Source: Edaphocola sp. (GTDB lineage: Bacteria; Bacteroidota; Bacteroidia; Chitinophagales; Chitinophagaceae). From it: DNA of 64,000 bases. Position numbers and translations under genes: made by a program. The notes below the pieces were generated by a model. It saw nothing but the letters and a program-made list of their open reading frames with translations, was not told where the DNA came from and searched no databases. Where the stretch lies: NCBI GenBank assembly GCA_035444785.1, contig DAOMPL010000005.1, forward strand, positions 34,289 to 98,288. Reading direction: 5' to 3'. Of this stretch, positions 1 through 64,000 are shown one piece after another (position 1 is the first letter of the stretch; each line of letters begins with the position of its first letter).

Positions 1-714
1 GCACATTACAATAATTTCAGCACCTTCATCTGTGGCAACTTTTTTTAAAGCCTCAGAATATTTATTACCCGAAAGAATAGCTTCTTCTTCTACATTTGCT
101 ACATATAAAACAGGCTTGGCTGTCAATAAAAAAATATCGGCAATAGCCTCTAAGTCTTCCCCTTCTAAAGCTAAGCCTCTAATGTTTTTACCTTGCTCCA
201 GCCAATCTTTACAGCGAATTAAGGTTTCTAAAACAGGCTTAGATTTAGGATCGCTTTTTGCCATCTTTTCCATTCTGGAAATTTTCTTTTCCACACTAGC
301 CAAGTCTGCCAATTGCAATTCGGTATCAATAATTTCTTTATCGTTAACGGGATTAATGGCTCCTTCTTCTCTCAAGATATTTTCATCCTCAAAGCATCTG
401 ATAACGTGAATGATGGCATCTACTTCACGGATATTACCCAAAAACTTATTACCAAGACCTTCTCCTTTAGAAGCACCTTTTACTAGGCCTGCAATATCTA
501 CAAATTCTATAGCAGTAGGTACTATTCTTTGAGGTTGCACGATTTCGGACAAAGCATCCAATCTACTATCCGGCACATCTACCAAACCCACATTGGGTTC
601 TATGGTACAAAATCGATAATTAGAAGCCTGTGCCTTAGCACTATTGCTTACTGCATTAAAAAGAGTTGATTTTCCAACGTTTGGTAATCCTACAATACCT
701 GCCTGTAAAGCCAT
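1..714 (-). CDS. ychF: Ribosome-binding ATPase YchF, 3' end cut by the window edge
   Basis: Absent from the ORF track because no stop lies inside the window. Reverse translation from the ATG at 714-712 reads [23 protein letters not shown]..., the YchF P-loop N-terminus, and stays open to position 1. The listed + ORF 32..409 is its antisense shadow. Confidence 0.9.
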
Positions 715-734
715 ACTTTCAAAAAAAATTTTTG

Positions 735-742
735 CAAAGGTA
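735..742 (-). promoter_or_regulatory. Bacteroidetes-type -7 box TACCTTTG upstream of ychF
   Basis: Plus strand CAAAGGTA is the reverse complement of TAnnTTTG. It lies 21 nt upstream of the ychF ATG. Confidence 0.4.
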
Positions 743-1014
743 AGATTATACTTTTATAAAAAGATATCTTAATTAAAGCGAAGTGCTAATAATTTTCCAA
801 AAATCGCAATTAAAAGCTAGAACATAATTTTGTGATGATAAAAACTTGGAACTATTGCTTATCGGACTAATTAAAACTACACCCCAACCATTATAAAAAA
901 AGTTGAAAAATCAATTATTTTAAACCATACTTATTCGCATTTGATAAGTTTTTTTTTAAAACCTATTCTAATTCCAATTTGAAATTTTTTATTCTTTATT
1001 AAAAAATTTTGAAA

Positions 1015-1674
1015 CTATTTTATATCATAATTAGACGATCCATAAATATTAATTTCTCCGGTATAAAATTTGGGTTTTCTGTTTCGAAGTACATCAAAAA
1101 ACGATTTTATTTTAGCCAACTGTTCTCTAATAAGATTTCTTTTGGTATTTTTATAGGTTCCTTTATCCGCACTAAAGCCAACAACATCCATTCCCATTTT
1201 GTCTGCAATATACACAGCCCTACGCAAATGGTAAGCTTGGGTAACTAGGACAGCCTGATCTACTTTAAAAATATTTTTTGCTCTGTAAATAGAAGAATAA
1301 GTATCGAAACCTGCATAATCCACAAAGATATCATTTGCAGAAACACCCGCATCCACCATGTATTTTTTCATTACCTTTAACTCATTATAATACTTAGTGC
1401 CATTGTCTCCAGAAAGCAAAATTCTTTGTACTTTTTTTGAATTATATAATCGAATCCCGGCATCTAGCCTATCTTTTAGATATTTACTAGGCAAACCATT
1501 TCTTTGGATTCCGGCACCAAAAACGATGGCAACATACTTATTAGGCACTTTCTCTACTTGTCTGTAAATTAAAGGTCGGGTAATTTGCTCCATATAACCT
1601 ACAATGCCCATTCCTATGGCCAAAAACAACAAAACACTCCAAATGCCAATTCTTAATATTTTTTTCAGTTTCAT
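1015..1674 (-). CDS. SanA/YdcF/ElyC family (DUF218) membrane-anchored protein
   Basis: ORF 1015..1725. An N-terminal TM helix is followed by VAIVFGAGI...ILLSGDNG...VDYAGFDTYSSIYRAK...LVTQAYHLRRA, typical of SanA/DUF218. Start placed at internal MKLKKILRIGIW (ATG 1674), just before the TM helix. Confidence 0.7.
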   Translation of the reverse strand: MKLKKILRIGIWSVLLFLAIGMGIVGYMEQITRPLIYRQVEKVPNKYVAIVFGAGIQRNGLPSKYLKDRLDAGIRLYNSKKVQRILLSGDNGTKYYNELKVMKKYMVDAGVSANDIFVDYAGFDTYSSIYRAKNIFKVDQAVLVTQAYHLRRAVYIADKMGMDVVGFSADKGTYKNTKRNLIREQLAKIKSFFDVLRNRKPKFYTGEINIYGSSNYDIK

Positions 1675-1822
1675 GCACCCTATTTTAAGGGCTAAAAATA
1701 ATAAAAAATTAAAAAAATTCATCAAAAATTAAAAATAAATAAAATAAAGTACTGATTTTCAAAAAGATACTTTTAATTGTCAAAGGATTATCAAAAAATA
1801 CAAAATATTGTTAATTATTACC

Positions 1823-1830
1823 TATTTTTG
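1823..1830 (+). promoter_or_regulatory. -7 box TATTTTTG upstream of hppA
   Basis: Matches TAnnTTTG and lies 33 nt upstream of the hppA ATG at 1863. Confidence 0.4.
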
Positions 1831-1862
1831 CAAGCAATTTTAAAATTTAATCTTTAACAAAA

Positions 1863-4073
1863 ATGAATTCACTGTTTTACGTAGTGCCCGCTTTAGCTAT
1901 TGTAGGGCTATTGTACACCATGATGCGCAGCTCATGGGTTTCTAAACAAAATGCCGGTAACGACCGCATGAAGGAAATTTCAAATTACATAGCAGAAGGT
2001 GCTATGGCATTTTTGAAAGCAGAATATAAAGTATTAACTTACTTTATCATTGTAGCTGCCTTATTATTAGCAGTAATGGGAGCCAGTAACGAAAACTCTC
2101 ACTGGACTATCGCCATTGCCTTCATCCTAGGTGGTGTATTTTCTGCATTAGCAGGAATGATAGGTATGCGTATTGCCACTAAAGCCAATGTGCGTACAGC
2201 AGAGGCTGCCAAAACCAGCCTTTCAAAAGCATTAAAAATATCCTTTACCGGCGGAGCCGTAATGGGTTTAGGCGTAGCCGGTTTAGCCGTTTTAGGTTTG
2301 GGTGGATTATTTATTATTCTTATTTCAGTATTTGCACCTGATGTAACAGCAGACAACGCTTTAGTAGGTAAAGCAATAGAAATATTAACCGGATTTAGTT
2401 TGGGTGCTGAAAGCATTGCCCTCTTTGCACGTGTTGGCGGTGGCATTTATACAAAAGCTGCAGACGTTGGTGCTGACTTAGTGGGTAAAGTAGAAGCAGG
2501 AATCCCGGAAGACGATCCTCGTAACCCTGCTACCATTGCGGATAACGTAGGTGACAATGTGGGTGACGTTGCAGGAATGGGTGCCGACCTTTTTGGCTCT
2601 TATGTGGCTACTGTTTTGGCAACTATGGTTTTAGGCCATGAGGTAAAAGGATTAGATGGTGCTGCTCTTTCAGATGGCTTTGACGGTTTTTCTCCTATTT
2701 TGCTCCCTATGTTAATTGCAGGGATAGGAATCATCCTGTCTATTGTAGGAACATGGTTTGTAAAAGTATCTGAAAATGTAAAAATCGATACCAAACCCGT
2801 TCAAAATGCCTTAAACATGGGTAACTGGGGTGCTATGGTATTGACGGCAATAGTTTCTTTTGGTTTAGTAAAATATTTATTACCGGAAACAATGGTGTTA
2901 AGAGGTCATGAGTTTACACAAATGGGAGTTTTTGGTGCTATTATGGTAGGTCTATTGGTAGGAGCTCTGATGACCATCATAACTGAACACTATACCGCAA
3001 TGGGTAAACGTCCGGTGATGAGCATCATCAAACAATCTTCAACTGGTCATGCCACCAATATTATCGGCGGTTTGGCTGTAGGCATGGAAAGTACCTTTTT
3101 ACCCATCTTAGTTTTAGCTGCCGGAATTTTTGGTTCTTATTTATTTGCCGGTCTTTATGGTGTGGCTATTGCAGCAGCAGGGATGATGGCAACTACAGCC
3201 ATGCAATTGGCAATCGATGCTTTTGGCCCTATTTCTGATAATGCCGGAGGAATTGCCGAGATGAGTGAATTGCCAAAAGATGTAAGAGAAAAAACAGATG
3301 TATTAGATGCTGTAGGTAACACCACAGCTGCGACCGGAAAAGGATTTGCAATAGCATCTGCTGCTTTAACCGCTTTGGCTTTATTTGCAGCTTTCGTTGG
3401 AGTTTCTGGAATTACTGGTATCGATATTTACAAAGCTGATGTTTTGGCCGGTTTATTTGTAGGTGGCATGATTCCATTCATCTTCTCTTCATTAGCCATC
3501 CGTGCAGTGGGTGAAGCTGCTATGGCAATGGTAGAAGAAGTTCGTCGCCAGTTCAGAGAAATTCCGGGAATCATGGAAGGTAAGGCCAAACCTGAATATG
3601 ACAAATGTGTTGCCATTTCTACTCAGGCTTCTTTACGTAAAATGGTTTTACCCGGAGCTATAGCTTTGGTATTCCCTACCCTTATTGGCTTCATTTTCGG
3701 ACCTGAAGTTTTAGGTGGATTTTTGGCCGGAGCTACTGTTAGTGGTGTTTTGATGGGTATCTTCCAAAACAATGCCGGAGGTGCTTGGGATAATGCTAAA
3801 AAATCTTTTGAGCAAGGTGTAGAAATAAATGGAACTATCCATTACAAAGGTTCAGACCCTCACAAAGCCTCTGTAACTGGTGATACTGTTGGTGATCCAT
3901 TTAAAGACACATCTGGCCCGTCCATGAATATCTTAATTAAATTGATGAGTATTGTTGCTTTGATTATTGCTCCTTCAATTGCTTCATTGCATGGGACAAA
4001 ATCAAATACTGCAAAAAACACTACCCCAACAGAGGTTATAAATAACCAAGTGGGAAACCCTACAAACAACTAA
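1863..4073 (+). CDS. hppA: Membrane-bound proton/sodium-translocating pyrophosphatase
   Basis: 736-aa polytopic protein with the hallmark motifs [29 protein letters not shown] and [15 protein letters not shown]. Confidence 0.95.
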
Positions 4074-4098
4074 TTTATAGTTTATAACTCAATAACAG

Positions 4099-4142
4099 AA
4101 ACCTCTAAATTTGGAAAATAAATCCAATTTAGAGGTTTTTTT
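4099..4142 (+). terminator. Rho-independent terminator of hppA
   Basis: AAACCTCTAAATTTGG / CCAATTTAGAGGTTT hairpin with one bulge, followed by a T-run. Confidence 0.7.
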
Positions 4143-4209
4143 ATTATGATATTTATCACTTTCAAGCTCCAAAGCCGGTAAAACAATTTTTAATTCAAAA
4201 TAATAACTT

Positions 4210-4217
4210 ATTTTTGT
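4210..4217 (+). promoter_or_regulatory. -7 box TATTTTTG upstream of hpt
   Basis: TAnnTTTG 19 nt upstream of the ATG at 4236. Confidence 0.4.
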
Positions 4218-4235
4218 TGCCAAATTATCTATTCC

Positions 4236-4772
4236 ATGGAATCCATAATCGTAAACGGAAAGAAATTCATACCCTTTATTTCTGCTGAAGAGATTCAACA
4301 GAAATGCTTTGAATTGGCGGCTCAAATCAATAAGGAATACAAAAATGAACACCCTTTATTTATTTCCATTTTGAATGGTTCTTTTATTTTTGCAGCAGAC
4401 CTTTTTCGATTAATAGATATTGAAGCTGAAATATCTTTCATTAAGCTGGCTTCTTACAAAGGTACCAGCTCCAGTGGCAATATTATTACAGCTATAGGCT
4501 TAGATGAAAGAATCAAAGATAGGAATATTATTATTTTAGAAGACATTTTAGATACCGGTAGAACCTTATTTCAATTTCTTCCTGAATTATACAATCAAAA
4601 TCCAAAATCTTTAAAAATTGTAACTTTACTAACAAAACCATCCGCTAGAATATTTGACATTAAAGCCGATTATTATGGTTTTGAGATACCGGATAAGTTT
4701 GTATTAGGTTACGGTTTAGACTATGATGGCTTAGGAAGAAACATTCCTGAAATTTATCAATTAGAAGAATAA
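4236..4772 (+). CDS. hpt: Hypoxanthine phosphoribosyltransferase
   Basis: 178 aa. PRPP-binding motif NIIILEDILDTGRTL and C-terminal FVLGYGLDYDGLGRN are typical of Hpt. Confidence 0.9.
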   Translation: MESIIVNGKKFIPFISAEEIQQKCFELAAQINKEYKNEHPLFISILNGSFIFAADLFRLIDIEAEISFIKLASYKGTSSSGNIITAIGLDERIKDRNIIILEDILDTGRTLFQFLPELYNQNPKSLKIVTLLTKPSARIFDIKADYYGFEIPDKFVLGYGLDYDGLGRNIPEIYQLEE

Positions 4773-4815
4773 ATAACATTTTACAATAAAATTAAAAATT
4801 AAAAATTAAAAAATC

Positions 4816-5193
4816 ATGAACGTACCTGCAAATTTAAAGTACACTAAAGAGCACGAATGGATTTCCTTAGAGGGAGATGTTGCCACTATCGGAGTTACAG
4901 ACTTTGCACAACAAGAATTAGGTGATATTGTTTTTGTTGAAATCGAAACCGTTGGTCAGTCTTTGGCTGCTGATGAAGTTTTCGGTACCGTGGAAGCCGT
5001 AAAAACTGTTTCAGATTTGTTTTTGCCTCTTGCAGGAACAATTATTGAAGCGAATGAAGAATTAGCAAATGCTCCTGAATCTATTAACAGTGACCCTTAT
5101 GGAACAGGCTGGATGATCAAAGTAAAAGTAAACAATCCGGCTGACTTTGATGGGCTATTAGATGCAACGGCTTATCAAAACCTAATAGGATAG
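4816..5193 (+). CDS. gcvH: Glycine cleavage system H protein
   Basis: 125 aa. YTKEHEW, the lipoyl-lysine motif VEAVKTVSD and DPYGTGWM are present. Confidence 0.95.
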   Translation: MNVPANLKYTKEHEWISLEGDVATIGVTDFAQQELGDIVFVEIETVGQSLAADEVFGTVEAVKTVSDLFLPLAGTIIEANEELANAPESINSDPYGTGWMIKVKVNNPADFDGLLDATAYQNLIG

Positions 5194-5201
5194 TCTTAAA
5201 A

Positions 5202-5621
5202 ATGTTAAGCATTTTTCAATGGTTTAAAAATCATAAAAAAATAGCAGCCCTTTGTGCAAGCTTCTGGGCTGCTATTATTTTTGCAGCCTGCCTAATCCCG
5301 GGCCGTGATGTCCCTAGTCTCAGTATATTTCAATATGACAAACTTGTACATTTTGGTATTTTTGGAATTCTGGCTTTTCAAATCCTATATCTTTTTAAAA
5401 ATCCAAGACCTTTTCCTCATGGGATATCCATTTGGATTTTGGTTACCATCTATGGCTATCTAATAGAATTTTTACAAGGTAGTGGTCTTACCCAAGGGCG
5501 TTCCTATGACGGATTAGATGCGTTAGCTGACAGCATTGGAGCCGGAATCGGAATTGGATGCTTCCTAATAATGGAATATTTTTCCTCAAGAAGAAAACAA
5601 CAAACACGAAAGAATTTTTAA
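5202..5621 (+). CDS. VanZ family membrane protein
   Basis: 139 aa with 4 TM segments. DKLVHFGIFG and a C-terminal D..AD..GAGIG pattern are typical of VanZ-like proteins. Confidence 0.65.
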   Translation: MLSIFQWFKNHKKIAALCASFWAAIIFAACLIPGRDVPSLSIFQYDKLVHFGIFGILAFQILYLFKNPRPFPHGISIWILVTIYGYLIEFLQGSGLTQGRSYDGLDALADSIGAGIGIGCFLIMEYFSSRRKQQTRKNF

Positions 5622-5743
5622 TTTTAATCCATTTATGTTCTTGCTTTCTGATTGATTTTGTTTTGTCTTGATACAAAAGAGAAAAAAATCAACTTAACTC
5701 TGTGTTCTTTAGATTATTATAAAAATTGATAGTAATTAAATTA

Positions 5744-7627
5744 TTATTCATTATAATCCACCTCTAACACCGCTTTATTCTTATTGTCTTTTTCGGTAGC
5801 GTGTAGTTCTGTTCCAGAGGTAAAAGTTTTATCAAAAAACAGAATTTGTTCATCATTATAACCTAATTCATATAAACTTTGAATAAACACCGCTTTTAAT
5901 TGCTCCAAATTTTCCTTATTCAACTGTAAATTATAAGTAGTAATGTATATTTTTGAAACAGACCCTTTAAAATTACCCAATTTTTCTTTAATAAATTTTC
6001 TAACCTCTGATTCGGTTTTCTCTGAAAATTCGGAAACATCAAATGTTCCTAATACCTTTGAAAAGCCTACCTTTTCAAATTGTTCTTTTTCCAAAGTATA
6101 GATTAATGTATCCAGATTGCCTTCTTTTGAAGTTCGAAAAACCTGCCTAATTTTTTTATAGAAAGGCTGCTCGATAGTTATTTCATATTGTTCTTCTTTA
6201 GGTAAACAAATATAAAACGTACCGTCGCCTCTATTACTTTGCAACTGATAAGCAGCTCCTGTATTGTTCAAATCGGCAATAATTATTGGAAAATTTTTCA
6301 ATCTTGAGCTATCTTTACTATCCTGAAGCATTCCAAACACCAAACTCATGGCTTTAGGGGAGAATTTTTCGGGCAAATCCACTTTATAAATATCCATTCC
6401 TCCATAACCTCCTAAACGGTCAGAAGCCATATACATATTAGCACCATCCATAGTTATGGTTCCGGGTAAGTCGTCATAAGAAGAATTTATAGGAATACCC
6501 AAATTTTGGCTTATTGCATAAGTTGAATCTGATTTTAATTGACTAAAAAAAATATCAAAGCCACCAAAACCGGGATGTCCGTCTGAGGCAAAAAAGAAGG
6601 AACCTCCATCGGCAGCAATCACAGGACAAATCTCATCTTTTTCGGTATTGATATTAGGTCCTAAATTTACCGGTTCCTGCCAATAATTATCAACAAAATA
6701 ACTCACCCAAATATCCATACCACCATAACCTCCCGGCCGATTGCTGGCAAAATACAAAGCTGTTTCAGATGCATTCAAGCAAGGCATTCCTTCAAATGCT
6801 ACGGTGTTGATAGTATAACCGAAGGGCTGTGGTTCTGACCAGCTGCCCTTTTTTGCAAAGGTAAGATACAAATCACAGCCACCACGCTCCCGGCCGTTCA
6901 CACTCCTATTCCCACATTTTTGATAAATCATATATTTATCACTATAAGCCCGATTTTGATAACTTTCAGGAAGATTTGAATTAATAGGGAAACCCATATC
7001 CTCTGCCATAGACCACAGATTACAAGTGTCTAAAATACTCATGAAGAAATTCTCATCGATACCTTTTACTTTTCTGGTGAATACCAAATTATTATTTAAG
7101 GTAGAAAAAGAAGGAGCAAAATCATCAAATTCACTATTGACAAAAGCATCCAAATGCTGGATAGTAACAGGATAGGTATTATAACCTACCAATTTTGAAA
7201 AATTAATTGATTGTTTTAAAAGTCTAATTTCTTCTTTTAGTTCTGGAGTAATATTCTCTTGAATTGGAAATTGACTCAAGGCTAAATCGGCACGTTCAGG
7301 AGCTCCGGACCTCCACCATGATTTTGCCAAAGGAAGGGCATACAAGGTTGTCCCATTTTTTATCAGCTTACTGGCTTTTTCAAAATAATAAACAGCATCT
7401 TGAAACCTGGCTAAATCATAATAAAACTTCCCTACCTTACTATAAAGTTCCGCATCTGTAGGGTGTCCCAAAACCAGGTTATGAATCTGTTTATCGGCCT
7501 TCTTTATTTTCCCTTGATTATATAATTTAAAGGCATTATTCAGCTTATGTTCTAATGAAAATATCCCCTGAGCATTTACTTGCCCAAGGGAAAACATTAA
7601 TATCAATATTGAAATTATCCTTAACAA
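5744..7627 (-). CDS. Secreted TPR + PD40 (TolB-like beta-propeller repeat) protein
   Basis: Signal peptide ...LGQVNAQ. TPR-like N-terminus. Repeated FASNRPGGYGGMDIWVS / SDRLGGYGGMDIYKV PD40 motifs. No OmpA-like C-terminal domain recognised. Start is a TTG abutting the upstream stop. Confidence 0.6.
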   Translation of the reverse strand: MLRIISILILMFSLGQVNAQGIFSLEHKLNNAFKLYNQGKIKKADKQIHNLVLGHPTDAELYSKVGKFYYDLARFQDAVYYFEKASKLIKNGTTLYALPLAKSWWRSGAPERADLALSQFPIQENITPELKEEIRLLKQSINFSKLVGYNTYPVTIQHLDAFVNSEFDDFAPSFSTLNNNLVFTRKVKGIDENFFMSILDTCNLWSMAEDMGFPINSNLPESYQNRAYSDKYMIYQKCGNRSVNGRERGGCDLYLTFAKKGSWSEPQPFGYTINTVAFEGMPCLNASETALYFASNRPGGYGGMDIWVSYFVDNYWQEPVNLGPNINTEKDEICPVIAADGGSFFFASDGHPGFGGFDIFFSQLKSDSTYAISQNLGIPINSSYDDLPGTITMDGANMYMASDRLGGYGGMDIYKVDLPEKFSPKAMSLVFGMLQDSKDSSRLKNFPIIIADLNNTGAAYQLQSNRGDGTFYICLPKEEQYEITIEQPFYKKIRQVFRTSKEGNLDTLIYTLEKEQFEKVGFSKVLGTFDVSEFSEKTESEVRKFIKEKLGNFKGSVSKIYITTYNLQLNKENLEQLKAVFIQSLYELGYNDEQILFFDKTFTSGTELHATEKDNKNKAVLEVDYNE

Positions 7628-8797
7628 TTATCCCAATTTTCTTCTTTTAAGTTCTTTTTTTATTAAAGACAATTCTCTACCTGTTTGTCCTTTTACAGAT
7701 GTGTTTTCAGTTGCTCTCCGCATTAAATAAGGAATTACATCTTTTACGGGTCCGTATGGTAAATATTTTCCGGCTCTATAACCTTCATTTGCCAAGTTAA
7801 AAGTAATATTATCACTCATCCCGAACAATTGTGCAAAATGAACTTTGTTTGAATTGTTTTCTAAGTTCAAATCCTTCATTAAATTGGCTGCAATCAAACA
7901 ACTGTCTTCATTGTGTGTACCGATAAAGGTAGTGACAAAATCTGAATTTGTCAAGCAATATTTTACCCCGGCATTAAAATCGTCATCACAAGCTTTTTTA
8001 TTAGGTTGGATAGGATCCTGATAGCCCATTTCAGTAGCTCTGGCACGCTCATGTTCCATATAAGCACCACGCACCAGCTTTGCTCCTAACATATAACCTT
8101 CTGTTTTTGCCTTCTCTCCGGAAATCTTTAAAAAAGCAAGTTTGGAATGACAATACATTTGAAAAGTATTAAACACCGCAACCTTTCCTTTATTATACTT
8201 AGCCATCATTTCATCTGCCAAGTCATCTATTGGCTTTTGAATCCAGGTATGTTCTGCATCAATTAAAACCATTAAATTATTATCACTGGCAACACTGCAA
8301 ATAGCATCAATTCTATCTTTTACTCTTTCATATTCTTTTTGTTCAGTGGCCGTTAAAGCTTTCCCTACCTCTATTTTTTCTAACAACTCAAAACGGGCAA
8401 AACCGGTAACTTTAAGAGGAATAAAAGGAACATTGTTTTTTGTAGCGGCATATTTAATAGCCTTAATAAATTCCGGAACAGCCGCATCATAATCCGCTTC
8501 TTCTGTTTTACCTTCAACGCCATAATCTAAAGCCACTTCCACATTATAACGTTCCAACATATCAACAGTTTTGGCTATTTCTTTAAGGTTTTCACCACCA
8601 CAGAATTGTTTAAAAATAGTTTTCTTTATAAGCCCTTGAACCGGTAATTTCCATTCTAGAAACTTCAAGGTAGCCCCAATTCCTATTTTGGTAATAATGG
8701 AAGAAGACATGGAAGAGAACAAAAAATTTGCCTGCTTTAATGATGCATTATTCTTATAACGAAAAGCAACTTCTGTATTGTCGAATGATAGTGACAT
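7628..8797 (-). CDS. Proline dehydrogenase (monofunctional PRODH family)
   Basis: 389 aa. FKQFCGGE, VALDYGVEG, LVRGAYME and the C-terminal PYLMRRATENTSV match the PRODH TIM-barrel family. Confidence 0.85.
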   Translation of the reverse strand: MSLSFDNTEVAFRYKNNASLKQANFLFSSMSSSIITKIGIGATLKFLEWKLPVQGLIKKTIFKQFCGGENLKEIAKTVDMLERYNVEVALDYGVEGKTEEADYDAAVPEFIKAIKYAATKNNVPFIPLKVTGFARFELLEKIEVGKALTATEQKEYERVKDRIDAICSVASDNNLMVLIDAEHTWIQKPIDDLADEMMAKYNKGKVAVFNTFQMYCHSKLAFLKISGEKAKTEGYMLGAKLVRGAYMEHERARATEMGYQDPIQPNKKACDDDFNAGVKYCLTNSDFVTTFIGTHNEDSCLIAANLMKDLNLENNSNKVHFAQLFGMSDNITFNLANEGYRAGKYLPYGPVKDVIPYLMRRATENTSVKGQTGRELSLIKKELKRRKLG

Positions 8798-8920
8798 GAA
8801 AATAATTTATGGTTGCAAAATTAGGGAAAGAAACGATTAGAAACACATAGGGGTTATAATATTTTTTTATTATCAAACCATCTTCATGTCATTTTTTAAA
8901 AAAAACAAAATTTCAAAAAA

Positions 8921-8955
8921 CAAAAAAGGTTATAGCAACTAAGCAATAACCTTTT
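8921..8955 (-). terminator. Rho-independent terminator of the 8977..9996 gene
   Basis: 10-bp stem AAAAGGTTAT / ATAACCTTTT, followed on the minus strand by a T-rich run. Confidence 0.55.
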
Positions 8956-8976
8956 TATTAAAAAAAAATAATAATT

Positions 8977-9996
8977 TTATTTTACAAACTTTCCGGTTTG
9001 TCTTTGGGAGCCGTTAGCATTATAAATTTCATAGAAATAAATGCCATTAGCATACTGATTTAAATCGATTGTAATAGTACTCATAGGTAATTCTGCGTAA
9101 TGCATAATTTTACCAATATTATCAAGAATTAGAAGCGTATTTCCTTTTTGAGCATTTTTGTTTTCAAAATTAATCACTGTAGTAGCCGGATTAGGATATG
9201 CTTTAAAACCTAAATCTGTATTGGGAATTGGTTTTACCGATGTAGCTTGACTGGTGAATACTTCTACTTTATCTACAAATAAAGTATTATCCAAGGTAAA
9301 TCCACTCAAACCTGGAACACCTGCAGAGGAGAAGCCTACTATCATAGTATCGGTGTGGTCATCTCCTAAATAAATTACCGGAATTGAAATCTTAACATAA
9401 CCATTAGTGTTAGCAGGAATCATAACACCACCTTGTCCAATAGCGGTTACAGAGTCATTGTTTACTTTCTTTAAAGCGGTTACAAAAGCAGCAGCACTAT
9501 CGGTATTGGTGCTTGGAGTTTTTACGTAAGCAGTAACGCTATCAATTCTTTTTTGATAAATAGGAGTACCATTTGAAAATTTAAACAAATTCATTAATGA
9601 ACTAGGATTATTCATATTTCCACCAAGCAATCCTGCCATATTCAAATCTTGCTTTGCATTAGTCATCATACAAGGAAGATTACCTAAAGTGTCGCCATAA
9701 TTTTTGGTCATTAATTTTGCAGCATAAGTTCCTTCATGCACATCTGTACTTTTATAGACTTGCTTTGCATTATCAAAATCCAATCCGGCAATAGCCATTA
9801 ATGGTCCTACATTTTTATTTAATACCACATCAGAACCATACCAGCTTGTAGGTCTATCTAAGGTAACCGGAGGTAATGCAGGGACTATTTCAGTAGTCCA
9901 AGTTTCAAAAGTTCCATTAGTAATCACTGGAGTTTGAGCCTGAGCTACAACACTAATTCCTAAAAAAAGAGAAACTGCAATTAAAGATTTTTTCAT
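8977..9996 (-). CDS. T9SS-sorted secreted protein (C-terminal Por sorting domain)
   Basis: Start moved to MKKSLIAVSLFLGISVVAQAQ (ATG 9996, signal peptide). C-terminus YPNPATTVINFEN...GIYFYEIYNANG...GKFVK is a T9SS type A CTD. The N-terminal part (NGTFETW...) may be PCMD-like but is unverified. Confidence 0.7.
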   Translation of the reverse strand: MKKSLIAVSLFLGISVVAQAQTPVITNGTFETWTTEIVPALPPVTLDRPTSWYGSDVVLNKNVGPLMAIAGLDFDNAKQVYKSTDVHEGTYAAKLMTKNYGDTLGNLPCMMTNAKQDLNMAGLLGGNMNNPSSLMNLFKFSNGTPIYQKRIDSVTAYVKTPSTNTDSAAAFVTALKKVNNDSVTAIGQGGVMIPANTNGYVKISIPVIYLGDDHTDTMIVGFSSAGVPGLSGFTLDNTLFVDKVEVFTSQATSVKPIPNTDLGFKAYPNPATTVINFENKNAQKGNTLLILDNIGKIMHYAELPMSTITIDLNQYANGIYFYEIYNANGSQRQTGKFVK

Positions 9997-10105
9997 TTTG
10001 ATATTTTTTAATTTACAAATATAGTTAAATTTAAAAATAAAAAAATTAATATTATTCATTCCTTTATAACCAATATTTATAAAAAAATAAAAAAACACAT
10101 AATAT

Positions 10106-11374
10106 TTAATTCAAAATTTCTTCTTTAGTAGAACTTCTTTTAATAATTAATCTAATTGTGGGATCGTTGGTAACGAAAGTCCACATCCAACTAAAGAACA
10201 ATTTCACTCGATTTCTAAATCCTGCAATAGGCAAAATATGAATAAACAACCATATCATCCAGGCAAAAAAGCCTTTCATAAAACCATTAGGCAAATCTAC
10301 TACGGCTTTAAACTTAGAAATAATAGCCATACTTCCTTTATCATTATATTTAAAGGGTTTTAGAGCTTGATTGGAAATCATTCTTTCCATGTTTTTTGCC
10401 AACAATTTTCCCTGCTGAATAGCAGGTTGTGCTACCTGGGGATGCCCTTCTGAAAACTTTTTATCTGACTGCATCAAACAAATATCTCCTAAAGCATAAA
10501 TATTTTTAGTATGCAATACTTCATTATATTCATTCACTAAAATTCTACGTCCTCTGCCAAGGCTTTCCTTTGGCAAACCTTCAGCTTTTTTGGCAACAAC
10601 CCCCGAAACCCAAATAAGTGCTGAAGTTTCTATTGTTGTGCCATCTGCCAAATAAACCACATCATCAACAAAATCTTTAACAGCAACATTTAGCTTAACT
10701 TTTACACCAAGCTTTTTCATTTGGGTAAGTGCTGCGTCTTGTGATTTTTTACTCATAGGACCTAAAAGTGAAGGTCCGGCGTCAACCAAAACAATTCTTT
10801 TCTTTACGTTTTTAAGTTCCGGATAATCTTTATCCATAATATATTTGCCCATCTCTGCTATCATCCCTGAAATTTCAACACCAGTGGGGCCTCCGCCGGA
10901 AACCACAAAGGTCAAAAGCCTTTCTTTTTCTTTAAGATCATTTGTTTCACAGGCTTTTTCCAACTGAAGCAAAATGGTGTTTCTTACATGCAAAGCATCA
11001 TTGATATTTTTTAGGCAAAGTGCATTTCTTTGCACGTTTTCCATACCAAAATAATTGGTCTCTGTACCCATAGCCAACACCAATTTATCATACTTTAAAT
11101 TACCTTTATCGGTAGTAATAAATTGATTTTCGGTATCTACAGACAAAAACCTACCATTAAAAAAACGTATATTTTCTACATGCTGAAACATCCTTCTAAA
11201 AGGCAAACTAATGTTAGAAGGCTCTATAAATGCAGAAGCCACCTGATAAACCAAAGGTGGGAAAAAATGATAATTATTCTCATCCACCAAAATGATTTGA
11301 AAATTTTTATTTTTTGATAATGATTTTGCTAAGTTGATTCCTGCAAACCCTCCACCAACAATAACTATTTTCAT
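10106..11374 (-). CDS. ndh: Type II NADH dehydrogenase (NAD(P)/FAD-dependent oxidoreductase)
   Basis: 422 aa. N-terminal MKIVIVGGGFAGI Rossmann motif, a second VVSGGGPTGVE motif, and a C-terminal membrane-associating helix. Confidence 0.85.
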   Translation of the reverse strand: MKIVIVGGGFAGINLAKSLSKNKNFQIILVDENNYHFFPPLVYQVASAFIEPSNISLPFRRMFQHVENIRFFNGRFLSVDTENQFITTDKGNLKYDKLVLAMGTETNYFGMENVQRNALCLKNINDALHVRNTILLQLEKACETNDLKEKERLLTFVVSGGGPTGVEISGMIAEMGKYIMDKDYPELKNVKKRIVLVDAGPSLLGPMSKKSQDAALTQMKKLGVKVKLNVAVKDFVDDVVYLADGTTIETSALIWVSGVVAKKAEGLPKESLGRGRRILVNEYNEVLHTKNIYALGDICLMQSDKKFSEGHPQVAQPAIQQGKLLAKNMERMISNQALKPFKYNDKGSMAIISKFKAVVDLPNGFMKGFFAWMIWLFIHILPIAGFRNRVKLFFSWMWTFVTNDPTIRLIIKRSSTKEEILN

Positions 11375-11529
11375 AAAACTGAAACTTTAGAATTAAAACA
11401 ATTTTTATAATTACAATTTTTTAAAAAAAATGCAATTGACAAAGTTAAGGGGCAAAGCCTTAGAGTTTTCTTAAAAAAGTAATATTATGTTTGTGAATTG
11501 TCAAAAGGTGCAGAAACACTTTTACAATC

Positions 11530-12636
11530 TTATTTATTTTTAAATGCTTTCAAAAAGTCTTCTAAGCTACTATTAAATGAAAAAGAGCTCTTAGATTCAT
11601 TCCCTTTTTCTTGTTTCTGTTCTTTCAAAGTCTGAGAATTTAAATTTTGCCCACCTGCTGTATTATTATAATCATAGGTTGAGGCATTTCTGTTGACAAT
11701 TATTTTCTCAAGGTCTCTTATTTCTATGGTTTGAGCACTTATCGTTCCCTTCGATATTCCGTATAAATCTCCTAGTAACTTATTGCTATAATCTATATAT
11801 TCAGTCATTTTGGCAAATTGCTTCATTACTTTTTTATACTCCTCAGAATATGCAATCTCAACTTCTTCTTTATAAACAAATTTATCAATATCACCTTCGC
11901 CCAAAACAATACTTACAAATTCAACAAAAGACAAATTGGCTCTCAATAAACTATTTTCAAGAAAACCATTTTTTTCTTGGATGGTTTTAAACAAATTTTT
12001 CAATTGAGTTTCAACATTTATGACACTGGTGTTTTCAAGAGATTCATAATGACCATCTTGAGTTTTGATTATCAATTGATCGTTAAGACTCAAGGTTTTA
12101 GCACAAACGTTTTTCAAACTTTGATTTTCATTTTGAAGGCGTTGAAAGGCTAATTGTCTCACCTCTGATTTTTCCTTATATTTTTCAGACTTAGTTTCAT
12201 TACAGCGGACTTCTAAATCTTTAATTCGGACTTTAGATGCGTCCAGCTTCTCTTTCAACTCAACAACTTGCTCGAATAATTTCTTATTTTTTACACTCCA
12301 TTCCACCTCAGAATTTTTATAAAAATGTTGCCAGGCTTGTTCTTTATCAGCAAATTCAGAAATCTTTTGCTCTAAGTATTGTACTTTTTGTTTTAACGTG
12401 TTGGAAACGTTTTCATGGATTTGATTTTCTTGAATATTCCATTTGCTATTATTCTCTATTTTACAAAATGATTTAAAAGCAGCTGTTTCTATTTTACCCA
12501 ATATTTTTAATCTGAGTCTCTCGAATGAAGTATTGTCTAAATACACCGGACTCCCTTTAATAAATTGCATTAAAAACAAAGGACGCTCTTCATCAAAGGC
12601 TTCAAATATATTATCAAATTTCTCTTCTTGGTTCAT
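11530..12636 (-). CDS. Hypothetical cytoplasmic coiled-coil protein
   Basis: 368-aa ORF with no signal peptide. The long K/E/Q-rich heptad-like central region has no recognisable family motif. Confidence 0.5.
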   Translation of the reverse strand: MNQEEKFDNIFEAFDEERPLFLMQFIKGSPVYLDNTSFERLRLKILGKIETAAFKSFCKIENNSKWNIQENQIHENVSNTLKQKVQYLEQKISEFADKEQAWQHFYKNSEVEWSVKNKKLFEQVVELKEKLDASKVRIKDLEVRCNETKSEKYKEKSEVRQLAFQRLQNENQSLKNVCAKTLSLNDQLIIKTQDGHYESLENTSVINVETQLKNLFKTIQEKNGFLENSLLRANLSFVEFVSIVLGEGDIDKFVYKEEVEIAYSEEYKKVMKQFAKMTEYIDYSNKLLGDLYGISKGTISAQTIEIRDLEKIIVNRNASTYDYNNTAGGQNLNSQTLKEQKQEKGNESKSSFSFNSSLEDFLKAFKNK

Positions 12637-12727
12637 AACGATAATTTAATCTAAAATCAGTGGTTTATAAAAACAAATTCATTAAAGGTACAATTTTTTC
12701 AAGAATGCATCCTTATTAGTTACATTA

Positions 12728-13378
12728 TTAATTATCAAAAACATACTTAATAATATTGGCTCCCATCTGCAAAGCTTGTAAACGCTTTTCAGCACTATCA
12801 TTATGCACTTCCGGATCTTCCCAACCATCACCCAAATCGGTCTCATAAGAATAAAAACACACCAATCGACCTTTGTAAATCAAGCCCCAACCTTTAGGTG
12901 GTTTATTATCATGTTCATGTATCTTTGGAATACCGTTTGGAAAATTATATTTTTGATGATAAATGGGATGATTAAAAGGTAACTCGACAAAACTTAATTC
13001 AGGAAAAACTTTTTTCATCTCGGGTCGCACATATGGATCCAGACCATAGTTATCGTCTATATGCAGAAACCCACCAGCTTCTAAATACAATCTTAAATTT
13101 CTTGCCTCTGCATCTGTAAAAAACATTCTACCATGACCGGTAGCATGAATAAAAGGATAATTAAAAACCTGACTGCTGCCCACTTCTATATGTGCTTCTT
13201 TAGTGTCTAATTTAGTACCTAAGTTTTGATTACAAAATAGTGCCAAATTTTTTAGAGAAGTAGGATTGGCATACCAATCTCCACCACCACCATATACCAA
13301 CAAGCCTAATTTCAATTGTTGGGCGGACGACTTCCAACCCATAAAAAGCAAAAAAATAACACAAAAAAACTTATTCAT
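12728..13378 (-). CDS. DUF4159 domain-containing secreted protein
   Basis: Start moved to MNKFFCVIFLLFMGWKSSAQ (ATG 13378, signal peptide). The LKLGLLVYGGGGDWYANPTSLKNL motif is typical of DUF4159. Overlaps the rsmE stop by 8 nt (ATGAATAA). Confidence 0.65.
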   Translation of the reverse strand: MNKFFCVIFLLFMGWKSSAQQLKLGLLVYGGGGDWYANPTSLKNLALFCNQNLGTKLDTKEAHIEVGSSQVFNYPFIHATGHGRMFFTDAEARNLRLYLEAGGFLHIDDNYGLDPYVRPEMKKVFPELSFVELPFNHPIYHQKYNFPNGIPKIHEHDNKPPKGWGLIYKGRLVCFYSYETDLGDGWEDPEVHNDSAEKRLQALQMGANIIKYVFDN

Positions 13379-14090
13379 TATTGATGGCATTAAAAAGGGT
13401 ACAGGCATACAATCCGGCAGTTTCGGTACGCAATCTGTTTTTACCAAAACTTACCGATTTAAATTCTTTTTGCAAACATAATTCAATTTCTTCTTCGGAA
13501 AAATCGCCCTCAGGCCCTACCAAAACCAGAGTGTCTTTATTCTTTTCCAATGCTTGCAATAAATCCTTTCTTTCGGCTGCCTCCACACAATGTGCAATAA
13601 ACTTTTGTCCTTTAAAAGCTTCCATCTCAACCATAAACTCTTTCAACTTTTTTGACAGGTGTAAAACCGGTAAATATGCTTGTTGAGATTGTAACATGGC
13701 AGCAACTAAAATTCCATTTAATCGTTCAAAATTTACCTTATCACGCTCACTACGTTGGCTAATAATAGGGTAAATATGGCTTATGCCCATTTCTGTTATT
13801 TTTTCTAGCAACCATTCATTCCTGGTTTTATTCTTAGTAAAAGCAATAGCCAATGAAAATTCAGGTAATGGTTTTTCTAAAAATTTATTGGATTTTATAT
13901 TTACTACTGTATGTTTTTTTGAAGGAGTTTTTATCTCGGCCTCACACCTCAACCCCTTACCATTAGTAAGAATAATTGCATCTCCTACTTCCATTCTTAA
14001 TACTTGAATGCAATGTTTAGAGGTAGCCTCATCCAAAACATATTCTTTAAGATTATCACTCAGAAATTCTTGATAAAAAAATGGTAACAT
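13371..14090 (-). CDS. rsmE: 16S rRNA (uracil1498-N3)-methyltransferase
   Basis: 239 aa. N-terminal PUA-like HCIQVLRMEVGD, then LVGPEGDFSEEEI and LGKNRLRTETAG, the RsmE SPOUT motifs. Confidence 0.85.
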   Translation of the reverse strand: MLPFFYQEFLSDNLKEYVLDEATSKHCIQVLRMEVGDAIILTNGKGLRCEAEIKTPSKKHTVVNIKSNKFLEKPLPEFSLAIAFTKNKTRNEWLLEKITEMGISHIYPIISQRSERDKVNFERLNGILVAAMLQSQQAYLPVLHLSKKLKEFMVEMEAFKGQKFIAHCVEAAERKDLLQALEKNKDTLVLVGPEGDFSEEEIELCLQKEFKSVSFGKNRLRTETAGLYACTLFNAINNE

Positions 14091-14097
14091 AATTGTA

Positions 14098-14667
14098 TTA
14101 ATACGGGAAAATATAGGTAATCATTATTTCTTTTGGTTTAGAAAACCTGCCCTTTTCATGCTCAAAAATAACGATTTTATCATTCACATAATAGGATAAT
14201 TTCTGTTGCTTACTCAAAAACCAATTTTTTTCATAAGTTTCAATATAAATCGATTTCACTTTACGGGAAAAGTTGTCATAATTAACATCTTCTCTTTGGA
14301 CAAACAATTTAGGATCTTTTGCCTGATAGGTAATGGTGGAAAGCTCTAAGAAATTATCATCAAAATTACTATAAGAATATTTATCATAATACTTAGGATT
14401 GCTAATATCCGCCTTACTAAATAATTTGAAAACAGCAGCCCAATCTATCTCATCTATTGGTAGATAAGTGGTATCGGTTTTCCCATTGATAGCTACTACT
14501 TTGGTAATGGCTATTGGTTCACCAACCTTTAGATTGTACTGATCAATAATAAATTGATTAACAGACCAATAAGAAGTATCCGGGTCATAATCTACAGCTA
14601 CTTTTTCTTTGCAAGAAAAACAAAATACCGTCAAAAAGATACCGATAATTATATGTTTCAAGTTCAA
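14098..14667 (-). CDS. Hypothetical lipoprotein
   Basis: 189 aa with signal peptide and lipobox (...VFCFSC). No family recognised. Confidence 0.5.
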   Translation of the reverse strand: MNLKHIIIGIFLTVFCFSCKEKVAVDYDPDTSYWSVNQFIIDQYNLKVGEPIAITKVVAINGKTDTTYLPIDEIDWAAVFKLFSKADISNPKYYDKYSYSNFDDNFLELSTITYQAKDPKLFVQREDVNYDNFSRKVKSIYIETYEKNWFLSKQQKLSYYVNDKIVIFEHEKGRFSKPKEIMITYIFPY

Positions 14668-14780
14668 AATAATTTTTTTAAGGATAAAAACGAAGCGAAT
14701 TTAATAAAAATTTCAAGTACCATGTAACTTTTTAAAAAAATATTAGTCAAAAGGCTGATTAAACATTATTCTCAAATATT

Positions 14781-15518
14781 ATGAAAAGCATTCAAGTTTT
14801 GTTTTTTTTATTACTATTTTCTCTTTCAGGCTTTGGCCAAAAGACTAATAGAAGCATCATCCATTTCAGATTAAGTGATGGTCAGCCTTTAATGATAACG
14901 ATCAATGGAAGAGAGTTTAGGAAAGTAAACACCAATATTACGATTTTCGATTTACCCGGAAAGAGGCATCATATCCGTGCTTATAAATACCGTGCCTATG
15001 CCGATGGCAAAGGAGGGAAAGCAGAATTGTTATATTCTGGCAGCTTTAAGATACAGAAAGGAAATGAATATGATGCCATAATCGATGTAAACAGAAGTAT
15101 TTTAAGATTAAAAAAAATGGAAAATTTTGGTCAGAATTTTCAAGAAAGAAATCGTCTCTCTCCAGCTCTGGCTCCAAATGCACAGCATAACATGATTCTT
15201 GAAAATAACCTTATCACTGAAAATAGAGATAGTCAATTAAGTACTAATTTGTCTATCCTTAAAGAACAAATAAACAATGTAGAAGAGGATAGTAAAAAAT
15301 TAAAATTGGCTCAAGATTTCGTTCAAAAGAACACTTTTACCACCTCAGAGTTAAGAAACATCTGTGAATGGATTATGTTTGATGACAATAAAATGAAATT
15401 GCTAAAAACCGCTTATCCAAATTTAACCGACCGCAATAATTTTGCTTCTCTAAAAAATATTTTCACTTTGCCTGAAGCTCAAAAAGATTTTGAATCCTAT
15501 GCACAAAACCCAAGATAG
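14781..15518 (+). CDS. DUF4476 domain-containing secreted protein
   Basis: 245 aa with a signal peptide. The C-terminal FTTSELRNICEWIMFDDNKMKLLKTAYPNLTDRNNF pattern is typical of DUF4476. Confidence 0.6.
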   Translation: MKSIQVLFFLLLFSLSGFGQKTNRSIIHFRLSDGQPLMITINGREFRKVNTNITIFDLPGKRHHIRAYKYRAYADGKGGKAELLYSGSFKIQKGNEYDAIIDVNRSILRLKKMENFGQNFQERNRLSPALAPNAQHNMILENNLITENRDSQLSTNLSILKEQINNVEEDSKKLKLAQDFVQKNTFTTSELRNICEWIMFDDNKMKLLKTAYPNLTDRNNFASLKNIFTLPEAQKDFESYAQNPR

Positions 15519-15540
15519 CTTCAAATAGTAGATTTCTTTA

Positions 15541-15571
15541 AGAGTGTATGCCCAAAAAGCATGCACTCTTA
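15541..15571 (+). terminator. Possible terminator hairpin after the DUF4476 gene
   Basis: AAGAGTGTATGC / GCATGCACTCTT stem with one G-U pair, followed by only a weak T-run. Confidence 0.35.
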
Positions 15572-15652
15572 CTTTTACGTATCTCTTCAACATAAAAAGG
15601 TTAATCAATTTCTAAATAATCAAAATCCATATTATATTCAACTGCTATTTAA

Positions 15653-15660
15653 TACTTTTG
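15653..15660 (+). promoter_or_regulatory. -7 box TACTTTTG upstream of the MATE gene
   Basis: TAnnTTTG overlaps the TTG used as the track start (15658). This argues for the ATG at 15679 as the real start. Confidence 0.4.
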
Positions 15661-15678
15661 CAGCCACAAAAAACAAAA

Positions 15679-17064
15679 ATGTCGATAAAATCAGAATCAT
15701 TAAAAACCGGTAAATTAGCGATTCCACTTATTCTTGGAGAGATTGCACAAATCATCTTACACATGTTAGATTTAGCGATGATAGGTGCTTTGGGTGCAAA
15801 CAGCTACCAGCAGGTGGCAGCTTCTGCCTTGGTTTTTAATGTGATTATTATTCCATTTGTAATAGGCATTGGCATATCTATGTCTGTATCACAAATGGTT
15901 TCATTGGCAAATGGCAAGGGGGATGATAAATTAGTTTCACATTATTTTTTCAATGGTTTTTGGCTATGTGCATTCTTGGCAATACTCATCTCTTTTGGTA
16001 TTGAAATGAGCCAAGATTTCATTTTATCATACGGTGGCAACCAAGAAAAAGAAGTCACAGAAATGGCAAAACCATTTATGAGGGTAATGGGAATTTCAAT
16101 AATTCCAATGATACTTTTCATGACCTTGAAACAGTTTACAGATGGATTGGAATACACTAAGATCGCAATGGTATTGTCTTTTGCCTCTGTTCCTATCAAT
16201 GCTTTTATCAACTGGTTATTAATTTTTGGCAATTGGGGTTTTCCTAGAATGGAAATGATGGGTGCTGCCTATGGCACTTTAATCACCAGAACATTAATTT
16301 TTATAGCTTTGGGCTATGTAGTATTAAACCACAAAGTCTTCAAAAAATATATAGATTTAAAAAAGACAGAATGGCATTTCAAATGGAAAACTATTAAAGA
16401 GCTTTTGCACATCGGCATCCCGAGTGGCTTGCAATTTGGTTTAGAGGCCGGAGTATTTGCTTTTAGTGCTATTTTAATATTTGAGCTATTCGGAGCCCGT
16501 CAAATGGCTGCCCACCAGGTAGCCATGCAGTGTGCTTCCTTTACCTATATGATTTCAACAGGCCTTAGCCAAGCAGGAGCCATTAGGGTGAGTAATGCTT
16601 TTGGCAGAAAAGACTGGGTTAAAATTTCTACAATCGGGAAAAGCAATTTGATAATATCAATGAGCTATGGTATTATTTGTGCATTATTCTTCTTTTTACT
16701 CAGAGATTATTTACCTTTAATCTTTTTAGAAGATTCCGGAAAAGGTAGTGGAGGAAACAATGAGGTTATTGTTATTGCAAGCAACCTGCTACTGTTGGCA
16801 GCCATATTCCAACTATCAGACACTTCCCAGGCAATAAGTGCCGGATTGTTAAGAGGCATCAAAGACGTTAAAGTGCCTACTTTTTTGATGTTTTTTGGTT
16901 ATTGGGTCATCAGCTTGCCAATAGGTTATTGGATGGCTACAGAACAAAACTTTCAAACTTCAGGTATATGGTGGGGTTTTATTATTGGGCTAACTTTTAC
17001 TTCAATAACTTTGACCTCAAGATTTTTTATAAAAATTAAAAATAATGTTACAAAAAATAAATAA
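15679..17064 (+). CDS. MATE family efflux transporter
   Basis: About 460 aa and 12 TM segments, with NorM/MatE-like repeats (PLILGEIAQ..., GIPSGLQFGLEAGVFA). Confidence 0.85.
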   Translation: MSIKSESLKTGKLAIPLILGEIAQIILHMLDLAMIGALGANSYQQVAASALVFNVIIIPFVIGIGISMSVSQMVSLANGKGDDKLVSHYFFNGFWLCAFLAILISFGIEMSQDFILSYGGNQEKEVTEMAKPFMRVMGISIIPMILFMTLKQFTDGLEYTKIAMVLSFASVPINAFINWLLIFGNWGFPRMEMMGAAYGTLITRTLIFIALGYVVLNHKVFKKYIDLKKTEWHFKWKTIKELLHIGIPSGLQFGLEAGVFAFSAILIFELFGARQMAAHQVAMQCASFTYMISTGLSQAGAIRVSNAFGRKDWVKISTIGKSNLIISMSYGIICALFFFLLRDYLPLIFLEDSGKGSGGNNEVIVIASNLLLLAAIFQLSDTSQAISAGLLRGIKDVKVPTFLMFFGYWVISLPIGYWMATEQNFQTSGIWWGFIIGLTFTSITLTSRFFIKIKNNVTKNK

Positions 17065-18031
17065 AAATATCGGTCTTTTGGGTTTATCATTCATGTTTAC
17101 CCAAACCATTTTAGCACAAAATAATACTGGAGAAATCCCGCTTTCAGATTCAAGAATCAGCCACTGGGCCAATACTTGTATTGTCCAAAGAGGTTGGATA
17201 AACATTGCCGATACCACTTTGGGAAAGACCAGTTCTGGCACAGAACAAAATGCTGTTGGACCTGTAGGACCCAGTAAAAATATCTCTTTAGGAGATAGTG
17301 GTGTAGCCCTTTTAAGTTTCAATCCACCCATAAAAAATATTAATGGTCCGGATTTTGCAGTATTTGAAAATGGATTTAAAGACCTTTCAGATACCTCAAA
17401 ATCATTTCTTGAATTTGCTATTGTTGAGGTTAGCTCAGATGGACAAAACTTTGTAAGATTTCCGGCACAATATACCGGACAAACCAACACACAACTCGGC
17501 TCTCTTGAGGCTACAGAAGGGAAATACTACCATAATTTGGCAGGAAATTATATTTATGGATATGGTACACCTTTTGACCTCGAAGAGCTTAAAGACAGTA
17601 CCGGTATCGACATCAACAATATTAGCCATGTAAGATTGGTCGATGTGGTAGGGAGCATAGACCCCAACTTGGGCAGCAAAGATGCGAATGGAAATATGAT
17701 CAATGACCCCTTTCCCACTCCATTTCCAACTGGTGGATTTGACCTTTCCGGCATTGCCGTTTTATCCATTCCTAATAGTATTAAAGATAAGCCATCCAAC
17801 AATTCAACAATAGCAATTTTCCCTAACCCGGCAGGGCAATACATTACAGTTGGAAATATAAATGCCCAAAAGTTTAGCTATGAAATTCTAAATGCTTTAG
17901 GTCAAATATTATTGTCAGGAACAGAGATAAATGGCTACAACATTGATGTATCAAGCCTTCCCAAAGGATTATATACTTGCAGGGTTAAATATAACAATAA
18001 GAAATGTATGAATATTTTTGTCAAAAAATAA
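17045..18031 (+). CDS. T9SS-sorted secreted protein
   Basis: Signal peptide ...TQTILAQ. C-terminal IFPNPAGQYITVGN...GLYTCRVKYNNK...IFVKK T9SS CTD. Overlaps the MATE stop by 20 nt. Confidence 0.7.
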   Translation: MLQKINKNIGLLGLSFMFTQTILAQNNTGEIPLSDSRISHWANTCIVQRGWINIADTTLGKTSSGTEQNAVGPVGPSKNISLGDSGVALLSFNPPIKNINGPDFAVFENGFKDLSDTSKSFLEFAIVEVSSDGQNFVRFPAQYTGQTNTQLGSLEATEGKYYHNLAGNYIYGYGTPFDLEELKDSTGIDINNISHVRLVDVVGSIDPNLGSKDANGNMINDPFPTPFPTGGFDLSGIAVLSIPNSIKDKPSNNSTIAIFPNPAGQYITVGNINAQKFSYEILNALGQILLSGTEINGYNIDVSSLPKGLYTCRVKYNNKKCMNIFVKK

Positions 18032-18136
18032 ACCTTTATACTTATTTTTACGTCTATATTACAAACCTAACTTCTTTTATTCCATGAATTTGAAATGGAA
18101 TATGGCTTTTTTGAAAAAATAAAAATAATAAGAATC

Positions 18137-18514
18137 ATGAAATTTGCAATTAAGATAGAACCAACAATAACAATAATAGCACCAGAAACAGAAGTGATGG
18201 ATATGGAGGTTGGAGCGGCTTTATTGTCAAAGGTAAATGAGGAAATAAGAAACACACCCTACCCTAGTATCATTGTGGATTTAGGGCAGGTGGAACAACT
18301 TCTGAATGAAAGCATTTCCTCAATCCTTTCCATTCAGGAATCCATTGAGAAAAGTGAAGGGATTTTAGTCTTTGCTTGCCTTCAAGATTTTGTTTTACAA
18401 AAAGTGAAGCAAGAAAGGTTGCACCTCAACATTCATGTGGCACATAATATTGAAGATGCAAAAGACCTTATCAATAAAGAACAAGTAAGCAGGAGTTTGC
18501 TTAAAGAATTATAA
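18137..18514 (+). CDS. Possible STAS-domain (anti-sigma antagonist-like) protein
   Basis: Start at MKFAIKIEP (ATG 18137). The size and the pattern (IIVDLGQVEQLLNESISSIL...GILVFACL) resemble SpoIIAA/STAS. This call is weak. Confidence 0.4.
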   Translation: MKFAIKIEPTITIIAPETEVMDMEVGAALLSKVNEEIRNTPYPSIIVDLGQVEQLLNESISSILSIQESIEKSEGILVFACLQDFVLQKVKQERLHLNIHVAHNIEDAKDLINKEQVSRSLLKEL

Positions 18515-18521
18515 TTATTTT

Positions 18522-19430
18522 GTGGAAATAACTATTCTAGGTAACAATTCTGCTATCCCATCTCATGGTAGGAATCCAACTGCTCAAACAGTTGCCATTA
18601 GAGACCATTTGCTTTTGCTGGACTGTGGTGAAGGAACACAGATGCAAATGATAAAATACAGTATCAAAAGGAGTAAAATTGGACATATTTTTATTTCCCA
18701 TTTACATGGAGACCATTTTTTTGGATTGATTGGTTTAATAAATAGTTTTGGACTTTTAGGCAGGACAGACCCATTGCATATTTTTTGCCCGGAAGCCTTA
18801 CCCGAAATTATTCAATTGCAATTGGATGCAGCAAAAGGAAGAATGCCTTTTGAAATTATTTTCTACCCCATTAAGGATTCAGGAGAACGCCGTATTTTGG
18901 TAGATCATAAAGATTTTAAGGTAAGTTGCTTCCCTGTAAATCATAAAATCCCCACTCATGGTTTTTTAATCCATGAAAAAAGAAAACCAAGGCAACTCAA
19001 TATCAAGGTATGCTTAGAATTGAATGTTCCAAAATCTTATTACGGTAAACTTCAAGATGGAGAGGATTACCTAAAAGAAGACGGTACAACTATCAAGAAT
19101 GAGCTACTCACGCTGGAAGGAAAAGGAGACAAGACTTATGCTTTTTGTGCCGATACAATATTTACAGATTCTTTTATTGAAGACATCAAGCATGCTAACT
19201 ATATTTACCATGAGTCCACATATTTAGAGTCCGAGAAGCTTCTGGCAACCCAAAGATACCATTCTACTGCAAGTCAGGCTGCACAAATAGCATTAAAAGC
19301 ACAAGTAGGTCATTTGCTATTAGGACACTATTCCAGTAGATATTTGAATATTTCAGAATTTGAAAGTCAGGCTAGGGTTATTTTTCCTAACACAATAGCC
19401 ACAAAAGAAGGGGATAAAATTGAATTTTAA
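18522..19430 (+). CDS. rnz: Ribonuclease Z
   Basis: 302 aa with a GTG start. Metallo-beta-lactamase motif ISHLHGDHFFGL and the RNase Z N-terminus ITILGNNSAIPS. Confidence 0.9.
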   Translation: MEITILGNNSAIPSHGRNPTAQTVAIRDHLLLLDCGEGTQMQMIKYSIKRSKIGHIFISHLHGDHFFGLIGLINSFGLLGRTDPLHIFCPEALPEIIQLQLDAAKGRMPFEIIFYPIKDSGERRILVDHKDFKVSCFPVNHKIPTHGFLIHEKRKPRQLNIKVCLELNVPKSYYGKLQDGEDYLKEDGTTIKNELLTLEGKGDKTYAFCADTIFTDSFIEDIKHANYIYHESTYLESEKLLATQRYHSTASQAAQIALKAQVGHLLLGHYSSRYLNISEFESQARVIFPNTIATKEGDKIEF

Positions 19431-19458
19431 TTTTTTTAAAAAAAATGTTTAAATAAAA

Positions 19459-19489
19459 TTTGGTAAAAATAAATATTACATTATCTTTG
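19459..19489 (+). promoter_or_regulatory. Promoter of tRNA-His (-33 TTTG, -7 TATCTTTG)
   Basis: TTTG at 19459-19462 and TAnnTTTG at 19482-19489 are 19 nt apart. The -7 box ends 12 nt before the tRNA 5' end. Confidence 0.45.
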
Positions 19490-19501
19490 CAATCCATTCA
19501 C

Positions 19502-19576
<75 letters not shown>

Positions 19577-19580
19577 CACT

Positions 19581-19624
19581 AAACAAAAGAGGAAATCAAT
19601 ATTGATTTCCTCTTTTGTTTTTTT
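19581..19624 (+). terminator. Terminator after tRNA-His (perfect 40-nt palindrome plus T-run)
   Basis: AAACAAAAGAGGAAATCAAT / ATTGATTTCCTCTTTTGTTT is a perfect inverted repeat, followed by TTTTT. Confidence 0.7.
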
Positions 19625-19693
19625 CACAAACTCTATTTTACTTCTTGGTAACAAACAATTATTTCGATTTTTCAAAAAGTATGAGCTTTGGAA

Positions 19694-20188
19694 TTAAAGT
19701 TTATACTTAAAAGTACCATCAATACTTATTTCTGTATTATCAGTTTCATTTTTTAATTTTCCGTATAATTTACCTTCAACTGTTCCATCGGAAACATTTG
19801 TCACTTCAACAGTAAAATCATTTTCACCAGGTGCAGCAGCCCACCCTGTGGACTCTTTAGTATAGCTCATAGTTGGAAATTGTTCAGAACTTGACATATT
19901 GGCAAATTCATATTTACCAACGGTTGCATTTGCAGGCATCAGCATTAATACCATCTCCGTTTGAAAAGTTGAGGTATTCACTTTAGATGCATTTACATTT
20001 AAATAGGTTCCATTAGACGAGACCGTACTCATTAAATCATCGGAGTTAAACTGACCGGATGTGGCACCACTAACAGAGAACGAAAACCGACTTTGTCCTG
20101 ACTTTAGGGGTGCATTGTTCATTTTAGTACATCCTACAATTAACAATAGGAAGCTCAAGGCAATCAATAAATTTTTCATAATTTTCAT
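19694..20188 (-). CDS. Hypothetical lipoprotein
   Basis: 164 aa with lipobox ...LLIVGC. Appears beta-rich. No family recognised. Confidence 0.5.
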   Translation of the reverse strand: MKIMKNLLIALSFLLLIVGCTKMNNAPLKSGQSRFSFSVSGATSGQFNSDDLMSTVSSNGTYLNVNASKVNTSTFQTEMVLMLMPANATVGKYEFANMSSSEQFPTMSYTKESTGWAAAPGENDFTVEVTNVSDGTVEGKLYGKLKNETDNTEISIDGTFKYKL

Positions 20189-20263
20189 TTTTTTGTTAAT
20201 ACAAATTTATAACATAAATTCGATTCAAACAATGGGCTGAATGTCCCATTTTGCACATAAAGA

Positions 20264-20998
20264 TTAATGTAAAATAGCTTGTAATACCGGCAAAGATTTC
20301 AACGGCTTAAAACTTTTATCATGCCACTGCAAAAAAATCAAATAGGCCTCCAGAATTGACTTCCTATCAATACTTTCCAAATGAAATGCCAATACGTTTT
20401 CTAAGCTTCTTTCATTAAGAATATTAAAAATAATAAAAGAAAGCCTTTTATCAAAACCATGAGTGTCTAAAACTTGCTGCTGCTGAAAATTTCCTTCTAA
20501 AGGATTGAAAAAGCAATGTTCCTCATCAAACTGCTCACTAAAAGCGTAGCCCATTAAGCGAGACGTTTCTTTTAAAAAATAAATAGGAGCATTAGCCAAA
20601 TATTTATTGTCAAGGGTATCTATTTTTTTTAGAAAATCAACAGTAAAATAAAACAAGTCCTCTTGTGCATCCGGAGTAGTAACAAAATTGCCCAACACTT
20701 CAACACAAAAAAGCATGATAGCATTCTTAATCACATCCTCTCCTATCCCTTTAAAAAAATAATCTAAATGATATTCTTTTATATAATTAATTGCCTTAGA
20801 GTCTTGGTGATAAACTTGCATTTCAAGTATGTTTCCCGACCTAAACAAGACCCCTTTGGCATTATGCTTACTTTGACTTCTCACCCCTTTAATCAAATAT
20901 GCCTGTAAGCCTAAAAGCTCGGTAAAGATATTGCAAATGATACTTGTGTCGCCATACTTTACCACTTTCAGCACAATTCCTTTAGTTCCAATAATCAT
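20264..20998 (-). CDS. recO: DNA repair protein RecO
   Basis: 244 aa. The N-terminal OB-fold pattern GIVLKVVKYGDTSIICNIFTELLGLQAYLIKGVRS is typical of Bacteroidetes RecO. Confidence 0.8.
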   Translation of the reverse strand: MIIGTKGIVLKVVKYGDTSIICNIFTELLGLQAYLIKGVRSQSKHNAKGVLFRSGNILEMQVYHQDSKAINYIKEYHLDYFFKGIGEDVIKNAIMLFCVEVLGNFVTTPDAQEDLFYFTVDFLKKIDTLDNKYLANAPIYFLKETSRLMGYAFSEQFDEEHCFFNPLEGNFQQQQVLDTHGFDKRLSFIIFNILNERSLENVLAFHLESIDRKSILEAYLIFLQWHDKSFKPLKSLPVLQAILH

Positions 20999-21003
20999 AA
21001 ATT

Positions 21004-23340
21004 CTATTCATGAATAATAAATTTGCCATTTGCTTTATTGGTACCATCCTTGCCAACTACAAACACCAAATACACTCCCGACTGCACTTTGCGACCCTTA
21101 TAGTCCTTTCCGTTCCAAGAAAGCATACCTCCGTTAGCACTTGCTTGATACACCAATTGACCATTAATATCCGTAATTTTTACATTTGCACCAGCTGTCA
21201 TCCCCTTGATTGAAACATAACCATTATATCCGGAAGGTACAGGATTGGGGTACACAAAAAGAGGTTTAATCACCTCAGGGCTTGCTTCTACAGCCTTTCC
21301 ACCAACCGAACACAATCCTTTATCGGTGGCAAAATAAACAGTACCAATAATGGGATCGATACTGATACTTTTTATATTATTGGACAGCAAAGGGCTGTTA
21401 CTTTCATTAAATTGTTCCAAAATTGTTTCCCCATCTTCAGACAATAAAAACACACCTACATTAGTTCCTATCCACTTTCTGTTGCCTCCATCTATAGCAA
21501 TAGATTTTACAGGTACTCCTTCAAACATATAATTAGCAAAGTTATAGTCTTTAGAAATAAGTGCTTTCAAGACAGCATTACATGGGTTATTGTTTTGAAT
21601 ATCGCCACAATAGAAAATACCTACCCCACTCTCTGTACCTACCCAAATGGCACCATCTTTATCCTTTGCAATTGTATTGACCGCATTACTGGGCAGATTA
21701 CCTATATTTTCACCTTTTCTCAGGATAACATATTTATCATCATTTTTATTTTCCAAAGTATTATTGTCATTATAAACCACAAGTCCACCATCTCTATTTA
21801 TACCGGCTGCCATCCATTTTTGACCATAATCATCAATTACAATATTGGCTAAATGGGACACTCCATTTATTTTAAAACTATCCCAAACACCAGATGCTTT
21901 TTTCACCCTGAGAGGATATCCGGTTTCACTTTGTGTCATCCAAAGATTATTAACATTATCCATAGCCAAAGCCGTAACCCTGTATCCATCCACATCACCG
22001 GCATTATTCATACCCAAAAAGCCTTGTTTATATAAATGTAATTTATTGTCTTTGTCCAATTCTAAAAGGCCACTATTTAGCAAAGCCACATAAGTGGTTT
22101 TATTAGACTCGTCTCTTAAAATATCAATGGCATCAGTAACCGTGTATTGTTTATCGGGGGCTACTAACCCTAGAATATCCCATTTCCAATTAAACCAATC
22201 ATAATAATTAAAAAAAGAAAAACCATCTTGGTTTAAGAATGGCATCCAATTATTATATTCTTTAAGTCCATGGGCCAACCAAATTTCTTTATTCTTTGAC
22301 CAAACCTTTTCAACATTTGCACTAAAAGGGCCAGAAGCTGCAATGACTTCCCAATTCATGGTGGGCGTAGTACTATCTCCTTTTCTTAATCCAAAATAGC
22401 CATCACAAGCCCAATACATTCCACTACCTTGATCAAGAAATTTATAAAATAAAGTCTTAGGAATGGAGTCAACTACACTTCCAGTTGGATTTATTTTTAC
22501 CAAATATGGTGGATAGTTGTCCATTTCTATTGTCATCACCCAAAGGTTGCCTTGCTGGTCGGTATTTATGTTTTTTATTGGGTTTAAAACTGTTTTTATA
22601 ACAGAAAAGTTATTATTTTCAAAATGGTAAACATCCTTTCCAAAGGCGGCAAATAACTGATTATTGTTATTATCCACAAAGTTCATTTCTTGACTGGAAA
22701 TCTTATCCCAGGTGGCATAGTTGACAATTAAAGGATTGGAAACGGGAGTGCTGAAAACACCGATATTGGTAGCCACAATGATATTATTATTTAAAATAGT
22801 TACAGCTTTTGCAGTTCCTTGATTACTTCCCTGATAAAATGGGACTGTTTCCTTAATTTCATTCCTTTCCAAATCTACAATTACCAAGCCCAAACCACTA
22901 CAAATATATAGTTTTCCTTGATATGCTTTTACAGCATAAATCGTTTTATCTCCTGAATTTTCAGTTACTTTAATATCCGGAATATTTTGGAAAATCCCAT
23001 TATTAAACAAATCAATATTTCCATTTTTATAAACCAAAGCCACTTTATCGGTTTTGTCATCTATGGTAACAAAAGACATATCCACATCATGCATTCCATT
23101 AGCCTTACTGTAGGCAACTATATAGTTTTCTTGTGCATCATAGGTAAAAAAAGAGGCATTAGAGATACAATAAAAGGTATTATTATCTTTTGTATCAAAA
23201 TCTATTACCGTCCTATAGGGCAGATAAGCGTTCCAGCCACCAACCGCTACGTCTTTTGATTGGGCAAACCCCTGAAAAGAAAAAAGAAAAATAAAAACAA
23301 ATAAGAAACTATACTTCATTTTCATATATGATAATGACAA
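21004..23340 (-). CDS. PorZ-like T9SS component/cargo: double beta-propeller (two-component regulator propeller repeats) plus T9SS CTD
   Basis: 778 aa with a signal peptide (...FQGFAQ). Repeated propeller motifs (NNLWMTQ, GAIWVGTESG, KWIGTNVGV). C-terminal VYPNPVPSGYNGYVSIKG...GVYLVFVV...GKFIIHE CTD. Size and architecture match PorZ. The true start may be the M at 23325 or 23319. Confidence 0.55.
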   Translation of the reverse strand: MSLSYMKMKYSFLFVFIFLFSFQGFAQSKDVAVGGWNAYLPYRTVIDFDTKDNNTFYCISNASFFTYDAQENYIVAYSKANGMHDVDMSFVTIDDKTDKVALVYKNGNIDLFNNGIFQNIPDIKVTENSGDKTIYAVKAYQGKLYICSGLGLVIVDLERNEIKETVPFYQGSNQGTAKAVTILNNNIIVATNIGVFSTPVSNPLIVNYATWDKISSQEMNFVDNNNNQLFAAFGKDVYHFENNNFSVIKTVLNPIKNINTDQQGNLWVMTIEMDNYPPYLVKINPTGSVVDSIPKTLFYKFLDQGSGMYWACDGYFGLRKGDSTTPTMNWEVIAASGPFSANVEKVWSKNKEIWLAHGLKEYNNWMPFLNQDGFSFFNYYDWFNWKWDILGLVAPDKQYTVTDAIDILRDESNKTTYVALLNSGLLELDKDNKLHLYKQGFLGMNNAGDVDGYRVTALAMDNVNNLWMTQSETGYPLRVKKASGVWDSFKINGVSHLANIVIDDYGQKWMAAGINRDGGLVVYNDNNTLENKNDDKYVILRKGENIGNLPSNAVNTIAKDKDGAIWVGTESGVGIFYCGDIQNNNPCNAVLKALISKDYNFANYMFEGVPVKSIAIDGGNRKWIGTNVGVFLLSEDGETILEQFNESNSPLLSNNIKSISIDPIIGTVYFATDKGLCSVGGKAVEASPEVIKPLFVYPNPVPSGYNGYVSIKGMTAGANVKITDINGQLVYQASANGGMLSWNGKDYKGRKVQSGVYLVFVVGKDGTNKANGKFIIHE

Positions 23341-23438
23341 ATAAATTGAACTTTTAACAATAACGTCAAATGTACAGTAAATATTTTAAGGATTAATGAT
23401 AAAATCAATCAAGACTTTGTGAAATTTAACTTTTATAG

Positions 23439-23975
23439 TCAAAAGACTTTGACTTGTTTGGACAATAAATAAACTTCCATAATTGGAAATTTGTTTTTTA
23501 TATCCTCATCCCGTACACTTTCTACACCTTCCAGCTGAAATCCGAGATGAATTGGTATCTGCTTACTCATTGTATTTTCAGGGACACACTTTATTCTAAT
23601 TTCTTGAATTTTCAGCTCCTCAAATGCATAATAACAAAGGTATTTCACAGCTTTAAAGGCTATCCCCTGTCCTTGAAAATCTGCCCTTAACCAATAACCC
23701 ATTTCAACTGCTGCCTTCTCGGTTTTTCTAATACTGAGCAACCCAGCAAAATGTTCATTTTTTCGGATAACAAATACGCAACTTTTCCCCTCTTTCGTAT
23801 CTTTCAAAACCGACTGTACATACATTTCAGTTTCTAAAACAGCAACAATTTTTGCAACAGATGGCAAAAACTCAGAAAAATATTCTCTTTGATTATCAAT
23901 AGAATAAAAAATCTCTAAGGCATCTTCCTGCCTTAAAGATTGTATTTGCAAATTGGGTTCAATGAAGCATTGCAT
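23439..23975 (-). CDS. GNAT family N-acetyltransferase (RimJ/RimL-like)
   Basis: 178 aa. Acetyl-CoA motif FQGQGIAFKAVKYLCYYAFEEL and the overall RimJ-like layout. Confidence 0.8.
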   Translation of the reverse strand: MQCFIEPNLQIQSLRQEDALEIFYSIDNQREYFSEFLPSVAKIVAVLETEMYVQSVLKDTKEGKSCVFVIRKNEHFAGLLSIRKTEKAAVEMGYWLRADFQGQGIAFKAVKYLCYYAFEELKIQEIRIKCVPENTMSKQIPIHLGFQLEGVESVRDEDIKNKFPIMEVYLLSKQVKVF

Positions 23976-24002
23976 AAATAATAGGCTTTGATAAACTAAG
24001 CC

Positions 24003-25805
24003 TTAAACAGTAACCAAGGCTGCTCCGACCAACCTAGAAAATACATGATTTAATTTTTCTTCTGCCTCTTCAACTTCATGTTTCATTTTAGTCAAATAAT
24101 CACCTGTTTGGTTATAAATTTGAGGTATTAAATCTCTGTAATACTGCAACCCTTTCTCTAACTGGTTTTTAAAGTTATTAAAGTGTTTCATCTTTTTATC
24201 GGTCAACTCTTTTATACTGGTGCTGATATCTTTCTTTAAATACTCTAAATATAAATGAAGCTCATTAATAAAGACATTGGAACGCTCTACACCTTTCAAA
24301 AGGTTTTCTTCTCCATAAATATGCTTAACTAATTGTTCTAAAGAAAACACTCCTTTAAAATAAGCAATATTGGGCCCGGGGCAAATAGAAATTGCTACTC
24401 TTTCTTTTGGTTTTGCAATATTATTTTTCACTAATGCAGATGCGGACAAGCCTTCACAAAGGCAGGTCTTTTCTGTGATATTATCAAAGGCTTCTTTATA
24501 TTCTTCCTCGGGCAAGTTTTGTTCATCCAATTGTTTGAGTTTCAGATGTTGATACTCTCGAGATGCTGTACAAATAGGTTCTGTTGTAAATTCGGTATTA
24601 GAAACCAAGAAACGCTTGATACAGGGGCTTCCTGGGCGACCTTTAGCTATTCTTTCCAGTCTTAAAACCTCATTGCTTGCCAAACGGAAATTATTAAAAG
24701 GAACACCTAATGGTGAAGAGCCACTCACATAAAAATCGTCTTTCCCGGAAATAGATACGGCATTTAAAGTTTCCTCATCTACGGTAGTAATTTCAGGGAC
24801 TAATAAAAATGGGCTTCCCCAACCGGTAGCATCCAATTGATAATATTCCCTTAAAAACTCATCCTCTTGATGGGTACCTATACCACCTTGATAAGTAATA
24901 ATTTGCTTTGGCAATTTTGTTAAATAGCAACCTTTTTCATCCAATGCTTTGGTATAAATATCAAATAAATCTTCTGCCAACTGAAATCTATTTTGCTTAA
25001 ATTCTTCTAAAATAGGACCGGTCAAAATTCCTTCTGTGGCGAAAGCATGGCCACCACAATTTAATCCGGACTCTATTCTAAACTCTGAAACCCAAATACC
25101 TTTTTTTGCTAATACTTTAGCTTGGATAAGAGCCGAACGATAGTCACTAACTTTTAATATAATTTTCTTTTTTAAAAACCCATTACTATCCGGGAAAAAA
25201 TCGGGGAAATTTTCAATATAACTGAATAGTTTTGGGTTCAGACCTGCCGAAATCACCACAGAAGAGCTCAAAGTACTTTCTGCAAAGCCTTTTAATGCCT
25301 CCAAGGCATCACTATTCAAAACATCTCCTTGCTTACTTTTGTTCAACTTATCCAACTTGGACATGATATTGACATCAATAGAACCAAAAACGATTTTACT
25401 TCTTAATTCTTGCTCTTGCTCTTTCTTTTTTTCAGGATTTGTCTCCTCTAAAAATTGTTTATATAATTGTTTAAGGGGACTTTTTTCAGATAACAATTCA
25501 AAGTATCTAACCAAATCGCCTTTCTGTTCAAAGCTTTCTGCTTTTAACTTTTCTGTTTTTTCAATAATCAATTGATGCAAAATATTCAGATAAGAAGTAA
25601 TTCTCATTGAACGATGCCCTACCTCTTTTTTAGTAATTTCTTGGTACGGGATATTGTTTTGATTGTAATAGAACTCTCTCATACGCTCTATAATCATATC
25701 ATCTGCCAAAGAAATAACAGAGGAAATACCTAAATGAGCAATTTTTAGAGGTGTATCAATAGTAAAGGCAATGCCCATCACAGGAATATGGAAAGAATGA
25801 TTCAT
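24003..25805 (-). CDS. Uncharacterised 600-aa protein with TIM-barrel/flavoenzyme-like motifs
   Basis: Long clean ORF. N-terminal HIPVMGIAFTIDTP, central FRIESGLNCGGHAF and ITYQGGIGT...GWGSPFLLVPE, then Cys motifs (KTCLCEG, ISICPGP). I cannot assign a family name. Confidence 0.6.
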   Translation of the reverse strand: MNHSFHIPVMGIAFTIDTPLKIAHLGISSVISLADDMIIERMREFYYNQNNIPYQEITKKEVGHRSMRITSYLNILHQLIIEKTEKLKAESFEQKGDLVRYFELLSEKSPLKQLYKQFLEETNPEKKKEQEQELRSKIVFGSIDVNIMSKLDKLNKSKQGDVLNSDALEALKGFAESTLSSSVVISAGLNPKLFSYIENFPDFFPDSNGFLKKKIILKVSDYRSALIQAKVLAKKGIWVSEFRIESGLNCGGHAFATEGILTGPILEEFKQNRFQLAEDLFDIYTKALDEKGCYLTKLPKQIITYQGGIGTHQEDEFLREYYQLDATGWGSPFLLVPEITTVDEETLNAVSISGKDDFYVSGSSPLGVPFNNFRLASNEVLRLERIAKGRPGSPCIKRFLVSNTEFTTEPICTASREYQHLKLKQLDEQNLPEEEYKEAFDNITEKTCLCEGLSASALVKNNIAKPKERVAISICPGPNIAYFKGVFSLEQLVKHIYGEENLLKGVERSNVFINELHLYLEYLKKDISTSIKELTDKKMKHFNNFKNQLEKGLQYYRDLIPQIYNQTGDYLTKMKHEVEEAEEKLNHVFSRLVGAALVTV

Positions 25806-26104
25806 TTACAATATTATTTTATGCAAAGAAAGGCTAAATACACCAAACTTTTGTCAAAACACGATATATTAAATTATAATATTTTGTTATTTATTATAAT
25901 ATTTTCAATTTTATTAAATACATCTATTCCCTAATAACATTTTCATAAAAATAAAATATTAATTGTCTGAATTAGAAAGAGCAGGATAAAAGGATTTCAG
26001 ATTTTTTGTTTTTTGGGTTATCCGTTCTTTTTAAAATCCTGAAAATCACAATTCAGACCTTCTTTTTTCTAATCACAAAAGCCTACACACTAAAAACTGT
26101 AAAT

Positions 26105-26763
26105 TCAAGAAAAAAATGATTTAATTCTTTCTAATAACGACGAATTAGTTTTGCCAGTTGCGTTTGAGGTAGCAGCATGGATATCTAACTCCACAATTTT
26201 TCCTGTTCGCATATCAAAGACCCACCCATGAATTTCAGGGTAGTCAGGTGTGTCTTTTAAAGCCTGTACACAATCCATTTCGACAACATTCTCAGTTTGT
26301 TCAATCACATTTAGTTCTACTAATCGATCATAACGTTTAGTTTCGTCTTTTATCTTCTGCAATTCTGTTTTATGGATGCGGTAAATATCTTTGATAATTT
26401 GCAACCAAGGACTGTTTTTACCAATTCCTTTTTCTTCCATAGCTGCTTTAATACCACCACAACCATAATGACCACAAACAATAATATGCTTCACCTTTAA
26501 ATTGGTAATGGCATATTGGATTACGGAAGCTACATTCAAATCAATAGGATTAACGATATTGGAAACATTACGATGCACAAACACATCGCCTAAATTCAAT
26601 CCTGTAAAAATATCAGGATCTACACGACTATCAGAGCATCCAATAAAAAGATATTCAGGCTTTTGTTCAATAGATAAATTATGAAAAAAATCAAGATTTA
26701 GGCTATTTTTTCAGCAATCCATTTTTCATTATATGCTAATATTTCTTGATAACTTGCTGCCAT
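26105..26763 (-). pseudogene. Beta-class carbonic anhydrase interrupted by a frameshift in an A6 run
   Basis: The frame from ATG 26763 gives MAASYQEILAYNEKWIAEKIA then a stop at 26700-26698. Another frame continues NSLNLDFFHNLSIEQKPEYLFIGCSDSRVDP... into track ORF 26105..26599 (HYGCGG zinc-ligand motif). One extra A in the run at 26706-26711 would restore a 219-aa beta-CA. Confidence 0.8.
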
Positions 26764-26789
26764 TTTTTAAGACTTTAAAAATTATGAAA

Positions 26790-27764
26790 TTACATATTTT
26801 TCAATTCTGTTGAAAGTATTTCCAAATCTTGTTTCATCAATCTGATATAAACTTCAATTTGACCAAACATTTCAGCTCTGGTCTTTAATTCGTCAGATGA
26901 ATATTTTCCACCTTTCCCAAAATAAATTTCTGTTGTTCCATTGTCCATCTCCTCTCTTTTCTTGACTTGCCCAAACACTTCCCAATGTTCTACCAGCAAT
27001 TCCCGCAAGGAATGTTTTTTATCCAAACTGTCCTCGTAATTCAAATAATACCAAATTGATGGAGGCAAAGTTTTTGACACGGGTACATTGTTCCAAATCT
27101 CTCCTATCGTATTTCGTTCATGTAAGAAAAGAACACTTTTTCTATCGATAAGCATCAATATTCCCAAGGTTGTCTCGACCATTGCAGAACCTACAGCAAC
27201 ATAACTTCCCGATTGTCCGGTATTAGGACTATTGTTAAGTCCTTCTGTCATAATGGCACCTACAGCACCAACAATAGTCGAGCCTATTACTAAGTTCGTT
27301 TCACGTCGGTCTGCTTTTGCTTTTAGATAGTTTGCTATTTGGTCAACACGTTTTTTTTCACAATCCAACTCGCTTGTAACCGATGATATCTCCAGAGAAG
27401 AAGCATTGATTTTTTCTACTATGGTTACTCTTTGTTCCAGTATGTCTAACCTATTTTCTACGGAAGGATTAATTTTATATTTTTCTTTAGATAAAATATA
27501 TTCTTTTAGTGGCTGAATTATTCCTATTGCATTGGCAACATTTAAGGCTTCGAAAGAAAATTTTGAACTGAGGAGCGGATCAACTTTACTGGAGATCAAC
27601 TTATTTGGTAAGTCTTTCAGGGTATAACTATAATCTGTTTTATTAAAACAATTACTTTGGGTCAATGCATTGGCAGAAGGCAATCCTTTTGTACTTGAAC
27701 AAGAACTAAAAATAGTTATCGCAAGTCCTAAATTTAGTAATAAAATGTTATGCCTTTTTTTCAT
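26790..27764 (-). CDS. Hypothetical lipoprotein with coiled-coil and hydrophobic central segments
   Basis: 324 aa with lipobox ...ITIFSSC. Contains a G/A-rich hydrophobic pair (LVIGSTIVGAVGAIM / VAVGSAMVETTLGILMLI). No family recognised. Confidence 0.55.
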   Translation of the reverse strand: MKKRHNILLLNLGLAITIFSSCSSTKGLPSANALTQSNCFNKTDYSYTLKDLPNKLISSKVDPLLSSKFSFEALNVANAIGIIQPLKEYILSKEKYKINPSVENRLDILEQRVTIVEKINASSLEISSVTSELDCEKKRVDQIANYLKAKADRRETNLVIGSTIVGAVGAIMTEGLNNSPNTGQSGSYVAVGSAMVETTLGILMLIDRKSVLFLHERNTIGEIWNNVPVSKTLPPSIWYYLNYEDSLDKKHSLRELLVEHWEVFGQVKKREEMDNGTTEIYFGKGGKYSSDELKTRAEMFGQIEVYIRLMKQDLEILSTELKNM

Positions 27765-28445
27765 TTTATTATCTGTTTATATTTGTTTAAATTTGAATAT
27801 TCTTTTACTTTTTCCTTTTGGTATCCACTCCTGTATCATATATTGGTGGTGTTATGGATTTTTAGCACAAATGTACATTCGAAGAACAAATATTAAACCT
27901 TAAATCTTTCACCATTTAGAAGAACTCCACCCTACTGAAAACCAAACCGAAGCATAAGGAACCCCTTCCATAAGTGTTCTACACAATTCTTTATTAAATA
28001 ATTTTCAAATATAGCCTTTCTATCTTTAGAGTCAAAAAAAAATTAAAGACATGAAAGGTAATTCAATTTTACTAAAAACACACTATTAACTTGGCCAAAA
28101 GACTTTGCCCAAAAATTCTCAAAAATCTCAAAACCTCTTCTTAAAGGAAAGCTGAAAACCCTTACTTCAATTCGCTTCAAACTATTATGAAAAGTTTTTG
28201 AAAAGTAGAACGTATAGCAAAAAGCCACGAGGCCTCACTGGTTGCGGAAAGGAGCGGAAATATTCATTTATCAAGGTATTATTCTATTCACAATTAGGAG
28301 ATTGTTGAAGTGCTAAAAGCAAGCTTTTGGGGATAAAGTAAAACCAAAAGATAAAGCATAGTATCATTAAGAAAAAAACTAAGACGCTATAAACAAATAC
28401 TTAAAAAATAAATAAAAAAATTGTTCACTATTAAAATCTTTATCG

Positions 28446-28461
28446 TAATATTGCAATATTA
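28446..28461. promoter_or_regulatory. Perfect 16-nt palindrome TAATATTGCAATATTA, candidate ArsR operator overlapping a near-consensus -7 box
   Basis: Ends 14 nt upstream of the arsR ATG. TAATATTG differs from TAnnTTTG at one position. Confidence 0.4.
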
Positions 28462-28474
28462 AATAAATGAAAAA

Positions 28475-28801
28475 ATGGGTGCAACTAAAACTGAACATTT
28501 TACAGACCAACAAAATCAGATAGCAACGATCGCAAAAGCATTGGGACATCCTGCAAGAATTGCCATCATTGAGCATTTGTTAAAAGTGAATGCTTGTATT
28601 TGTGGCGATATTGTAAATGAATTGCCATTGGCACAACCAACCGTTTCACAACATTTAAAGGAATTAAAAAACGCCGGATTGATAAAAGGAAGCATTGAAG
28701 GAAACGCTATCTGCTACTGTATTGATGAAAACACATTTGAAATTTTGAAAAACAATTTTTCAAAAATCATTGCAACAGTAACGAAACAAAATTGTTGTTA
28801 A
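28475..28801 (+). CDS. arsR: ArsR/SmtB family metalloregulatory repressor
   Basis: 108 aa. LGHPARIAIIEHL, the CxC site in ACICGDIV, the wHTH LAQPTVSQHLKELKNAGLI, and a C-terminal ...KQNCC. Confidence 0.85.
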   Translation: MGATKTEHFTDQQNQIATIAKALGHPARIAIIEHLLKVNACICGDIVNELPLAQPTVSQHLKELKNAGLIKGSIEGNAICYCIDENTFEILKNNFSKIIATVTKQNCC

Positions 28802-28823
28802 TAAACTTTAATTAATAAAAATA

Positions 28824-29663
28824 ATGAACACAGAACAAGAAATCAAAGAGATGGTAAAGCAAAAATATAGCGAAATTGCTTTACAAGACAAAGAAACCAA
28901 CGCTTCATCCTGTTGTGGAGCCGGTGGTTGCAGTACCGAAGTGTATAACATCATGAGTGAAGCATACAACGACCTTGAAGGCTATAATCCGGATGCCGAT
29001 TTAGGTTTGGGTTGCGGTTTGCCCACTCAGTTTGCCAAAATCAAAAAAGGAGATACCGTTATTGATTTGGGTAGTGGTGCCGGTAATGATTGCTTTGTAG
29101 CCAGAGCAGAAACAGGCGAAACCGGGAAAGTAATCGGTATTGATTTTACAGAACCAATGATCAATAAAGCACGAAACAATGCTGAAAAATTAGGCTTCAA
29201 CAATGTGGAGTTTAGACAAGGTGATATTGAAAAAATGCCTGTAACTGCTAATGTTGCTGATGTGATAGTGAGTAATTGTGTTTTAAATCTTGTGCCCAAT
29301 AAACAAGCTGTTTTTGCAGAAATTTATAGAGTTTTAAAACCTGGTGGACATTTCAGCATTTCTGATATTGTACTAACAGGAGCGTTGCCAGAAAAAATAA
29401 AATCTGCAGCTGAAATGTATGCCGGTTGCGTAGCCAGTGCCATTGATAAAGACGAATATTTGAGTTATATCAGCAAAGCGGGTTTTGCTAATATGCAAAT
29501 TCAAAAAGACAAAGCTATTATTGTACCTGACGATATTCTTAAAAATTATTTGAACGATGAAGAAATAACTCAATACAAAGCGAATGAAACGGTTATTAGA
29601 AGCATAACCGTTTATGCAGAAAAACCGGCGGAATGTTGTTCCCAAAATTCGGGATGTTGTTAA
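28824..29663 (+). CDS. arsM: Arsenite S-adenosylmethionine methyltransferase
   Basis: 279 aa. N-terminal SSCCGAGGCS, SAM motif VIDLGSGAGNDCF, SNCVLNLVP and MYAGCVASAI (the conserved ArsM cysteines), and a C-terminal AECCSQNSGCC. Confidence 0.85.
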   Translation: MNTEQEIKEMVKQKYSEIALQDKETNASSCCGAGGCSTEVYNIMSEAYNDLEGYNPDADLGLGCGLPTQFAKIKKGDTVIDLGSGAGNDCFVARAETGETGKVIGIDFTEPMINKARNNAEKLGFNNVEFRQGDIEKMPVTANVADVIVSNCVLNLVPNKQAVFAEIYRVLKPGGHFSISDIVLTGALPEKIKSAAEMYAGCVASAIDKDEYLSYISKAGFANMQIQKDKAIIVPDDILKNYLNDEEITQYKANETVIRSITVYAEKPAECCSQNSGCC

Positions 29664-29673
29664 TGCTTGAACT

Positions 29674-30279
29674 ATGAATAAAATAAGTATAGACAAGTTT
29701 GGAACAATAGGGCTTTTCTTAACGGCAATATTTTCACCTTGTTGTTTTCCCCTATTTGCTTTCGTTGCATCTGCGTTGGGATTGGGAAGTTTTGAACTTT
29801 TCGGAGGATGGACAATGTGGGTTTTTCAAGCAATGGTTTTGGTAAGTATTACCGGGCTAATCATCTCTTACTTAAAACATCGTTGTTTGTATCCACTTTT
29901 AGTGGCCCTTCTAAGCGGTCTTTTGATTTTTTATGGTTATTATTTTAACGATACTGACTATTGGATATACTTTCTTTATGCTGGAATGTTCGGTCTTTTG
30001 GTAGCTACTTTTTGGAATTACAAACAAAACAAAAAGCACGGTTCTTGTAAATCTTGCACCACATACAATGGGAAAACGGTAGAACTTACCTCAACAATTA
30101 CCTGCCCATATTGTGGACACAAGAAGACCGAGACTATGCCTACTAATGCTTGTACGTACTTTTATTACTGTGAAAATTGTAAAACACAAATTAAACCATT
30201 ACAAGGAGACTGTTGTGTGTATTGTAGCTATGGAACCGTAAAATGTCCTCCGATTCAAGCTGATAAAAACTGTTGTTAA
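29674..30279 (+). CDS. MerC-like membrane protein fused to a C-terminal GDCCVxC zinc-ribbon-like domain
   Basis: 201 aa. Four predicted TM helices, with SPCCFPLFAFVASALGLG in TM1 (MerC-like). The soluble tail has CKSC...CPYCG...YYCENC...GDCCVYCSYGTVKCPP and ends ...DKNCC. Confidence 0.65.
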   Translation: MNKISIDKFGTIGLFLTAIFSPCCFPLFAFVASALGLGSFELFGGWTMWVFQAMVLVSITGLIISYLKHRCLYPLLVALLSGLLIFYGYYFNDTDYWIYFLYAGMFGLLVATFWNYKQNKKHGSCKSCTTYNGKTVELTSTITCPYCGHKKTETMPTNACTYFYYCENCKTQIKPLQGDCCVYCSYGTVKCPPIQADKNCC

Positions 30280-30302
30280 TATGGAAGACATTATTACACA
30301 AA

Positions 30303-30539
30303 ATGATAAAGAAAATTATTGTGATTTGTAGCAATAACTGTTGCAGAAATCAAATAGCCGAAGGTTATTTACGATATTTCTCAGAAAACAAAGCAGCCGT
30401 TTACAGTGCTGGGGTTGAAACACACGGAGTAACCGCAAAAACTAGCATGACTATGTAAGAAGAAATTAACAAACAGTTTTAACAAGTAATACAACCAATC
30501 AAAGACTATTGCAAACAGTTTGTAGCGAAAAATTTGTAA
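30303..30539 (+). pseudogene. arsC: Relic of LMW-PTP-type arsenate reductase ArsC (internal deletion plus in-frame stops)
   Basis: MIKKIIVICSNNCCRNQIAEGYLRYF...VYSAGVETHGV keeps the CX5R loop but stops after 51 codons. The same frame continues *EEINKQF*QVIQPIKDYCKQFVAKNL*, resembling an ArsC C-terminus. That is 79 codons in total against about 135 expected. Confidence 0.7.
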
Positions 30540-30586
30540 ACAGAACCTTAGCAGTCAAGCAACGAATGATATTAAAACAAAACAAA

Positions 30587-31039
30587 ATGACCAATAGCAT
30601 AACAATTAGAGCCTATAAAACAGATGACAAAATTGCTGTATTAAATTTAATTAGATTAAATACCCCAAAATATTTTGCACCAGAAGAGGAAGAAGACTTA
30701 AAAAAATATTTAGAAAGTAAAAGAGAACTTTATTATGTATTAGAATGTGACGAAAAAATAGTTGGTTGCGGCGGCATTAATTTTTCTGACGATAAAACAA
30801 TAGCCAAAATTAGTTGGGATATATTTCATCCTGACTACCAAGGTCAATCTTTGGGAACAAATCTACTGAAACACAGATTAGAAATAATTAAATCAAAAGA
30901 CAACATCAAAAAAATCACTGTTAGAACTTCACAAGTTGCCTTCCTATTCTACGAAAAGAATGGTTTTGAATTATTTGAAATTAAAAAAAATTATTGGGCA
31001 GAAGGATTTGACCTTTACAATATGGAATTCAAACAATGA
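30587..31039 (+). CDS. GNAT family N-acetyltransferase
   Basis: Start at MTNSITIRAYK (ATG 30587). YQGQSLGTNLLKHRLEIIK acetyl-CoA motif and ...FYEKNGFE. Confidence 0.75.
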   Translation: MTNSITIRAYKTDDKIAVLNLIRLNTPKYFAPEEEEDLKKYLESKRELYYVLECDEKIVGCGGINFSDDKTIAKISWDIFHPDYQGQSLGTNLLKHRLEIIKSKDNIKKITVRTSQVAFLFYEKNGFELFEIKKNYWAEGFDLYNMEFKQ

Positions 31040-31075
31040 TATTAATATTAATAAATGAAGCACTAAGCCACCATT

Positions 31076-31765
31076 TTACAGCAAGCCTTCATCTTTAAAG
31101 CTAGTATAAGAATTTTCGGCAACGATAATATGGTCTAACAGTTCTATGTCGAAGAAAGCGGTTGCTTCTTTGATTCTTTGTGTCAGACTAATATCTGCAT
31201 TAGAAGGTTTTAAATTTCCGGATGGATGATTATGTGCAACAATTATTTTACTAGATAAATTTTGCAAAGCATTCCGCATTAATATCTTTAAATCTACGAC
31301 AGATGCCGTTAAACTACCATGACTAATAAATTCGTGAGCAATCAATCGATGGGAAAAGTTTAAGTAAAGCACCAAAAACTTCTCTGTTTCTAAATCTTGT
31401 AGCATAGGAATAATAAATTTGGCAACCTCTAAACTTGAATCAAACTTTGCTCTATCCAATGTTTCAGTCGAAGCTCTACGTCGTCCTATTTCTAATGCAG
31501 CAGCCAAAGTAACAGCTTTTGCCCTACCTATTCCTTTTACTTCTTGTAATTGCTTGAGATTAAATCTACTCAAAACATGGATATTGTTCTGGGCTTTATC
31601 CATTAGCTCCTTTGCCAAATCAACTGCCGATTTATTTTTAGAGCCGGTGTTTATTAATATTCCTAACAATTCGGAATCAGAAAGAGCGGCAACACCTTTC
31701 AATTCCATCTTTTCTCTGGGACGGTCATCTTCTGCCCATTGCTTTATCGATTTAAAGTGTTCCAT
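31076..31765 (-). CDS. radC: RadC-like JAB domain protein (UPF0758)
   Basis: 229 aa. N-terminal RPREKM...LSDSELLGILI, an HhH region, and the JAMM motif VAHNHPSGNLKPSNAD. Confidence 0.85.
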   Translation of the reverse strand: MEHFKSIKQWAEDDRPREKMELKGVAALSDSELLGILINTGSKNKSAVDLAKELMDKAQNNIHVLSRFNLKQLQEVKGIGRAKAVTLAAALEIGRRRASTETLDRAKFDSSLEVAKFIIPMLQDLETEKFLVLYLNFSHRLIAHEFISHGSLTASVVDLKILMRNALQNLSSKIIVAHNHPSGNLKPSNADISLTQRIKEATAFFDIELLDHIIVAENSYTSFKDEGLL

Positions 31766-31776
31766 AAGCCATATAT

Positions 31777-32877
31777 TTAATTGATTTTATATCTTTTTCC
31801 CGGCAAAGAACTTATCGCATTTGAAAATTCTAGCTGTAATAGCAAATTGGCCAATTCTGTATTATTTAATCCTGTTTTTATTTGCAATTCATCTACATGG
31901 GTCATTTCTTTTTCTTCTAATACTTTAATGATATCCATTTCATTTTTAGAAAAATCAGTAAACAACTTTTGTTGCCAAACTTTTTTCTCTAAAGGCTTTT
32001 CTTCCCAATTCAAATACTGAACTAAGTCGATGGTTTCTGTTATTAGTTGTGCAATATTGGTTTTTATCAAATAATTACAACCTCTGGAGCGGTTATCATT
32101 AAATCTCCCGGGCAATGCAAACACTTCTCTATTATAGGACAGAGCAAGTTTTGCGGTAATCATGGCACCACCTTTTATATCAGTTTCTATTACAATCGTT
32201 GCATCACACAAACCGGCTACTATCCTATTTCTTGAAGGAAAATTTGGTTTATCGGGTATGGTTTTGCTACAATACTCTGTAAGCAAACCTCCATTTTCAA
32301 GCATAGACACAGCCGTTTTCCTATGCACTGATGGATAAATCATATCAAGACCATGAGCTAAAACTCCAATAGTGGGCAAGCCTGCTTCCACTGCGGCTTT
32401 ATGGGCAATGATGTCTATGCCATAAGCTAGGCCACTCACTATAGTTGGCTGATACACTTTTAACTCATCAATCAATTGCTCTGTAAATTCTTTTCCAATA
32501 GTTGTATTATTTCTTGACCCCACAATTGCTATCATCCGCTTTGCATCAAGCTGCATATTTCCTTTGGAATAAAGCACAATAGGACAATCAGGAATTTGTT
32601 TTAATCTTTCCGGAAATGTATCAGATAAATAACCATAGACATTAATATTATTCTTTTGAATAAATTCAAGCTCAGCCATTGCCCACTTTTCGTCAAATCT
32701 TTTTTTCAGACCGGCGATACTGACCACATCTAAACCTTCTACCATTTTCAATTCCTTAGAAGTAGCTTTAAACACAGCTTCGGCACTACCAAAATGCTCT
32801 AGTAGCTTCCTGCCCCGAACATCACCGATGCCATTAATCCGTGTTAATCCTAATAGATAAAATAAATCTTTTTCCAT
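31777..32877 (-). CDS. dprA: DNA-processing protein DprA
   Basis: 366 aa. IAIVGSRN...SGLAYGIDIIAHKAA...GRFNDNRSRGCNYLIK are typical DprA Rossmann-fold motifs. A C-terminal wHTH-like extension is present. Confidence 0.9.
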   Translation of the reverse strand: MEKDLFYLLGLTRINGIGDVRGRKLLEHFGSAEAVFKATSKELKMVEGLDVVSIAGLKKRFDEKWAMAELEFIQKNNINVYGYLSDTFPERLKQIPDCPIVLYSKGNMQLDAKRMIAIVGSRNNTTIGKEFTEQLIDELKVYQPTIVSGLAYGIDIIAHKAAVEAGLPTIGVLAHGLDMIYPSVHRKTAVSMLENGGLLTEYCSKTIPDKPNFPSRNRIVAGLCDATIVIETDIKGGAMITAKLALSYNREVFALPGRFNDNRSRGCNYLIKTNIAQLITETIDLVQYLNWEEKPLEKKVWQQKLFTDFSKNEMDIIKVLEEKEMTHVDELQIKTGLNNTELANLLLQLEFSNAISSLPGKRYKIN

Positions 32878-32952
32878 TTCACCTTTAAAAATAGAAAAAT
32901 ATATTGAAAATAAAAATAATAGATGAAAATTTTATTTAATTTTGTCCACAAG

Positions 32953-33576
32953 ATGTGTTATCACGTATCCTTTTCAAGTAAGAAAGCGTCAATAAGTCAA
33001 GCCTTAGGGTTTGACTTTTCTGAGGACGATAATAAGATACCTAAAGGTATTTTCAATGCTTTCGACTTCCCGACATTAGCAATAATAACAAATGACCCTA
33101 CACAAAGATTACAATTAGCCGAATGGGGTTTAGTGCCATCATTCACATCTAACAACTTCAATAGAGTCAATACTTTAAATGCAAGAATAGAGCATATTCA
33201 AGAAAAAATTTCTTTTAAAAACAGTTTATCCAATAGATGTATTATTCCCATAAGTTCATTTTTTGAGTGGAAATGGTTGGATGGAAAAGGGAAACAAAAA
33301 CAAAAATTTGAGATAAAAGGTGTTCATGAAATACTGTTACTTGCAGGTATATTTTCAAATATGGGTAATCAACTTTCGTTTACTATTATCACAACACCAG
33401 CTAACGAGCTCATGTCCGAAATTCACAATATAAAGAAAAGGATGCCTTTGATATTAACGGACGACAATAAAAACAAATGGCTTCAAGGTGATGATGTAAA
33501 GCTATTTGAGCATTGTGACCCCGACCTAAATGCTCAAGCTTTAGACTTCCCTAAACAGCAACCTACTTTATTTTAA
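32953..33576 (+). CDS. SOS response-associated peptidase (SRAP/YedK family)
   Basis: Start moved to MCYHVSF (ATG 32953) so that the catalytic Cys is residue 2, as in all SRAP proteins. NARIE, FFEW and PANELMSEIHNIKKRMPLIL motifs are present. Confidence 0.85.
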   Translation: MCYHVSFSSKKASISQALGFDFSEDDNKIPKGIFNAFDFPTLAIITNDPTQRLQLAEWGLVPSFTSNNFNRVNTLNARIEHIQEKISFKNSLSNRCIIPISSFFEWKWLDGKGKQKQKFEIKGVHEILLLAGIFSNMGNQLSFTIITTPANELMSEIHNIKKRMPLILTDDNKNKWLQGDDVKLFEHCDPDLNAQALDFPKQQPTLF

Positions 33577-33616
33577 TTCCATAAGCAATCAACACCCAAA
33601 AATCATAAAAAATAAA

Positions 33617-33856
33617 ATGAAAACAATTACTATTCAGACAAAAGCATTCTTTGAATTAATAAAAAGCAAAGAAATTTCGATGTGGCAACTTTTCGAACAA
33701 ATGATAAATAAAGAAGAAGAACAGCTAATAATTTTTGTAAATGAAGATGAAAAAGAAATTGCACACTATCATTTACCAAAAACAAAAGAGCAACTTTTCT
33801 TAGATCAAAAATCATTTGCAGATATTTTTAAAGAAAAACTAAAATCTTCCTTGTAA
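33617..33856 (+). CDS. Hypothetical small protein (79 aa)
   Basis: ORF only. Codon usage looks like its neighbours. No motif recognised. Confidence 0.35.
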   Translation: MKTITIQTKAFFELIKSKEISMWQLFEQMINKEEEQLIIFVNEDEKEIAHYHLPKTKEQLFLDQKSFADIFKEKLKSSL

Positions 33857-34019
33857 TTTTTAAGAATTTTTCTTGGAATATTCTAAGTATTTTTCAAAAA
33901 TAAGCCGGTTTTAATTCTGATAAAAATAAAAATACATATATTTGCAGAGGATTATTGAATAATCTTAATAAGAAAATGCTCTAGGAGCATTACCCAAATC
34001 CACATTTTTATACAAATTA

Positions 34020-34706
34020 ATGGAATACAACACAGAACGAGGCAAATTAATTATGCCTGAATATGGAAGGAATATCCAAAAAATGGTCAACCACATTCTA
34101 ACCATAGAAGATAAAGAAAAAAGACAAAAAAATGCAGAAGCCGTTATCGAACTAATGGGTGTCTTAAACCCTCATTTAAAAATAATAGACGACTTTAAGC
34201 ATAAATTATGGGATCATATTTTTAGAATTTCTGATTTTAAAATAGAAATAGAATCTCCATACCCCACTCCAACAAAAGAGATTTTGGATAGAAAGCCAGA
34301 ACCCTTACCCTATCCAAAAAAGAATTTAAAAAACCGCCACATAGGACACAACTTAGGGAAACTTATTGAGGATGCCATTAAATGTGAAGATGAAGAAAAG
34401 AAAAAAGCTATGACAAACAGCATCGCTTATTATCTTAAACTATCCTATGCAAATTGGCACAAAGAGCAAGTACAAGATGACCATCTCATAGAAGAAATAA
34501 AAAACTTAAGCAAAGGAGCTTTGGAATTTGACCCTAAAGAGTTTAAAATCCAAAAACATACCGGAAGCTTCAAAAAACATAATGGCAATGCCGGATCTTC
34601 AAATAAGAACAAAAACAATTTTAAAAACAAAGGTTATGGTAGTAATTTTCCGGGAAAAAATAACAAACAACAGCATAACAGGCCATCAAATCAAAAATTT
34701 TCTTAG
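34020..34706 (+). CDS. DUF4290 domain-containing protein
   Basis: The N-terminal MEYNTERGKLIMPEYGRNIQKMV pattern is typical of DUF4290. The C-terminal tail is K/N-rich and low-complexity. Confidence 0.7.
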   Translation: MEYNTERGKLIMPEYGRNIQKMVNHILTIEDKEKRQKNAEAVIELMGVLNPHLKIIDDFKHKLWDHIFRISDFKIEIESPYPTPTKEILDRKPEPLPYPKKNLKNRHIGHNLGKLIEDAIKCEDEEKKKAMTNSIAYYLKLSYANWHKEQVQDDHLIEEIKNLSKGALEFDPKEFKIQKHTGSFKKHNGNAGSSNKNKNNFKNKGYGSNFPGKNNKQQHNRPSNQKFS

Positions 34707-34798
34707 TTTTTTATTCTAAAAATTTGCTTATTAAATTTCTTTAACTATCTTTAGGCTTTCAAATTTTAATTTCAATTTAATAATAGTAACAAATATTT

Positions 34799-35350
34799 AT
34801 GAAACGTATTTTATTGGGTTTATTTAGTGCATTAGCAACCATTTCGGCATTGAGTGTTTCTTCTTGTAAAGTAGATAAATGTAAAGCAATCGTTTGTGCA
34901 AACAATGGCAATTGCGACAAAGACGATGGCAGTTGTGAATGTCCGGTAGGTTTTGAAGGGGAACGTTGCGAAACCGTAACACGTGACCGCTTCATTGGTG
35001 CTTATACTATTGATGAAGATGGTACAGTAAGCAATGTTGCTCGCTATTCTGCATCCATAGAAGCCGGAGCCCAAGTCGATCAAATAAAAATTAGAAATTT
35101 CAATAACCAAACTAATGCTTACGTATATGCTACGGTTAGAGGAGATTCTTTATTTATTGCTTCTCAAAGCTACCAAGTAGGTCAGATTACTAAAACTGTA
35201 GTTGGATATGGTATCATTACTCCAGGTGAAACTACAAATTATTATCAACATGCAACTATCCGTTTGAATTATAGAGTTTCTTCTTCTGATGGTGTAGTAG
35301 ATGATTTTGGCTATCAAGATAGTGGTCAACCTTCTGTATGGGTAAAATAA
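34799..35350 (+). CDS. Lipoprotein with an N-terminal EGF-like module
   Basis: Lipobox LSVSSC, then CKAIVCANNGNCDKDDGSCECPVGFEGERCE. This matches the EGF signature C-x-C-x2-G-F-x-G-x2-C with six Cys. A beta-rich domain follows. Confidence 0.6.
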   Translation: MKRILLGLFSALATISALSVSSCKVDKCKAIVCANNGNCDKDDGSCECPVGFEGERCETVTRDRFIGAYTIDEDGTVSNVARYSASIEAGAQVDQIKIRNFNNQTNAYVYATVRGDSLFIASQSYQVGQITKTVVGYGIITPGETTNYYQHATIRLNYRVSSSDGVVDDFGYQDSGQPSVWVK

Positions 35351-35377
35351 ATAAATCATAATTTTTTTTCATTTTTT

Positions 35378-35415
35378 CACCTTCTTCAAATATTTTTTTG
35401 GAGAAGGTGTTTTTT
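35378..35415 (+). terminator. Rho-independent terminator of the EGF-like lipoprotein gene
   Basis: CACCTTCTTC / GGAGAAGGTG stem with one mismatch, followed by TTTTTT. Confidence 0.55.
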
Positions 35416-35537
35416 CATGTGATGGTATTAAGTAGCTGCAAAAAGATAAGGAAGAAAAAAATTTATTATTTCAAAAAAAAATAAAAAAACTAATCCTCAA
35501 TTCAATTACATTTGTATTTGTATATTCTAATTTATCC

Positions 35538-36269
35538 ATGAAATTAAAAATAATCAAATTTTTTAAAGATGCATTATTGGTATTCCCAATTTTATTTATC
35601 TTTCAACCCTTCACCAAACTATTCAACTTTCTATTTTATTTTAATAAAATGACTTTATGGATACATCGGAATAAGAAAACCATAAAGTTTAACGATTTTT
35701 ATACTCCCAAAAGAGATTATGATAGGCGTTATAAGCTCTATAATTATGTCGCAAATGAATACGCTTTAGAAACCATTCCGATAAGCTACTTTGAGTTCGG
35801 TGTTGCCTCAGGGTTTTCATTTAAATGGTGGCTTTCAAAAAACAACAATCCAGATTCTTCTTTTTACGGATTCGACACTTTTGAAGGCTTGCCCGAAGAA
35901 TGGGGCACCTTTGACAAAGGAGCCATGGCTTTTTCTGTTCCTGAAATTGAGGATAATAGAGGCAGTTTTTTCCCAGGATTATTCCAAGATAGTTTACCTT
36001 CATTTATTTTAAATCATTTAGAGCTGTTAAAAAGTACACACAAAAAAGTAATCCATCTGGATGCCGACTTATATAGTGCAACTATTTTTTCGCTTTCTCA
36101 ATTGTACCCCTACTTGAATAATGGGGACATTATCTTTTTTGACGAATTTAATGTTGCTATGCATGAATTCAAAGCATTTGATGAATTTATTAGCAATTTC
36201 TATATCGATTTAGTTCCAATTGGTGCCGTAAACAATTTTTATCAAATAGCTTTTGTGGTTAACAAATAA
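35538..36269 (+). CDS. Putative TylF/MycF-like class I SAM-dependent methyltransferase
   Basis: 243 aa. FEFGVASGFSF...GFDTFEGLPEEW...IHLDADLYSATIFSLSQLYPYLNNGDIIFFDEF resembles the macrocin-O-methyltransferase fold. The start is uncertain. Confidence 0.5.
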   Translation: MKLKIIKFFKDALLVFPILFIFQPFTKLFNFLFYFNKMTLWIHRNKKTIKFNDFYTPKRDYDRRYKLYNYVANEYALETIPISYFEFGVASGFSFKWWLSKNNNPDSSFYGFDTFEGLPEEWGTFDKGAMAFSVPEIEDNRGSFFPGLFQDSLPSFILNHLELLKSTHKKVIHLDADLYSATIFSLSQLYPYLNNGDIIFFDEFNVAMHEFKAFDEFISNFYIDLVPIGAVNNFYQIAFVVNK

Positions 36270-36360
36270 GTAATTCATTTTCTAGATTAGAATTACTTTT
36301 TAAATTATGTTATGAAAGTCTTATATTTGCATCTTTAAAATAAAAATTAAAAATTTCAAC

Positions 36361-37578
36361 ATGAATTTACATGAATATCAGGCAAAAGAATTGTTAGGAA
36401 GATATAATGTTCCTACCCAAACAGGTGTTGCGGTTGCTACTGCTGATGAAGCCGTTGCAGCTTACAATAAGATTGCAGAAGAATCAGGAAGTAAGTTTGC
36501 AGTAATAAAAGCTCAAATACATGCCGGTGGTAGAGGAAAAGGAACAATGAAAGAAGCACCACAGCAACATGGTGTTCAAGTGGTAAAAAGTGCTGAGCAA
36601 GTGGCCGAAGTCGCTAATAATATTTTAGGAAACACCTTAGTAACCATTCAAACAGGCCCTGCAGGTAAAGTGGTAAACAAATTATATGTGGCTAAAGATA
36701 TGTACTACGATGGTCCTTCTGAGCGTCAAGAGTTTTACCTTTCTATCTTAATGGATCGTGCTACTAAACAAAATGTAATCATGTATTCTACAGAAGGTGG
36801 TATGGACATTGAAACAGTTGCCCATGATACTCCGGAAAAAATTTATAAAGAATATGTAAAACCGGGATACACTTTACAAGGTTTCCAAGCTCGTAATATT
36901 GCTTTTAATCTTGGCTTAAAAGGTGATGCCCAAAAGAATATGGTTAAGTTTGTAACCAATCTTTACAATGCATACATCGGTTTGGATTGTTCTATGTTAG
37001 AAATCAATCCATTGTTTAAAGCCGCCGACGATCAAATCTTGGCTGTGGACTGTAAAATGGATATCGACGAAAATGCCCTAATCCGCCATAAAGATTTAGC
37101 CGAATTAAGAGATATTACAGAAGAAGACCCAACAGAAGTAGAAGCAGGAGAGTTTAACCTAAACTATGTAAAATTAGATGGTAATGTAGGTTGTATGGTA
37201 AATGGTGCCGGATTAGCCATGGCGACCATGGACATGATTAAACTTTCTGGTGGAGAACCAGCTAACTTCTTAGACGTTGGCGGAACTGCTAATGCCCAAA
37301 CTGTAGAGGCAGGATTCAGAATCATCATGAAAGATCCTAATGTAAAAGCTATATTAATTAATATCTTTGGTGGTATCGTTCGTTGTGACCGTGTTGCTTC
37401 CGGAGTTATTGAGGCTTATAAAAACTTAGGTAATATTAATATCCCAATTATTGTCCGTCTTCAAGGAACCAATGCCGTTGAAGCCAAAAAATTAATTGAA
37501 GAATCTGGATTAAAAGTACAATCTGCAATTCTATTAAGCGAAGCTGCAGAATTGGTTCAAAAGGCAGTATCTGCTTAA
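36361..37578 (+). CDS. sucC: Succinate--CoA ligase (ADP-forming) subunit beta
   Basis: 405 aa. MNLHEYQAKELL, ATP-grasp motifs and CMVNGAGLAMATMD. The alpha subunit (sucD) is not adjacent. Confidence 0.95.
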   Translation: MNLHEYQAKELLGRYNVPTQTGVAVATADEAVAAYNKIAEESGSKFAVIKAQIHAGGRGKGTMKEAPQQHGVQVVKSAEQVAEVANNILGNTLVTIQTGPAGKVVNKLYVAKDMYYDGPSERQEFYLSILMDRATKQNVIMYSTEGGMDIETVAHDTPEKIYKEYVKPGYTLQGFQARNIAFNLGLKGDAQKNMVKFVTNLYNAYIGLDCSMLEINPLFKAADDQILAVDCKMDIDENALIRHKDLAELRDITEEDPTEVEAGEFNLNYVKLDGNVGCMVNGAGLAMATMDMIKLSGGEPANFLDVGGTANAQTVEAGFRIIMKDPNVKAILINIFGGIVRCDRVASGVIEAYKNLGNINIPIIVRLQGTNAVEAKKLIEESGLKVQSAILLSEAAELVQKAVSA

Positions 37579-37626
37579 TCTTTTTAAAAGAAACTAATCC
37601 GTTTCAAAACCAAATTTTTTCCAAAA

Positions 37627-37661
37627 ATCGTCATTCTAAATAAGGAGTGACGATTTTTTTT
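37627..37661 (+). terminator. Rho-independent terminator of sucC
   Basis: ATCGTCAT / GTGACGAT stem (8 bp, one G-U pair) followed by TTTTTTTT. Confidence 0.6.
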
Positions 37662-37712
37662 CAATTATTTTTGTTGGAATACTACCCTCTTCTTGATAAT
37701 TGCATCTAACAA

Positions 37713-37744
37713 AAGAGCCGAAAGTGCAAATACTTTCGGCTCTT
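37713..37744 (-). terminator. Terminator hairpin downstream of glnN
   Basis: Perfect 13-bp stem AAGAGCCGAAAGT / ACTTTCGGCTCTT, followed on the minus strand by TTTTGTT. Confidence 0.6.
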
Positions 37745-37761
37745 ACTCTTTTAGAAATATC

Positions 37762-39957
37762 CTATTTCATAAACAACATTTCTCTATATTTTGGCATAGG
37801 CCAAATTTTATCATCAACAAATAATTCCAATTTGTCCACATGATGTCTAATTTTTTCAAACTTCACTTTAATCTTATTGCAATAAATATCGGCTCTTTTT
37901 CTCATATCCTCTACCTTATTGGCTTTCTTCCTTTCTTCAATCATGGCAACCACATTATCGTTAATTTCTTGAATATGTTTACTCAAAATAGCCACAATTC
38001 TTAACTGAGCTGCATAATGACTTTCGTCTAAACCTAAATCTTTTAATCCTTTAATATTTTTTATTAGGCTGTTTTGGTATTGAATAGCTACCGGTAAAAT
38101 ATGGTTGGTAGTCAAATATCCTAATACTCTGGATTCAATTTGAACTCTTTTCACATAATCTTCTAACACAATTTCATAACGAGCTTCCAACTCTCTTTTA
38201 GAGTAGATTCCCATACTTTCAAACATGTCCAAAGTTTCCGGACGAATTAAAACGTCTAAGGCTTCCGGCGTAGTTTTATAATTACCTAATCCCCTTTTAG
38301 CCGCTTCTTCTTCCCACTCTTTACTGTAATTATCACCTTCAAAAAGAATGTTTTTACTTTTCTTAATATAGCTTCTCAATACTTGCAAAATAGCTATTTC
38401 TTTCTTTTCGCCCTCTTTAATTTTCTCATCTACCTCCTCTTTAAATTCGATAAGGGTTTTAGCCATAATCGTATTCAAAGTACTCATAGGAGAACCACAG
38501 TTTGCAGAGGATCCAACGGCTCTAAACTCAAACTTATTACCGGTAAAGGCAAAAGGACTGGTACGGTTTCTATCCGTATTATCCAATAACAATTCCGGAA
38601 TATGTTTATGAATATCCATTTTCAGGGTAATTTCATCTTGCTCTGTAAAGTCAGCATTCACACGTTCCTTGATTTCATCCAAAACTTTGGTCAAATAATC
38701 TCCAATAAAAACAGAAATTATTGCCGGTGGTGCTTCATTGGCACCCAAACGATGATCGTTACCCTCGGAGGCAATGGCGGCTCTTAAAATATCTGCATTA
38801 TCATGCACTGCCTTGATAACATTCACAAAGAAGGTCAAAAACAATAAATTGGTTCTTGGTGTTTTGCCAGGAGCCAATAGGTTCACACCGGTATTGGTGG
38901 ACAAACTCCAGTTATTATGCTTACCACTTCCATTCACTCCCGCAAAAGGCTTCTCATGGAAAAGCACTTTTAATTTATGTCGTTTTGCCACTCTGGTCAT
39001 TACATCCATTAATAAGGAATTATGATCAACAGCAATATTCACATCTTCAAAAATAGGAGCTACTTCAAACTGCCCTGGAGCAACTTCATTATGACGGGTA
39101 CGCAATGGAATACCTAATTTATAAGACTCTTGCTCAAAATCTTGCATGTAGGCAAAAACCCTTTCAGGTATAGTACCAAAATAATGGTCTTCCAATTGCT
39201 GCCCTTTTGCCGGTGCATGACCCACTAAGGCTCTTCCACATTGAACAATATCCGGACGGGCATCTGCCAAGGCTTCATCTATTAAAAAGAATTCTTGTTC
39301 CCAACCTAAGGTAATGGTAACTTTATTGATATTTTTATCAAAATAATTACACACATCCACTGCTGCCTTATCCAACAAAGCTACAGATTTCAACAAAGGA
39401 GCTTTGAAATCTAAAGCCTCACCATTATAAGCTACAAAAATAGTAGGGATACAAAGGGTTTTACCTTTTGCTGTTTCCATAATAAATGGAGGTGAAGCAG
39501 GATCCCAAGCGGTATAACCTCTGGCTTCGAAAGTAGCTCTAATACCACCATTCGGAAAACTTGAAGCATCCGGTTCTTGCTGAATTAAGGCATCTCCATC
39601 AAAACTTTCTAATGGTGTTCCATCACTTTTTAAGGTAAAGAAAGAATCGTGCTTTTCGGCAGTAGTTCCTGTTAAAGGCTGAAACCAGTGAGAATAGTGC
39701 GTTACACCCAAACCCATTGCCCATGCTTTCATTCCTGAAGCAATCTGATCGGCTACTCTTCTGTCCATTTTCTTACCAGACTTGACAGTCTCTTGCCAGC
39801 TTTTATAGCCTTCGTCGCTGATATACTCCCGAACTTTATTGCCATTAAAAACATTACAGGCAAAAAATTCAGTAATTCGCTTCCCACTGTAATCCTGTAC
39901 CATTTTTTCGGTATGGCTGTGCACCTCATCCAAGGTAACAAATCTATTAAAACTCAT
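37762..39957 (-). CDS. glnN: Glutamine synthetase type III
   Basis: 731 aa, the characteristic GSIII length. HYSHWFQPLTG, NGSGKHNNWS and RLGANEAPPAIIS motifs. Confidence 0.9.
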   Translation of the reverse strand: MSFNRFVTLDEVHSHTEKMVQDYSGKRITEFFACNVFNGNKVREYISDEGYKSWQETVKSGKKMDRRVADQIASGMKAWAMGLGVTHYSHWFQPLTGTTAEKHDSFFTLKSDGTPLESFDGDALIQQEPDASSFPNGGIRATFEARGYTAWDPASPPFIMETAKGKTLCIPTIFVAYNGEALDFKAPLLKSVALLDKAAVDVCNYFDKNINKVTITLGWEQEFFLIDEALADARPDIVQCGRALVGHAPAKGQQLEDHYFGTIPERVFAYMQDFEQESYKLGIPLRTRHNEVAPGQFEVAPIFEDVNIAVDHNSLLMDVMTRVAKRHKLKVLFHEKPFAGVNGSGKHNNWSLSTNTGVNLLAPGKTPRTNLLFLTFFVNVIKAVHDNADILRAAIASEGNDHRLGANEAPPAIISVFIGDYLTKVLDEIKERVNADFTEQDEITLKMDIHKHIPELLLDNTDRNRTSPFAFTGNKFEFRAVGSSANCGSPMSTLNTIMAKTLIEFKEEVDEKIKEGEKKEIAILQVLRSYIKKSKNILFEGDNYSKEWEEEAAKRGLGNYKTTPEALDVLIRPETLDMFESMGIYSKRELEARYEIVLEDYVKRVQIESRVLGYLTTNHILPVAIQYQNSLIKNIKGLKDLGLDESHYAAQLRIVAILSKHIQEINDNVVAMIEERKKANKVEDMRKRADIYCNKIKVKFEKIRHHVDKLELFVDDKIWPMPKYREMLFMK

Positions 39958-40165
39958 ATTTGCTAATTTAAAATTTTATATTTTACAAACCACAACCCCC
40001 AAAAACGAAGATTTTATTTTGCAAAATTAATTTTTTTTTTAAAAAATCAAATATTTTTTCTAATTTTCTTAAATATTTTTTACATTAATATTTTTATAAT
40101 ATAAAATACAAAATTGAAACTTTCTTTCAACATTCAAACCAAAAGCAAGAAGCAATCCTCTAAAT

Positions 40166-40206
40166 AAAAAAATCCATCCTCATTTTAAATACAAATAAGG
40201 ATGGAT
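40166..40206 (-). terminator. Rho-independent terminator of the SPFH-Arc operon
   Basis: 9-bp stem ATCCATCCT / AGGATGGAT, followed on the minus strand by TTTTTTT. Confidence 0.6.
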
Positions 40207-40220
40207 ACCAAGACATATTT

Positions 40221-40406
40221 CTAATTTTCACTTTCTGATGGCTGATCTTTTTTTGACAGTGACTCTCGTTTATGCTCTTTCAATGCTTTAGTCAACAAAA
40301 ACTCCACTTGCCCATTTATACTCCTAAATTCATCGGCAGCCCATCGCTCCAAAGCCTTAAACAGCTCTGCATCCATACGCAACATAAAACTTTTTTTCTC
40401 TGCCAT
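40221..40406 (-). CDS. Arc/MetJ-type ribbon-helix-helix DNA-binding protein
   Basis: Start at MAEKKSFMLRMDAELFKALERWAADEFRSINGQVEFLL (ATG 40406), an RHH pattern. Lies 8 nt downstream of the SPFH stop. Confidence 0.55.
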   Translation of the reverse strand: MAEKKSFMLRMDAELFKALERWAADEFRSINGQVEFLLTKALKEHKRESLSKKDQPSESEN

Positions 40407-40414
40407 GACTTCTC

Positions 40415-41293
40415 TTATTGATACAAAGTGCCGGTATTCACTACTGGTGATGGTGATTTTTCGGCACATAAAACCACCATTAAATTACTGACCATAGTTG
40501 CCTTTTTCTCACTATCCAACTCCACCAACTTTTTTTCACTCAACTTTTCCAATGCCAATTCAACCATACCCACAGCACCCTCAACTATTTTCATCCTCGC
40601 CGCAACTATTGCAGTAGCTTGCTGTCTTTGCAACATGGCACCAGCAATCTCCGGAGCATAAGCCAGATGGCTAATTCGGGCTTCTACAATTTCAACCCCG
40701 GCCTGAGCAAGCCTTTCAGTTAATTCTTTTTCAAGAATATGATTCACCTCGTCCCCTCCTTCTCTTAAAGTAATTTCGGCATTTTCATCCTCTAAATTAT
40801 CATAAGGAAAGCTTCCTGCCAAATGCCTTACCGCTGCTTCGCTCTGAATCTTTACAAAAGACATATAGCTGCTCACTTCATAAGCTGCTTTATACGTATC
40901 CTTCACCTGCCATACTATTACGGTTCCTATTTCAATAGGATTCCCCATCTTATCATTCACCTTTAAAATATCACCATGCAAATTATCTGCCCTTAAACTG
41001 ATTTTTATTGTAGTATATAATGGATTAACAAAAAACAAACCATTTTCTTTTACGGTACCTACATATTTTCCAAAGAAATTCATCACTCTGGAATGATTAG
41101 GTTCTACGATAATCAAGCCTTTTAAAATAAAAAATGCAACAAAAAACAGCAAGATGACCATAAATACACTCCAACCGGAAGGTGCAATGGGCGAACTCAC
41201 AATTTGGGTAATATTATAAATGGCATAGCCAATTATTCCTAGTACCAACAACAAGGCCAAATAGCCGGACATGGGATTTTTAATCTTTTCCAT
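40415..41293 (-). CDS. SPFH/band 7 domain membrane protein
   Basis: 292 aa with two N-terminal TM helices, then an SPFH core (IVEPNHSRV...TVIVWQVKD...RQQATAIVAAR). Confidence 0.85.
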   Translation of the reverse strand: MEKIKNPMSGYLALLLVLGIIGYAIYNITQIVSSPIAPSGWSVFMVILLFFVAFFILKGLIIVEPNHSRVMNFFGKYVGTVKENGLFFVNPLYTTIKISLRADNLHGDILKVNDKMGNPIEIGTVIVWQVKDTYKAAYEVSSYMSFVKIQSEAAVRHLAGSFPYDNLEDENAEITLREGGDEVNHILEKELTERLAQAGVEIVEARISHLAYAPEIAGAMLQRQQATAIVAARMKIVEGAVGMVELALEKLSEKKLVELDSEKKATMVSNLMVVLCAEKSPSPVVNTGTLYQ

Positions 41294-41412
41294 AATTACT
41301 TAATTTTATCATTATGATATCAAAATTATATCAAATTAATAAAAGTACCAAATATTTTAGTAAAATATTTTGAAATCAAATCAATATTTGTTTCTCAGAA
41401 AGCTCTAATTAT

Positions 41413-41446
41413 GGGTTGGTGAGGACACCCAACCCAATGGGGAAAA
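41413..41446 (+). repeat. Dispersed ~33-nt repeat, copy 1 (GGGTTGGTGAGGACACCCAACCCAATGGGGAAAA)
   Basis: Aligns with copies at 41524-41554 and 48245-48277. Contains the internal palindrome GGTTGG-N10-CCAACC. Confidence 0.55.
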
Positions 41447-41447
41447 T

Positions 41448-41496
41448 AAAAAAAAGTCATCCCAAAGCCAAATGCTGTACATGGCTTTGAGATGAC
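41448..41496 (-). terminator. Rho-independent terminator of the 41611..42729 gene
   Basis: GTCATC-C-CAAAGCCA / TGGCTTTG-A-GATGAC hairpin (41456-41496), followed on the minus strand by TTTTTTTT. Confidence 0.65.
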
Positions 41497-41523
41497 TCAT
41501 GCACCCCAACAAAATACCAGACC

Positions 41524-41554
41524 TGATTGGTAAGAACGCCAACCACAGGGAAAA
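41524..41554 (+). repeat. Dispersed ~33-nt repeat, copy 2 (TGATTGGTAAGAACGCCAACCACAGGGAAAA)
   Basis: Same orientation as copy 1 and 110 nt away. Together they flank the terminator hairpin. Confidence 0.5.
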
Positions 41555-41610
41555 CTGAACATTTAAATATTTCAGAATTTCAAATAAACTCCAATATTAC
41601 TATCAAATTT

Positions 41611-42729
41611 TTAATAGCTAAAAGAATGACTTACAGCCCAATATTGCAACAAATACAATTGTAAGCCCAAACATACGGCATACAAATAATACTTACTCTT
41701 TGGTAATTTCAAACCCATTGCAGCAATCAAAATAAACAGAGGAAACAACACCGTTATATACCTCGTCATCGAAATTACACTGCCGGCGGTCAGCGGCAAA
41801 AGCAAGTTGAGCCAGATAAAAACATTCAAACTTAATGGCAATTTCTTGATGGTATAAATAGCAAATAATATGGTCAGGCAAACATAAATACTATTAAAAG
41901 TATTGGTAAAATCACCATTTCTAAATAACGAAAGTAAAGGAAAAGTGGTCTTTTTGCCCCAACCTGTTTGTGCAATACTGAAAGCATTAAAATATCCGGT
42001 TTCAAAATGTTGATACAACAAGAATCCGCCAAAAACCAAAACTGCAGGCAACAAAAACAGACTTCTTTTTATCAAAGAAACCCACTGTATCGATTTAAAA
42101 CTAAAGCCACTTTGTTCTAACCCATACAGCCAAATGGGCAGTAGGCAAACTAAACCATTTGGACGAACCAAAACTAACACTGATGTAGCCAAAACACTGA
42201 CCCACAACTTTTTTTCGGCTATACCAATAAATGCCAATAAGAGCATAAGCAAAAACATGGCCTCAGTATAGAACATAGAATAATGGTAATGAAATGGACT
42301 CACAATAAACAACAGTGCAATCCAAAATGCCTTATCCACATCTTTCAAAAAGATTAGGGTAAATTTATAAAATGCTATGAAACATGCCGTAGAAGTAATC
42401 AGACTAAAAACAAAAGCACTTTGCAAGTAAGAAATAGAAAAGACAGACATTAATAGTTTTATGCTTAATGGATATGCCGGAAAAAATGCCCAATTACTTT
42501 GCTTCCAATAATCAGGATAAATTTTACCCAAATCATCAATATTTTTAATAATATCATACCCATCCTCTGCCACAGACCTATACCAACCGCTATCATTTCT
42601 AAAAAAAACTTCTAAAAAACTCAACTGCTCTATCGAATTACTTTTGCTAAAGGCCAAAACAATAAAAACATAGAGCACCTTTATGACTAATGATGATAGT
42701 ATTAATATTAAAATATGCTTTCTTTTCAT
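41611..42729 (-). CDS. Polytopic membrane glycosyltransferase-like protein (PIG-V/GT-C mannosyltransferase-like)
   Basis: 372 aa with about 10 TM segments. The N-terminal loop FRNDSGWYRSVAEDGYD...WAFFPAYPL is typical of PIG-V-like mannosyltransferase family proteins. Confidence 0.5.
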   Translation of the reverse strand: MKRKHILILILSSLVIKVLYVFIVLAFSKSNSIEQLSFLEVFFRNDSGWYRSVAEDGYDIIKNIDDLGKIYPDYWKQSNWAFFPAYPLSIKLLMSVFSISYLQSAFVFSLITSTACFIAFYKFTLIFLKDVDKAFWIALLFIVSPFHYHYSMFYTEAMFLLMLLLAFIGIAEKKLWVSVLATSVLVLVRPNGLVCLLPIWLYGLEQSGFSFKSIQWVSLIKRSLFLLPAVLVFGGFLLYQHFETGYFNAFSIAQTGWGKKTTFPLLSLFRNGDFTNTFNSIYVCLTILFAIYTIKKLPLSLNVFIWLNLLLPLTAGSVISMTRYITVLFPLFILIAAMGLKLPKSKYYLYAVCLGLQLYLLQYWAVSHSFSY

Positions 42730-42930
42730 GTTTTTTATTTATCGAATATTTTTTTATTTCAAGATATCAAAAGAAACGAAAATCCACTCACAAGAACCAA
42801 AAGCAAATACTGTACTTAAGCTCAGGCAAGGTAATTTTCTCATAAGAAGCGACCTATTCAAGCATTACTATTGAAAAGAATAGTTCGTTTTCTAATTGGG
42901 CAAAGATACCTCATACAGAATACATTAACA

Positions 42931-42967
42931 TAAAAAAATTGGAATAGATATTTCACCTATTCCAATT
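42931..42967 (-). terminator. Rho-independent terminator of tsf
   Basis: Perfect 11-bp stem AATTGGAATAG / CTATTCCAATT, followed on the minus strand by a T-run. Confidence 0.65.
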
Positions 42968-42990
42968 TCTATTTTAATTTTTTGTCTAAA

Positions 42991-43830
42991 TTATCCTAAA
43001 GCTACGCGGCAGAATGCTGTAGCCACCATACCTTTTTCAGATTTATCTAAATATTGAGCAATTGTAATGCTGTTATCTTTTACAAATGCTTGGTTCACCA
43101 ATGTGTTTTCTTTAAAGAATTTATTGATTTTACCAGCAGCAATTTTTTCAGCCATATCAGCAGGTTTACCTTCTGCAACTATTTGCTCGATTGCAATAGC
43201 TTTCTCACGCTCAACAGTTTCTGGAGCAATAGAACTTTCATCCAATGCCAATGGATTCATAGCTGCAATTTGCATGGCAACGTCACGTCCGGCTTCGATT
43301 ACGGTATCATTCTTTGCCTTGTTAAAACCTACTAATACTCCAATACGGAAATTACCATGAACATAAGGAACAACTGTTTCTGCATTTATAGTTTCTAAAC
43401 GAGCGATATCGATTTTTTCACCAATTTTTGCAACCATTTCCAATAATTTTTCACCTACAGTAGCATCTGCCATTGGTAAAGCTTTTAAAGCATCAATAGT
43501 ATTAGCTTGATTGTCTAAAGCAATTTTAGCAACTTCGTTGGAAAAATCGATAAATTCTTGGTTTTTAGATACGAAATCAGTCTCTGCGGAGATGTGCAAA
43601 GCAACACCATAAGTATTTTCAGGATTAGCCAAAGCAACAGCCACACCTTCTTTAGCATCACGATCGCTACGGTTAGCAGCTACTTTTTGTCCTTTTGCTC
43701 TTAAATAGTCAATAGCTTTTTCAAAATCGCCACCGCTTTCCATTAAAGCTTTACGGCAATCCATCATTCCGGCACCAGTTACTTGGCGCAATTTGTTTAC
43801 ATCAGCAGCAGAAATACTTATAGTACTCAT
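42991..43830 (-). CDS. tsf: Translation elongation factor Ts
   Basis: 279 aa. ISAADVNKLRQVTGAGMMDCRKAL UBA-like N-terminus and AETDFVSKNQEF. Confidence 0.95.
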   Translation of the reverse strand: MSTISISAADVNKLRQVTGAGMMDCRKALMESGGDFEKAIDYLRAKGQKVAANRSDRDAKEGVAVALANPENTYGVALHISAETDFVSKNQEFIDFSNEVAKIALDNQANTIDALKALPMADATVGEKLLEMVAKIGEKIDIARLETINAETVVPYVHGNFRIGVLVGFNKAKNDTVIEAGRDVAMQIAAMNPLALDESSIAPETVEREKAIAIEQIVAEGKPADMAEKIAAGKINKFFKENTLVNQAFVKDNSITIAQYLDKSEKGMVATAFCRVALG

Positions 43831-44094
43831 TTTCTAAAATTATTTAATTGTTTTAATATAAATTATTATATATTTTTCTAAAAAGAAAGTGCAAAATTAC
43901 GATATTTTTTCGAATAACAACTTTTTATTTAACCTATATATAAAAATTAGCAATTCATTTAACATTTGCTCTATTAACTATATATTTACGCAATCAAACG
44001 AATGATATATTTAACTTATTTCAAATTTCCACATTGAAATAAGGAAAAATACTAATATTAAAACTATCTTTGCCAACTTTAATAAATCTTAAAA

Positions 44095-45627
44095 ATGGCA
44101 CAAAGAAACAAACAAGACGTATTGGCTTATTTAGCTAAGGCAGAAGTGGCTGCCATAGGCACTTCCGACATGGGTTCTCCCAGACAAAGAATGATGCATT
44201 ATGGGTTTGACGAGGATTTCAATATCTATGTCAGTAGTATGAAGGGCGACCCTAAGGTAATACAATGGAGCAATATACCTCAAACAGCTTTGTTAATCCA
44301 CCAGGGCAGCACTTTTATGGAAATGGAAGAAGCCGAAATTATTGGAAGAGCCGAAATCATCCATGATAAGAAGGAAAGAGATCGAGCCATGGAAATTATG
44401 AGCACCCGCTCTCCTATTGTTGCCAATTTTATTCAAATTGGTGCCACAGATAGATTAGAGTTTATCCGTATCCGTCCTTATACCGTAAAATACCGTTTTG
44501 TACCTGAAATCTTACAAGGAGAAAAGCCCACAATATTTGAGTTTGCCGAGAACAAAGCCAGCTATAGCTCTTGGGAAGAGATTAAAGCAAAAGCACGTGC
44601 TTGGAAATTGGCAGTAAGGCCACTTTCGTTAACAGCATCGGTGATACCGGTATTAGTAGGTGGCATCGTTGCATTTACTACCTTGCAGCACTTTAGCATT
44701 GGTCTGTTTTTACTCACATTATTGGGCGCAGTAATGATACAGGCAGGCACCAATATGATAAATGACTGGAAAGATGCCGACAGAGACAATCAAAATGTAG
44801 AAGGCATTCGTCCATTTACTGGTGGTTCCAGAATGATACAGTTAGGCTTAATCTCTAAAGGAGACATGGGCTTCATGGGTATCGTTTTGAGTATTTTTGC
44901 TTTGATGATAGGTATTTATTTAACGGTGGTGAGTGGCTGGGGACTACTGCCATTAGTGGGTTACGGTTTACTTGCCGGAGTTTTTTACACTAGTGAAAAA
45001 GGAAAGTTTTCATTTATCAATATGGCTCCAGGCGTGGCAGAATTTTTGATTGCCACTACTTTTGGAGTGATGATGACCATAGGAACATTTTATGTGCAGT
45101 CCGGATTTTATTCTTTACAAATATTATTCATTTCTCTTCCTATTGCTTTGCTGATAGCAAATGTTTTAATTGTTAATCAGTTTCAAGATGCTACCTCTGA
45201 TTCCGATACTGAGAAAAATACTTTAGTGGTAAGAATAGGTAAAAAAGCTACTAAAAATGTATTGATAGCCAGTTTTATTTTGGCTTATGCCATTATTGCA
45301 GCTTTACCAATTATGGGTTATGCTCCATATACTTTATATGTAGCCTTTTTATCTTTACCATTCGTAGTTCAGGCTATTCGATATGCACAATTAAATTATG
45401 ACAAAACCGCTGTGGACTTGATTCCGAGCAATGCCCATACGGCAATAGCCCATTTGTTTACCGGTTTATTATTGGTATTTGCATTCTTGTTAAATGGCTT
45501 CGGTTATATCATTCCGGCAGTATTTTTCATTGCTGCTGTATTATTGGTAGTTTGGGTTTGGAATTATATTGAACACCAAAGAAAATCGATGAATAATTTC
45601 CGTTTGGCAATGAAGCAAAACGGATAA
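44095..45627 (+). CDS. Fusion protein: PNPOx-like split-barrel domain (about 165 aa) plus UbiA-family prenyltransferase (MenA-like)
   Basis: 510 aa. The N-terminus (VAAIGTSDMGSPRQRMMHYGF...IRIRPYTVKYRF) resembles the pyridoxamine 5'-phosphate oxidase family. The C-terminus has about 8 TM segments with NMINDWKDADRD and FQDATSDSDTEKNTLVVRIG, the two Asp-rich UbiA/MenA motifs. Confidence 0.75.
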   Translation: MAQRNKQDVLAYLAKAEVAAIGTSDMGSPRQRMMHYGFDEDFNIYVSSMKGDPKVIQWSNIPQTALLIHQGSTFMEMEEAEIIGRAEIIHDKKERDRAMEIMSTRSPIVANFIQIGATDRLEFIRIRPYTVKYRFVPEILQGEKPTIFEFAENKASYSSWEEIKAKARAWKLAVRPLSLTASVIPVLVGGIVAFTTLQHFSIGLFLLTLLGAVMIQAGTNMINDWKDADRDNQNVEGIRPFTGGSRMIQLGLISKGDMGFMGIVLSIFALMIGIYLTVVSGWGLLPLVGYGLLAGVFYTSEKGKFSFINMAPGVAEFLIATTFGVMMTIGTFYVQSGFYSLQILFISLPIALLIANVLIVNQFQDATSDSDTEKNTLVVRIGKKATKNVLIASFILAYAIIAALPIMGYAPYTLYVAFLSLPFVVQAIRYAQLNYDKTAVDLIPSNAHTAIAHLFTGLLLVFAFLLNGFGYIIPAVFFIAAVLLVVWVWNYIEHQRKSMNNFRLAMKQNG

Positions 45628-45644
45628 AAATAATAAAAAAGCAA

Positions 45645-45680
45645 AAGACCGAAATACGATAAGATTTCGGTCTTTTTTTT
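45645..45680 (+). terminator. Rho-independent terminator of the PNPOx-UbiA gene
   Basis: Perfect 11-bp stem AAGACCGAAAT / ATTTCGGTCTT, followed by TTTTTTTT. Confidence 0.75.
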
Positions 45681-45812
45681 AAGTATAGTTTAGGAGGAGC
45701 TGTTAAGAAACCAGGAAGCAATGTATTCTTCTCTTTTCGATGCCCAAATCAATTATAGACATTCCAAATTTGTTTTTTGTTTTTTATTTCTTTTTTATAT
45801 CATTTTAAGAAA

Positions 45813-46256
45813 TTAAGGTTCATTAAAAACACCATCAACCCAAATACTATCCAAAGGGTTTTTAAAATTAACCATACGAACTGAATCTACTTTGAATTGA
45901 GCTTTTCCATTTTGCTCGCTTGCTCTTACCTTTGCCGTGTTATTACTCGTTACTAAATAGCAAACAGTGTCAAAACAAATACCCAACCCTGCATAATCAG
46001 GGTTCTGGGTGTAAAAATATGCTAAAGGATATTCTCCGTTTTTGGGAAATTCACCAATACTAAAGCTAATAGTAAAACTATTTTTCTCCTGACAACTAAT
46101 ATAGCATACTGGTTTCATATAACCTTCTTCGGCTGTTACATTATTCGAGCTATATTCCACTCCATTTACTTTCCAGTAGGAGTATTGCTTTTTATTTTTT
46201 TTGCCACAAGAGGCTAAAAGGATAATAGCCACTGCGGTAATAATAATTTTGTACAT
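45813..46256 (-). CDS. Small lipoprotein, tandem paralog A
   Basis: 147 aa with lipobox LLASCG. The first ~39 codons are nearly identical to the neighbour at 46269..46715. Both end in ...NEP. Confidence 0.6.
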   Translation of the reverse strand: MYKIIITAVAIILLASCGKKNKKQYSYWKVNGVEYSSNNVTAEEGYMKPVCYISCQEKNSFTISFSIGEFPKNGEYPLAYFYTQNPDYAGLGICFDTVCYLVTSNNTAKVRASEQNGKAQFKVDSVRMVNFKNPLDSIWVDGVFNEP

Positions 46257-46268
46257 AAAAGTATATTA

Positions 46269-46715
46269 TTAGGGTTCATTTAATACGGCTTCTATTAACA
46301 CACTATCATTTTGGTCATCATTATTAAAATACCAAGTTGGCGGTAGCTTTATTTGAGATTTACCATTTAGGAAATCCGCCTCAATGTAATTCATACTTAA
46401 TTCTGAAACTCTATACCATTTCGAATTAATTCCAAAACTTAATATACATTTATTGTATTCCTGAAATGCATTTGTCTTAACTAGTAAAAATCTACCTTCT
46501 TTTGGCAAAGCTGGTAAATAAAATTCTAAAAAAACTCGACCATATTTACTATCTAACGAAAACTGAACTATATCACGATTATTTGTTTCTAAGGAACAAT
46601 TATTAGAGCTATATTCCACTCCATTTACTTTCCAGTAGGAGTATTGCTTTTTATTCTTTTTACCACAAGAGGTTAAAAGAATAATAGTTATTGCGGTAAT
46701 AATAATTTTGTACAT
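46269..46715 (-). CDS. Small lipoprotein, tandem paralog B
   Basis: 148 aa with lipobox LLTSCG. Shares MYKIIITA..IILL.SCGKKNKKQYSYWKVNGVEYSSNN with paralog A. The remainder is strongly diverged. Confidence 0.6.
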   Translation of the reverse strand: MYKIIITAITIILLTSCGKKNKKQYSYWKVNGVEYSSNNCSLETNNRDIVQFSLDSKYGRVFLEFYLPALPKEGRFLLVKTNAFQEYNKCILSFGINSKWYRVSELSMNYIEADFLNGKSQIKLPPTWYFNNDDQNDSVLIEAVLNEP

Positions 46716-46940
46716 AAAAAAATTTTAAAGTCTATCAAAAAATCGCAACAGTATAATTTTGGCATAGGTGTTATTATTAATTTTTATTTACATGTTCTTC
46801 CATTACCCTAAACTTAAATTCGATTTTATTGTTTTGTTTTTTGATTTTCAGATAATGGATGGTTTCCTTGCCCTTTCCATGAATTTTGTTCATTAAATCA
46901 TATTTTTCAAAAAAACATTTTGTTAAACATTCAATTGAAT

Positions 46941-47030
46941 ACAAATATAAATCAAATAAAATCTCCAAATTTATTATGTTCTAAAAAAGTTGAAAATTTT
47001 ATAAATTTATGTTGCCATTCTTTTTTGGGT
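46941..47030. repeat. Direct repeat DR1: degenerate copy of the 3' end and downstream flank of the DCC-family gene
   Basis: The core AAATTTATGTTGCCATTCTTTTTTGGGT (47003-47030) matches 48458-48485 at 25/28 positions. On the minus strand it encodes LPKKEWQHKF, identical to residues 123-132 of the 133-aa DCC-family protein (all but its final Leu). The flank aligns with indels. Confidence 0.6.
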
Positions 47031-47155
47031 AAAGTAGATTTATCAATCCAGATTGATTAAAATAGCTACCAAAGAAGAGATTCCTTGATGCAGCTCAAAG
47101 TTAAAGATGGAATACCTACTTCATCATTACGAGCCGAAGGCGAAGCAATCCAGAA

Positions 47156-47206
47156 GGGTTGAGGGTTGAGGAATGAGGATTGAGGGATTGAGGGCTGAGG
47201 GTTGAG
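47156..47206 (+). repeat. G-rich heptad minisatellite (~7 units of GAGGGTT-like repeat)
   Basis: GGGTTGAGGGTTGAGGAATGAGGATTGAGGGATTGAGGGCTGAGGGTTGAG. Bracketed by the imperfect inverted repeat TCATTACGAGC (47124-47134) / GCTCTCGCAATGA (47229-47241). Confidence 0.8.
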
Positions 47207-47425
47207 CTACTGAATTACTTCAGGCAAAGCTCTCGCAATGACGAAAAAGAACGCAAAGAAAAATGTTTTTCATATTGGTTTAGAAAAACCGACTACCATT
47301 AAACTATACCCACAAAGGGAAGTAGGAAAAATTTCGGCAGGTATTATAGAGCGTGATTTGTAAGCTCATTCAATCATGAGAAAACCAATTTTTTTCCTAT
47401 TTTTACTTCAAGAATACTCATCAAC

Positions 47426-48007
47426 CTATTGATGTATTTTAACCCTAAAATATTGATTATTACCATATTTAATTGGTTTGATAGGCTTAGGAGGATTATT
47501 CTTAAAAGCATATTCTGCTAATTTTCCATTATATTCGAGACCATCAAAATAATAATTAAATGATTTTAAGGAGCAACCTTCTTTATTCCTAACCAAAATC
47601 TTTAAACTATCTGTAATGCCATCTGGGAACTTTATATACAAATACCCATTTTTTATATTGTTGTTTAAAGTATTTAAGGTTAAAGCCTGAAACCTTAAAG
47701 AAGACATAGGAGGTAAATCATCTATAAGCATTACATATAATTCAAAGCTATCAGATATTAAGTTGCTTGAGAACGACTTCCCTGAAGGATTCAATTTCAA
47801 AGTATCTACGCTCCCATCCTTATAATAATAATAAAATTTTGCATCCTTCATGTCGTATGGTAACTGAAAAGAGCTATCTATACTTTCAATATATAAATCA
47901 AACAACATTCCATTTGCAAGACTATAGCATTTTGTTTTAAAACAAGAGTTTAGCCCAAAAAGGAGTGTTGTTATACCTAATAAAAATACAATACTTAGTT
48001 TTTTCAT
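47426..48007 (-). CDS. Hypothetical lipoprotein (193 aa) immediately downstream of the C10 peptidase relic
   Basis: Lipobox LFGLNSC. No family recognised. Separated by 11 nt from ORF 48019..48315. Confidence 0.55.
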   Translation of the reverse strand: MKKLSIVFLLGITTLLFGLNSCFKTKCYSLANGMLFDLYIESIDSSFQLPYDMKDAKFYYYYKDGSVDTLKLNPSGKSFSSNLISDSFELYVMLIDDLPPMSSLRFQALTLNTLNNNIKNGYLYIKFPDGITDSLKILVRNKEGCSLKSFNYYFDGLEYNGKLAEYAFKNNPPKPIKPIKYGNNQYFRVKIHQ

Positions 48008-48018
48008 AATTAAAAATT

Positions 48019-48315
48019 TTATTTAGCTATATCATAAACCATACTTAAAGCCAATTCATAAGCCTCATCTTCTTCATAAGGCAACCAATTTTTCCATAAA
48101 CACCAGCCCTCGCTCAACTCATCCCCCCAACCCCAATTCATGTAAAAATAGAAAGTAGTAAAGGTACAATATTTTTCATGACGATATCCATCCAAAATCC
48201 AAGAATGAGCAATATTGAAAAGGCAAAAAAATTCTTTACTTATTGGATTGGTGAGGACGCCAACCCTGTGTGGAAAACAATAGCAATAATAAAGAAAATA
48301 GATAAAACAACCCAA
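48019..48315 (-). pseudogene. C-terminal relic of a C10 (streptopain/SpeB-like) cysteine peptidase
   Basis: AHSWILDGY...YFYMNWGWGDELSEGW matches the C10 His-box (HAFVIDG...HVNWGWGG..DGFF in SpeB). About 300 N-terminal residues, including the catalytic Cys, are absent. The 5' part of the ORF is the dispersed repeat. Confidence 0.6.
48245..48277 (+). repeat. Dispersed ~33-nt repeat, copy 3 (GGATTGGTGAGGACGCCAACCCTGTGTGGAAAA)
   Basis: Aligns with copies 1 and 2. Sits at the truncation point of the C10 relic. Confidence 0.55.
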
Positions 48316-48424
48316 ATAATCTTCTTCATAAAAATTTAAATTTACAAAAAAACCGCTTATTGAACTCCTCTCTGTGATTTCTTTTATGAAAACAATAAAA
48401 TATTTTATTAAAAATGCAAAGATT

Positions 48425-48485
48425 ACAAATCAAATCTCTAAATTTTATTTGTTACAAAAATTTATGCTGCCATTCCTTTTTGGGG
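48425..48485. repeat. Direct repeat DR2: authentic 3' end and downstream flank of the DCC-family gene
   Basis: Partner of DR1. Core AAATTTATGCTGCCATTCCTTTTTGGGG lies at 48458-48485. Confidence 0.6.
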
Positions 48486-48853
48486 AGTTCACAATTATTA
48501 TTTGGAAAAAACTTCAATCGATTACGGGCAATAATATCATAAACTTTATTGGATAATCCTCTAGGAAGATACAGCGCTAAAGCCGAAATCGTTTTTAAAA
48601 ACCGTAAATGCTTCCCTATTTTTAAAACCGCTTCTGATTGCTCATAAGCGGTTTCTTTTTCTATCAAAACAATACTGTCCGATTGAATATTATATTGCTC
48701 TTTAATGGCAATACCCAAGGGCGATTGTAAAGCAACAAAACGAAAATAATCTTTTTGATCTCTTTTCAATATAAAAAGAACACTTCTATTGCAAAAGCCA
48801 CAATCGCCGTCATATAGAACGAGTGCATTTTTATAAGTATCAATAGACTTCAT
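48452..48853 (-). CDS. Thiol-disulfide oxidoreductase DCC family protein (DUF393)
   Basis: 133 aa. N-terminal LVLYDGDCGFCNRSV is the DCC motif. Confidence 0.8.
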   Translation of the reverse strand: MKSIDTYKNALVLYDGDCGFCNRSVLFILKRDQKDYFRFVALQSPLGIAIKEQYNIQSDSIVLIEKETAYEQSEAVLKIGKHLRFLKTISALALYLPRGLSNKVYDIIARNRLKFFPNNNCELPKKEWQHKFL

Positions 48854-49879
48854 CTATGCTTTTTCTTTTGCCAGAGCTTGCTCCCACTGCCAGGCTGTAC
48901 GCATCATATCAATAATATTGTACTGGGGCGTCCAGGTTAATTCTTTTTGTGCTTTACTATTATTGGCATATACTTTTATTACATCTCCCTCTCTTTTTAG
49001 TCCTAAATCATAATTCAACTGCACCCCTGATACTTCTTCAAAAGCCTTAATCAACTCTAAAACAGTAACCCCTGTACCGGTACCGAGGTTATACACTTCG
49101 CAATTGGAAGGCAAAGCTTTTTTTAAAGATTGCTGTACCGCCAAAGTATGTGCATGGGCAATATCGGAAACATGAATATAATCGCGGATACAAGAGCCGT
49201 CCCGGGTATCGTAATCTGTTCCGAAAACGGTCATAGAAGGGCGGATGCCAATGGCAGTCTGGGTAACTATGGGCACTAAGTTTTCCGGCCGCTTATTCAG
49301 CTCTCCAATAATAGCTGAAACATGAGCCCCCACGGGGTTAAAATACCGAAGCAAAACGATATTAAAATCCTTATGTGCCTTTGCAAAGTTCTCGCAAATA
49401 GCCTCTCCTATTTGCTTTGTATGTGCATAAGGAGACTCTGCTGTTTTCAATGGAGCAGATTCTGTTACCGGCAATTCATCGGCATTTCCATATACAGAAC
49501 AAGAAGAAGAAAAAACAATATTTTTAACCTTGTATTGCTTTGCCAATGCCAGAATGTTCAACAAAGAACCAATATTATTTTCATAATACATCAATGGCTC
49601 CTCCACAGATTCGGGAACGGATTTATAAGCTGCAAAATGTATGATGCCATCCAAATCCGGATGAGCTATAAAGACTTTTTCTGCAGCAACTTTATCGCTT
49701 AAATCGACTTCAAAATTTTCTATTTTTTTGTTTAATAATTGTCCTACCCTATCATTCATCTCTTTAAACCCTCTGGACAAGTTGTCAACAGAAACTACTT
49801 CATGTCCATTTTCCACCAAATCTACTATAGTATGACTGCCTATATAACCACAACCACCGGTTACTAATATTTTACCCAT
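48854..49879 (-). CDS. galE: UDP-glucose 4-epimerase
   Basis: Start at MGKILVTGGCGYIGSH (ATG 49879). YxxxK (YAHTKQ) is present. The track start (TTG 49909) lies inside the -7 box. Confidence 0.9.
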   Translation of the reverse strand: MGKILVTGGCGYIGSHTIVDLVENGHEVVSVDNLSRGFKEMNDRVGQLLNKKIENFEVDLSDKVAAEKVFIAHPDLDGIIHFAAYKSVPESVEEPLMYYENNIGSLLNILALAKQYKVKNIVFSSSCSVYGNADELPVTESAPLKTAESPYAHTKQIGEAICENFAKAHKDFNIVLLRYFNPVGAHVSAIIGELNKRPENLVPIVTQTAIGIRPSMTVFGTDYDTRDGSCIRDYIHVSDIAHAHTLAVQQSLKKALPSNCEVYNLGTGTGVTVLELIKAFEEVSGVQLNYDLGLKREGDVIKVYANNSKAQKELTWTPQYNIIDMMRTAWQWEQALAKEKA

Positions 49880-49906
49880 AGAATACTCGTTTTTTAATAT
49901 TTTTTG

Positions 49907-49914
49907 CAAAGATA
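49907..49914 (-). promoter_or_regulatory. -7 box TATCTTTG upstream of galE
   Basis: Plus strand CAAAGATA. Lies 28 nt upstream of ATG 49879. Confidence 0.4.
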
Positions 49915-49954
49915 TGGGTTTCTGAGATGGCTTTTAATGATAAGACAATAAAGA

Positions 49955-50563
49955 CTATCTTAAATTTCTCTTTTCAAACTCAATAAACAATTCATTCCCG
50001 GCACGGGGAGCAATACTATTTAGGCAGGTATCCAAATTTTTTATTTCAAAAAGCTCTTGAAACAACCTATGATATTCCTCTTTGCTACCACCATGCGGCG
50101 GACCTTCTTTTTCAAATTCAATACCAAACAACAACCCTATTATTTTACCATTCTGTTTTAGTAAAGATGTTGCTTTTTCAACATAAGCTTTCCGCAAATT
50201 TCTATCAATGGCACAGAAGAATGTTTGTTCTACCATCACATCAAAACTGCCATCCATTTCGAAAAAATTGCCACAAATAATATTTATATTCTCACTCCCT
50301 CTAAATTTTTCTTTTAATATTTCTACGGCTTTAGGTGCTATATCTACAAGCGTTATATCCTTAAATCCTTGCTGTAACAGCCATTCGGCTTCATAAGCAT
50401 TGCCACAACCCGGAATTAATATTGCAGCATCTTTGCTGACCTTCTCTTGCATATATTCACAAATACTTGGTGATGGATAGCCTATATCCCAACCAGTTTG
50501 ACCCTGTTGCCATCGTTCATTCCAAAACGCTAAACGATAATCATCATTATTTTTCTTTTCCAT
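49955..50563 (-). CDS. TPMT-family SAM-dependent methyltransferase
   Basis: 202 aa. FWNERWQQGQTGWDIG...ILIPGCGNAYEAEWL...LVDIAPKAV is the thiopurine/halide methyltransferase-like pattern. Confidence 0.65.
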   Translation of the reverse strand: MEKKNNDDYRLAFWNERWQQGQTGWDIGYPSPSICEYMQEKVSKDAAILIPGCGNAYEAEWLLQQGFKDITLVDIAPKAVEILKEKFRGSENINIICGNFFEMDGSFDVMVEQTFFCAIDRNLRKAYVEKATSLLKQNGKIIGLLFGIEFEKEGPPHGGSKEEYHRLFQELFEIKNLDTCLNSIAPRAGNELFIEFEKRNLR

Positions 50564-50570
50564 GACAAAT

Positions 50571-51035
50571 TTAATATTTTGATATTAAGTTTTCTAAAAT
50601 CGATTTACAACCCGCCTCAATTTCTTTAAAAACAGGCAAATAACCTTCATCTCCTCCAAACCAAGGATCGAGTACGTCTTTTTGAGTACCCGAATATAAA
50701 TCTTCCAAGAAAAAACTTACTTTTTCCTTAGCTGCATTATATGGAGCTAGTCGAATCACATCCCTATAAACATCTGCTGCCATGACATAAATTTTATCGT
50801 AATCTTCAAAATCTTCAGAGGCAAACCTTGTCGCTCTTTGACTGCTAATATCGTAACCATGCTGTTTGCATACCTTTTGAGAACTCGGATGTGGTGACTC
50901 CCCAGTATGATAACCATTGATACCGGATGAGGCAACTTCCCAATCTAATCCTTTTTCTTTTAGCATTGCCTTCATTATTCCTTCAGCCATCGGAGACCGA
51001 CAAATATTGCCTAAACAGACCATTAATAGTTTCAT
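50571..51035 (-). CDS. Low molecular weight protein-tyrosine phosphatase
   Basis: 154 aa. LMVCLGNICRSPMAEG CX5R(S) loop and a downstream DP motif (VLDPWFG). Confidence 0.85.
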   Translation of the reverse strand: MKLLMVCLGNICRSPMAEGIMKAMLKEKGLDWEVASSGINGYHTGESPHPSSQKVCKQHGYDISSQRATRFASEDFEDYDKIYVMAADVYRDVIRLAPYNAAKEKVSFFLEDLYSGTQKDVLDPWFGGDEGYLPVFKEIEAGCKSILENLISKY

Positions 51036-51202
51036 TATTGATTTAAACTTTTATTTTTTTCAAAATTACAAAAACATTCTTCAGTAAACAGGATTACAAG
51101 TATCGTCCAATTAATAAAACGGAATTCCTACCATTATCCATAAAAAAACAGGCTTTTATAAAAGAAATATTTAAATAGTCATTGAATAAATTACAATATA
51201 TT

Positions 51203-51232
51203 TTTGATATAACACAAATTTGTTTAAATTTG
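51203..51232 (+). promoter_or_regulatory. Promoter of the PpiD-like gene (-33 TTTG, -7 TAAATTTG)
   Basis: TTTG at 51203-51206 and TAnnTTTG at 51225-51232 with an 18-nt spacer, 32 nt upstream of the ATG. Confidence 0.45.
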
Positions 51233-51263
51233 CCGACTTTATTGAAAAAAACTTAATAAGAAT

Positions 51264-53429
51264 ATGGCAATTATTCAAAGTATCCGTGACAAATACGCAA
51301 AGCTTGCGGGAGGTGTTATCGTTTTAGCCTTAGTTGGATTTATTTTAATGGATTCTACCAGTGGAGGTAGAGGCGGTGGGCTTTTTGGACCCAGCACAAC
51401 CGTTGCGAAAGTAAACGGAGAAAAAATAGATGTTCAGGAATACGACCAACTATTAAGATCGCAAGAAGACCAAATGCGTAACCAAGGAAGACCTACAGAT
51501 GAAAATGCAACGGCACAATTGAGAGATCAGGTGTTGAACCAAATGGTTATGGACAAAATCACAGGAGAACTTCAAGAAAAACTGGGATTAACTGTTAGTG
51601 AAGCAGAATTAAAAGAGATGTTGAATCCTGCAAATCCGGATGCTATGGTGCGTCAAGCCTTTACCAATCCTCAAACAGGAGCTTTTGATGCCGATCAAGC
51701 AGCTACCATAATTAACCAATACGAAAAAACTAAAGACCCAAAACAAAAAGCAGAATGGGATGCCTTTAAAAAGCAATTGAGCGATGGTAAAGAACATGCC
51801 AAACTTACCGCTTTACTAAACAGTGCCTATTATACCCCAAAATTTGTTTTAGATGATTTGCATAGTGATCAAACCAATATGGCCAATATCTCTTATGTAA
51901 ATCTTCCATACACTTTAGTTCCAGATGATAAAGTGAAGGTAAGCGATGAGGACATCAATAAATATATTGCTGCACACAAAACTAATTTTGAGATAAAAGA
52001 AGAAAACAGAACTGCGCAGTTTGTTACTTTCACCATCAACCCATCAACAGAAGACTCTAACAGAGTAAGAAAAGAATTGGACGATATTAAAGGTGAATTT
52101 GAAACTACTGATAATATTGATGCTTTTGTTAAAAGAAATTCATCTGTTCAAATGCCGGTATCTTTCCTAACAGAGCAGAGCCTTAGCCAAATGCAAATTG
52201 CTAATGTAGTAAATGAAGCAGCTACTGGCGCCATCGTTGGTCCTTTTAATTATGGTCAAGATTTAGCCATTGCAAAAGTTATCTCAAGAGCTACTTTACC
52301 AGATTCAGTTAAAGTTCGCCATATTTTGATAGCCATGAAACAAAATGGACAAAACGGCCCTGAAAACGTTCGTACCGAAGCTCAAGCACAAGCAAGAATG
52401 GACAGTATGTTAGCTTTAGAGAAATCCGGTGTGCCTTTTGATTCATTAATTACTAAGTTCTCTGATGACAATATTGCACAAAATCCTACGGGCGAATACA
52501 ATCTTCCTTTAAGCCAAAGAAGTGCTTACACTAAAGAATTTGGTGATTATGCCTTTAGCGGTGCTCCTGCCGGATCTTCAAAAGTGGTAAAAGTAGAATC
52601 TCCAGGGTATTCCGGATTACACTATATCCAAATCATGAGTAAAAGTGCTAAAGTAGAGCCTACTACTCAATTAGCGATTATCGTAAAATCTCTAAGTCCT
52701 GATAAGAATACTTATTCTTCAGTTTATGGTAAGGCTTCTGCTTTTGCTAATAAAGTGGCTGCTAATCCTAAAGATTTTGAAAAAGAAGCAACAGTAGCAG
52801 CTCTTCAAGTTCAAGATGCTCCGGGCTTAAATCAAAACAGCTATATGGTACAAGGTTTAGGTGCTTCTACTGATTTGGTTAAATGGGCTTATGGTGCTAA
52901 AGCTGGAGAAGTTTCTCCTATCTTTACCGTTGGTGGTGATAAAATCGTAGTGGCTAAATTAACAGCTATTAACGCTCCAGGATTATTAAAACCTACTGGA
53001 AGCATGAAATTAAATATTGAATCATTGGTTCGTAATCAGAAAAAAGCTCAATATTTGATTGATGCTAATAAATCAAAAAAATCACTTGCTGAAATAGCTG
53101 GCGCTAATAATGTAGAAGTAGCACAAGCAGACTCTGTAAACTTTGCAGCTCAAATGATTCCAAACATCGGTAATGAAGCGAAGTTATTAGGATACACCTT
53201 CTTCAAAGGTTTCAAAGACAACACCTTAAGCCCTGGTATCGCCGGAATGGGCAGCCTATACTACATTACAGTAAATAGCCGTAATAAAGTAGAAGGCCCA
53301 GCTAGAGATGTTAAGATGGAAAGAATGATGGCAGAGATGCAATTTAAAGGTAGAATGTCTCAAATGATTTTAGAAGACTTACGTCAAGCTGCCGATGTGA
53401 AAGACACAAGATATAAAGTTTACAAATAA
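51264..53429 (+). CDS. Periplasmic chaperone / peptidylprolyl isomerase (PpiD/SurA-like)
   Basis: 721 aa. N-terminal membrane anchor (MAIIQSIRDKYAKLAGGVIVLALVGFILM), a SurA-N-like region, and a parvulin-like segment (VKVRHILIA). Confidence 0.8.
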   Translation: MAIIQSIRDKYAKLAGGVIVLALVGFILMDSTSGGRGGGLFGPSTTVAKVNGEKIDVQEYDQLLRSQEDQMRNQGRPTDENATAQLRDQVLNQMVMDKITGELQEKLGLTVSEAELKEMLNPANPDAMVRQAFTNPQTGAFDADQAATIINQYEKTKDPKQKAEWDAFKKQLSDGKEHAKLTALLNSAYYTPKFVLDDLHSDQTNMANISYVNLPYTLVPDDKVKVSDEDINKYIAAHKTNFEIKEENRTAQFVTFTINPSTEDSNRVRKELDDIKGEFETTDNIDAFVKRNSSVQMPVSFLTEQSLSQMQIANVVNEAATGAIVGPFNYGQDLAIAKVISRATLPDSVKVRHILIAMKQNGQNGPENVRTEAQAQARMDSMLALEKSGVPFDSLITKFSDDNIAQNPTGEYNLPLSQRSAYTKEFGDYAFSGAPAGSSKVVKVESPGYSGLHYIQIMSKSAKVEPTTQLAIIVKSLSPDKNTYSSVYGKASAFANKVAANPKDFEKEATVAALQVQDAPGLNQNSYMVQGLGASTDLVKWAYGAKAGEVSPIFTVGGDKIVVAKLTAINAPGLLKPTGSMKLNIESLVRNQKKAQYLIDANKSKKSLAEIAGANNVEVAQADSVNFAAQMIPNIGNEAKLLGYTFFKGFKDNTLSPGIAGMGSLYYITVNSRNKVEGPARDVKMERMMAEMQFKGRMSQMILEDLRQAADVKDTRYKVYK

Positions 53430-53448
53430 TCTTTTCACTATTTTTTTA

Positions 53449-53479
53449 AGAGCCTGAAAATTTCCAGGCTCTTTTTTTT
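53449..53479 (+). terminator. Rho-independent terminator of the PpiD-like gene
   Basis: AGAGCCTG / CAGGCTCT stem followed by TTTTTTTT. Confidence 0.7.
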
Positions 53480-53551
53480 ATTTTATCCCCTCCTAAGCCC
53501 ATTTGCATTATCTTTGCCCAATACAAAATATAGATTAGTCTTCCTCTCAAC

Positions 53552-54661
53552 ATGCATTCAAAACAAAGGCTCATTTTTACGGTTACCAACGATTTGAATT
53601 ATGACCAGCGTATGATCCGGATTTGTACCAGCTTGGCTCAGGCAGGTTATCAGGTTACTTTAGTGGGTGTAAAAAGAAAGAAAAGTCAGAATTTAATTTC
53701 AAGACCTTTTATTCAAAAAAGACTACCCATTTTTGCAGAAACCGGACCCATGTTTTATTTGGGATATTGGCTGGTATTATTTTTTTATTTATTGTTTAAA
53801 AAGGCTGATGTTGTTTGTGCTATTGACTTAGACACCATTCTCCCGGTATTATTTTCCAGTAAATTAAAAGGAACAAAAAGAGTGTATGATGCTCATGAAA
53901 TTTTCACGGAGATGAAAGAAGTCGTAACCCGGCCCAAGCAAGCAAAATTCTGGAACTGGCTGGCAGACTATTCAGTTCCTCAATTTAAAAACGGCTATAC
54001 TGTGGGAAATTATTGTGCTCAATATTTAGAAAAAAGACATGGTGTAAAATATCCTGTCATCACTAATGCTACGCTATTAAGACCATTAGAGGAAATTCCA
54101 GATAGAGATAGCAATCCTTTTATTCTCTATCAAGGTGCAGTCAATAAAGGCAGATGTTTTGAAGAGTTGATTCCTGCCATGCAATGGGTGAACACACCTT
54201 TGTTAATATGTGGAGCAGGCAATTTTTTGGAAGAAGCCAAAGCACTCACCAAGAAGTTTGAACTAGAAAACAAAATCATATTTAAAGGTTATGTAACTCC
54301 GGATGAACTTTGGCATATCACCCGAAAAGCAAAGATTGGATTAATTCTATTAGATGATGTTTCTCAAAACAATGTCTATTCTTTAGCCAATCGTGTTTTC
54401 GATTATATGCATAATGCCGTGCCACAAGTCTCTATGGATTTTCCTGAATATAAGGCTATCAATGAAAAATTTGAAATTGCTTTATTATTAAAAGCGCCAC
54501 TTACTCCAGAATCTATAGCTAAGGGCATCAATACGCTTTTAGAGGACAAGGAACTATATCAAAGATTATTGGAAAATAGTTTGAAAGCACGGAAAGAAAT
54601 CAATTGGCAAGAAAACGAGAAAGAATTATTACTCTTTTATAAAAACTTATTGAAAAAATAG
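53552..54661 (+). CDS. Glycosyltransferase family 4
   Basis: 369 aa with a GT-B fold pattern. C-terminal domain with LYQGAVNKGRCFEELI...GYV...A and E..Y motifs. Confidence 0.75.
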   Translation: MHSKQRLIFTVTNDLNYDQRMIRICTSLAQAGYQVTLVGVKRKKSQNLISRPFIQKRLPIFAETGPMFYLGYWLVLFFYLLFKKADVVCAIDLDTILPVLFSSKLKGTKRVYDAHEIFTEMKEVVTRPKQAKFWNWLADYSVPQFKNGYTVGNYCAQYLEKRHGVKYPVITNATLLRPLEEIPDRDSNPFILYQGAVNKGRCFEELIPAMQWVNTPLLICGAGNFLEEAKALTKKFELENKIIFKGYVTPDELWHITRKAKIGLILLDDVSQNNVYSLANRVFDYMHNAVPQVSMDFPEYKAINEKFEIALLLKAPLTPESIAKGINTLLEDKELYQRLLENSLKARKEINWQENEKELLLFYKNLLKK

Positions 54662-55426
54662 ATGAATATTTCTGTCGTCATACCTATGTATAATGCAGCA
54701 ACAACAATAGTTGCAACGGTAGAAAGTTGTCTAAACCAGAGCTTAAAACCCACTGAAATTATTATTGTGGATGATGCCAGTACTGATAATTGTAGGGAAA
54801 TAGTCCTTCAAACTTTTAGCAACACGGTACAATTAATAGCTTTAGAATCGAATCGAGGACCTTCTTTTGCCAGAAACAAAGGTTGGGATATAGCCCAAGG
54901 TGATTATGTTGCGTTTGTGGATAGCGATGATGAATGGCATCCACAAAAATTAGAAATATTTTCGAAAATATTGGAACAGAAGCAAACCATAAACTTTTGG
55001 TTTCATCAGTATGCTACCCAACTTTCTCAAAATGCTATCCCTCTTGACAAACAACCGAAATCTACAGCAGTAGATTTCAAAAAATTGCTGGTAAAAAATC
55101 CGGTTTCTTCCAGTGCCATTATCTTTAAAAGAACATTACCTATCCGTTTTGACCCGACCATGAGGTATTGTGAAGATTATGATCTTGCATTAAGAACGGT
55201 TTACCAATATGGAGCCTATTATTCGCCTTTAATTCTTACAAAAATAGGAAGACCGGTTTTATCAAAAGGAGGAGCCAGTGCCCAAAAATGGAAAATGAGA
55301 AAAGGAGAAATCAAAAGCTATTTTAAATTAGGGCAATTAAATTCAGGTTTTTACTTCTTATTCCCATTACAACTACTTTGGAGTATGATAAAACATCTTA
55401 AAACAATAATTTCTTTATCAAAATGA
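54662..55426 (+). CDS. Glycosyltransferase family 2
   Basis: 254 aa. ISVVIPMYNAA...IIIVDDASTDN...FVDSDDEW, the canonical GT2 DxD layout. The ATG abuts the upstream TAG. Confidence 0.85.
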   Translation: MNISVVIPMYNAATTIVATVESCLNQSLKPTEIIIVDDASTDNCREIVLQTFSNTVQLIALESNRGPSFARNKGWDIAQGDYVAFVDSDDEWHPQKLEIFSKILEQKQTINFWFHQYATQLSQNAIPLDKQPKSTAVDFKKLLVKNPVSSSAIIFKRTLPIRFDPTMRYCEDYDLALRTVYQYGAYYSPLILTKIGRPVLSKGGASAQKWKMRKGEIKSYFKLGQLNSGFYFLFPLQLLWSMIKHLKTIISLSK

Positions 55427-55944
55427 TACAAATTCACTATTATAAAAGTCCTTTAGGCGTACTCATTTTAGGTGATTATCAAGGGAAATTATGTATGGCA
55501 GATTGGCAATACAGGAAAATGCGTAATGCCATAGATCAAAGGATAAAAAATTTTTTTCAAACTGATTTTATTGAAGCATTAAGCCCTTTACACCAAGAAA
55601 CCATCAAGCAATTAGAAGCCTATTTTCAAAAAGAAAGAAAAACATTCAACCTTCCAATAGTCTTTGCAGGAACAGATTTTCAAGTGAAGGTTTGGGAGCA
55701 GCTCCTTCAAATTCCTTATGGCAATACCCTATCCTATCTTCAACTCAGTAAGATTTTAGGTAACGAAAAAACTATTAGAGCCGTAGCCACTGCCAATGGA
55801 GCCAATGCCCTCTCCATCATAGTGCCTTGTCATAGAGTGATTGGTTCAAATGGGGAATTGACCAGTTATGCCGGAGGACTTACAGCAAAAAGAAAACTAT
55901 TAGATATCGAAAGCAGACATCCTATCACAACCCTTTTTGATTAG
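55423..55944 (+). CDS. ogt: Methylated-DNA--protein-cysteine methyltransferase
   Basis: 173 aa with active site IIVPCHRVIGSNGELTSYAGG. 4-nt ATGA overlap with the GT2 gene. Confidence 0.9.
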   Translation: MIQIHYYKSPLGVLILGDYQGKLCMADWQYRKMRNAIDQRIKNFFQTDFIEALSPLHQETIKQLEAYFQKERKTFNLPIVFAGTDFQVKVWEQLLQIPYGNTLSYLQLSKILGNEKTIRAVATANGANALSIIVPCHRVIGSNGELTSYAGGLTAKRKLLDIESRHPITTLFD

Positions 55945-56068
55945 AAATGGACCTATTCCTCAATTTCCAATAATATTTCTCTTCAAACATTCCATATTTA
56001 AGAAAAGTTTACCCTTGCATAAAATATAAAAGCCGTAAAATTGCATACTTAAACAAACTGATTCAAAA

Positions 56069-56845
56069 ATGGCTTTTGTTCCAAGTATATTGATAGTAAA
56101 TGATGATGGCATAACGGCTCCGGGCATTGCAAATTTAATAGAAGCTGTACATGATTTAGGAAAAATCACTGTGGTGGCTCCCGACAGTCCTCAGTCTGGA
56201 ATGGGACATGCTGTTACCATAGGCAATACGCTGCGTTTGGAAAAGGTGGATATTTTCAAAGAATATGATATTGAAGCTTATCAATGCAGTGGCACTCCTG
56301 TAGATTGCGTTAAGATAGCCCAAGATGTGGTTTTGGAGCACAAACCTGATATTTGTCTAAGTGGTATCAATCATGGCTCCAATGCATCTATTAATGTAAT
56401 ATATTCGGGTACAATGTCTGCTGCTATGGAGGCCGCTATCAATGACATTCCTGCAGCCGGATTTTCTTTAATGGATTTCAAATGGGAAGCCGATTTTTCT
56501 TTAGCTAAAAAAGTGGCAAGAGCGATAACCCAAAATATGCTAAGGCAAAGGCTTCCGGAAAATTTCCTTTTAAACGTAAATATTCCAAGAGTAATTAAAG
56601 AAGAATTTAAAGGCATAAAAATTGCAAGACAAGCCATGGCTCAATGGCAAGAAAGATTCGAGAAACGCAAAGATCCTCATGGTAAGGATTATTATTGGAT
56701 GGCAGGTAAATTTGTAAATTTTGACAAAGGTGGCGATACCGACTTAGAACTCTTAAAACAAGGCTACGCTTCTGTTGTACCGGTAAAATTTGACCTCACA
56801 GATAAAGAAATGGGAAATTGGCTCAAAGGAAATTGGGATTTGTAA
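56069..56845 (+). CDS. surE: 5'/3'-nucleotidase SurE
   Basis: 258 aa. ILIVNDDGITAPGI...SGINHGSNAS...YSGTMSAAMEA. Confidence 0.9.
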   Translation: MAFVPSILIVNDDGITAPGIANLIEAVHDLGKITVVAPDSPQSGMGHAVTIGNTLRLEKVDIFKEYDIEAYQCSGTPVDCVKIAQDVVLEHKPDICLSGINHGSNASINVIYSGTMSAAMEAAINDIPAAGFSLMDFKWEADFSLAKKVARAITQNMLRQRLPENFLLNVNIPRVIKEEFKGIKIARQAMAQWQERFEKRKDPHGKDYYWMAGKFVNFDKGGDTDLELLKQGYASVVPVKFDLTDKEMGNWLKGNWDL

Positions 56846-57015
56846 AATCAAAGAGAATTTTTCATAGAGGAGTATTAGAAAAATTATATTTTGATATATT
56901 ATTTATTGTATAATAACTTCTTAGTTTCAGGATTTTTCCTTACTTTTGAATTAAACTTAGAATTTCCATCTGAAATTTTATTAATTACATTGAGGGACTT
57001 TTTAAATTCTAAATT

Positions 57016-58068
57016 ATGATTGAAGCATATTCAAAATTCACAAAAGGAATCTTAATCACTACTGCTTTTTTAATTAGAGGAGGATTTTGTTATTCACAAA
57101 CTACAACTTGTCAATTGAATACGCCAAACTTAGGTATCGATACCACAATTTGTTCCAATGCTCCTATTACTTTAGATGCTGGCAGTCAGCCTTATGGTTC
57201 TACCTATACTTGGAGTAATGGGGATACTACTCAAACTATTACTGTACATACTTCAGGAACTTATTCGGTGTTGGTGGAGGACACAAGTGGAACTTGTACA
57301 AAGGCAGATACCATCATCATTACTGTAAACCCGTCTCCAACTGCTAATCTGGGTGGTGATACCACACTTTGTAATGGTGGCCCCTTTATTGCTACTGCAG
57401 GAAATACCCCCTCCTCCTCTTCTTACCTATGGACTCCTGGAGGAGAGACCACAAATGTAAAAAATATTTACAACAGTGGAACATATAGCGTTAAAGTAAC
57501 CAACAGTATAGGGTGTTCTGCTACTGACACCATAAATGTTGTTATAGCCGAAAGCCCAACTGTTTCCGGCATTATTACAACCGGCAGCTTCCCTAATTTC
57601 TATTTTTCTCCTAACTACTCCTTAAATGCAAGCCACTATTTCTGGGATTTCGGCGATGGTAATACAGATACCGCTCAAAACACATTCCATACTTATGCTA
57701 TTTCAGGATCTTGGAAAGCTTATACTGTATGTTTAACCGTTTCAAATAATGATTGCGGAGAAGATGATATCTGCACTATTGTTACAACCGATGCTAATTC
57801 TAATTCCACTGGTATTAAAAATTTGAATATAGAGGAATTAAAATTATTTCCAAACCCTGCTACTCAATCCATTACCATCGAAAATCACAGCAGTTATAAG
57901 ATAAAAAACATCACCATCAACAATTTCTTAGGTCAACAAGTTATGAAAATTGCTATTAAGTCTAACAAACAAATGATAGATATTTCCAACTTAATCTCAG
58001 GCTTATATCAAGTTACTATCGAATTTGAAGAAGGAACAGTGAACAGAAAACTGGAAGTGATTAAATAA
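57016..58068 (+). CDS. T9SS-sorted secreted protein with two internal repeats and a PKD-like domain
   Basis: Two ~75-aa repeats (LG.DTT.C...Y.WS/TP.G.TT..I...SGTYSV.V....GC...DTI...V), then HYFWDFGDGNTD (PKD-like), then the C-terminal LFPNPATQSITIEN...GLYQVTIEF...LEVIK CTD. Confidence 0.7.
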   Translation: MIEAYSKFTKGILITTAFLIRGGFCYSQTTTCQLNTPNLGIDTTICSNAPITLDAGSQPYGSTYTWSNGDTTQTITVHTSGTYSVLVEDTSGTCTKADTIIITVNPSPTANLGGDTTLCNGGPFIATAGNTPSSSSYLWTPGGETTNVKNIYNSGTYSVKVTNSIGCSATDTINVVIAESPTVSGIITTGSFPNFYFSPNYSLNASHYFWDFGDGNTDTAQNTFHTYAISGSWKAYTVCLTVSNNDCGEDDICTIVTTDANSNSTGIKNLNIEELKLFPNPATQSITIENHSSYKIKNITINNFLGQQVMKIAIKSNKQMIDISNLISGLYQVTIEFEEGTVNRKLEVIK

Positions 58069-58176
58069 TTTCTCAGTCATTAACAAAGATTCAAAATTAA
58101 TAGAGCTTTGCTGTTTTTATTGCTCTATCAAAAAACAAATCACTCTTATAGTTTTCCAAACAATACTCTTTTTACC

Positions 58177-60216
58177 TTATCTTTTTTTACCCTTTTTAGG
58201 TAAAGTTGAACCTTTTCCTTTACCGGTATTCGTTTCAGTTGGCAATGCCCCCAATATTTTTTTCTTTTGAAATTCAGTAGCTCCTTCTAAAAACGCCTCC
58301 AATGTTTTAGGCCGCTCGGCTTCTCTCCAGTTGAATCTAGAGAGTTTAAACTGCTCTGGATTGACCTCTTTTATTGGTGTCAATTTCTGGTTGAAATCTT
58401 TTAAATAGGTAATTTTCTTTATCTTCCTATCTATAAACTTCATTCTCAACTGAGCACTACTCGCTTTTGAAACACCCAAATAAGCACTGTCATCATCCAT
58501 AGAATAATATATTGTTTCAGCTTCCGGAAAGGCTAATACAGAGTCTATTTCACTATCTTTAAAGTAGGCATGTAAACGGCCTGCCTGAACCTGGTCAAAC
58601 ATTTTTGCGTTTTCAGGTCCGTTTTTTTGGATCAATATAGAATTTTGAGGAACATAAACCTCATGGATTTTATTACTGTCTAATAGGGCATAAATAGTAT
58701 CTCCCAGCACTTGAGCTCCTTTTGCCCAAACTACAGGATTATAAGACATTATTAACAAGGAATCAGCCTGTGAATACCGCATACTGTCACACTTAGCCTG
58801 AGCCGAATCACTAAATATCTGCACATGGTGATATAAAAGGAAATACCTTTTCTTATGTCCCTTACTATCTTCTAAAATCTCTGGTTCCTCTATAGGGGCA
58901 GCAATACTATCTATAGTATCCAAATCAGCAATACTAAGCGGTTCTAAAGAAAGGCTATCACTTTCCACCACCGATTCTTTTTCATTTGATTTTAATTTAA
59001 TAATATTTTTTTGAGAAATCTCTTCCTCATCTTTTTGTGCTTTTAAGGCTTCTCTTTTCTTCTTAGTAATAGCCTTGTTTTCTAAAGGAGATAATATTTC
59101 CTTATCATGCTCCATCTTTAAAGAATCTTCTTGTAAAGGAATATGGGTACTGTCCACCAAAACCCCTTTGGAAAGGGCTTCTACTAATTCGTCCATCCTT
59201 AATTTGGAAGTATCCACAGGACCAAAATCCTTCACTTTTAGATTTGCCAATGGCTCTGAAAACACGGTATCTCCTTTAAAATAAATGGTATCCTTTTCCC
59301 CTCCTCTTCTTAAGATTGGCTTATCCGTTACCATCATCTTTTCATTTTGCTCATTATACAAAAGGAATCCACCATAAACTGTGGATTTCTCTGCTGTATC
59401 CACCGCTACAACATTCCCTTTTGCATAAGCCCAGCCGGTTTTCTTATTATACTTCATCTCATCACCCTCTATAAACTGAGATTCATGGATGATATTGGAA
59501 CGCCCCTTAAATATTGCCTCTTGCTTGATAGCATTATAAACACTTCCAGGTTTTGCAAAAAGTGTAGTATTTTCATTTTGAATAATAGCATCCGCAAAAA
59601 AATGTACAATCTCGGTTTGTGTATTATAACTTAAATCTTCAGAGGTTACATTATATTCCGGATCATTTACCACAACATCTCCTTTAAAGCGGGCATCTTT
59701 AGTCTTTAAATGATATTCACCGTATTTACTAGAAATTACTGTTGCTTCGTTTTGTAAGGTTCCTTCTTTGAAATACTTACCCACTTTGGTGTTTAAGTTG
59801 TATTCCACCTCTTCTGACCATAAAGTTTTACCCTGAGGATCAGAAAGAATCACATCCCCCTTCATGTAGATATCTTTATTACTTCCGGAATATCTCAAAT
59901 ACTCTGCTAAAGCATTAGTCCCATCTGCCTGCTCAATAGATACATTTCCAAATGCCTCTGCCATCTTACTTTCTTGATATAGAATAGCACTATCACAATT
60001 CAATAAATCTGTGCCATGCCTCAACTTTACATTTCCAACAATTTTTGTAATAGTTTCATTGGCTGTTTTTATAATATCGGTATAGTCTGACGAAAGTATT
60101 TCGATAAAAGCAGTCTTCCCAGAAGCAGACTTTTGCACAGTACTGTCTCCCAAAGGCAATTTTTGTTGACCGGAAACGAATGAAATCTCTGCTAGCCCAA
60201 AAAACAGGACCAGCAA
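58177..60216 (-). CDS. OstA/LptA-like domain protein (large periplasmic/outer-membrane associated)
   Basis: 679 aa with repeated OstA-like beta-jellyroll segments (GNVKLRHGTDLLNCDSAILYQ, FKGDVVVNDPEYNVTSEDL). K-rich tail. The start is a TTG and uncertain. Confidence 0.55.
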   Translation of the reverse strand: MLVLFFGLAEISFVSGQQKLPLGDSTVQKSASGKTAFIEILSSDYTDIIKTANETITKIVGNVKLRHGTDLLNCDSAILYQESKMAEAFGNVSIEQADGTNALAEYLRYSGSNKDIYMKGDVILSDPQGKTLWSEEVEYNLNTKVGKYFKEGTLQNEATVISSKYGEYHLKTKDARFKGDVVVNDPEYNVTSEDLSYNTQTEIVHFFADAIIQNENTTLFAKPGSVYNAIKQEAIFKGRSNIIHESQFIEGDEMKYNKKTGWAYAKGNVVAVDTAEKSTVYGGFLLYNEQNEKMMVTDKPILRRGGEKDTIYFKGDTVFSEPLANLKVKDFGPVDTSKLRMDELVEALSKGVLVDSTHIPLQEDSLKMEHDKEILSPLENKAITKKKREALKAQKDEEEISQKNIIKLKSNEKESVVESDSLSLEPLSIADLDTIDSIAAPIEEPEILEDSKGHKKRYFLLYHHVQIFSDSAQAKCDSMRYSQADSLLIMSYNPVVWAKGAQVLGDTIYALLDSNKIHEVYVPQNSILIQKNGPENAKMFDQVQAGRLHAYFKDSEIDSVLAFPEAETIYYSMDDDSAYLGVSKASSAQLRMKFIDRKIKKITYLKDFNQKLTPIKEVNPEQFKLSRFNWREAERPKTLEAFLEGATEFQKKKILGALPTETNTGKGKGSTLPKKGKKR

Positions 60217-60311
60217 CAGTAATTTTTTTATGATAAATTTTTTAAAAATAAAAATACTATTTACAAATCTATTAAAAAGCTGCCGGCATCAGTTTACCGG
60301 CAGCATCATGT

Positions 60312-61472
60312 TTAGCCAATAGCAGCCTCTAAATCCGCAATTAAATCTTCGGCATCCTCTATACCTATGCTTAAACGAATCAATCCATCGTTAAGGCCAT
60401 TTTTTATTCTTTCTTCTCTCGGAATAGAAGCATGTGTCATAGTAGCCGGATGGTTAATTAAAGACTCTACCCCACCAAGGCTTTCTGCCAATGCTATTAA
60501 TTGGGTAGAAGACAAAACCCTTCTCACATTTGCTTCACTATCATCTTTTAATTCAAAACTAATCATACCTCCAAAATCACGCATTTGTTTTTTTGCAATT
60601 TCATGTCCGGGATGGTCTTCAAATCCTGCCCAATACACTTTTGCCACTTTGGGATTATTTTTTAAAGCATGTGCCACTTTAGCCCCATTTTGGCAATGTC
60701 GTTCCAATCGTACGTGTAAAGTCTTTATCCCTCTCAACACCAAAAAACAATCTTGAGGACCCGGAACAGCACCGGCACTCTTTTGAATAAAAAATAAATC
60801 GTCTCTTAATTGAGCATCATTCACAATCAATGCTCCCATCACCACATCACTATGCCCCCCCAAATACTTGGTGGCAGAGTGCATTACAATGTCCGCTCCT
60901 AAATCTAAAGGGTTTTGAAGATAAGGAGAAGCAAAAGTATTATCCACACATAATAGGATATTATTTTTTTTGCTAATTGCAGCCACTGCTGCTATGTCAG
61001 TGATATTAATTAAAGGATTGGTAGGCGTTTCTGTCCATATTAATTTAGTCTGCGGACTAATTGAAGCTTCAATATTGGCAACAGATTTCATGTCCACATA
61101 TTTGAATTTCAATCCAAATTTCACATATAACTTCTCAAACAAACGATAAGTGCCTCCATACATATCATTGGCAGCAATTACCTCATCACCAGGTTTTAGT
61201 AATCTTAATACAGCATCTGTAGCCGCTACACCACTACTAAAGGCCAATCCAAATTTACCATGTTCTATTATTGCCAAAGCCTCTTCCAGAGCTTGCCTTG
61301 TAGGGTTTCCTGCTCTTGAATAATCAAAGCCTTTATGCTCTCCAGGGCCCTCTTGGACATATGTTGAAGTTTGAAAAATCGGAGTCATAATCGCTCCCGT
61401 ACTAGGATCAGGACGCACTCCGGCATGAATCATAGTAGTACCTATGCCATATTTTTTATTGTCAATACTCAT
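60312..61472 (-). CDS. PLP-dependent trans-sulfuration enzyme (cystathionine gamma-lyase/synthase or methionine gamma-lyase family)
   Basis: Start at MSIDNKKYG (ATG 61472). PLP-lysine motif HSATKYLGGHSD. Cys/Met metabolism family throughout. Confidence 0.85.
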   Translation of the reverse strand: MSIDNKKYGIGTTMIHAGVRPDPSTGAIMTPIFQTSTYVQEGPGEHKGFDYSRAGNPTRQALEEALAIIEHGKFGLAFSSGVAATDAVLRLLKPGDEVIAANDMYGGTYRLFEKLYVKFGLKFKYVDMKSVANIEASISPQTKLIWTETPTNPLINITDIAAVAAISKKNNILLCVDNTFASPYLQNPLDLGADIVMHSATKYLGGHSDVVMGALIVNDAQLRDDLFFIQKSAGAVPGPQDCFLVLRGIKTLHVRLERHCQNGAKVAHALKNNPKVAKVYWAGFEDHPGHEIAKKQMRDFGGMISFELKDDSEANVRRVLSSTQLIALAESLGGVESLINHPATMTHASIPREERIKNGLNDGLIRLSIGIEDAEDLIADLEAAIG

Positions 61473-61499
61473 AAAATAAAAATTGTTTGAAAAGATTGC

Positions 61500-61507
61500 C
61501 AAAATTA
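61500..61507 (-). promoter_or_regulatory. -7 box TAATTTTG upstream of the trans-sulfuration gene
   Basis: Plus strand CAAAATTA overlaps the track start at 61502, supporting ATG 61472. Confidence 0.4.
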
Positions 61508-61578
61508 AATCAAATGTTTAGCAACAGAAAACTTTAATCTTTAATTATTCTTTAAAGGAAGAAAGATAACCTTGCTTA

Positions 61579-62160
61579 TTACTTTGTTAGATTTTCTTTG
61601 AATATTTTTATAGCAATAGCAATTAAAATTACTCCAAAAAACTTACGAATAACTAAAATCCCTCCTGGCCCTAAAAGCCTTTCTATCACATCCAATAAGC
61701 GGATTCCTAAATAAATAATGATAAGATTGATAACAATACCGGTTAAAACACTATAATAGCTATAAGAAGCTTTTAAAGACAAAATAGTAGTCAATGTTCC
61801 AGAACCGGCAATCATTGGGAAAGCAATTGGGACAATACTTCCAGTCTTGGCATTGCCACCATCAGGCTTAAATAATTCTATACCTAAAATCATCTCCATA
61901 CCCAAAATAAAGATAATAATAGATCCTGCAAGTGCAAATGAAGAGATATCCAAACCCATGAATGCAAGAATATCTCCACCAGCCATAAAAAACACCACCA
62001 TCAATGCTCCTGAAACCACTGTTGCCGTCCAAGCAGAAATGCCACCCATCTTTTGTTTCATGCTAATCAATAATGGGATGGACCCTAAAATATCAATCAC
62101 CGCAAATAAAGTCAAAGAAACCGTTACGATTTCTTTAAAATCGAAGTTTTCCATTTTCAA
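61579..62160 (-). CDS. marC: MarC family (UPF0056) membrane protein
   Basis: 193 aa with 6 TM segments. IVPIAFPMIAGSGTLTT is typical of the MarC family. Confidence 0.8.
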   Translation of the reverse strand: MKMENFDFKEIVTVSLTLFAVIDILGSIPLLISMKQKMGGISAWTATVVSGALMVVFFMAGGDILAFMGLDISSFALAGSIIIFILGMEMILGIELFKPDGGNAKTGSIVPIAFPMIAGSGTLTTILSLKASYSYYSVLTGIVINLIIIYLGIRLLDVIERLLGPGGILVIRKFFGVILIAIAIKIFKENLTK

Positions 62161-62163
62161 TTA

Positions 62164-62952
62164 TTATTTAATTTCTGTTTTTAATAAGCGATTTTTATAC
62201 AAAGAATACATAAAAATATTGTCTATCTTGGCATCAATAAAATCCAAACCTTTTGGCAATTTCAGCTTCTGAGTTTTTCCATTTTTAAAATTCCTCAAAT
62301 AGAATCCCCCTCTTTCTTTATAGAAAAGCAGGTCTCGATACACTTGAACATTTTCCATATCCTCAATTAAGATACTGTTAAGAAAATTAGCATATCTATC
62401 AAACACAAAAATACCTTTCTTCTGGTCAGCAATATATACCTTAGACCTATCCTCCACCATATATTTGGGGTATATAGTTTCCAATGTTAACGAACGGATA
62501 TCCTCACTTTGAAAAAAAACTTTCCCTTGTTCATCTATTTTGAAAAGCTGTTGTTTATCTTCATCAAAAAGCCAAACATTGCCATCCTGAGCCGTAGCAA
62601 CAGCTCCTATATTGTTATAACCTAAAGATAATAACTGTATGGTCCCTTTTACACTCAGCATCTTATCTAAAAAAACAATCTTAGAAAAATCAGGATAAAA
62701 ACATAATAACTTTAACGGGTTTTTTGCATCAATAAACTTTAAATCACCATCCTGAATATTTTGATAAGCTCCCAAGCTATCACCATTTGAATTATACATA
62801 AATACACTATTATCCTTCTGGATAACGTAAATATTTGACAGCTCATCTAAATAAAAAGCCTTGGGATTTTTTAAATCCAAAACATCATTTAAAAACTGTG
62901 CATTTGTTTGAAAACCAAAACAAAAAATCAATAATAGTAATATTCTTAGCAT
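62164..62952 (-). CDS. Hypothetical secreted protein (beta-propeller-like repeats?)
   Basis: 262 aa with signal peptide ...FQTNAQ. Repetitive beta-strand pattern. No family recognised. Confidence 0.5.
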   Translation of the reverse strand: MLRILLLLIFCFGFQTNAQFLNDVLDLKNPKAFYLDELSNIYVIQKDNSVFMYNSNGDSLGAYQNIQDGDLKFIDAKNPLKLLCFYPDFSKIVFLDKMLSVKGTIQLLSLGYNNIGAVATAQDGNVWLFDEDKQQLFKIDEQGKVFFQSEDIRSLTLETIYPKYMVEDRSKVYIADQKKGIFVFDRYANFLNSILIEDMENVQVYRDLLFYKERGGFYLRNFKNGKTQKLKLPKGLDFIDAKIDNIFMYSLYKNRLLKTEIK

Positions 62953-63116
62953 AAGATTTACACAAAAGTAATTTATAATACAATGATAAATTAAATAAAT
63001 TCATTAAAAAAAGTATTAAATCCAATAAATAATAGAATTTATTTTTGGAATAATAAATCGAAAATAATATTTTTGAAATAAAAACTGTTAAAATAAACTC
63101 CTATTTCTTTTTGTGA

Positions 63117-63146
63117 GCCACAAATTCACCAATAAGCACGAATATT
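63117..63146. repeat. Left arm of the 30-nt inverted repeat flanking the GxxExxY gene
   Basis: GCCACAAATTCACCAATAAGCACGAATATT pairs with the reverse complement of 63574-63603 at 24/30 positions. Confidence 0.6.
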
Positions 63147-63193
63147 TTCAAAAAAGGTTTCTTCAAAAAGTTTATCCATAAAAAGGCATTCCA

Positions 63194-63571
63194 ATGGACA
63201 CAAATTTAATCTATAAAGAAGAATCATATCAAATTATAGGTAAGTGTATGGAAGTACACAATAAACTAGGGCATGGTTTTTTAGAAGTAGTATATAAAGA
63301 TGCCTTAGAAATCGTTTTTAATCAAGATAAAATATTTTATGAACGTGACAAAGAATATGATGTTTATTTTAGAAATATTCTATTACCTCATAAATTTTAT
63401 GCTGATTTTGTTGTACTAGATAAAATAATTCTGGAAGTCAAATGTGTTGCCATGGTTACAGATGAACATATTGCAAAAACAATAAACTTCCTAAAAGTAT
63501 CAGGAAACAGATTAGGGCTTCTTGTTAATTTTGCAAGGGGAAAATTAGAATATAAAAGATTAGTATATTAG
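63194..63571 (+). CDS. GxxExxY protein (PD-(D/E)XK nuclease-fold family)
   Basis: 125 aa. LGHGFLEVVYKDAL (GxxExxY), DFVVLDKIILEVKC (D...ExK) and GLLVNF. Confidence 0.85.
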   Translation: MDTNLIYKEESYQIIGKCMEVHNKLGHGFLEVVYKDALEIVFNQDKIFYERDKEYDVYFRNILLPHKFYADFVVLDKIILEVKCVAMVTDEHIAKTINFLKVSGNRLGLLVNFARGKLEYKRLVY

Positions 63572-63573
63572 TT

Positions 63574-63603
63574 ATTATTCGTGAGAATTAGTGTATTTGT
63601 GGC
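63574..63603. repeat. Right arm of the 30-nt inverted repeat flanking the GxxExxY gene
   Basis: ATTATTCGTGAGAATTAGTGTATTTGTGGC starts 3 nt after the stop codon. Confidence 0.6.
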
Positions 63604-63656
63604 AAATAAAAACAAAAATTATCAATCCAAAAATTACAATTCAAAATAAAAAATAA

Positions 63657-64000
63657 ATGTTCAATAAAATAAAAAAAAGCCTTTTCCTTTTTTTATCATT
63701 TCAATTAGGGTTCAACTTTTTGACAATAGCACAACATAAGCCCCAAAAGGCATCCGCTATTTCTAAACAAAAAATAGAACCCAAAACAGAAAGCCAATCA
63801 GAAGACCTCAATAAATACGACAAGCAACATCAAAAGCAGGGAATGTGGTTTTATAGTTATGATTCCAAATTTGGAGATCCGGGATATTATGAATTTGGAA
63901 GCTACAAAGACAACTTAAAGACCGGGCTTTGGTATAAATTATCAAAAGAGCAACAAATAATTTCTATTGAAACTTACAAATACAATGTCTTAGACGGCAT
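63657..64000 (+). CDS. Secreted MORN-variant/YwqK-like repeat protein, 3' end cut by the window edge
   Basis: Absent from the ORF track. The ATG at 63657 opens a frame with no stop to 64000: MFNKIKKSLFLFLSFQLGFNFLTIAQ (signal peptide) ...KQGMWFYSYDS...GSYKDNLKTGLWYKL (MORN/YwqK-like). Confidence 0.5.
   Translation, partial: MFNKIKKSLFLFLSFQLGFNFLTIAQHKPQKASAISKQKIEPKTESQSEDLNKYDKQHQKQGMWFYSYDSKFGDPGYYEFGSYKDNLKTGLWYKLSKEQQIISIETYKYNVLDG

Follow-up and report, generated by a model that had tools for sequence, protein, structure and literature searches.

Vicinal cysteines close to the C-terminus are an established feature of arsenic-responsive repressors. The inducer site of AfArsR is formed by Cys95, Cys96 and Cys102, that of the MAs(III)-selective SpArsR by Cys101 and Cys102, and the ArsR of B. 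subtilis carries the pairs Cys93/94 and Cys104/105. ArsD of plasmid R773 likewise has vicinal pairs at Cys112-113 and Cys119-120; these C-terminal pairs are reported to be missing in many homologs, and it is the N-terminal Cys12/13/18 site that performs the transfer to ArsA. Two NCBIfam families of small proteins, the 'halo-CC-star' proteins HcsL (NF041416) and HcsS (NF041415), are even named for their Cys-Cys-stop end; on Halobacterium pNRC100 their genes lie between arsA and arsR-arsM, and the products match NF041415 and NF041416. A literature search for 'CC-star' in this protein sense returned nothing.

In mer systems, cysteine pairs hand their ligand on to one another in the order MerP, MerT, MerA. 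MerT and MerF each have two pairs, a vicinal one in helix 1 and a cytosolic one; in MerA the pair in use lies at the C-terminus. ArsD itself is 120 residues long and so likewise ends in Cys-Cys-stop.

The locus described here lies in the window, that is, the whole stretch of 64,000 nucleotides that was analyzed, and comprises the following features:

28446-28461, no strand assigned: perfect 16-bp palindrome TAATATTGCAATATTA, located 14 bp 5′ of the start codon of arsR
28475-28801, + strand: ArsR/SmtB-family repressor, ArsR-like (108 aa; tail ...TKQNCC)
28793-28801, + strand: TGTTGTTAA, the Cys-Cys-stop of ArsR
28824-29663, + strand: ArsM, arsenite S-adenosylmethionine methyltransferase (279 aa; tail ...AECCSQNSGCC)
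29655-29663, + strand: TGTTGTTAA, the Cys-Cys-stop of ArsM
29674-30279, + strand: MerC+GDCCVxC fusion protein (201 aa; tail ...ADKNCC)
30271-30279, + strand: TGTTGTTAA, the Cys-Cys-stop of the fusion protein
30304-30458, + strand: truncated arsC remnant of ~51 aa; thioredoxin-type (LMW-PTP fold) arsenate reductase

The annotations given to the three proteins in a preliminary description of this DNA proved correct when scored against Pfam and NCBIfam profiles. The first is an ArsR/SmtB metalloregulator with a winged-helix HTH_5 domain (PF01022, 42.9 bits against a curated cut-off of 22, E-value 4.3e-11; NCBIfam HTH_metalloreg, NF033788, 70.7 bits against 55). The second belongs to the ArsM/AS3MT family, matching positions 2-270 of the 272 in PRK11873 (NF008823) with 368.4 bits, above the curated cut-off of 263. 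The third combines a MerC domain (PF03203, 67.5 bits against 27.6, E-value 1.8e-18, residues 7-117) with a GDCCVxC domain (NF041374, 96.4 bits against 40, residues 140-196). The genes are consecutive on the + strand and separated by only 22 bases (arsR/arsM) and 10 bases (arsM/fusion gene), which makes a single operon plausible. The palindrome has a single match in the window, and an identical 16-mer is found at the equivalent site 5′ of arsR in the related loci L088-L095, as well as 5′ of arsR in the Chryseobacterium locus L087, whose operon differs; we regard it as a candidate ArsR operator. The arsC remnant begins just past the stop codon of the fusion gene, and the ORF at 30273-30458 aligns with only the N-terminal 44-49 positions of arsC profiles; full-length ArsC of 138-139 aa is present in the related cassettes L091 and L081. 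The downstream GNAT gene (30509-31039) was considered as a possible ArsN and left out of the system, as it scored 18.9 bits against an ArsN2 cut-off of 125.

That all three consecutive proteins end in Cys-Cys-stop was borne out by reading of the ORFs. The nonamer TGTTGTTAA occurs only three times on both strands of the window, each time at one of these stops, and the three genes are the only ones, among 60 greedily called in the window, whose last three residues include a Cys. Across 112 related loci there are 1231 distinct ORF-genes; 58 of them end in CC, and 57 of these come from just four families; outside the four families a CC-stop is carried by ~0.1% of genes. The preliminary description had stressed that the tails share an identical coding sequence, which is indeed present at all three stops, but this DNA identity is not special. 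TGT makes up 153 of the 208 Cys codons in the window (74%) and TAA 43 of its 60 stops (72%); under this bias, TGTTGTTAA would be expected for ~39% of CC-stop tails and for three in a row in ~6% of cases. Given this bias, and since homologs spell the same tail with TGC, TGA and TAG variants, the identical nonamer is mostly a product of codon usage. The tails themselves are conserved, the CC-stop being kept by 118/120 homologs of ArsR, 118/120 of ArsM and 110/120 of the fusion protein, so that a lack of conservation in orthologs, which had been named beforehand as a refutation of the relay idea, was not observed. The residues flanking the CC, and their codons, vary among homologs. Judged from these alignments, the tails are under selection at the protein level.

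Aligned with its relatives, the ArsR-like protein has a CxC in helix α3 (C40, C42), a CYC (C89, C91) and the terminal pair Cys107-Cys108, located past the predicted helix α5. C40-I-C42 aligns with the α3 site of EcArsR (CxCxxC; Cys32, Cys34, Cys37), whose third Cys is absent here (CICGDIV). The ArsR of L087, from the same clade, lacks C42 and retains the CC tail. The terminal pair is not followed by a third cysteine and thus resembles that of SpArsR, when compared through the published site definitions rather than by direct alignment; the closest solved relatives by sequence are CzrA-type proteins. The analogy with C-terminal Cys-pair ArsR sites such as those of AfArsR and SpArsR, drawn at the outset, is apt. 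Since the inducer site of those repressors likewise lies at α5, Cys107-Cys108 is the most likely candidate for the As(III)/MAs(III) sensing site or a part of it, perhaps with a contribution from the α3 CxC. The assignment is uncertain because the clade also has the CxC and CYC cysteines.

In ArsM, C64 (GCG), C152 (SNCV) and C202 (AGC) align with conserved cysteines of PDB entries 5evj and 8xt7, and catalytic cysteines are thus present with reference to CmArsM (Cys44, Cys72, Cys174, Cys224); the N-terminal C29, C30 and C36 are also present and are candidates for an equivalent of CmArsM Cys44. The protein closes with CC-x5-CC-stop (C269, C270, C278, C279), and only ~17 of 150 diverse ArsM cluster representatives bear a CC tail; our literature search on C-terminal vicinal cysteines of ArsM found nothing specific to the tail. 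The tail, laid out like the two C-terminal vicinal pairs of ArsD, most likely captures or buffers As(III) beside C64, C152 and C202 as an accessory site. Since the C-terminal pairs of ArsD are reportedly absent from many homologs, the ArsM tail may also be dispensable.

The third protein consists of an N-terminal MerC-family membrane domain, with SPCCFP in helix 1, and a Cys-rich C-terminal GDCCVxC domain, predicted to be cytosolic, that ends in Cys200-Cys201. Among 61 fusion homologs SPCCFP and G178-D-C-C-V-x-C184 are invariant, as are C23, C24, C180, C181, C184, C191 and C200, and C201 is nearly so. An AlphaFold2 model built with these 61 sequences predicted four helices, the model being poor overall (pLDDT 62.9, falling below 50 at residues 176-201). 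The protein does not reach equivalog-level MerC identity (32.2 bits against 140 for NF033784 and 30.7 against 170 for NF010318), and a sequence search against solved structures gave no match at E up to 1, which leaves GDCCVxC without a solved relative. The domain is also found fused to MerT-like N-termini. Literature searches returned no paper on GDCCVxC and no direct evidence of arsenic transport by MerC. The terminal pair would close a GDCCVxC domain that partners Mer-type thiol-based transporters, and, by analogy with the cytosolic pairs that serve Hg(II) in MerT and MerF, it probably receives metal(loid) from Cys23-Cys24 of helix 1 at the inner membrane face.

CC tails are not confined to these three families. 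DUF6428 (PF20001), on which no paper was found, comprises proteins of 156-157 aa whose genes directly follow that of a CC-tailed ArsR in Flavobacterium, Chryseobacterium and Glaciecola; their tails read ...SCSPNSGCC, ...SCTPGGGCC or ...SCAPGGDCC, and the Pfam profile is matched through its last position by proteins ending in ...GCC. In the Sulfuricella ars operon the neighbors of an untailed ArsM are an uncharacterized 103-aa protein with CC-x7-CC-stop at its end and a thioredoxin-like ArsE protein whose last residues are ...CCGCCGKE. The CC-tail theme is thus broader than the triplet and partly known already: in view of the ArsD pairs, Cys104/105 of B. subtilis ArsR and the 'halo-CC-star' entries of NCBI, the initial claim that the feature was undescribed is only partly true. 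At locus L054 the tail reads ...ESC-TGA, where selenocysteine read-through is conceivable. A C-terminal CC is also the prenylation-type lipidation signal of eukaryotic Rab proteins; such a role was set aside here, as bacteria are not known to encode the corresponding machinery near these genes and the triplet includes two cytosolic metal binders.

It had been proposed to test whether the tails co-vary, so that a locus has all three or lacks all three. In 80 GDCCVxC genome loci, 12 contigs and 10 plasmid ArsM loci this expectation failed, and each tail occurs independently, persisting without the other two. The 80 GDCCVxC loci encode ~20 MerC fusions and ~60 stand-alone proteins of roughly 68 aa, almost all ending in CC or in CC plus 1-2 residues. 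At least 75 of them have the tail and lack any arsM or CC-tailed arsR in the vicinity, and at most five have an ArsM-like or CC-tailed ArsR ORF within 6 kb (L007, L018, L043 and L060, plus L021, which has DUF6428). The usual neighbor is MerT-HMA, with a fusion of this kind at position -1 in 39 loci; an ArsR-type regulator lacking the CC tail is at position -2 in 23. Close homologs of the fusion protein occur in clusters of the CDF/TonB and P-type ATPase kinds that have no connection with arsM. CC-tailed ArsR, in turn, is found in arsR-DUF6428-arsC and arsR-DUF6428-...-ACR3 operons that have neither arsM nor the fusion gene, and is present without arsM in Flavobacterium and Chryseobacterium, while CC-tailed ArsM is seen with no adjacent ArsR. 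The arsR-arsM pair also occurs with other third genes, encoding either a 203-aa arsC-like protein or an uncharacterized 154-aa protein (weak precomputed OsmC match) that is followed by ACR3 and arsC.

The three genes nonetheless recur together: near-identical arsR-arsM-fusion triplets are carried by many metagenome contigs, and a closely related arsR-arsM pair adjoins relaxase and coupling-protein genes. On this genomic evidence, arsR-arsM-merC/GDCCVxC is a recurrent mobile cassette in Bacteroidota. Within the Bacteroidota-type arsR-arsM pair, a tailed ArsM is accompanied by a CC-stop ArsR in 8 of 9 distinct loci, an untailed ArsM in 0-1 of 6. This joint occurrence of the ArsR and ArsM tails would be compatible with functional coupling too, but all nine loci belong to a single clade and may represent few evolutionary events.

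We infer every binding and transfer function of the three tails, and the reading that we favor, with somewhat better than even confidence, is that they are three separate, family-intrinsic vicinal-dithiol metalloid-binding tails, joined in one mobile cassette rather than a co-evolved set. Each CC-stop appendage would sit on a terminal stretch and bind a thiophilic metalloid, and the tails would coincide because ArsR, ArsM and the fusion protein all handle the same soft ligand. A dedicated thiol relay, running from uptake to methylation to sensing, is possible and, in our estimate, unlikely: here a MerC-type permease would import As(III), MAs(III) or Hg(II), and the CC tails would exchange the ligand from the fusion protein to ArsM and then, or in parallel, to ArsR. 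The tight linkage of the three genes and the near-identical recurrence of the triplet would fit such a relay, as would the co-occurrence of the ArsR and ArsM tails in the Bacteroidota-type pair down to ~55% ArsM identity, the ArsM-type tail ...SCSPNSGCC on a further ars-operon protein (DUF6428) directly 3′ of a CC-tailed ArsR, and the mer precedent for hand-off between Cys pairs. However, every tail is retained in loci that lack the other partners, the arsR-arsM pair can have a different third gene, close fusion homologs lie in clusters with no link to arsM, and cells normally need no dedicated importer for As(III) to enter. A broader version, to which we give rather little credence, would make the CC-stop a portable, interchangeable arsenic hand-off tag shared by ArsR, ArsM, DUF6428, GDCCVxC/MerC, ArsD and HcsL/HcsS, so that As(III) or MAs(III) could be swapped directly between any two tagged proteins. 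The fusion protein of this cassette would then be a thiol-mediated importer of arsenic, or exporter of MAs(III), by which ArsM is fed or drained. If true, arsenic methylation would share the import, transform and volatilize logic of the mer operon.

The tails might instead be redox arms, mobile dithiol/disulfide centers that re-reduce the catalytic disulfides of ArsM or maintain metal-site thiols in the reduced state and do not carry metalloid, much as mammalian thioredoxin reductase uses its C-terminal Gly-Cys-Sec-Gly. NCBIfam lists selenoprotein relatives ('arsenite methyltransferase/AhpD domain selenoprotein ... UU', 'methyltransferase/UXPK-star double selenoprotein' and 'GDCCVxC domain-containing (seleno)protein'), and replacement by selenocysteine typically marks a redox-active site; ArsM is proposed to work through a disulfide-bond cascade, and the Sulfuricella operon places a CC-x7-CC-stop protein and ArsE around an untailed ArsM. 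We nevertheless judge this improbable, since a disulfide between vicinal cysteines is strained and rarely seen, ArsR goes through no catalytic redox cycle, and the same motif is documented as a metalloid ligand in ArsD and AfArsR/SpArsR. That the three nonamers stem from a DNA repeat, from a scar of recombination or from chance has next to no probability. The same nonamer does occur three times within 1.5 kb, and AT-rich codon bias alone accounts for the ~6% chance of triple identity once the CC-stop is given, yet selection acts on the amino acids, with CC kept in homologs that use other codons and stops, a CC-stop is rare outside the four families, and the bases flanking each nonamer differ (aaaattgttgttaa, gggatgttgttaa and aaaactgttgttaa). 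At the protein level these comparisons already refute it, and a repeated element or recombination scar was rejected on the same grounds.

How mobile and how toxic arsenic is in soils, in rice paddies and in the gut is governed by methylation through ArsM, and the arsR-arsM-merC/GDCCVxC cassette is found on mobile elements of Bacteroidota. If the tails matter, truncating the 'disordered' C-termini of ArsM and ArsR in enzyme and biosensor work may remove functional metalloid sites, and three small genes become concrete and cheap targets for mutagenesis. The uncharacterized GDCCVxC and DUF6428 families would then be flagged as thiol-based arsenic or soft-metal handling proteins, and finding a Mer-type permease alongside arsM would give the first hint that arsenic transport through thiols is tied to methylation. 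If the tails are merely accessory buffers, as the ArsD pairs appear to be, the outcome is a neat rule for annotation rather than new biology. We consider the presence of the fusion protein, an uncharacterized Mer-type transporter, in an arsM cassette to be the most useful lead.

Set beside the described systems, the three proteins have no sequence similarity to the halo-CC-star proteins (NF041415 and NF041416 are absent from their NCBIfam matches), and the haloarchaeal ArsR and ArsM encoded there lack CC tails. The tail of DUF6428 is almost identical to that of ArsM, although the window has no DUF6428 member. ArsM also shares with ArsD a CC-x5-CC of the same layout at the C-terminus of an ars-operon protein, on unrelated folds (thioredoxin-like in ArsD, Rossmann in ArsM). 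The ArsR-like protein has the ArsR/SmtB fold of AfArsR, SpArsR and B. subtilis ArsR, and a vicinal Cys pair after its predicted α5; the pair after α5 in those proteins is an As(III)/MAs(III) ligand. Its pair differs in forming the very last two residues and, relative to AfArsR, in having no third Cys a few residues away; a further difference is that it keeps an EcArsR-type α3 CxC, plus the extra CYC. The fusion protein departs from MerC proper in scoring far below the NCBIfam equivalog cut-off, and from the mer operon in its setting, an arsR-arsM cassette with no merA, merP or MerR nearby. It nonetheless resembles the mer relay (MerP, then MerT/MerC/MerF, then MerA) in its MerC domain, helix-1 Cys pair and Cys-rich C-terminus, and in that GDCCVxC is fused to, or encoded beside, MerC- and MerT-type proteins.

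All three genes of the cassette end in a Cys-Cys pair directly before the stop codon, and they are tightly packed, with 22 bases between arsR and arsM and 10 between arsM and the gene of a 201-aa protein that joins a MerC membrane domain to a C-terminal Cys-rich GDCCVxC domain.

Features of the cassette and its downstream flank (window positions)
28446-28461, no strand assigned: candidate ArsR operator, perfect 16-bp palindrome TAATATTGCAATATTA, 14 bp upstream of the arsR start
28475-28801, + strand: ArsR-like gene, 108 aa, C-terminus ...TKQNCC
28824-29663, + strand: ArsM gene, 279 aa, C-terminus ...AECCSQNSGCC
29674-30279, + strand: MerC-GDCCVxC fusion gene, 201 aa, C-terminus ...ADKNCC
30304-30458, following the cassette: N-terminal remnant of a thioredoxin-type arsC, 51 aa (MIKKIIVICSNNCCRNQIAEGYL...)
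31076-31765, - strand: RadC-like (ORF translation judged by eye)
31777-32877, - strand: DprA-like (judged likewise)
32923-33576, + strand: SOS-response-associated peptidase-like (judged likewise)

Family scans above the cut-offs confirmed the labels that the preliminary description had given to the three proteins: ArsR matched HTH_5 and an NCBIfam metalloregulator (70.7 bits, cut-off 55), ArsM the NCBIfam arsenite methyltransferase (368 bits, cut-off 263), and the fusion both Pfam MerC (residues 7-117, 67.5 bits) and the NCBIfam 'GDCCVxC domain-containing (seleno)protein' domain (residues 140-196, 96.4 bits, cut-off 40). In the window ArsM, C64, C152 and C202 align with the catalytic cysteines conserved in solved structures of ArsM/AS3MT. 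The structure model of the fusion (pLDDT 62.9, four helices, below 50 in the tail) was too poor to inform on the readings. The palindrome is likely to be the ArsR operator; the same 16-mer occurs at the equivalent site upstream of arsR both in the related loci L088-L095 and in a different operon of Chryseobacterium (L087). Downstream, the arsC remnant runs out into unrelated sequence ahead of an unrelated GNAT gene, ArsC is intact at 138-139 aa in related cassettes, and the 3′ end of the operon is truncated in the window. SOS-response peptidase genes likewise flank the arsM loci of Paenibacillus and Rubrobacter plasmids (L107, L110).

The observation from which the analysis set out, a Cys-Cys-stop written as TGTTGTTAA on three consecutive genes, is real; the window holds no further copy of this nonamer on either strand, and only these three of its 60 genes (greedy gene calling) carry a Cys within the last three residues. 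Across 112 related loci, 58 of 1231 distinct ORF-genes end in CC, and 57 of these belong to four families: GDCCVxC/MerC fusions, this ArsR clade, this ArsM clade, and DUF6428 (Pfam PF20001). The tails clearly exceed chance at the protein level, and their origin by chance is hardly credible. The identity of the nonamer is not beyond chance: in this window of 34% G+C, 153 of the 208 Cys codons are TGT and 43 of the 60 stops are TAA, so that a CC-stop would read TGTTGTTAA in about 39% of cases and a triple identity is expected in about 6%, and homologs code the same tail as TGCTGTTAA, TGTTGCTAA, TGTTGCTGA, TGCTGCTGA and others. What is under selection is Cys-Cys-stop and not the nonamer.

Of the best 120 database homologs per protein, the CC end is kept in 118 for ArsR (identity at least 83%), 118 for ArsM (at least 84%) and 110 for the fusion (at least 69%), while the residues directly ahead vary (e.g. 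PTTCCSPNSGCC, PADCCSPSSKCC, AAGCCSSKTPCC); since homologs of all three keep it, refutation by non-conservation does not apply. An alignment of 61 fusion sequences showed C23 and C24 (SPCCFP, helix 1), the GDCCVxC cysteines, C191 and C200 to be invariant, and C201 nearly so.

When this alignment was used to scan one genome per species, 80 loci were obtained: about 20 encode MerC-GDCCVxC fusions and about 60 a stand-alone GDCCVxC protein some 68 aa long. With few exceptions the C-terminus is CC, at times followed by one or two more residues. An intact arsM adjoined GDCCVxC only in L060, a CC-tailed arsR lay 2 kb from it in L007, L043 had an ArsM fragment at its edge, and a 201-aa ArsM-like ORF was nearby in L018. 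The commonest neighbour was a MerT-HMA fusion directly upstream (39/80), preceded in 23 of the 80 loci by an ArsR-type regulator that lacks a CC tail; the surroundings also contain RND, P-type ATPase, Fur, MerR and CsoR-type genes. Fusions of GDCCVxC to MerT-like N-termini occur as well. Close homologs of the window fusion were located in a TonB-receptor/CDF cluster and in an ACR3/metallophosphoesterase/methyltransferase cluster. The tail, kept across mostly arsM-free loci, is therefore a property of the GDCCVxC domain, and this domain partners Mer-type thiol transporters across many metal contexts. A stand-alone GDCCVxC protein of a Marinifilaceae MAG (L054, 5995-6330) ends ...QQKESC, with TGA in place of the second Cys of its relatives and a frame open past it into the next gene, an HMA-domain protein (MKVIKLKIKGMTCSSC); this TGA could encode selenocysteine (giving a Cys-Sec tail), be read through into a fusion, or simply truncate the protein.

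The other two tails also occur apart. The CC-tailed ArsR clade is found without arsM or fusion in arsR-DUF6428-arsC operons of Flavobacterium and in an arsR-DUF6428-flavin monooxygenase-metallophosphoesterase-...-GNAT-ACR3 operon of Chryseobacterium. Such a tail is present in only about 17 of 150 ArsM representatives (clusters at 50% identity), and CC-tailed ArsM has no adjacent ArsR in L113 (only arsC alongside), L116 (after a GNAT gene) and L118 (beside a radical-SAM gene). The proposal had been a dedicated thiol relay from membrane uptake through methylation to sensing, with tails on all three proteins or on none; this co-variation failed, and we regard a dedicated relay as unlikely. Both tails do stand together in the Bacteroidota-type arsR-arsM pair of the window, L060, L088, L096, L101, L102, L103 and L105 (in Fulvitalea, L104, the end is ...CDCDC instead). 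The ArsMs of Paenibacillus, Halobacterium, Paraclostridium, Rubrobacter, Streptomyces (...GCGCS) and Criblamydia have no Cys-Cys tail, nor do the adjoining ArsRs have a CC tail, except the divergently transcribed one of Paenibacillus (...DCCL). The tailed loci form one clade that inherits the gene pair as a unit, so coupling and common descent are inseparable here. The ArsR alignment (A3) shows, besides the terminal pair, a CYC and a conserved alpha3 CxC. A Chryseobacterium ArsR (L087, 5001-5327; 85% identical to that of the window) has TCITGD for ACICGD, so that C42, the latter Cys of the alpha3 CxC, is missing, and it retains CYC and the terminal CC; this hints that the indispensable ligand pair may be the tail and not the alpha3 site.

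Many metagenome contigs (L088-L095 except L091) carry the triplet with hardly a change. L091 has the identical arsR-arsM pair, but next to it come a 154-aa uncharacterised protein (only a weak precomputed OsmC match), ACR3 and arsC. A sister pair has a 203-aa arsC-like protein behind it and adjoins relaxase and type-IV coupling-protein genes. In L097 and L100 (1-3577 in each), genes for MobC, a relaxase and a type-IV coupling protein stand directly upstream of a closely related pair, which places the module on an element of the integrative conjugative or mobilisable kind. The module is mobile, with an exchangeable third gene.

The three tails are biologically meaningful, although the relay interpretation overreaches. 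The most probable reading, which we hold with reasonable confidence, is that each tail is an autonomous terminal vicinal-dithiol site for As(III)/MAs(III) and that cassette assembly and shared chemistry brought the three together. We infer each binding and transfer step: in ArsR, the inducer site is probably formed or completed by the pair that follows alpha5; in ArsM, the CC-x5-CC tail, which resembles that of ArsD, probably serves as an accessory site for capture or buffering; and in the fusion, GDCCVxC would take over the metal(loid), on the cytosolic side, from the Cys pair of helix 1, as domain fusions and gene neighbourhoods suggest. MerT and MerF have second Cys pairs analogous to this receiving role. 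The selenoprotein relatives named in NCBIfam and the disulfide-cascade model for ArsM would fit tails acting as redox arms, which we consider quite improbable. What makes the finding of interest is chiefly the uncharacterised MerC-GDCCVxC fusion within an arsM cassette and the ArsM-type tail common to DUF6428.

DUF6428 lies directly downstream of CC-tailed ArsR, matches its Pfam profile to the final position and ends ...SCSPNSGCC, ...SCTPGGGCC or ...SCAPGGDCC, essentially the ArsM tail.

DUF6428 genes (156-157 aa)
L081, 5386-5859
L087, 5433-5906
L007, 9164-9637
L021, 5460-5930

The end ...ACKPGSGCC also occurs among these four loci, and the L021 gene is directly upstream of a MerT-like GDCCVxC fusion.

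We found no paper on a tail common to an operon, and none mentioning GDCCVxC or DUF6428; the Cys-pair theme is partly known. The ars operon of Sulfuricella denitrificans plasmid pSCD (L106, 364-5665) has ACR3, a stand-alone GDCCVxC, an ArsP-like permease, a 103-aa protein with the C-terminus GSCCAPTAKGNSCC, an ArsM that lacks a Cys tail, and ArsE, a thioredoxin-like protein whose last residues are ...CCGCCGKE; there the Cys-pair tails come from separate small proteins and not from ArsM. Halobacterium pNRC100 (L108, 1873-2420) carries the NCBI 'halo-CC-star' proteins HcsL (...GGGCC) and HcsS (...SDCC), both curated equivalog families, between arsA and an arsR-arsM pair without CC tails. AfArsR uses Cys95/96/102, SpArsR uses Cys101/102, and B. 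subtilis ArsR has Cys93/94 and Cys104/105. The C-terminal vicinal pairs of ArsD, Cys112-113 and Cys119-120, have the same CC-x5-CC spacing as the tail of the window ArsM.

Follow-up and report, generated by a model that had tools for sequence, protein, structure and literature searches.

A predicted ArArsR-type arsenic methylation module of Edaphocola sp. with an uncharacterised MerC-like fusion gene

The window analysed here, a stretch of 64,000 nucleotides of contig DAOMPL010000005.1 (positions 34,289 to 98,288; Edaphocola sp., assembly GCA_035444785.1), contains at 28475-31039 five co-directional open reading frames which, as an earlier note on this DNA had described, follow each other closely, the spacings being 22, 10, 23 and 47 nt. 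They are preceded by a predicted operator, and comprise genes for an ArsR-type repressor, an As(III) methyltransferase (ArsM), a fusion of a MerC-like domain with a GDCCVxC domain, a remnant of an arsenate reductase gene (arsC) and a GNAT acetyltransferase (Table 1).

Table 1. Features of the cluster, in window coordinates, with the sequence evidence for each.
Feature	Position	Strand	Evidence
ArArsR-type operator ATCGTAATATTGCAATATTA (predicted)	28442..28461	+	identical in six loci; matches ArArsR footprint
arsR, 108 aa, ArArsR-type repressor	28475..28801	+	NF033788 70.7 bits (cut-off 55); PF01022 42.9 bits
arsM, As(III) SAM methyltransferase, 279 aa	28824..29663	+	NF008823 368.4 bits (cut-off 263)
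merC::GDCCVxC	29674..30279	+	PF03203 67.5 bits (cut-off 27.6); NF041374 96.4 bits (cut-off 40)
arsC pseudogene, Trx-coupled LMW-PTP type	30303..30540	+	internal deletion about 175 nt; in-frame stops
GNAT acetyltransferase	30587..31039	+	likely start ATG 30587; PF00583 52 bits

The operator ends 14 nt ahead of arsR, holds a perfect 16-nt palindrome (28446-28461) and has 16 bases, TTTATCGTAATATTGC, in common with the published DNase I footprint of ArArsR (PMC11868830). It lies in identical form upstream of arsR in the window, on contig C86 of the same assembly and at the loci L100, L154, L150 and L151, with diverging flanking sequence. Searched with up to two mismatches, the operator pattern was found in 140 of 401 Bacteroidia genomes, compared with about ten matches for the reversed pattern that served as a control. 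The arsR product, in which both PF01022 and NF033788 identify the ArsR/SmtB winged-helix fold, shares 93.5% of its residues with the C86 copy and 92% with that of L100, and its cysteines 41, 43, 80, 82, 107 and 108 correspond to all six ArArsR positions. We thus classify it as a repressor of the ArArsR type, predicted to respond to As(III) as well as MAs(III). Because the As(III)-binding residues C41, C80 and C82 are present and the operator matches the footprinted ArArsR site, it is unlikely that the cluster handles a substrate other than As(III), an alternative which the earlier note had left standing.

By family criteria, the arsM product is an arsenite methyltransferase. The SAM-binding fold is recognized by PF13847 (154.6 bits), the protein aligns to the solved ArsM structures 5evj and 4fr0, and the alignment to 5evj locates C64, C152 and C202 in GCG, SNCV and GC(V/L)A motifs; an N-terminal CC/C cluster is formed by C30/C31/C36. 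Operator, arsR and arsM read as a methylation operon under As(III)/MAs(III) control, of a type known from Bacteroidota; its predicted third gene, merC::GDCCVxC, starts 10 nt past the end of arsM.

The fusion protein consists of (i) a four-helix MerC-like membrane domain (residues 7-117) with the motif SPCCFP in the first transmembrane helix (TM1), and (ii) a cysteine-rich tail (residues ~125-201) that contains GDCCVYC, terminates in CC and is placed in the cytoplasm by prediction from the charge distribution. In an alignment of 37 fusion-family sequences, C23, C24, C144, C147, C160, C166, C169, C180, C181, C184 and C191 are invariant, and C200 and C201 nearly so. The AlphaFold2 model derived from this alignment, which is of low confidence (pLDDT 61.5, below 50 for the tail; pTM 0.44), exhibits four or five helices and a kink of TM1 where the CC pair is placed. 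Scores obtained with the NCBIfam MerC equivalogs fall short of their cut-offs (NF033784: 32.2 bits, cut-off 140; NF010318: 30.7 bits, cut-off 170). The fusion family is large, comprising more than 1100 clusters at 90% identity, and the GDCCVxC domain (NF041374) counts 1176 representatives at 50% identity (E ≤ 1e-10), mostly mini-proteins of 75-130 residues. We found no functional paper on any GDCCVxC protein or on the MerC subfamily of the window type, and the literature on MerC together with arsM and acr3 yielded nothing on the fusion protein. The assembly has no MerA above the cut-off (best match 295 bits versus 454), about 120 related loci were free of any MerA/Lpd-like gene over a distance of 5-7 kb, and a MerA, MerR or MerP partner was found neither in the assembly nor in these loci.

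The fourth reading frame had been called an arsC relic, and comparison with the intact arsC of C86 by blastn confirms this: ∼160 nt at the 5′ end (78% identity) and 80 nt at the 3′ end (71%) are retained, while the middle is absent. The gap of about 175 nt (59 codons) took both distal redox cysteines (the equivalents of C81 and C88), and the relic matches just the first ~45 positions of LMW-PTP/ArsC models (TIGR02691: 42.6 bits, cut-off 174.3, model positions 2-44 only); it is not a full-length Trx-coupled ArsC of the pI258 type. An LMW-PTP gene at 50571-51035 of the window, considered as a spare ArsC, was rejected, since it resembles a Wzb-type phosphatase.

The fifth gene, which the earlier note had counted as a member of the cluster, is a generic, native neighbour unrelated to the ars module. 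Assignment as ArsN was rejected (NF040501 for ArsN2: 18.9 bits, cut-off 125; orthologues in congeners are unlinked to ars genes). Such orthologues were found at 50-52% identity in three congeners devoid of arsM and of the fusion, and at 66% in one with arsM elsewhere, always at non-syntenic places; the gene is absent downstream of the module in the loci L100, L153 and L154, and from 40 sampled operator-controlled operons. As to the surroundings, the gap of 680 nt that precedes the cluster gave no match in Rfam and tRNA scans, and a scan for sigma-70 promoters and terminators performed no better than on shuffled sequence. Synteny with the nearest congener covers the right flank (radC-dprA and beyond) and breaks directly after radC; the left flank is located elsewhere, and a clean empty site for the island was not found.

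Neither Acr3 nor ArsB is encoded in the cluster, which is thus not a canonical ars efflux operon, and the statement that there is no efflux pump and that the sole reductase is a relic holds for the window. It does not hold for the assembly. A genome-wide search, as the earlier note had advised, revealed both acr3 (TIGR00832: 440 bits, above the cut-off) and an intact, Trx-type arsC (138 aa) in a paralogous arsR-arsM-osmC-like-acr3-arsC operon on contig C86; ArsB and ArsP were detected nowhere in the assembly, ArsH not above the cut-off, and P-loop fragments only, but no genuine ArsA. The C86 operon shares with the window cluster the operator, arsR-arsM (82% nucleotide identity over window 28397-29663) and the position of arsC at the 3′ end, and differs in having an osmC-like gene and acr3 where the window has the MerC fusion, and in its arsC being intact. 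C86 is a 6.1-kb contig, 96-99.6% identical to mobile elements in genomes of other families; elements of this type were also found in L208 and L190. C86 and contig C107 together make up an assembly bubble, and the stable presence of C86 in Edaphocola sp. rests on the assembly. The loss of arsC in the window is compatible with redundancy, given the intact copy on C86. Since a complete operon is present in the assembly, the window cluster is an accessory methylation module and not a substitute for extrusion; the earlier note's idea that extrusion is replaced, against which the note itself would have counted an acr3 and an intact arsC elsewhere, is not upheld.

The proposal that arsenic is the target of the cluster and methylation its means is, on the other hand, supported; pump-less arsR-arsM(-arsC) operons with the identical regulator type detoxify by methylation (PMC11868830). 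The layout lacking a pump, which had been taken as distinctive, is ordinary in view of these characterised operons and of our survey, in which about 22 of 38 sampled ArArsR-operator operons, and 6 of the 11 with arsM, have no pump. The slot after arsM or arsC is occupied in sister operons by Acr3, by MIP channels (MIP genes are present in 5 of 40 sampled ArArsR-type operons) or, in one case, by a MerT-like protein.

The unit arsR-arsM-merC::GDCCVxC recurs, with no adjacent pump, in Saprospiraceae MAGs (L100, L153 and L154), where window 28402-30287 is matched with 86% nucleotide identity between different flanks; homology to L100 stops at 30287, short of the arsC relic. The dN/dS values are 0.04-0.09 for the module (versus L100, 0.039 for ArsM and 0.09 for the fusion), which places merC::GDCCVxC, by this measure, under purifying selection. 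As judged from these alignments, the three genes move as one module that is shared by horizontal transfer; in the window, this module is linked to an arsC whose middle has since been lost, with the unrelated native GNAT gene as a further neighbour.

Two further ars layouts include the fusion, namely arsR-fusion-metallophosphoesterase-acr3, behind an identical ArArsR operator, and arsR-arsM-acr3-...-fusion-methyltransferase, where the operator region is cut off. The fusions in ars context constitute one small clade (support 92/86), and label clustering as tight as this arose in 1 of 500 shuffles. Most members of the family have Zn/Cd/Cu efflux genes as neighbours, and none was located next to MerA: among 68 distinct fusions, 38 adjoin genes for a P1B ATPase, Czc, CDF, multicopper oxidase or HMA protein, and 4 adjoin ars genes. 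Stand-alone GDCCVxC proteins are encoded directly 3′ of MerTP (NF033556, 304 bits), and at L102 the fusion accompanies a MerR-family regulator on a mobile element. The fusion occurs in none of 40 sampled operons controlled by an ArArsR operator. Given this count and the mostly Zn/Cd/Cu contexts of the family, an arsenic role of the fusion is putative and not established.

Based on the evidence collected so far, we favour, with moderate confidence, the view that the cluster is an accessory ArArsR-type methylation module extended by an uncharacterised MerC-like fusion, which probably acts on trivalent arsenicals as a membrane protein of the thiol-relay or chaperone kind. We consider it unlikely that the fusion is a hitch-hiking Zn/Cd/Cu/Hg gene devoid of any arsenic role, which was shuffled in by mobile elements and is merely co-expressed. 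The preponderance of metal over ars neighbours, the partnership of the GDCCVxC domain with MerTP, the arrangement at L102 and the absence from the 40 sampled operons would all be accommodated by such an origin; however, the fusion is found in three ars arrangements (two confirmed behind the ArArsR operator, the third cut off upstream), its ars-context copies cluster in the tree, the module has been kept across distant lineages under strong purifying selection, and a Zn/Cd protein would gain little from being expressed under an As(III)/MAs(III) sensor.

The earlier note had envisaged a self-sufficient system in which the fusion serves as importer of As(III), the cysteine-rich tail as its trap and ArsM as the enzyme that methylates or volatilises it, in place of extrusion. 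MerC of Tn21 is indeed an uptake protein (PMC6416403), the pump-less ArarsRMC operon gives tolerance by itself (PMC11868830), the fusion gene directly follows arsM with its 10-nt spacing, and the Saprospiraceae modules have no pump next to them. Yet the assembly possesses acr3 and an intact arsC, and a dedicated importer would create a futile cycle, because sister fusions reside in operons with Acr3 and most of the family lies beside exporters. An importer would also be unnecessary, as As(III) normally enters by aquaglyceroporins. A self-sufficient importing system is hence decidedly unlikely, and the sharing of operons with Acr3 favours a relay or chaperone over a pure importer.

The opposite direction of transport, with the fusion being an exit route for As(III), MAs(III) and DMAs(III) that functionally replaces Acr3, would agree with the fact that, relative to C86, the fusion cleanly replaces osmC-acr3 in the interval that runs from the arsM stop to the arsC start, with the presence of Acr3 or MIP channels in the matching slot of sister operons, and with an assembly that has neither ArsP nor ArsH for MAs(III). 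We regard it as very unlikely, since the characterised MerC and MerT proteins carry metal inward, the fusion has no energy-coupling module, and it co-occurs with Acr3 in the two other layouts. Finally, that the whole cluster is a decaying remnant of no current function, the loss of arsC being the first step, would be in line with the pseudogene and with the divergence of its retained part (65% amino-acid identity to the C86 copy, versus 90-94% for ArsM and ArsR), but is hardly credible for a cluster with intact arsR, arsM and fusion genes, the low dN/dS values versus L100 and a perfectly conserved operator.

For the favoured relay or chaperone protein, a specific Mer-style mechanism leading from the fusion to ArsM can be put forward tentatively by analogy. 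Trivalent arsenicals would first be bound, at the inner membrane or inside it, by the vicinal cysteines of TM1, and would then move through ligand exchange to the GDCCVxC domain in the cytoplasm and its terminal Cys-Cys. The GDCCVxC domain may thus act as a membrane-anchored metallochaperone or sink, which would deliver the arsenical to ArsM in the present case; in relatives, the recipients would be Acr3 or metal pumps. C-terminal Cys-Cys pairs recur in the sampled ArArsR-type operons, in ArsR (30 of 35), ArsM (11 of 11) and DUF6428 proteins (20 of 21), as compared with none of 30 ArsC and none of 17 Acr3 proteins and with 3 of 2422 background ORFs. One may speculate that the fusion would cooperate with these ‘handles’ of ArsR, ArsM and DUF6428, which we consider doubtful; the role of the terminal pairs is putative because ArArsR does not need C107 and C108 for sensing (PMC11868830).

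That arsenic is detoxified without a pump is no novelty, such operons being characterised and common for the ArArsR type of regulator, and the assembly itself has acr3. Apart from this, the cluster offers a candidate for a new ars gene, from a large, conserved and wholly uncharacterised family, one clade of which was recruited, in three operon layouts, under an As(III)/MAs(III) sensor. If the fusion and the Cys-Cys ‘handles’ do cooperate, Bacteroidota would move trivalent arsenicals from protein to protein by ligand exchange, as mer systems do with Hg(II). The function of the fusion, once shown, would assign a role to the GDCCVxC domain and could reveal thiol-relay handling of arsenicals, and may turn out to be useful in annotating metal-resistance islands as well as in the bioremediation or biosensing of arsenic.

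Among known systems, MerC of Tn21 and MerT/MerTP resemble the fusion in having four helices, a cysteine pair in TM1 and cytoplasmic cysteines, and the fusion passes the Pfam cut-off for MerC; it differs from them by the vicinal CC in TM1, the ∼75-residue GDCCVxC tail and scores far below the NCBIfam equivalog cut-offs. The likeness to ArsD is one of function only, in that vicinal cysteine pairs could bind As(III) and pass it to a partner from the same operon; the two have no sequence relationship, however, and ArsD is soluble and serves ArsA, which the assembly does not encode. AqpS/MIP channels of the Sinorhizobium meliloti type represent a non-canonical membrane conduit in the pump slot of ars operons, and the fusion likewise fills this slot, but the MIP fold is unrelated and involves no thiol chemistry. 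The operon ArarsRMC of Arsenicibacter rosenii SM-1, which is pump-less, detoxifies by methylation and alone confers tolerance (PMC11868830), has in common with the window (i) the ArsR type with Cys41, 43, 80, 82, 107 and 108, (ii) the core operator, (iii) the gene order arsR-arsM-...-arsC, and (iv) the lack of a pump in the operon along with methylation-based detoxification, the latter being predicted for the window. The window differs from ArarsRMC in that its arsC is a deletion pseudogene and in what precedes it: merC::GDCCVxC, located between arsM and the deleted arsC, is the unusual part of the cluster.

The merC::GDCCVxC gene, hereafter the fusion, is the third of five co-directional ORFs which an earlier note had described as spaced by 10-47 nt; ORF listing, translation and family scans recovered all five, with inter-ORF gaps of 22, 10, 23 and 47 nt. 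The note's further claim, that there is no efflux pump and only a relic reductase, holds within the window, which spans C5:34289-98288, but not for the 3.32-Mb assembly of 109 contigs. Contig C86 (6143 bp) carries the assembly's one strong match to the Acr3 model (440 bits, above cut-off) and, adjoining it, an intact arsC of 138 aa (LMW-PTP model search), in the order arsR, arsM, OsmC-like gene, acr3, arsC, with a P-type ATPase gene on the opposite strand. Across the assembly no ArsB, ArsP or real ArsA was found and ArsH gave nothing above cut-off; MerA was likewise not found in it, the best match (295 bits, cut-off 454) having a score typical of lipoamide dehydrogenase. By the note's own reasoning, an efflux pump together with an intact arsC outside this cluster would reduce it to an accessory, so that its framing of a detoxification without a pump fails for the assembly. 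The window cluster is an accessory methylation module of the ArArsR type, that is, under an operator matching that of ArArsR, the ArsR of Arsenicibacter rosenii SM-1.

C86 itself appears to be a mobile element whose assignment to this organism depends on the assembly, since it is nearly identical to loci in genomes of two other families (96.4% over its whole length to L208; 99.6% to L190) and its ends have exact words in common with both ends of contig C107. The latter resembles the ATPase region of C86 (92% identity) but lacks the 3.6-kb ars operon, a pattern suggestive of a mobile element that spread recently and of an assembly bubble. The congener G002 has an operon of the same type as C86.

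Coordinates of features (window positions unless a locus is named)
Feature	Position	Details
46-nt stretch	27856-27901	ORF-free gap 5' of arsR
68-nt stretch	28002-28069	
Operator	28442-28461	ATCGTAATATTGCAATATTA
arsR	28475-28801	
arsM	28824-29663	NF008823, 368 bits (cut-off 263)
merC::GDCCVxC	29674-30279	201 aa; PF03203, 67.5 bits (aa 7-117); NF041374, 96.4 bits (aa 140-196)
arsC relic		truncated, LMW-PTP-type; directly after the fusion, before GNAT
GNAT gene	likely start ATG 30587	last ORF of the cluster
Terminal Cys-Cys sites	28796-28801, 29658-29663, 30274-30279	
Second LMW-PTP gene	50571-51035 (-)	PF01451, 116.6 bits
Cys-rich membrane protein	L186:2423-2953	176 aa; oriented, operator on +
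GDCCVxC gene with MerTP	L051:5203-6008	
GDCCVxC fused to ~250-aa domain	L059:2091-3086, L060:5991-6902	
~250-aa domain, stand-alone	L041:6206-6973, L101:1247-2014	
Small methyltransferase	L077:4230-4883	
Two fusion copies of L101	2027-2635, 3302-3910	

When compared by blastn, window 28397-29663 (promoter, arsR and arsM) is 82% identical to C86, with homology ending at the arsM stop codon, restarting 11 nt 5' of the arsC start (78%) and, after the 5' part of arsC, skipping to its final 80 nt (71%). These breakpoints imply that the window has the fusion exactly where C86 has the osmC-like gene and acr3, and that the relic lacks ~175 nt (59 codons), among them the codons of both distal redox cysteines; translation reveals in-frame stops as well. 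The window's other LMW-PTP gene is nearer to Wzb-type tyrosine phosphatases than to ArsC. Upstream of arsR, the 46-nt stretch is repeated on contigs C61 and C48 at 83-87% identity and partly in the metagenome contig L101, and the 68-nt stretch has a match on contig C34; both are possibly short intergenic repeats.

The last ORF, whose start was chosen because a TTG at 30509 overlaps the arsC tail, encodes a generic GNAT and not ArsN (ArsN2 model 18.9 bits, cut-off 125). Orthologues in four congeners (50-66% identity) all lie at non-syntenic places, and their identities run parallel to those of DprA; arsM and the fusion are both missing from three of these genomes, and in the fourth arsM lies on other contigs. 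We read the gene as a probable native neighbour, into which transcription may read through because a terminator scan predicted none between it and the cluster genes.

The window ArsR has cysteines at positions 41, 43, 80, 82, 107 and 108, the same six as ArArsR, in which As(III) is bound by C41, C80 and C82 and MAs(III) by C41 and C82, while C43, C107 and C108 are dispensable (PMC11868830). The DNase footprint published for ArArsR is TTTTATCGTAATATTGCGATCACAATC (PMC11868830). The window's 20-mer operator recurs unchanged 5' of arsR in C86, L100, L154, L150 and L151, including loci with unrelated flanking DNA, and with up to 2 mismatches in 140 of 401 Bacteroidia genomes (reversed control, ~10 hits). 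Annotation of the genes downstream of 40 operator sites from different genomes (L185-L224) yielded arsR-DUF6428-arsC, with or without acr3, as the most frequent layout. Of the 11 operons with arsM, one is truncated by a contig end and four encode Acr3. The other six do not: L186, L196, L207 and L221 read arsR-arsM-arsC, L204 adds a MIP channel to these genes, and L192 has arsR-arsM only. Since about 22 of the 38 informative operons are without Acr3 and none of the 40 has the fusion, the absence of a pump is ordinary in operons of this type, and it is the MerC fusion that is rare.

Five such operons without Acr3 contain MIP (aquaporin-family) genes (L187, L201, L204, L214, L223; PF00230 159 bits in L204). 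In L186, arsR-arsM-arsC is followed by a Cys-rich membrane protein whose first helix contains CC and whose tail has CC motifs (weak MerT match, 22.7 bits, below cut-off), which may represent a second, independent Mer-like protein in an arsM operon. Within ArArsR-type operons Cys-Cys occurs in the last four residues of ArsR (30/35), ArsM (11/11) and DUF6428 (20/21) and is absent from ArsC (0/30), Acr3 (0/17) and MIP (0/5), against a background in this genome of 3 among 2422 ORFs that are 150 aa or longer. The terminal pair thus appears to mark the soluble arsenic-binding proteins of these operons.

The fusion is found in the following ars layouts: (a) arsR-arsM-fusion, in the window, the metagenome contig L100 and the Saprospiraceae MAGs L153 and L154; (b) arsR-fusion-metallophosphoesterase-acr3 (L150-L152), with the same operator 5'; and (c) arsR-arsM-acr3-metallophosphoesterase-...-fusion-small methyltransferase (L078, L079). 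Layout (a) is shared at 86% nucleotide identity across window 28402-30287 (proteins 91-92% identical) and homology stops 8 nt past the fusion stop codon; the flanks, which are unlike each other, contain genes of mobile or defence type (Fic, DUF1016, SSB). Comparison of the window with L100 gave a dN/dS of 0.039 (arsM) and 0.09 (fusion); arsR has a dN of 0.055 with saturated synonymous sites. Such sharing between unlike flanks, at low dN/dS, argues that these three genes form a conserved, horizontally shared unit, outside which the arsC relic and the GNAT gene fall. In a maximum-likelihood tree the ars-context copies form one clade of six rows (support 92/86), and label clustering was equally tight in 1 of 500 shuffles.

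At large, the fusion family comprises 1138 clusters at 90% identity (word-indexed search), nearly all of ~202 aa and with 70-80% identity to the query and, where annotated, 'MerC domain-containing protein' of Bacteroidota; none of eight congeners has it. Neighbours in a sample of 55 genome and 50 metagenome loci are mostly heavy-metal genes (Zn/Cd-type P1B ATPases, Czc-type RND, CDF, HMA proteins, multicopper oxidases): among the 68 distinct full-length fusions, such genes adjoin 38 and ars genes 4, and 26 have no reference gene nearby. The GDCCVxC domain alone has 1176 representatives at 50% identity (full HMMER scan, E <= 1e-10), mostly mini-proteins of 75-130 aa. In L051-L055, stand-alone 68-aa GDCCVxC genes overlap the stop codon of MerTP (NF033556, 304 bits), seemingly as a mer-like uptake pair without a reductase; a MerA/Lpd-like gene lay within 5-7 kb in none of ~120 loci, as probed indirectly with the assembly's own Lpd. 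A second GDCCVxC fusion involves a ~250-aa domain with a signal- or lipoprotein-like N-terminus and the motif VPLVCGAAPxIGCGS, which also stands alone just 5' of MerC::GDCCVxC; if it is exported, the GDCCVxC domain would be located outside the cytoplasm. A small SAM-dependent methyltransferase (204-217 aa) without a specific family match adjoins the fusion in three unrelated contexts (L019, L043, L077-L079), and the 5.4-kb contig L101 has two fusion copies, preceded by an ArsR/SmtB regulator and separated by a glyoxalase-like gene.

In the family alignment the invariant cysteines are C23 and C24 (SPCCFP, within TM1), C144/C147 and C166/C169 (which make up both knuckles of a zinc ribbon), C160, C180/C181/C184 (GDCCVxC) and C191; the terminal pair C200/C201 is near-invariant, and C71 in the second cytoplasmic loop is mostly conserved. 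The Lys/Arg clusters at the N-terminus, in the helix 2-3 loop and after helix 4 would put the tail and the two termini on the cytoplasmic side. An AlphaFold2 model of low overall confidence (pLDDT 61.5) has helices at 5-19, 25-34, 39-69, 73-90 and 97-122.

The MerC and MerT proteins that have been characterised import Hg(II), passing it between cysteine ligands to an acceptor in the cytosol, and the partners encoded near family members (P1B ATPases, CDF transporters, Acr3, ArsM) all act on cytosolic ions. It is tempting to speculate that the fusion is a thiol relay whose end point, a membrane-anchored Cys-rich chaperone or sink, would hand trivalent arsenicals to ArsM in the window and to pumps in other contexts; we put this forward tentatively, as the reading that fits all contexts. 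Compatible with it, yet no proof, are the other membrane conduits in the slot after arsM/arsC of sister operons (Acr3, MIP in five, the MerT-like L186 protein) and the terminal Cys-Cys pattern of ArsR, ArsM and DUF6428. MerC has been described as an uptake transporter (PMC6416403), and the fusion might be a true importer that supplies ArsM; alongside the Acr3 of layouts (b) and (c), however, a pure importer would drive a futile cycle. A further alternative is that it lets trivalent or methylated species out, opposite in direction to Hg(II) transport by MerC and MerT. Finally, a hitch-hiking heavy-metal gene would match the usual neighbours of the family and has to be set against the single ars-context clade.

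The pump-less operon layout itself is already known, and common. What appears to be new here is that arsenic control extends to a conserved, Mer-like and Cys-rich membrane protein so far uncharacterised.
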